20,000 nucleotides of DNA from an uncultured virus (IMG/VR IMGVR_UViG_3300002231_004964) (taxonomy: Duplodnaviria; Heunggongvirae; Uroviricota; Caudoviricetes): the IMG/VR virus record IMGVR_UViG_3300002231_004964, one strand, 5' to 3'. Position 1 is the first letter of the stretch. Each line of letters opens with the position of its first letter. The notes under the pieces were generated by a model. The model did no database searches. It saw only the letters and a program-made list of their open reading frames with translations, and was not told where the DNA came from. Both the position numbers and the translations under genes were made by a program. Shown piece by piece: positions 1-20,000 of this stretch.

Positions 1-1105
1 CTGATTGTGAATTTCCATCCATCAAGAGAGCATCACAAACTACATTAGAGCGGCAGTTCTTTGCTTTGCGGGATATTTTTACCAACCCTCGGTATGAAGT
101 ACGCCCTCCATCCATACTAATACTTTTAGAGAGGATGTTTGAAGTTGTGTTTGATGCAAGATGATGAACTTTGGCTCCTGTGTCTTGATGCTGTCCTTCT
201 TTTGCATAAGCAACAGAAATTACTTCTGCATGGGCGTTTACTCCCTTTAGAAGAACGGCAGGATATTTCATTGTTAAGGACGAGCCAATGTTCCCATCTA
301 CCCATTCAATAATTGCATCCTTGTGGGCAACTGCTCTTTTGGTAACTAGGTTGAAAATATTATCCGACCAATTTTGAATAGTAGTATAACGGATGTGCGC
401 TCCCTCTAATGCTACTAATTCTACTACGGCTGAATGCAAACTGTTGGTAGAAAATGTTGGAGCGGTGCAACCTTCAATGTAGTGAATAGATGAGCCCTCA
501 TCAGCCACGATAAGAGTGCGTTCAAATTGACCCATATTTTCGCTAGCGATGAGAAAGTATGCTTGCACAGGTATGTCCACCTTTACGCCTTTAGGAACGT
601 AGATGAATGAACCTCCAGACCATACGGCAGTATTCAAAGCAGAGAATTTATTATCTGCACTTGGGACTACACTACCAAAATACTGTTTTACTATGTCAGG
701 GTGTTCTCGTAAACCTGAATCCATATCCATGAAAATAACACCTTGACTTTCTAAATCTTCCCTAATGGAATGATAAATAGACTCACTTTCGTATTGTGCA
801 GTTAGTCCTCCTAACCATTTCTGTTCGGCCTCTGGAATGCCTAATGCATCAAAAGTCTGTTTGATTTTATCAGGAACTTGGTCCCAATCTTGTTGGGTTT
901 CTCCAAGGACACGAAAATAGCAAATATCATTGAAATCTAAGGTATTCAATTTTTCAGTATTTCCCCATTGAGGTGTAGGTCGTTTGACAAACTGTTGGTA
1001 TGCTCTAACACGAATATCCGTCATCCAAGTAGGCTCACGCTTGTAATTAGAAATAGCCCTCACTACTTCTTCAGATAGCCCGTCATGAAGTTCATAACTT
1101 TCCAT
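1..1105 (-). CDS. sufB: Fe-S cluster assembly scaffold SufB (3' end runs off the window)
   Basis: Absent from the ORF track because it is truncated. Hand translation from the ATG at 1105 gives MESYELHDGLSEEVVRAISNYKREPTWM...GIPEAEQKWLGGLTAQYESE...DNKFSALNTAVWSGGSFIYVPKGVKVDIP...GQFERTLIVADEGSSIHYIEGCTAP...LHSAVVE...RYTTIQNWS...EWVDGNIGS..TMKYP...QHQDTGAK...SKSIS..GGRTSYRG, which are the canonical SufB motifs. A GGTGA RBS lies at 1111-1115. Confidence 0.96.
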   Translation of the reverse strand, partial: MESYELHDGLSEEVVRAISNYKREPTWMTDIRVRAYQQFVKRPTPQWGNTEKLNTLDFNDICYFRVLGETQQDWDQVPDKIKQTFDALGIPEAEQKWLGGLTAQYESESIYHSIREDLESQGVIFMDMDSGLREHPDIVKQYFGSVVPSADNKFSALNTAVWSGGSFIYVPKGVKVDIPVQAYFLIASENMGQFERTLIVADEGSSIHYIEGCTAPTFSTNSLHSAVVELVALEGAHIRYTTIQNWSDNIFNLVTKRAVAHKDAIIEWVDGNIGSSLTMKYPAVLLKGVNAHAEVISVAYAKEGQHQDTGAKVHHLASNTTSNILSKSISMDGGRTSYRGLVKISRKAKNCRSNVVCDALLMDGNSQS

Positions 1106-1152
1106 CTAAATCACCGTATCCACAATCGCAATACGAGTCATGTTGACTGTCC

Positions 1153-2901
1153 TTAACTTTCTAATTCGTCAAGGATACCGTCGCCATCATCATCCGTGTC
1201 GATGTAATCAGAGACGCCATCATTGTCGTGGTCAAATTGACCTGTCATGTTGTTACCGTCGTTGTTTTCGAACCAGTCAGAAAGACCGTCGTTATCATCG
1301 TCGGTATCAGTTGCGTCCCAAATACCATCATTGTCGTGGTCGTAACGATACTCACCCCAAGAACCGCCTACTTCATCCACGTCTAAAATGTTATCGTTGT
1401 CGTCGTCAGTATCAACTGAATCATTTAGACCATCATTATCGTGGTCACGACTTGCATCAGACCCATTTTCATATACGTCATTACGATTATCGATACCATC
1501 ATTATCGATATCAAAATCGAATCTGTCTTGGATGCCATCATTATCGTGGTCATAAATATCAGTGTTTGGATTACCATCGTTCACTTCTTCATCATCATTG
1601 ATACCATCGCCATCATCGTCATTATCTTCATGGTCGTCAATACCATCATTGTCGTGGTCGTTTGGCGATTCGTCTTGGGAATCAGGGATTCCATCGTTAT
1701 CATCATCATTGTCTAATACATCGGGGATGCCGTCGCCATCGTTGTCATTGTCACCGTTTTGTTCCTGGTTGTCAATTTGTTGACCTTGTTGTTGGTCTGA
1801 TTGTTGACCTTGTTGACCTTGTTGCCCATTCTGAGTTTGACCTTGCTGTTGTTGGTTTTGACCATTTTGGTTCTGACCACCTTGGTTTTGTTGCTCTTGT
1901 TGACCTTGTTGACCACCTTGCTCACCACCATTTTGTTGCTGACCTTGACCGTTATCTTGTTGTTGACCTTGCTGACCTTGCTGACCTTGCTGACCACTTT
2001 GGCCTTGTCCAGTTTGTTGTCCTTGTTGGCCTGCTTGTCCCTGTTGGCCTTGCTGACCTTGCTGTCCTTGCTGGCCTTGCTGACCTTGTTGACCTTGACC
2101 TTGTCCCTGCCCTTGACCTTGTCCCTGGTTCTGACCTTGCCCCTGACCTTGTCCTTGACCTTGACCCTGGCCCTGACCTTGGCCTTGACCTTGGCCTTNA
2201 CCTTGGCCTTGTCCTTGGCCTTGTCCTTGGCCCTGTCCTTGGCCTTGTCCTTGTCCTTGTCCTTGGCCTTGTCCTTGGCCTTGTCCTTGGCCTTGACCCT
2301 GTCCTTGACCTTGTCCTTGTCCTTGGCCTTCACCTTGTCCATTGTCGTTGGATTCGCCACCGCCTTCTGTACCTCCATTACCTGAACCTGCTTGAGATTC
2401 TTGATAATCAGGGTCATAAGCATCGGGAATTCCATCACCATCGGAGTCACTAAACTCTCCATCATTCGGGTCGTTAGGATACGGGTCGCTACCATCTGGT
2501 TTACCGTCACCATCAGTGTCGGCTGAGTTTGGGTTTGTTCCGCGTTGATATTCTTGCGAGTTAGTTAACCCGTCACCATCAGGGTCTCCATTGGCATCTC
2601 CACCATTCAGTGGGTCTAAACCATGATTAACTTCCCAACCATCGGGTAATCCGTCGCCATCAGTATCGGGATTATTGAAATTCGTTCCTTCGTTTTGTTC
2701 TTCCGCATTAGTTAAACCGTCACCGTCCCAATCGGCCCCACCATCAGATGGGTCTAAGGGGTCAGTGCCGTCAGCCGCCACCACACCTGCAGACATTGCA
2801 AGCATAAGGGCAGTCAAAATTGTTAACAATACGCGCTTCGTTCTAGATTCTTTTACATTCTCCATATTTTCACTTACTTGTGTTCGTTCTAGGAAACCCA
2901 C
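1153..2901 (-). CDS. Secreted or membrane-anchored acidic Ca-binding repeat protein (thrombospondin type 3-like DxDxDG repeats) with a central Gly-Gln low-complexity linker
   Basis: N-terminal basic plus hydrophobic segment (KRVLLTILTALMLAMSAGVVAA) is signal-peptide-like. N-terminal repeats are DxDGDGL/GTNP...DTDGDG and C-terminal repeats are DHDNDG/DDDNDG, with (GQ)n and GQQ tracts between them. The start could be GTG 2901 (GAGGAG upstream) or ATG 2865. Confidence 0.8.
   Translation of the reverse strand: MGFLERTQVSENMENVKESRTKRVLLTILTALMLAMSAGVVAADGTDPLDPSDGGADWDGDGLTNAEEQNEGTNFNNPDTDGDGLPDGWEVNHGLDPLNGGDANGDPDGDGLTNSQEYQRGTNPNSADTDGDGKPDGSDPYPNDPNDGEFSDSDGDGIPDAYDPDYQESQAGSGNGGTEGGGESNDNGQGEGQGQGQGQGQGQGQGQGQGQGQGQGQGQGQGQGQGQGQGQGQGXGQGQGQGQGQGQGQGQGQGQGQNQGQGQGQGQGQGQQGQQGQQGQQGQQGQQGQAGQQGQQTGQGQSGQQGQQGQQGQQQDNGQGQQQNGGEQGGQQGQQEQQNQGGQNQNGQNQQQQGQTQNGQQGQQGQQSDQQQGQQIDNQEQNGDNDNDGDGIPDVLDNDDDNDGIPDSQDESPNDHDNDGIDDHEDNDDDGDGINDDEEVNDGNPNTDIYDHDNDGIQDRFDFDIDNDGIDNRNDVYENGSDASRDHDNDGLNDSVDTDDDNDNILDVDEVGGSWGEYRYDHDNDGIWDATDTDDDNDGLSDWFENNDGNNMTGQFDHDNDGVSDYIDTDDDGDGILDELES
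1780..2094 (-). repeat. Degenerate 9-bp coding repeat encoding Gly-Gln-Gln and a Q/N-rich tract
   Basis: Plus-strand units such as ccttgctga/ccttgttga translate to GQQGQQGQQ... on the minus strand. Confidence 0.85.
2095..2340 (-). repeat. Coding tandem repeat, 6-bp unit (plus-strand ccttgt/ccttgg/ccttga) encoding (Gly-Gln)n
   Basis: Directly visible hexamer array whose third codon positions vary synonymously, so the repeat is maintained at the protein level. Confidence 0.95.
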
Positions 2902-2959
2902 TGTCTCCTCTAACTAATTAATAAGGTTATTCTACTATTTAAGAGTATGCGCTTGGTGC

Positions 2960-3499
2960 TCACAACTCTTCGGCGATTACTATACCGCCGAAAACGAGTA
3001 AAGGAATTAAAAAGAGAGTAGCCACACCTAGACCCAAGGCTTTAGCCCTGTCCTCGGTTATAGATAAAGCGAAATCGGAAACTACCATAGGAACAGCAAC
3101 AAAGTTACTTACGGCTAAAGAAAGAATGAAGAAGGGTGGAACGATACCTGATACTAATTCATGAGAATGGAAAAACGGGTCTCCGTCTTCATCTTTGACA
3201 TAGGTAGGAATGTACGCCAGTAAATAAGAAAATGCAAATAAGAGAAATTCTAATTTAATGAATCTTTTCAATGGACTACCCGAAACTAACCAACCACCGT
3301 CACTGGACATAATCCATTTCACACCTCGCTCGACAACTCCAACCAGTATATACGAACCCAACAGAATTAAAATTCCAATCACTAAGGCACGAGAACCGTA
3401 GTTAATATCTATCCGAGTAGTTTCAGATAGATAAGGCCAAACAATTAATCCGATACCTAAGACAGATGCGGTTAATGGAAGCAATGAACTAGCCGACAT
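2960..3499 (-). CDS. Multi-pass membrane protein of unknown function (paralog of 3501-4034)
   Basis: About five hydrophobic segments. Shares WPYLSE after the first TM and the VPMVVSDFALSITEDRAKA segment with its neighbour. Confidence 0.75.
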   Translation of the reverse strand: MSASSLLPLTASVLGIGLIVWPYLSETTRIDINYGSRALVIGILILLGSYILVGVVERGVKWIMSSDGGWLVSGSPLKRFIKLEFLLFAFSYLLAYIPTYVKDEDGDPFFHSHELVSGIVPPFFILSLAVSNFVAVPMVVSDFALSITEDRAKALGLGVATLFLIPLLVFGGIVIAEEL

Positions 3500-3500
3500 C

Positions 3501-4034
3501 CTAAATTAACCCCCACCAATCATTGTCCGCAGAAACCCATCCAAAAGCCCCCGCCGTTGCGGCTAATGTTATCATACCTGCAGCCGTAGCCATTTCTCGA
3601 TTATCAGTTGCTTCCAAGAATAATTTCGAAACGACGATAGGGATGAGGACAGTATTTGTACTAAAGAAAGTTAGGGCTCCAACATCATTCGGGTGTGGTG
3701 ATGGCAACTGATTCAACGAATTGGCTAATAAACTTAAGCCCGCAGACCCTGCAATAATTAAGACTTCCGTTGCTAAGAATTTAAACACCGTTGGCCAAAA
3801 ACCTGTTGTGCCCGTCCAAATTGAGTGACCTGTGTAAACTACTGCGATTGAGATAAGGACAACGGATGAGCAGATAACCAACGGTTCGATACTATCCTGT
3901 AAAAAATCCACCGAGCCTGACGCGACGTCTTTCGGAATATCTCGTTTCGATTCGGATAAGTATGGCCAAGCCCTATATCCAAGATAACCTCCCAAGGCAA
4001 TCATAGGAAATACAGGTAAACCTAAGACCATCAA
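3501..4034 (-). CDS. Multi-pass membrane protein of unknown function (paralog of 2960-3499)
   Basis: About five hydrophobic segments, with WPYLSE and IPIVVSKLFLEATDNREMA. The start may be ATG 4031. A TAAATAG box lies at 4055-4061. Confidence 0.75.
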   Translation of the reverse strand: MMVLGLPVFPMIALGGYLGYRAWPYLSESKRDIPKDVASGSVDFLQDSIEPLVICSSVVLISIAVVYTGHSIWTGTTGFWPTVFKFLATEVLIIAGSAGLSLLANSLNQLPSPHPNDVGALTFFSTNTVLIPIVVSKLFLEATDNREMATAAGMITLAATAGAFGWVSADNDWWGLI

Positions 4035-4058
4035 ACTTAAGATAACCGACGCGACTAT

Positions 4059-4865
4059 TTAGTGTTGTCGTTCTGGAACCCAATGCGTAGTTCGCTTGTC
4101 TCGAGTTTCTTCTCGAACCACTCGAAAACCTTCAGGGTCTGTCTTTCGACGATAAACTAAGAACTTAAAATTATACGTTCCTGTTGAACCATCAGGTAAC
4201 TCATAGGTAGATATCCTCGCACCGCGTGAAGCGTATGAGGCTCTAATCACCCACTTCGTTTCCTGGTTTAATCGAACTAATTCTTCATCGGTTAAACTAC
4301 TATTCACCCTATGTGGCGAAATTCCTGCTCGATACAAAGCCTCGGCCTTGATGTAATTGCCAACACCTGCTAAGACCTTTTGGTCCATCAGTGATTGCAC
4401 CACAGTTCGATTAGGATAGCGCCTCATACAATGCATGAAAGTTTCATCGGAAACATCTTCGGCCAAAATATCAGGACCTAACGAGGCTAACTTTTTCTCA
4501 AACTCATCATTCGAGGAACAAAATCTAAAAGTTCCGAAACGCCGCATATCTTTGTAATGCATCTTTCCTTTCGAAGTATGAAACGTCAACATAGTATGCT
4601 TGACCTTATTCTTTCGCCAAGTTCCCGACATGCCTAATGTATTCCACACAGTCCATCCATTCTCTAAGGTAAAGTAAATAAACTTACCTTTGCATTGTAC
4701 GGATTCGATTTGCAATGGGAGGGCGGATTGAAACTCCGCCACCTCCCCTCGCAGTTGCTTTTCCCCATATCGAGGAACAACGACTTCAATAGATTCTAAA
4801 GTAGTATCCTGGAAAAAATCGTTGATACGTTCTGTAATCCGTTTTACTTCGGGACCTTCAGGCAC
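4059..4865 (-). CDS. Fpg/Nei-family DNA glycosylase/AP lyase, zinc-less finger type
   Basis: True start is GTG 4865, giving MPEGPEV (catalytic Pro2/Glu3), with a GAGGTG RBS at 4872-4877. Other motifs: KGKF, LGMSG, DMRRFG, LGPD and the H2TH motif LMDQKVLAGVGNYIKAEALY. The C-terminus RTTHWVPERQ has no Zn-binding Cys. The 290-aa ORF in the track starts too early. Confidence 0.93.
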   Translation of the reverse strand: MPEGPEVKRITERINDFFQDTTLESIEVVVPRYGEKQLRGEVAEFQSALPLQIESVQCKGKFIYFTLENGWTVWNTLGMSGTWRKNKVKHTMLTFHTSKGKMHYKDMRRFGTFRFCSSNDEFEKKLASLGPDILAEDVSDETFMHCMRRYPNRTVVQSLMDQKVLAGVGNYIKAEALYRAGISPHRVNSSLTDEELVRLNQETKWVIRASYASRGARISTYELPDGSTGTYNFKFLVYRRKTDPEGFRVVREETRDKRTTHWVPERQH

Positions 4866-4875
4866 GTAAACCACC

Positions 4876-5082
4876 TCAAGGACGGTTAGTGCAAACGTAA
4901 CGCATGTATCGTTGACCCATACCATCGACACGCCAAACGTGTTCGAATTGGTAACCCAACTTCTTCAAATCCATAATACGACGTGGTAGACTGCGAATCT
5001 TATAGACGCTCGCAGCCTCAACAGGCGTAATACTAGTTTCGTTCTCAAAATGCTTTCTCAATAATTCTACTTGTGACATCAT
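4876..5082 (-). CDS. Small helix-turn-helix DNA-binding protein (phage HTH_39-like)
   Basis: SITPVEAASVYKIRSLPRRIMDLKKLGY fits the IT.xEA...LxxRIxDLRxxG pattern of small phage winged-HTH proteins. GGAGG RBS and a TTATAAG box lie upstream. Confidence 0.75.
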   Translation of the reverse strand: MMSQVELLRKHFENETSITPVEAASVYKIRSLPRRIMDLKKLGYQFEHVWRVDGMGQRYMRYVCTNRP

Positions 5083-5127
5083 TCGACCTCCAATTTACTG
5101 TTGGTCATACACCCTTATAAGAGTTTC

Positions 5128-5790
5128 TTAGTATTGTGCTTGAGGATAGTTGAGAGTTCTTTTGGATATTCGAGAAAACAAACTAGGTCCTAAATAGATT
5201 GTTGAGTAATCTTCAATATAAGTAAATCCGTATCGAGGGTTGATGAAAATCTCTTCTAAATTATTCAGCACATCCTCAAATACATAAGTATCACCACTTT
5301 CCAAAGCCTCCTCCAACCGATTTATATCTAGACTTTCTAAATATGGATTTATTAAAATTGCACGTCCCGTATCATATAAATACATTAAAGAAGGGGTAGC
5401 ACTCGCATAAAATGCATCAGGACCCTGACTTTTTACCATAAGTGTTTCTAATGAAGTTCCCTTTTCTTCTTTAGGTGTCGGCCAAACTAAATACCAACCT
5501 AAAGTGTCGGAAAAACGCTCTTTAGAAACTACTTCATAATCCTTGTAAAGTTCGAAAAGTGACAAAAGATTCTCATAAATTTGTAGTTTTTCCCTCTTTG
5601 GTAGTGTAAATGAATAATAACTGTTTGAACTCGAATTACGATTCTCCTTAGAAATAGAATAGATACCAAGACGCCTTAATGTTTCTAAAAAGTTACGTCT
5701 ATGCATGGGATATTCAGCAGGAATCCAAGGAAGTGGAACATCATTATAAGGTTTAGAAAATACATAATCTTCCAATGAATTGAATTCCAT
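5128..5790 (-). CDS. Hypothetical protein
   Basis: Long open frame with no recognisable motif. Start moved to ATG 5790 (MEFNSLEDY) because the TATA box at 5812-5820 has the same spacing as at other genes. Confidence 0.65.
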   Translation of the reverse strand: MEFNSLEDYVFSKPYNDVPLPWIPAEYPMHRRNFLETLRRLGIYSISKENRNSSSNSYYSFTLPKREKLQIYENLLSLFELYKDYEVVSKERFSDTLGWYLVWPTPKEEKGTSLETLMVKSQGPDAFYASATPSLMYLYDTGRAILINPYLESLDINRLEEALESGDTYVFEDVLNNLEEIFINPRYGFTYIEDYSTIYLGPSLFSRISKRTLNYPQAQY

Positions 5791-5811
5791 ACGAAGGAAT
5801 AATCTCATCAA

Positions 5812-5820
5812 CTATATAAT
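5812..5820 (-). promoter_or_regulatory. Archaeal TATA-like box ATTATATAG
   Basis: Located at -30..-22 relative to ATG 5790, the same spacing as the boxes before 6465, 10140 and 19069. Confidence 0.65.
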
Positions 5821-5825
5821 ACGTT

Positions 5826-6413
5826 CTATTCTAGACGAACCGTTCGCCACTCGACATGTCCTGCCTCAATCAAGTCCCGTATACGCCGTTGTTTCGTAGT
5901 CAAATTAGATTTGCCCGCCTTAACATCTAAGAATACTACTTTACCATCAAGTAAATTATCTTCTTTATTCGTCGAGTAGTGCCAAACTATGTAGTCGATA
6001 GGACTACCTAAGAATGACCAATTTTCAATCTTCCAATCGGTATCAATTTCAGGATGGTCTAGAAACGGAGCCCATTTTTCAAGGGCTTGGCCTTTCGAAG
6101 TAGCCTGTGAAGCCGCACGTCCTTTTTGATGGCGAACTTCATTGTGCAAACGCTCTATTTCATTGATGTAAGTGTCAATCATTTCTGATTGACGGTCACG
6201 TTCCGTGCGTAGTTCTGATAATTGCGCTCGTTGTTCTGCCAAACTAGATTCGAACGTTTGCGTCACGAGTTCCACATTCGCGTCGGATTGTTCGAGTGTT
6301 CGCAGTTCGTCGGCGTGACGTTGTTTTAGGGTTTGAATGAAATGCCAAGAGACTAAGCCGATAAAAAGAGCGAAAACGAGGAAATAGAACCACATGCAAG
6401 TACGGTATCGCAT
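5826..6413 (-). CDS. Membrane-anchored endonuclease related to archaeal Holliday junction resolvase (Endonuc_Holl-like, PD-(D/E)xK)
   Basis: N-terminal TM and coiled coil, followed by FLGSPIDYIVW...VVFLDVKAGKSNLTTKQRRIRDLIEAGHVEW, the family signature FLGxPxDxxxF...F.EVKxG...L...Q..IR..I..G.V.W. Confidence 0.88.
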   Translation of the reverse strand: MRYRTCMWFYFLVFALFIGLVSWHFIQTLKQRHADELRTLEQSDANVELVTQTFESSLAEQRAQLSELRTERDRQSEMIDTYINEIERLHNEVRHQKGRAASQATSKGQALEKWAPFLDHPEIDTDWKIENWSFLGSPIDYIVWHYSTNKEDNLLDGKVVFLDVKAGKSNLTTKQRRIRDLIEAGHVEWRTVRLE

Positions 6414-6435
6414 GATAAGGTATTTGAAAGTTCTC

Positions 6436-6444
6436 TTTATATAG
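6436..6444. promoter_or_regulatory. Shared bidirectional archaeal TATA box (TTTATATA / TATATAAA)
   Basis: Sits in the 51-bp divergent gap, at -29..-22 to ATG 6465 (+) and -30..-23 to ATG 6413 (-). Confidence 0.7.
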
Positions 6445-6464
6445 TAGAATGACGTAGAACAAGT

Positions 6465-7109
6465 ATGGTAAAAGTTTACGCTAATCCTGAACTCTTACCG
6501 ATGTTTAATTTATGGCTAGAGCAAACAGGTTCTGAGGCGCTGTCTAATCAATCTCCTTTAACCTATGGTGATGCACAATATTATCTATTTATTCGAGCAT
6601 TAGACGAAGGCAGTAATTGGTCAAATTACGACATGTGGTCTGTCTTAGACGAGTATTATGGAGATAACCCCGATTATAACTGGTGGAAAAACGGCCGTAA
6701 ACCTCATATGACCATTGCAGGATTGGAAACCTCGTTTGGAAGACGAGAAAATCTTGAAGAAAAATTAGCGGAAATAATCAAGAGTGACCGAGGGTGGGAT
6801 GAGCCGCTATTTGATGTCGAAGTCGTCGAGCCATTTGAAAACATGTTGGAGTGGATACAGGCGACGCCCGAACGACGCTTGGATTATGAAGAAAGAATCA
6901 AGGCTACTCCCGACACTTTAAGGAAAAACGGCGAGATGGTGTTTTCCCTTTACATGACAGGAAATTATGTAACTCTTCTTAGTCTAGGCGATTCGGAGGT
7001 CGGAGAGGCTTGGCTCAATTCCATTTACTTTACGCTTCGACCTGGTAAAGCGTGGCCTAAACCGATACCTCGGAATCGAACTATAAACCACCCAGGAGGG
7101 ATTCTATGA
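6465..7109 (+). CDS. Hypothetical protein
   Basis: 214-aa ORF with ATG at leaderless spacing from the TATA box. ATGA overlap with the next gene. Confidence 0.7.
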   Translation: MVKVYANPELLPMFNLWLEQTGSEALSNQSPLTYGDAQYYLFIRALDEGSNWSNYDMWSVLDEYYGDNPDYNWWKNGRKPHMTIAGLETSFGRRENLEEKLAEIIKSDRGWDEPLFDVEVVEPFENMLEWIQATPERRLDYEERIKATPDTLRKNGEMVFSLYMTGNYVTLLSLGDSEVGEAWLNSIYFTLRPGKAWPKPIPRNRTINHPGGIL

Positions 7110-7888
7110 TTACGAGTTTGAATTTCCCGCAATCCATTTCATGGCTACACCGATATCGTTCACCCGATTACGAACAGTCTCTCTTTAAAGGCATTCCGAT
7201 TACTTATCGGTATCATCCTGCCGTTCTACGATTGATTAGGGGTGATAACGAACGAGGAGTAAGACTACGTCCAAGATATCGAGGCAAGTCGAAACCCGAT
7301 ATCGGGTATAAGCGACGCCAAAGTTATGTAACCGAGGAGTTTGCAGATACCTTTGCATTATACCCTGTTTCAAATTATCGAGCAGAGACATCTTTAAGTA
7401 GTCGAACGGCTGAAACTACTAGTATGAACGAACCTGTCACTTATCCTGTCGGTAATGGAAATGTCATCGGTAGCCACTCTGCTCAAGATTTTGTATGGGC
7501 AGGACGAGCCGAGGGCGCTCAAGAACAAGCCACTGGCGAAACTGCTACTCACACTCCAATGTCGGAAGAACCTTACACTGGACCAATCACTGAACCTCTT
7601 GGTTCGGATGTTCACTTTGGGGCTGAAGGAAGAAAGATGAGTTGGCCTATGGCCTTTGGTATTGTCGGAGTTGTCGTTGCTATTACAGGAGTCGTATCAT
7701 TAATATTCGGAAAATGGATTGAAGACGTTCCTGTAATTGGTAGTGTGGTCAAGGCCGTTCGTTCCTCTTGGGATGCTAAGAACACACCACAAGCCATTTG
7801 GATGTTGTCTACTATTGCATTAGTGGGTTATCTAGGTGCGTATACTTGGGTTAATCAAATGCAACTTCGTGCTAGATTAGCAGTTTAA
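7106..7888 (+). CDS. Hypothetical membrane protein with several x-x-A-E motifs and two C-terminal TM helices
   Basis: GGAGG RBS upstream. Basic N-terminal domain, then NYRAE, SRTAE, AGRAE and HFGAE in a low-complexity linker, then two hydrophobic helices. Confidence 0.75.
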   Translation: MITSLNFPQSISWLHRYRSPDYEQSLFKGIPITYRYHPAVLRLIRGDNERGVRLRPRYRGKSKPDIGYKRRQSYVTEEFADTFALYPVSNYRAETSLSSRTAETTSMNEPVTYPVGNGNVIGSHSAQDFVWAGRAEGAQEQATGETATHTPMSEEPYTGPITEPLGSDVHFGAEGRKMSWPMAFGIVGVVVAITGVVSLIFGKWIEDVPVIGSVVKAVRSSWDAKNTPQAIWMLSTIALVGYLGAYTWVNQMQLRARLAV

Positions 7889-7897
7889 GGTGATTAA

Positions 7898-8047
7898 ATG
7901 AGCCTCATTAAAGACATCGCAATCGGAACAGTTGTATTCTTCGGCCTGTCTTTTTTAGCCAAAAAGGGCGTAGAACTTAAAAACAGTGCTGAAACTAAGG
8001 NTGCCGAAGGTTGCGGTTGTGGAAACGGCGCAATCGAGGTGAACTGA
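7898..8047 (+). CDS. Small 49-aa membrane protein ending in AE-GCGCG (below the ORF-track cutoff)
   Basis: GGTGA RBS immediately upstream. Translation MSLIKDIAIGTVVFFGLSFLAKKGVELKNSAETKXAEGCGCGNGAIEVN fills the gap exactly up to the convergent ligase gene. Confidence 0.7.
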   Translation: MSLIKDIAIGTVVFFGLSFLAKKGVELKNSAETKXAEGCGCGNGAIEVN

Positions 8048-8049
8048 AA

Positions 8050-10140
8050 TCACTCGTAATCGCGAATGGCCACGCCGACAGGGAATCTAGGCACTCCATC
8101 GTCCGTCAATTCAAAGAATTTGACCGTTAGCATTTTACCAATGTAATCGGAACCATTTTCGAAATACGCTCGACGAACTTCTCGTGTTCCTTCGGGTCGA
8201 ACTCGGAATTCTTGACCTGCNTCGGTTTTAACAATCCAAACNACAGTNCCTTGGTCGTTACCACTGGCTTCATCAAAGCCAATGATTTCATATTCGGCAT
8301 CTTGGAACGTCTTGAACTTTTGCAAATGCTTAGAACGCTTGTTTAAGTCGTAAGTTCCTTGCAAGTTGCGAATCATGACGCCTTCGAAATCTTCGTCTCC
8401 TGTAAATTGTTGATGCAAAGCACCTAAATCGGCAGGACCTCGGAGAGGGAAATTCTCGGTCAAAACAAGATTGCCCATGCGTCGCCCTGTCGCAGACGTA
8501 CTCGAAGGAAATAAAGCCGCCAATTTCGAGTATCGGTCTAAGAAAGTAGCCTTGGGTTCGTCAAGTAAAATGGCATCATACAAACGATAATCAATTTGCT
8601 TCATTTTATCTTCATCGCTGATAATATGAACGGTTTCCGTCATCGGCTTTCCTGTTTCAGGGTCTAAGCGACCATCATTAGTCGGTACTTCTTCATCCCT
8701 CGCAGGTTTCAAAGTCTCTCTTCGAACCAATCCAGTTGCTTCTTGAAATGTTAACGAGTCCGAGTAAACTTCTCCATCAAGCACCATATTCGGTTCAATG
8801 TTCAAAGCCTTGATTTGGTCACGCAAATGCTCGAGATGAGGGAAATCCTTACCTTTTCGAGTCATGAGACGAACGGAGCCATCAGCCTGTGTAATCGCCA
8901 AACAACGGACACCATCAAACTTTCTTTGGGCGACGGCAGGATACTGAATATCATGACTTCGCTTTTCGAAATTGTGAGCCAACATCGGCAAGACGACAAG
9001 ATTATTCAAGGCTTCTTCCTTCGTTAGGAAATAACCTTCATCTTGCTTCTTTTTGAATTTAGAATCGGCTTCGAGTTCTGCTTGTTCAAGAGCCGTTCGA
9101 TTAACCTTTCCTTCGGTAATCAACTTGCCACGACCTTGCGTGATAGCACCATCAACCTTTCCACTAGCCGTAGTGAGGAGATATCCTCCTTCTTCTTGCG
9201 GCAACAGCAAAACTTGCCATTGTTGTAGTGTTCCTGTTGCGGTTTTCTTGTAAATTACGGGGTATTGCTTCACTTGCTTCACTTCCTCTGCTTGGAACGT
9301 AGTCGTTACTTGGTTATAACGGTTTCGCAAACATGTGCGTGTTTCTGTTAATAATTGTTCTAATTCGATAGTCGTCAAACCATACGAAGAATCCCGCTCC
9401 CAGGAAGATTCAATGTCATCGTAGATGCGAGAACGTAAGAAAGAATCTTCAGGGCTATCAAGGCGACAAGCATCTAATTGCAAAGAATTGCTTTTCGCCC
9501 ATAATTCACCCTGTAATTCACCCCGAGGTTCTACCCAATAAACATCACAATCGAAAATATACATCAAATATATATCATACTTTTTAACGAAACCGAAATT
9601 CTCAACTCGTAAATCAGATACGATGACAGGCAACCGCGTCATAACATCACGCCGAAATGGTTGAAAAATAGGGTCAAGATTAGTTTCAGGTCGTTCCCAT
9701 AAAACCGCATCCCATTCCGTAGGTAAGGCAGGGATTTGATAAACTAAGTAATTCCAACGTCGTATATCAGTAGACGTCGAATTTAGTAATTCATCAAGGC
9801 GATTCATCGGTCGAATTGTGGCCATGTCGAAATGACCGCTCATTCGGTTTAGACCCATGAAAAATTCTTCATCATCAATCGCTCCTGTTTCCAAACGAGT
9901 TATCGGAATAAAATTTTGTAACGGGACACTGCGCTGTTGAAATTTAAACGCTTCTTCTAAAAATAACGCCGTGGCTAAATTTCGACAATCCGAAAGCGTA
10001 AAATCACCAGTTTCATGAGCAGGCCAACAAAGTAATTTTAGATAATATTTATCATCCTCGAAAAAGGTAGTGATTTGAGTACTCCCTGTAGTATTGACGA
10101 CATATTTAACATCATTTGTAAACAACTTATCGAGCAACAT
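8050..10140 (-). CDS. Polyprotein C: unknown N-terminal domain (~285 aa), FQAE junction, then a viral-type ATP-dependent DNA ligase
   Basis: Ligase motifs: I QRKFDGVRC, III VLDGEVY, IIIa RLYDAI, IV EGVMIRN, V LQKFKTFQDAE, VI GVPRFPV. The phage-ligase-like N-terminus (YKKTATGTLQQWQV) begins right after TTFQAEE at ~9290. Confidence 0.93.
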   Translation of the reverse strand: MLLDKLFTNDVKYVVNTTGSTQITTFFEDDKYYLKLLCWPAHETGDFTLSDCRNLATALFLEEAFKFQQRSVPLQNFIPITRLETGAIDDEEFFMGLNRMSGHFDMATIRPMNRLDELLNSTSTDIRRWNYLVYQIPALPTEWDAVLWERPETNLDPIFQPFRRDVMTRLPVIVSDLRVENFGFVKKYDIYLMYIFDCDVYWVEPRGELQGELWAKSNSLQLDACRLDSPEDSFLRSRIYDDIESSWERDSSYGLTTIELEQLLTETRTCLRNRYNQVTTTFQAEEVKQVKQYPVIYKKTATGTLQQWQVLLLPQEEGGYLLTTASGKVDGAITQGRGKLITEGKVNRTALEQAELEADSKFKKKQDEGYFLTKEEALNNLVVLPMLAHNFEKRSHDIQYPAVAQRKFDGVRCLAITQADGSVRLMTRKGKDFPHLEHLRDQIKALNIEPNMVLDGEVYSDSLTFQEATGLVRRETLKPARDEEVPTNDGRLDPETGKPMTETVHIISDEDKMKQIDYRLYDAILLDEPKATFLDRYSKLAALFPSSTSATGRRMGNLVLTENFPLRGPADLGALHQQFTGDEDFEGVMIRNLQGTYDLNKRSKHLQKFKTFQDAEYEIIGFDEASGNDQXTXVWIVKTXAGQEFRVRPEGTREVRRAYFENGSDYIGKMLTVKFFELTDDGVPRFPVGVAIRDYE

Positions 10141-10161
10141 ACTTTAACACACCTTTGACAA

Positions 10162-10170
10162 CTATTTAAA
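10162..10170 (-). promoter_or_regulatory. Archaeal TATA-like box TTTAAATAG overlapping the upstream gene's TAA stop
   Basis: Located at -30..-22 relative to ATG 10140. Confidence 0.7.
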
Positions 10171-10733
10171 TTCTTTCATGAGGAAACCAAATCCCAACGC
10201 CGCCTGCTTCGCGCCATTCAGCGATTGTACCCGCGTGGTCATCGAGTAAAACGTCACCTGGTTGACAGTAATCAACCTTTTGCTGTCGAGGTACGACAAT
10301 TACTTCAACATCAAGGCCTAAACGGTCTCGCACCCAAGCCCGTTTATCTTCTATCGAATAATCATTCGTACCTCCAATAGGAGCGGATAAGAATGAAAAT
10401 GGACGTCCACTAGCAATGATTTCGTCTAAAACGTCACGATTTATAACTTCTAAATTGTAAAAGAAATCGGGCTCGGAGGCGATTTTATACAACATACGGT
10501 CGATAACTTTCTTTTTAATAGGGTCATGAGATAATGATAAATCAAAATCCCGTTCAGTAACAGATGTAATTCCTAATTCCTTAGCCTTCCTCGCCGCCCG
10601 ACGCAAACTTTTCGAGGAAATTTCGGATACATCTTGAACATGCAACACATCATTAACTCGTTGAGTGATAGCCCCTGCGAAATCCGCAAAACATCCATCC
10701 ATATCTAAGTAAAGGTGAGGTTCGTCTACGGTT
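10166..10733 (-). other. Domain: HAD-superfamily 5'(3')-deoxyribonucleotidase-like (NT5C-like)
   Basis: LYLDMDGCFADF (motif I DxD), FLSAP (motif II), K, and LLDDHAGTIAEWREAGGVGI (motif IV). Starts after TYIAE. Confidence 0.88.
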
Positions 10734-13700
10734 TCGGCGATGTAAGTCGTTGGCTTCATGATGATTTCGAATTCAGGTTTCTCTAAGAAAAACAAACAAG
10801 AAATTAAGGTAGCAAACCAATCGATGTCTTCGACAGGAACGTCTTTTTCAATGAGGTAATCTTTTTGAGAACGCGCCCCATCCCATTCATATGTCCAAGT
10901 GTAAATTTCGGGATGAAGTGACCAATGTGAACCGTAAGTAAATTGATATTTATTCCGAGAAAGCGTTCGACCAGGAACGGCATCATTACGGACAGATATC
11001 CAACGATAGGCTTTTAAACTGAAATCATTAAATTGACTCGTGATAATTTCATTCAATTGTTTGCTTCCATAGGTAGTCGAAGTTAGTCTAGAATTCATCC
11101 ATTGAATCCAACGTAAAACCGCGTAATAGAAGAAATAATTTATCGTGCCATTAGTTTGGAAATCTTCAATAATTCTCGAAACGACAACGAGTTCTTCATC
11201 ATAATCATCAAAAAATTCATCAAAATCATTAATATATTCCTCAATGAGTATTTCATCTAAACTACCTCCTATAAAATTAGGCTCGGTAATTTTAAAAGCG
11301 ACGGCGCTAAGAGTGTGATAGACCTCAATTGCCTTTTGAAATTCAGTAGTAGATACCTCTCTAAAGCCTGTTTCCCGTTCCTGTTTAGCCCAGTCTACTA
11401 TTTCATACCATTTAACTAAGGCTTTATCCCAAGCATCTCCAACAGTTTTAGAAGTTTCCTCTTCTGCTCGCCGAGACTCTGAGCCCCAATCTACAGTGAT
11501 GTATTTTAAAGGAATCGGTTGTTTAATACAAACCGAGTAAACGGACAGATAACTCGCTTGCCAATCCGCAAGGTCTTGAGGGCTGTAAGGTATGGTTTTC
11601 GTGGCTTGATTTGATTTGACTAAATCTTGGAAATCTGTGATGAACCAATTCCAAGAACCATAGTGCCAACCTTCGCGAACTTCCGCAGGTTGCCAATCAG
11701 CAGGAGCGTAACGACGGTATAAGTCGTCTTCTAAGACAGCCATGCCTAAATCATACATCGTTGTATCGGCTTGTAAATACTGGTCAGCCGTGGCTTGGTC
11801 GGGGAAAGTGATTTCTAAGACAACACCACCTGCCTTGATGTCGGGGTGGTCGTCTTCGATTTCCCCNATGGCTAAATCAATATAGGTGTCAGGCATGTCG
11901 ATATCATATCCATGCGAACTAGTCAAACAACCTGTGCGTAGTTCACCCGAGGCTTGAATGGCTCGCCAATTTCGGACACTCGTGCCGTGATATAAGCGAA
12001 GTGGGTAACTGATATCCTGCTCGGAATCGGCACGGAAATATCGCGAGACGTCGTCTTCCGACCATTCCCATTCTTCTTCAACTTCGATGTATTCGGGTGG
12101 TATCAGTTCGTCCGTAGACCACTCCCAAGACGGTTCAGGTCCGTCAGGCTCGAAAGTCTTCACCACACGACGTTCCTCGAACCATTCCACAGGTAAATCA
12201 ATACGAAGAACGGCATAACCCGATAACCACTCATCGCCGTATCTCTCGTCTGTCATTTCTTCCCAAATGAAACTGTCCTGCATCGACTCTCGTTCGCCAA
12301 ACAAATAAACTCTTGGTTCAAGTTCCATGCCTTCACTTCTTGGTCCAATGCGAGGTTCTAATCCTGTTTCTAAGATATTAGAAATTTGGTCAAGTGGAGT
12401 AACATGATACAGTGAAATCTTAACTTCGTTTTCCGCTAAGAATACGTTTTCATTGACGGCTACTTCCCATTCAGGTTCTCGTCCGTAAGCCATCACGAGT
12501 AGAGTAGTAAACCAGTCTACATCCGTGTATGGAATCTGTTTTTCCATTATGTATGGTTTACCGTAATGACTTGGAAAATCATCCGACCACTCGAAACCAG
12601 GTAATAATGACCAATGCGCTCCATAGGATTCGTAATTGTATTTCAATCGTTGTTCTCTATTCTCCATTCTTCTCGCATCGCCGATTCGCATGGAAAGTGG
12701 GAAAATCGTCATTCGTCGTAATTGCGGAACTTCTCCTTCAGGTAATGAAAAAGCCCTGTAAAGAGTAACTTCCCCAGATGCAAATTGAGGTTTCAATGTA
12801 GTTCGTAAACTTCGTAATCGCCCTAAATACTGCTCGGCTAATTGACTTAAACGATTAATTGTATAAGCGTATCGCAAGCGAATATCTAAATCAGGAGACT
12901 CCTCGAATGGACGAGTGAAATAGTCGCCTTCTTCGTATGTTTCACCACGTTCCTCGTCAGTATAACCATCAGTTTCACCGTCCTCATCCACGAAGATACC
13001 CCGAATCTTCGAAAACGTAAGTAGGGTTGCGTAAATCATCAGGATAAGCATCATAGGCGCTGTCATCTCCAGAAGACCAAAGTAAACTGCCTGGTCGAGT
13101 TAACCTCGCTAAGTGCGATTCTACGTCACGTAATCTTGCACGACCTGCCGCATCATCATGCAAATCGGAAACATCATACAATTCTTTTTGATTGTCACTC
13201 CACCAACTAAACTCTTTAAATAACTACCGTGACCTCGGCAGNCACCTTGTTGAATTCCTGTTCGAAATCGGAAGTGTTGGATTCGGCTGAATATTCCTCG
13301 CTTACTCGTGGTGTAATTGTTAATGTAGCCATCCCGTAGGCTTCATCGGCAGTAGTCGAAGGTATAAAAGCAGGCCACCTAACTAAAATGACAGGTCGGT
13401 CATAATTTAAAACTTCATGGATATAGAATTCATCGTCTTCGGAGGTCGTTTGAAAATACTCTCCTGTGTTGTAAAACGTCACAGAGGCTTCATTAAAATG
13501 AACGAAATCTCTTCGAGGCTTTGTCTCACTCAAAAAGCCTTTAGGGACTCTTTTCGGAAACACATATCGTTCATAAGCATATCGATTACTTGGTAGGTCT
13601 AACAGTAAGTCGAGAGGATTTTCATCGAGAGCGTATTCGTAACCACTCCAACTTTCTTGCCCATCTTCCCAAATGATAATATCTAAATTCACATCAACCC

Positions 13701-13954
13701 TAGTAGCATCTAATTTCTCTAAGGCCTGTGCTAGTTCGACAATAACATGATGAGATTCATGTTCTTGACGACGCAGTTCATCACACTCGCGACACAAGAC
13801 ACCGTAATTACTACCCTTAAACGTAAGTTAAACAAGGCCAACACTGGGCTTGATTGGCAGGATTGTTAAGACTACGAGGTACAGGATAATCTAAATTAGC
13901 CGTCAATCGAAGGTCTGTGGTTTCACCACAACGACTACACTCTAATTCCGTCAT
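10166..13954 (-). CDS. Polyprotein B (~1261 aa after removing 3 apparent single-base insertions): Zn finger, unknown domains, four ART-like domains, HAD 5'(3')-nucleotidase
   Basis: Joins a 45-aa ORF (13954-13817, ATGA-coupled, GAGGTG RBS, CSRC and CWPC), the 193-aa, 65-aa and 966-aa ORFs. The junctions are +1 shifts at ~13825 (AA), 13218-13220 (AAA) and 12999-13002 (CCCC). The repaired reading is continuous (...AEVTVVIKEFSWWSDNQKELYDV..., ...FEDSGIFVDEDGE...) and resembles the N-terminus of the paralogous ART-like domains. Confidence 0.75.
10735..11460 (-). other. Domain: ART-like, R-S-ExE type paralog
   Basis: AYRW...YGSHWS...YLIEKDVPVEDIDWFAT...PEFEI, bounded by SRRAE and TYIAE. Confidence 0.55.
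11465..12025 (-). other. Domain: ART-like, His-type (KptA/Tpt1-like fold)
   Basis: LRLYHGTSVRNWRAIQASG...VVLEITF...QPIPLKYI, bounded by YFRAD and SRRAE. Confidence 0.6.
12030..12430 (-). other. Domain: ART-like, His-type (KptA/Tpt1-like fold)
   Basis: LYHVTPLDQISNILETGLEP...RVYLF...AVLRIDL...ELIPPEYI, bounded by VFLAE and YFRAD. Confidence 0.7.
12435..13280 (-). other. Domain: ART-like, R-S-ExE type paralog
   Basis: LYRA...YGAHWS...YIMEKQIPYTDVDWFTT...PEWEV, bounded by EYSAE and VFLAE. Confidence 0.55.
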
Positions 13955-14925
13955 GCTTCCACCTCTTCACTTAAAAACACGCCACGTTTCGGAATGACTT
14001 CATATTCGGGTGAATCAAGCCATAGGGCGCTTGAAATAAGTGTGGAGTACCAATCTACATCGGCAGCAGGAATGGATTTTTCAATCACATAAGTACGCAC
14101 GTCAATTTTCTCTTCTGTCGGCATTCTCCAAGCCTTTTCGAAGGGAGATAAGGTTACTTCTCGTTCTTTAAGAACGACGTCTTCTTGCGCCAATCTCCAC
14201 ATATCAGTTCGAGTGTAGGCATCGGGTGAAAGAGACCAACACGGACCGTAAGACAAGGCTTCGAGTCCTTTTCGAACTGACACTACAGTCCCTCCTGCCG
14301 TTCCTGTCGATATACGGTCAACNTCACCGTAGCCACCATAGTAATTTACGTCAACAGGACGCATTCGATTACGCAAGCGACGGACAGGTTCGTCGTCTTG
14401 CGAAGTCGCCAACCATCGATTAGATTTTAACTTCCGTTTCATCGCGTTGCGATTCAATGATGTCGGGTAGTTCGGACAGGGGGTCCTGCATAACCACTAG
14501 GGAAGACAAATTGTTTACGTTCTCCGATTCTTTCAAGTAACCCGCCATATAGGGAATTGATTTGCATGACTGCATACCAGTAAAAAGCGTAATTTATCTC
14601 GTTGGAAAGCCAAAAATATCCTGTTCCGTTTCTTTTTTTCCTGCATCAATTTTTTGTTGCCATTCTTCTTCCGCACCTGCAGGCAAAGTGAACATATCAC
14701 TCCACCGATAAATAGGCTCCGTTTCGTACCACCATTCATCCCGCACGATATCGCCTGTAATCCCTGCAGGAATCATGAAACGTTGATAAACTTGCTTCGT
14801 TTTTTCGTAGTCTTCGAGAGTAACCTCGGAAAGGTCTTTGCTTCGTGGTTGAACGGCCTCGACATCTGCTTGAATCTCGGCTAAAGCAGTGTCGAAAGCC
14901 TCGCCGACGGTGAGGTCGATATCTT
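13951..14925 (-). other. Domain: ART-like, R-S-ExE type paralog (frameshifted)
   Basis: TVGEAFDTAL (compare TVGDAWDKAL in polyprotein B), restored IYRW, YGPCWS, YVIEKSIPAADVDWYST, PEYEV. Bounded by GFASE and VFLSE. Confidence 0.55.
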
Positions 14926-17900
14926 CGGATGCAAAACCCGTTTGCGTCGGTTGAGGCTCGACAGGATATATGCCTATCAAGCGTCGATACTCTTCGGGTA
15001 AATCTTTGATGGCTTCAATCAGTTCCGTTTCCGTACCTCGCTCTACGGCTAATAAATTAGGATTAGGGGCTTCGATTTCAAACACGATTTCTTCAGGATA
15101 AACGTATTCTCCAAGTTGGAGATTTCGACCGTATTGAGACGGTGAACGAGTCAAAGGTAACAACTCAATCTTAGCACCCTGTTTCAAACGAATTTCACAC
15201 TCTTCAGGCATGATGAGATTAGCATACCAAGATGACGTCCAATTAATATCTTCAAAATCTACTAATGCTCTAAGGATGAAAGCATCACCACCTCCACTCC
15301 AATGCGCTTCGGCCGCCTGTAAGACAGGAGTCCAATAAATTCCTGCACGAGCCGTGTTTAAATCTTCAGGACGGTTCATGGTGATTTCACGATAAAGTAA
15401 AATTTTGCCATCTCGATACTCGACTTCATGTGCTTTAGACCAAGATACTAAGTAGTTTTCATAACTGCCTTGGCGAGCGAACAACATATGATAGACTCTA
15501 TCTAACATATCATCGGAAATACCTCGAGCGATGGAACGTTCTTCGTCGACCAAGTTAGGATTCGCCGATTTCAATTCTTCGTAGTCCTTTTGAGATAACG
15601 GGGTTTCTAAATCGGGAAACAGGTATTCAAGACGTCCTTCTAATGCGTAAATATAGGTTTCATCTCCCATCATCTCCATGGCTTCCACATCTTCTAGCCA
15701 TTTATTGGAAGACTCATACTCGGTCACTTTAGCAATATATTTCCTCTCGAACTCAGATTTTCCTGCATCATCTTCCTCAGCCGCTCGAATCAATGCTTCG
15801 GGAGTTCCATCAATCGCAAACGACAAATCTAGCGGAACATCAACGAGTTCAATCGGAGCCCCGCNTTTTAGAACGATTTCTTTTTCATCAAAATCTTCTA
15901 AATGACTAAATGCTAAGGCTCGCAAAACTGTTGTGTACCAATCTATGGAGTCGACAGGAACTAAAGCAGTTAAAACATAAGAGTTAAACTCCGATTCATC
16001 TATGTTATCATAAATAAATCCTAAATTACGAGAGTGAATTTTCCTATGGCCAAAGTAACTCATTGCGGCGGCTCGAACAGGGGTCCAAGATTGACCCACT
16101 CCTGTTGGGTCGAAATCTTCGGGATTAACTAAGTCGATTCCTCGATACAATTTAAGTTTCCCTTGAGCATATTGCGAGTTCATCAATAGATTCTCGACAT
16201 ACTGCATGGCATCTTGAACGTAAGTAGAAAGTTCAGCATCACCCACACGAAGATGGGGAACATAATCTAAATCTCGCGCATCCGAAATCATTCGCTCGAA
16301 ATCCAACTTAAAAAAGGGCTCCGCTTGATTCCGATTATGATAAATGCCCCAACCTCCTGCCACGAGAGGCAACTCTCCTGCCAAGAATTTTTCCGACCAC
16401 TCCGCTAGTGCCTTCGAGAACATGGAATAACCATATTGGTCTCTTATGTCTTCATTCATGACTGCTTCTAAAGCAGGAGGTCCATACCATTTTTCTTCGG
16501 CCTTTTTAGTTTTCTGGTTCGTCTTGTCCTCGGGAACAGGGCGACTTTTTCGCATCCACCATACTTTACCATCTTTCGACTTCTTACTGCGTTCGAATGT
16601 GTAAGTTCCCGCATATTTACCCCCAATAAACTCTACTTTTAGTTTTTCATCGGGTTTCCATTCAATGATACGTCTTGTACCATGCGTTTCTAAAGAAACA
16701 GGTCCTGCACCGTAACTGTCCTTCGGAATTTCGCCTTCGAACCACCAGTAATCGAAAGGGTGGTCTTCGGTACGAATAACACTCACACCCTCGCCGATTT
16801 TCTTCGGCAAACGACTCTTTCCAAATCCTCTTCCAACAGGAACAAAAGACAAAAGTTTACCGTCTAATCCGATACGTATGTCTCTATGTGAGCCTCTCAT
16901 CGTAGCACGGTGCTTTTGCACAGAATACACATCCGAACCCTTGACTTTCATCGGAGGCTTTCGTCGAGAGGGCTTTAAATCCGTACCTCCTTCGACACCA
17001 GGTTCGGGAGTCGGCTTTTGACGCTTCTTCTTGTATTCAGTTTCAGCCGCCATTCCGATTCGCTTAAGTCCGTACTGTCCTGTGTAATCACGATTTAGTG
17101 AGAGTAGGTATCCGCCGTCTCCATCATCAGTTTCAAGCATAATTGTGCCCTGATATTCATCAACGTGGTCAACGTGTGGTGGATAATAAACTTGTCCGAA
17201 TTCTGTCGTTTCTAAATCAGATTTTGAAAAGTCATACCAATTTCCGACTTCTTCATCAGATTCATGAATAATTCCTTGACCAATCATGTAAGAAGCAGCG
17301 ACCTCGGGCACGTCCGAGACCCAAATCACGGCACTAGTCGGCTTAAGTTTGTATTTAGATTCCAAGGCTTTCATGTCTTCATACGGGTAATTGTCCCGTT
17401 CTCCCCTCAAATCAGTGCCGAGAGTTTCTGTGTCTAAAAACAATTGCCATGGATGCACATTACCTGAACTGTACCACGTTTTACTTGATTCAGCCCCCTT
17501 TCCAAGCGTCCAATTATCTAAGGCGGCCGAAACATCTTGACCCGAAAACAAATTGCTACGAGATTCTCGGATTTCGTCCCACGTCGAGGTTGTCCAATTC
17601 ACCGTCAAGTGGGCGGAAAGTAAGGGCCCTAATTCTACAAAACCACTTTCCGCTAAAATATCTTGAATAACGGGTCCTTCGACCCATCGTTCTTTCGCCC
17701 CTGTTCCGTAAGCATCATATGATTCTCCGTCGACGGTAACGACAACATGACCACCAATGAAGTCTTTACTCTCATAGTCTTCGAATGGATGAATATAGGC
17801 TAAGCCGATTTCATACACGGCGTCAGTATGACCTGCCTGTTGCAAAGCCTTCATTAATTGGTCGGCCAAAATACCACAATCTCCCCAGATGCATCGTTCC

Positions 17901-19069
17901 TTATCGGCGTCAGACAACTCGTCGAGACGACGTTGGATGAGGTCCTTAGCGGACGATTGCGTTTCAGCCGACATTTCACGTTCCACCTGTCTCGTGGCTA
18001 GTCCAATTTGTTGTATGCTTGGAACGTATCTCGTCTTGCCGTAACTGTCTCGAACGGATTTATAAAATAATCGTCGAGGAGTGCCACGATTTGCGGAGTC
18101 AGGTAAAGGTTCATCTAATTTAGCAAGTTGAATTCGAATACGACTTTTTAACTCCTTCATTTTTCGGCTTTCAGCCGAAAATGTTTCCTCGGCTTGTTTT
18201 GTCGTCGTAGTCGACAAATCCGAGAACCAAGCGTCAATGCGCTCTAATTCCTTCGGCAATCGTTTCAAGACTTCCTCGGGGTGCGCTCGCTTAAGTGGGT
18301 CGAAACGACGGAGTTGATTACGAGGAATGATAATGGAAACTAAGCCTGTATCACCGTGAATAGAAAGTGGAAATCGCAATGGAGCGCGATATTTGTTTTG
18401 CGGGTAGTCGATAGTAATCTGTCCTGCCACGTGAGCCGCCCCTGCGGCTAAGGGTAAGTCGGTGGCTTGACTTAACTCTTGTAAGACTTCTTTAGTTTCG
18501 GCATAGGTTCTAATTTGACCGTCTTTAGCCCAAACGTGGAAGGAAGAACCTGTAAAGTTAATAAGAGCGTCGTATCCATTTTCTCGAAACCAATTGTAAA
18601 CTTGTTCTACCGCCTCGAGTAATCGAGACCAGGCTTGTTTGCCGAAGTCGGCTTGGTCGATGTCTAAATCGACTTGAATAAACGGCATCTCGTCGCGTTG
18701 AACGTGGTAAATGGGTGCGAGGTAACTGAAACCTTTATTGAAGCCGTGTTGCCCTTTAAAACGACCCTTTCTCGCCATGAAATCCGCAATGTCTTGGTCG
18801 GATTCCATCACAATATCAATTTTATCTCCTGCGTCGTTTGGTACAAGTCGTTTAACAATGAATTGAGGACGATTATCTTCAGGACTCCAACGCTTGGAAT
18901 AGGTTTGATACATTAAAGGTAATCCCTTCACTCGAGCAAGCATTTCAGGCAATACGTGTTCATAGTAGGCGAGTCGACGGTCTTGGGCGAGGCGAGCCTC
19001 GTCACCGACCGCATATTCAAAGAGCGAACGGTAGTTCGCCCTTGAAGTATCCTCGGCACGGAATAGCAT
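13951..19069 (-). CDS. Polyprotein A (~1705 aa after repairing 3 single-base indels): LigD-type primase-polymerase, small basic domain, Cys-His-Asp domain, unknown domain, LigD 3'-phosphoesterase, three ART-like domains
   Basis: The 1491-aa ORF (14594-19069) continues into the 168-aa ORF (13951-14457). Shifts are -1 at ~14612-14639, +1 at 14479-14483 and +1 at 14420-14421. The repair gives ...WLSNEINYAFYWYAVMQINSL...GPLSELPDIIESQRDETEVKIYRWLATS..., which matches polyprotein B's GTINYFFYYAVLRWI...QLNEIITSQFNDFSLKAYRWISV. Confidence 0.82.
15045..15775 (-). other. Domain: ART-like, R-S/T-ExE type paralog
   Basis: ILLYREI...PEDL...GIYWTP...AA...FILRALVDFEDINW...EECEIRLKQGAKIEL. Starts after IRAAE. 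Confidence 0.55.
15780..16495 (-). other. Domain: ART-like, R-S-ExE type paralog
   Basis: LKLYRGI...PEDF...GQSWTP...AA...YVLTALVPVDSIDW...DEKEIVLKXGAPIEL, bounded by TKKAE and IRAAE. Confidence 0.6.
16500..17040 (-). other. Domain: LigD 3'-phosphoesterase (PE)
   Basis: YSVQKHRAT...HRDIRIGLDGKLLSF...IRTEDHPFDYWWFEGEIPKDSYGAGPV matches the LigD-PE signature QxHxA...HxDxRL...EDHPxxY..FEG.IP...YGAG.V. Bounded by MAAE and KKAE. Confidence 0.92.
17495..17962 (-). other. Domain: papain/transglutaminase-like Cys-His-Asp fold
   Basis: WGDCGILADQL (Cys at a helix start), then GGHVVVTVDGESYDAYG (His and Asp on a beta hairpin). Bounded by EMSAE and GKGAE. Confidence 0.55.
18200..19050 (-). other. Domain: archaeo-eukaryotic primase (LigD-Pol / Prim-Pol type) polymerase
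   Basis: LAYYEHVLPEMLARVKGLPL (LigD-Pol N-terminal helix), IQVDLDID (motif I), FTGSSFHVW (motif II), ITIDYPQN (motif III), LRFPLSIH. Bounded by MLFRAE and KQAEETFSAE. Confidence 0.88.
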
Positions 19070-19090
19070 GTGTGTTCATCACCGTTACTA

Positions 19091-19099
19091 CTACTTAAA
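19091..19099 (-). promoter_or_regulatory. Archaeal TATA-like box TTTAAGTAG
   Basis: Located at -30..-22 relative to ATG 19069, adjacent to the upstream gene's stop codon. Confidence 0.65.
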
Positions 19100-19100
19100 T

Positions 19101-19940
19101 TTAAGGATAATTCAGCGTCTTGAAAACGGGGTGGTCTCGACAGAATAGCAAGTATTTTAAGGTTCGACCTATTCTCACCGCCCGAATCCAACTTTCTCTA
19201 TCTTTATAATAATAGAATCCCATCTTCGGTTCACTTCTACCTTTCGAGATAACGAAGTATTCGCCTGTTTCAACGTCATGCCAAGAGAAATTAAGGTAGT
19301 AATCCGTTGAACCCCCACCATAACTAGGTACAGTAAGAGAACTGCTTAACAAGTAATTGTTACCCGATAACCACTTATCATCTAAATTCTCATAAATTTC
19401 CCCTTTATTGCGAACTAATCTATCTGTGACTACAAGCGGTGTAGGTAATTGCCCTTTACTATAAGCCTCTTGTATCAGTAATGCGTAAGCCTTCATCTTT
19501 TCACGGTCTTCCTGTCGATACGATTTCAAATCTAAATAACCTATGAAAGGACTGTAGTAAGTGCACTGATTCCCATTGATAATCCAAGTCTCATCACGAC
19601 TCCAATAGTAAGTAACAGGTAATCCATCAGGAAGTGGATAAGTATTTTCAATACCTGGGTTAGCAGTAATCCAACCAGTTCCAGTACCCCAACGCCTTAC
19701 AGAAGAAATCGTTTGGAGATTACTCTCACGTTCCTCGCCTCGAGCCTGTCGCCAATCTTCTCCAAGTACTTCGTCCCAATCAAAAGTAACGTAGTATCTA
19801 TCTCGTATATTAACGCCCCGATAAACAAGAGGATAATCGGGTAAGTCGAACAATGTACGTAAAACCTCCCATACTCGAGTAAACCGAGGTAAGAGATATT
19901 CAACTTCCTCGCGGTCGAAATACCAACCATTCCTAACCAT
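19101..19940 (-). CDS. Hypothetical protein
   Basis: 279-aa Tyr/Trp-rich ORF with a TATA-like box at the usual spacing. No family recognised. Confidence 0.7.
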   Translation of the reverse strand: MVRNGWYFDREEVEYLLPRFTRVWEVLRTLFDLPDYPLVYRGVNIRDRYYVTFDWDEVLGEDWRQARGEERESNLQTISSVRRWGTGTGWITANPGIENTYPLPDGLPVTYYWSRDETWIINGNQCTYYSPFIGYLDLKSYRQEDREKMKAYALLIQEAYSKGQLPTPLVVTDRLVRNKGEIYENLDDKWLSGNNYLLSSSLTVPSYGGGSTDYYLNFSWHDVETGEYFVISKGRSEPKMGFYYYKDRESWIRAVRIGRTLKYLLFCRDHPVFKTLNYP

Positions 19941-19962
19941 AAGGTTAGTTTTGGCCGTTCGA

Positions 19963-19971
19963 CTACTTAAT
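19963..19971 (-). promoter_or_regulatory. Archaeal TATA-like box ATTAAGTAG
   Basis: Located at -31..-23 relative to ATG 19940. Confidence 0.55.
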
Positions 19972-20000
19972 AAGTCACTTCTAGTCTTCTAGCCACTCTT

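Follow-up and report, generated by a model that had tools for sequence, protein, structure and literature searches.

Tag-bounded modules in a candidate processed polyprotein family from an uncultured marine element

The region between positions 8050 and 19069 of the window (the whole 20,000-nucleotide stretch analysed, recorded as an uncultured virus) encodes on its minus strand a series of unrelated protein modules, and each predicted cassette closes its own C-terminal tail with the motif [F/Y/W/M/L/K/R]-x-[A/S]-E, hereafter the tag. The association of this motif with module borders is far beyond chance. Judging from sequence, we infer that the region forms one functional unit, here divided into three genes, with about 15-20 swappable modules. 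As an overall reading we lean towards a modular polyvalent polyprotein whose tails would be cut after Glu, with a candidate Cys-His-Asp (CHD) protease and a cargo that would serve as a repair and takeover kit. Its source is likely an uncultured marine prokaryotic mobile element or virus.

Genes and module content

The genes, modules and promoter-like boxes are located as follows.

19088..19098, minus strand: promoter-like box TTAAGTAGTAG, upstream of gene A
13951..19069, minus strand: gene A, first polyprotein (leader, PrimPol, A2, CHD, A4, LigD-PE, ARTa, ARTb, ARTc)
19052..19069, minus strand: N-terminal leader, translated MLFRAE, which closes with the tag
18170..19051, minus strand: primase-polymerase module (LigD type), double tag tail KQAE-ETFSAE
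17963..18169, minus strand: module A2, 69 aa, tail EMSAE
17489..17962, minus strand: CHD module, 158 aa, candidate processing protease, tail GKGAE
17042..17488, minus strand: module A4, 149 aa, tail IGMAAE
16496..17041, minus strand: LigD 3'-phosphoesterase module (PF13298, E = 6.6e-11), tail KTKKAE
15776..16495, minus strand: ARTa, 240 aa, putative ADP-ribosyltransferase (ART) by motifs only, tail LIRAAE
14924..15775, minus strand: ARTb, 284 aa, putative ART, tail TGFASE
13966..14923, minus strand: ARTc, about 315 aa in relatives, frameshifted in the record, tail GVFLSE
10166..13954, minus strand: gene B, second polyprotein (ZnF, ARTd, HYE1, HYE2, ARTe, NT5C)
13282..13954, minus strand: Zn-finger module with CxxC pairs, tail EEYSAE
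12431..13281, minus strand: ARTd, putative R-S-ExE ART, tail NVFLAE
12026..12430, minus strand: HYE1 (LYHVTP..), tail RYFRAD
11462..12025, minus strand: HYE2 (RLYHGTS..), tail SRRAE
10733..11461, minus strand: ARTe, putative R-S-ExE ART (AF2 pLDDT 70.3), tail TTYIAE
10166..10732, minus strand: NT5C / HAD 5'-deoxyribonucleotidase module (PF06941, phrog_2643), C-terminus of gene B
10159..10169, minus strand: promoter-like box TTAAATAGTTG, of the same type as that of gene A, upstream of gene C
8050..10140, minus strand: gene C, module C1 followed by an ATP-dependent DNA ligase
9286..10140, minus strand: module C1, 285 aa, tail TTFQAE

The window record breaks this region into five ORFs, but there are really three genes: the additional interruptions come from single-base insertions not present in other assemblies. 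Gene A is one base shorter in those assemblies at 14612, 14608, 14474 and 14420, the frameshifts of gene B near 13822, 13226 and 13001 are missing from them, and the ORF at 14594-19069 carries on in other frames to 13951. Homologs P0001-P0003 read straight through where the record breaks gene A. With 9 Ns in the window and at least seven frameshifts between 12999 and 14612, the region might be read as a pseudogene in decay or as a chimera of the assembly, the repeated motif then being incidental. This is extremely improbable: the frameshift sites are single extra bases absent from contigs of three other runs, and at least 14 independent metagenomic loci and 12 database proteins show intact ORFs of 2000-3600 aa that carry these modules and tags. 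The initial annotation had described polyproteins A and B as modular arrays bounded by tags; the arrays stand, although both, as read there, cross frameshifts.

In three relatives the whole precursor is a single ORF of 3081-3596 aa, its equivalent being one, two or three ORFs depending on the relative. These gene splits fall at or after a tag, which is kept. Gene A ends with ...VFLSEEVEA, four residues past the tag, at a stop also found in P0001, P0002 and L002, and the ATG of gene B overlaps this stop (ATGA). L002 carries an intact 1262-aa counterpart of gene B. The box TTAAGTAGTAG is followed by a Shine-Dalgarno-like GGTGAT, and no promoter-like box was found before gene B; the window contains 9 copies of the box motif YTAWRTAGTNG, for 0.27 expected.

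Three types of DNA end enzymes are predicted among the cargo, namely a LigD-type primase-polymerase, a LigD phosphoesterase and an ATP-dependent DNA ligase, the last module of the array. The primase-polymerase module is present in 19/19 sequences with an N-terminus, with a PF21686 (LigD_Prim-Pol) score of 33.3 bits in P0008, above the cut-off of 27.4, and lower scores in homologs P0001, P0002, P0006 and P0009, while the ligase matches PF01068, PF14743 and phrog_114 (2.2e-68). The remaining cargo comprises a deoxyribonucleotidase (PF06941, 25.7 bits for a cut-off of 24.8; phrog_2643, 6.5e-18), a Zn finger, several PARP-like modules and several putative R-S-ExE ART modules. HYE2 homologs gave weak PARP (16.2 bits) and Tpt1 (19.3 bits) signals, both below cut-off. 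The pattern YR..YGxxWS..EK..DW..ExE is invariant among ARTc, ARTd and ARTe, and Pfam and PHROG searches with ARTa returned no match; the earlier label of ART-like for the R-S-E type modules is to be read as motif-based only.

Association of the tag with module borders

All of the motif sites listed in the initial annotation (17/17) were recovered at their places in the minus-strand translation, with P1 codons at 19052, 18188, 18170, 17963, 17489, 17042, 16496, 15776, 14924 and 13966 in gene A and at 13525, 13282, 12431, 12026, 11462, 10733 and 9286 in genes B and C. We tallied one tail per module type for 22 unrelated types. At P1, 21 of them have E and one has D; at P2, A occurs in 16, S in five and G in one. 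At P4, which played no part in defining the tag, we found F (9), M (3), K (3), R (2), Y (2), W (2) and L (1), residues with a background frequency of 0.34. P3 is L or I in 4/22 tails and A, S or G in 9/22. Some sequences carry T-E, G-E or A-D at a tag site. Tag codons differ between sites (GCC, GCT, GCG, GCA, TCC or AGT, then GAA or GAG), therefore the constraint is on the protein and not on the DNA. Residues downstream of the tag change freely with the next module. The tag also occupies residues 3-6 of gene A, i.e., its extreme N-terminus; relatives start with MFRAE, MLFQAE or MLFHAE, and the divergent P0008, P0009 and L014 with MARD and no leader tag.

The initial annotation had asked whether homologous contigs change module content at the motifs, and they do. 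Among 12 homologous proteins and 14 metagenomic loci, 50 indel ends from 25 automatically detected insert classes were compared with 2000 random placements. Exactly on [AS][ED] were 31/50 ends (null mean 6.7, maximum 15), with 36/50 at no more than 2 residues from it (10.6, 23) and 41/50 at no more than 6 (16.9, 27). Under the strict rule, both ends lie on the motif in 11/25 classes (0.22 expected). The 25 classes include 3 spurious alignments of paralogs, and several of them represent one module detected in more than one pair. Manual grouping left 13 distinct real events, of which 12 begin and end at a tag or a few residues off. The start of a deletion in L011 is not at a tag. Pieces cut at the motif match relatives over their full length (e.g., 284/284, 182/182 and 315/315), ARTb being matched across residues 1-284.

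Module order is conserved among relatives while individual modules come and go. A2 is present or absent exactly from tag to tag, A4 is missing from P0001, L005 and L007 with tags as junctions, and L009 has lost the phosphoesterase module, leaving the junction ..GLAE-TKKSE... ARTa occurs in one or two copies, and additional modules are inserted directly behind the ARTb tail, as is a 235-aa module behind the HYE1 tail in P0012, L005 and L008. The Zn-finger module is missing from P0003, P0007, P0012, L005, L007 and L008, in which A is fused to B; contigs of runs X1 and X3 skip 13269-13964 and hence lack this cassette, and further X1 contigs lie inside it and over its junction with gene A. C1 is confined to the three-gene forms (window and L002); in P0012, L005, L007 and L008 it is missing and NT5C is followed by ..TTTYQAE and directly by the ligase. 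The tail TTT[FY]QAE goes with the downstream ligase and not with the module upstream of it. GFLSE (around 13530), previously proposed as a border, is backed by no indel and is absent in one divergent homolog.

The view that A-E marks borders holds as an enrichment, although [AS]E is also common inside modules (33/46 occurrences in the 3596-aa relative and 12/21 in the 1491-aa ORF). In the 3596-aa relative, a permissive P4 (F/Y/W/M/L/K/R) precedes 12/13 boundary but only 6/33 interior [AS]E (Fisher p = 5e-6). The same borders could belong to giant multidomain enzymes that are never cut, with tails acting as connectors in which A/S-E is kept for structural reasons, for instance to cap a helix or to dock the next module, and recombination tolerating breaks in linkers. 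Linkers are natural places for indels, [AS]E is generally frequent in these proteins (355 AE for 274 expected from composition), and PMC5512222 (section 8) describes unprocessed transfer for the N4 virion RNA polymerase and for several polyvalent proteins of plasmids. We nevertheless judge this reading unlikely: 22 unrelated modules share P1, P2 and a restricted P4, the sequence behind the tag is free to change with the next module, and a tag at the extreme N-terminus connects nothing. Moreover, split genes keep the tag, whereas a linker needs no invariant Glu.

Candidate processing and the Cys-His-Asp module

Tag-bounded modules, indels at tags, conservation at the protein level, the P4 preference and the N-terminal tag are consistent with a Glu-specific processing site. 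We infer that the tails would be endoproteolytic sites cut after Glu, so that about 15 separate proteins would arise from the precursor. Since each cassette brings its own tag along, its gain, loss or duplication would leave processing intact. With less confidence, we propose that the CHD module would be the protease. The cargo would likely serve as a ready-made kit, with enzymes for repairing DNA ends and for taking over the host.

The initial annotation listed a plain Cys-His-Asp domain, which is indeed there, but missed its candidate role. This role is suggested by its place after the primase-polymerase in every relative and by an arrangement resembling that of transglutaminase-like cysteine proteases. 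The module occurs in every relative covering its region, and 15 sequences all retain C29, H72, D83, K90, R92 and W93. Its AF2 model (pLDDT 76.7, pTM 0.68) best matches transglutaminase-like cysteine proteases and amidases, with vasohibin, a putative protease, LapG, protein-glutaminase and a CPR cysteine protease on top, at weak Z scores of 6.2-4.2 that, being below 8, may reflect a common arrangement. Foldseek against PDB and BFVD and sequence searches of Pfam and PDB returned no match, and only 8 matches were found in 1.84 billion representatives. In a distant relative of the CHD module (P0021, 28% identity), FNSE, FNSE, FSSE and SNSE stand at apparent module borders. It is just as plausible that the CHD module acts on the host as an effector, for instance as a deamidase.

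Alternatively, a separate protease that matures the capsid, like T4 gp21, phiKZ gp175 or SPN3US gp245, might cut the tags within a virion; the freed enzymes would be ejected with the DNA and the CHD module would be one more effector. P1 Glu is as in gp21 (L/I-X-E) and gp245 (A-X-E) sites (PMC9026906, PMC10052503), the short tag-ended leader is reminiscent of capsid-targeting propeptides in T4 and of the 7-residue propeptide of Alt (PMC9026906), and ARTs packaged in heads are a described theme (PMC9503650, PMC5512222). A run labelled as an aquatic viral metagenome contributes three short contigs with at least 99% identity to the window, and the language-model clusters nearest to the CHD module are mostly viral, a lead only. 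Yet the small residue sits at P2 and not at P3, viral-fraction runs may contain cellular DNA, and the neighbouring genes encode membrane proteins, SufB and Fpg rather than structural proteins. Pfam, PHROGs and NCBIfam searches of the 20-kb window and of 10 kb upstream in relatives detected none of the genes for capsid, portal, terminase or prohead protease, nor was a capsid or prohead protease gene found within about 38 kb. Within reach of the searches, the family has no relatives in IMG/VR, GenBank phages or GTDB genomes. We therefore give this possibility a low probability. The earlier proposal of Glu-cut cassettes is partly supported, through the tag-bounded modules, the indels at tags and the protein-level conservation. 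The earlier assignment to an archaeal virus comes down to these identical contigs and to SufB (73% identity to its nearest relative, from a Poseidoniales MAG), a weak link to archaea.

Relation to known systems

The window family is a variant of the polyvalent proteins of phages and conjugative elements (Iyer, Burroughs, Anand, de Souza and Aravind 2017, PMC5512222), which likewise join many domains of unrelated biochemistry in one polypeptide, include ART, ParB-like, GNAT and PrimPol domains, and show mosaic, fast-changing architectures. Autoprocessing by embedded peptidases has been proposed for them, and they are described as scarce in archaea, nearly all large examples being bacterial (PMC5512222). 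The family differs in its size (up to about 3600 aa with 14-16 modules), in its only host hint, which is archaeal, in its candidate peptidase, the CHD module, no zincin-like metallopeptidase having been detected, and in its uniform inter-module tag; the text of PMC5512222 does not contain the words linker, transglutaminase or LigD.

Glu-specific prohead proteases also cut very short motifs with Glu at P1, removing short N-terminal propeptides, with some sites redundant, and the ART Alt of T4 loses a 7-residue propeptide and is ejected (PMC9026906, PMC10052503). The window tags differ by a conserved small residue at P2 and a P4 preference, and they separate whole enzymes in a polyprotein instead of trimming off propeptides.

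Eukaryotic virus polyproteins similarly yield many mature proteins from one product through a recurring short site, with a protease that may be embedded. RNA-virus 3C-like and arterivirus-type proteases cleave after Gln or Glu, and pp220 and pp62 of African swine fever virus, a dsDNA virus, are described as processed polyproteins. The present element is of prokaryotic type (Shine-Dalgarno-like sites, ATGA gene overlap), carries repair and ADP-ribosylation enzymes instead of replicase or core-shell proteins, and differs in cassette content between close relatives.

Bacterial LigD is a non-homologous end-joining enzyme with POL, PE and LIG domains. All three activity types are predicted here, but up to about 2500 residues apart with other modules and tags between them, the ligase has a small OB_2 domain (PF14743) and does not match the LigD-type PF04679, and no Ku gene was seen in the window. 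Finally, the predicted CHD fold shares with vasohibin, LapG and the CPR cysteine protease the order of a helix-borne Cys and strand-borne His and Asp, a likeness drawn from the model, at Z scores of only 6.2-4.4, and with no sequence similarity. Vasohibin cleaves the Glu-Tyr bond at the C-terminus of tubulin.

Gene structure of the polyprotein region

The polyprotein region (8050-19069, minus strand) contains three genes, A, B and C. The record divides it into five minus-strand ORFs (14594-19069, 13951-14457, 13216-13797, 10166-13066 and 8050-10140); nine single Ns are present in the window. Translation of the three minus frames and tblastn of homologs revealed that coding continues through frame changes near 14610, 14470, 14423, 13825, 13225 and 13000. 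We compared window positions 12900-14700 with contigs from four public runs. One base fewer is found at 14612, 14608, 14474 and 14420 in contigs of runs X1, X2 and X3, at 13822 in X1 and X2, at 13226 in X1 and X3 (two fewer in X2) and at 13001 in the X2 contig. Since the extra bases are absent from contigs of other runs, the frameshifts are a property of the record and not of the gene. At least seven single extra bases in the record (approximately at 13001, 13226, 13822, 14420, 14474, 14608 and 14612) split genes A and B, resulting in the five ORFs. They are confined to 12999-14612, and none was seen in the remainder of the 11-kb region. The three genes are:

19069 to 13951, minus strand: gene A, ending ...VFLSEEVEA, with the same stop as in the homologous database proteins P0001 and P0002 and in metagenomic locus L002
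13954 to 10166, minus strand: gene B, whose ATG overlaps the stop of gene A (ATGA)
10140 to 8050, minus strand: gene C

A Shine-Dalgarno-like GGTG or GAGGTG lies a few bases 5' of all three starts, which points to a prokaryotic kind of translation. The leader of gene A, MLFRAE (19052-19069), resembles the tail ..RYFRAD (12026-12043) of the PARP-like candidate module HYE1, which reads RYFRAE in L002, and the start of gene A may derive from such a module tail.

The window holds 9 copies of a promoter-like box, YTAWRTAGTNG (e.g., TTAAATAGTAG), where 0.27 would be expected (2932-2942, 4052-4062, 5809-5819, 5987-5997, 6437-6447, 7394-7404, 10159-10169, 19088-19098 and 19960-19970). Most copies lie about 10-40 bases upstream of gene starts, in the orientation of the gene. 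Genes A and C are preceded by one while gene B is not, which fits A and B forming one transcription unit. The box, AT-rich and resembling a TATA element, could be a promoter of archaeal type or one specific to the element.

Array architecture and the inter-module tag

A word-indexed search retrieved 12 true relatives of 910-2284 aa, all from marine data and on contigs of up to 176 kb, and a scan of metagenome contigs yielded 14 loci with the array. The entire array is a single ORF of 3197, 3081 and 3596 aa in L005, L007 and L008, respectively, running from M(L)FRAED... to the ligase end ...AIRDYE. L002 has three genes as in the window, A is fused to B in protein P0003, and B is fused to the ligase in P0012; the number of genes for this precursor varies from one to three. 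Each ORF holds eight to 16 modules, among them primase-polymerase (PrimPol), LigD 3'-phosphoesterase (PE), NT5C, ligase, PARP-like, ParB-like and GNAT-like modules, together with putative ADP-ribosyltransferases (ARTa-ARTe) and a Cys-His-Asp module (CHD). Their order is conserved, square brackets marking modules that are present or absent among relatives:

First half: PrimPol-[A2]-CHD-[A4 or ZnF]-[GNAT]-[PE]-[ParB-like]-ARTa(1-2 copies)-[WWF]-[TGK]-[ARTb]-[HYE3/HYE4]-[QIF]-ARTc
After ARTc: (stop, ZnF)-ARTd-HYE1-[FGMP]-[HYE2]-ARTe-NT5C-[C1]-ligase

The initial annotation proposed that a recurring x-x-A-E motif separates the domains. All the motifs that it listed are found at their coordinates, and the codon of the Glu at the supposed cut (P1) was located for each. 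To relate these motifs to changes in module content, we collected sequence pairs sharing two collinear BLASTP segments of high identity, adjoining in one member and separated by at least 40 residues in the other. The 96 raw events reduce to 25 classes with 50 insert ends. Homologous contigs do change their module content at the motifs: 31 of the 50 ends fall exactly on [AS][ED], 36 within two residues and 41 within six, while random placement gives means of 6.7, 10.6 and 16.9 and maxima of 15, 23 and 27 (2000 trials). Under a strict rule, with a motif at both ends, 11 classes of 25 remain against 0.22 expected. The classes are partly non-independent, and manual grouping leaves 13 distinct real events, 12 of them with both ends at a tag or a few residues off, plus 3 spurious alignments of paralogous ART modules. 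The sole exception is a deletion in L011, which starts at least 17 residues past a tag; therefore, not all rearrangements use the tags. At its junction (..SAPNSSELE/PHLYLDMDG, about 10230-10290 of L011), HYE2 and ARTe are deleted with ends beside tags and not on them.

The public runs provide independent data that agree with the indel test. Contigs of X1 and X3 skip 13269-13964 (the Zn-finger module, the stop and the restart) and have 16 other letters in place, which produces the fused A-B form found in P0003 and P0007; run X1 also contains further contigs within the skipped stretch and across the gene A junction. Additionally, window seeds cut at the motifs match relatives from one end to the other (PE 182/182, ARTb 284/284, ARTc 315/315, ARTd 287/287, A4 149/149). 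Although borders carry the motif far above random placement, many [AS]E dipeptides fall within modules (12 of the 21 in the 1491-aa ORF, 33 of the 46 in L008). One border of the initial annotation, GFLSE at about 13530, received no indel support, and the variants T-E, G-E and A-D occur at borders as well.

Tails differ from one module type to the next, for example ..REMSAE, ..IGMAAE, ..KTKKAE, ..LIRAAE, ..TGFASE, ..GVFLSE, ..NVFLAE, ..TTYIAE, ..TTFQAE, ..GFGLRAE and ..DYFDAE, and the residues after the tail depend on the next module. The tail TTT[FY]QAE stays with the downstream ligase whatever module precedes it. Taking one tail per module type (n=22), P1 is E in 21 and D in one; P2 is A in 16, S in five and G in one; P4 is F in nine, M and K in three each, R, Y and W in two each and L in one; and P1' is E, D, S or T in 19. 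Borders were defined without reference to P4, and this residue set (background frequency 0.34) occupies P4 at 12 of 13 boundary sites of L008 (3596 aa) as compared to 6 of 33 interior [AS]E (Fisher p = 5e-6). Tag codons vary, with four Ala codons, two Ser codons from different families and both Glu codons in use. The constraint consequently acts on the protein, and a recombination signal at the DNA level was rejected as unlikely on account of the differing codons.

The array is composed of autonomous cassettes, each with a C-terminal tag under protein-level constraint, and cassette content varies between close relatives and within runs.

Enzyme modules and a candidate embedded protease

The assignments of the phosphoesterase, the ligase and the nucleotidase are firm; the putative ADP-ribosyltransferase modules ARTc, ARTd and ARTe are recognised by motifs.

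Table. Enzyme modules of the array, with the matches found and the standing of each assignment
LigD phosphoesterase: PF13298, E = 6.6e-11; firm
ATP-dependent DNA ligase: PF01068 and PF14743, phrog_114 (2.2e-68); firm
NT5C / HAD nucleotidase: PF06941 (25.7 bits, cut-off 24.8), phrog_2643; firm
N-terminal primase-polymerase: PF21686 LigD_Prim-Pol, above cut-off in P0008 only (33.3 bits), below in four others (17-27 bits); supported
HYE3 (in P0002, absent from the window): PARP catalytic domain PF00644 (27.8 bits, cut-off 26.7); supported
HYE1 and HYE2 (window): PARP and Tpt1 signals, sub-threshold only; weak
ParB-like module (relatives): weak GmrSD_N match; weak
ARTc, ARTd and ARTe: invariant YR...YGxxWS...EK...DW...ExE, in the order expected of an R-S-ExE ART; motifs only

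With these matches, all three kinds of activity known from bacterial LigD are accounted for in the polyprotein, distributed between its first and last modules. The ART labels of the initial annotation stay at the level of motifs for ARTa-ARTe. ARTc, ARTd and ARTe present the expected motif order, with R153, S181 and E230-x-E232 invariant in 18 aligned sequences, but have no match in Pfam, PHROG or PDB sequences. The AF2 model of ARTe (pLDDT 70.3) gave VIA-align rows that are helical bundles covering the N-terminal half only; its top Foldseek rows are Vis ART, at an insignificant level (E = 0.73, TM 0.18). The window-type HYE1/HYE2 region of L002 scores only 16.2 bits against PF00644.

The CHD module (158 residues, 17489-17962) directly follows the primase-polymerase and is present in every sequence holding this region. 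C29, H72, D83, K90, R92 and W93 are invariant in 15 sequences, including a relative with 28% identity, and among 1.84 billion representatives a profile search picked up only 8 proteins. In the AF2 model (pLDDT 76.7, pTM 0.68), C29 is borne by a helix and H72 and D83 by strands, so that the predicted structure has the helix-strand-strand Cys-His-Asp order of transglutaminase-like and papain-like cysteine peptidases. The VIA-align list is headed by vasohibin-1 (VASH1; Z 6.2, rmsd 5.1, 121 aligned), with vasohibin (6j4s) at 5.0, a putative Bacteroidales protease (3kd4) at 4.9, LapG at 4.6, and protein-glutaminase and the CPR cysteine protease (CPR-C4) at 4.4 each, Z values within the range that VIA-align calls uncertain. 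All the listed fold matches are Cys-His-Asp enzymes of the transglutaminase-like kind. Foldseek returned no row for CHD at E up to 0.001 against PDB and BFVD; comparison with Pfam gave only noise at E up to 10, and no PDB sequence matched. A complex prediction of CHD with a 40-residue stretch spanning a tag scored 0.02, which speaks neither for nor against binding. Given the consistency of the fold-match list and the invariance of the triad, it is a reasonable hypothesis that CHD is a transglutaminase-like cysteine protease.

The distant CHD relative P0021 (606 aa, 28% identity in CHD), one of these 8 proteins, carries FNSE, FNSE, FSSE and SNSE at apparent module borders; module and tag therefore co-occur in a distant lineage. 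P0021 is a different, smaller multidomain protein, with a weak, sub-threshold DUF7130 match at its zinc-ribbon end.

Nature of the element, proposed processing and known systems

Genes flanking the array in the window and in relatives include:

2-1105: SufB equivalog (TIGR01980, 563 bits), lacking its customary suf operon neighbours
1153-2901: 582-aa protein with thrombospondin type 3 repeats (PF18884, three stretches), adjoining SufB and probably secreted or surface-located
19101-19940: 279-aa ORFan immediately 5' of gene A, conserved at the equivalent position of L001, L002 and L007
684-2726 of L007, minus strand: conserved protein (about 680 aa) encoded 7-9 kb 5' of the polyprotein, also in L001, L002, L005, L006 and L012

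No family matches the 279-aa ORFan, and the tag is missing from the vicinity of its N-terminus. The protein of about 680 aa, likewise without a family match, combines an acidic N-terminal part, one transmembrane helix and repeated Cys-bearing units, GC(T)D..A.NYD..AT.DDGSC. Fpg, a resolvase-like endonuclease and several ORFans are encoded elsewhere in the window; in relatives, the 10 kb upstream carry genes for a SAP-domain protein, a SemiSWEET-like protein, MazG and two large proteins without assigned function, one of them membrane-anchored. A tRNA scan of the window and 10 loci returned none.

With Pfam, PHROGs and NCBIfam, no virus gene for structure or morphogenesis was recognised either in the window or over 10 kb upstream in relatives; the prohead protease and capsid genes anticipated by the initial annotation are among those sought in the window and the flanks of relatives and not found. 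No hallmark gene of phages, prophages, plasmids or conjugative elements occurs within about 38 kb. Polyprotein relatives were found neither in IMG/VR (single-protein and alignment searches), which also has no exact match to the window end, nor in GenBank phages (DNA and protein searches), where the ligase part finds only distant phage ligases of about 30-35% identity. A search with the PrimPol alignment of GTDB, with one genome per species, gave no relative either. The Magroviruses were dropped as a candidate group, as the polyprotein matched nothing in the phage collection; the available portion of their original paper mentions ligases and a prohead protease and neither a polyprotein nor an ART (PMC5434244). 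Short contigs with 99% identity or more to the window come from one run labelled as an aquatic viral metagenome and from several marine metagenomes, and none of the listed runs with matching contigs is an RNA run. Overall, the element is prokaryotic and marine, and probably extrachromosomal or viral.

The designation as an archaeal virus is not established. The pointer in this direction is SufB, whose closest homolog among GTDB genomes belongs to a Poseidoniales MAG (73% identity, next best 67% and below), with no shared synteny and a GC of 54% vs 43%. SufB could be a host-derived gene on a mobile element, and the sequence link to Poseidoniales is weak. SufB matches in phage records proved to be host flanks of prophage records. 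In the open-access literature searched, we found no paper treating Poseidoniales together with ADP-ribosyltransferase and no description of a tagged cassette polyprotein.

Judging from tag conservation, we infer that the tag would be a processing site cut after Glu; with less confidence, the CHD module may be the protease acting on it, as its sequence and model suggest. The products could, more speculatively, supply an end-repair kit (polymerase, phosphoesterase, ligase and nucleotidase) and a host-modification kit (ARTs) early after entry. Taken as a whole, we tentatively entertain, as a possibility that we hold to be rather unlikely, that a prokaryotic DNA element, possibly a Poseidoniales virus or plasmid, behaves in the manner of an RNA virus, making one self-processing precursor of up to about 3600 residues with a portable cut-after-Glu tag per cassette and an embedded transglutaminase-like cysteine protease, into which cassettes can be plugged, duplicated or dropped. 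As every cassette brings its own portable tag, cassettes (NHEJ enzymes, many ADP-ribosyltransferases, nucleotidase, ParB-like, GNAT) could under such self-processing be swapped between close strains with no need to evolve expression or processing anew.

Cutting at the tags, if it takes place, would make the array a clear case of polyprotein processing organising a large enzyme arsenal in a prokaryotic DNA element. It would also offer a new Glu-specific protease/tag pair of possible practical use, natural borders that directly define about 20 new protein families, and a testable model for the evolution of polyvalent effectors via cassette exchange. The recognition tag is simple and portable, and natural presence and absence already reveal the independent units.

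Glu-specific cutting has precedents in phage head maturation. T4 and giant phages cut at very short motifs, remove short N-terminal leaders and process a packaged ART (PMC9026906, PMC10052503). Substrates of gp21-type prohead proteases are cut after Glu, and the tagged array, with Glu at P1 in 21 of 22 tails, would be compatible with this. However, the prohead motifs, L/I-X-E in T4 and A(S/G)-X-E in giant phages, are determined at P3, whereas the array has its invariant small residue at P2, and P3 is L or I in 4 tails of 22 and A, S or G in 9. The tagged array departs from the P3 rule of these motifs and should not be classed as a prohead-protease substrate, though it may work like one.

Bacterial LigD consists of POL, PE and LIG domains, and all three types occur in the tagged array. 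While they are contiguous in LigD, which has Ku as a partner, many modules with tags between them separate those of the array, and the Ku family has no match among window proteins. Some mycobacteriophages circularise their genomes using Ku and the host LigD. That the LigD activities are divided along the precursor suggests that the element brings its own ready-made kit for end joining, which bears on the survival of linear invading genomes against host nucleases.

The closest described concept is the polyvalent protein (Iyer et al. 2017), with two to 15 or more domains of disparate activity per polypeptide, in agreement with the tagged array. Polyvalent proteins are products of phages, prophages, plasmids or conjugative elements and enter the host together with the DNA, either packaged in the virion or transferred. 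The commonest hub domain of polyvalent proteins is a zincin-like metallopeptidase (about 36% of members), whereas the array has a candidate cysteine peptidase instead; no metallopeptidase matched in Pfam at E up to 0.05 among window proteins and 8 long relatives, a search that divergent forms could escape. Further points of difference are the uniform tag between modules of the array, end modules derived from LigD, the size and possibly the host domain. Autoprocessing by embedded peptidases is proposed for polyvalent proteins, and these are reported to be scarce in archaea (PMC5512222). If the Poseidoniales link holds, the tagged array would add a large polyvalent protein to that domain.
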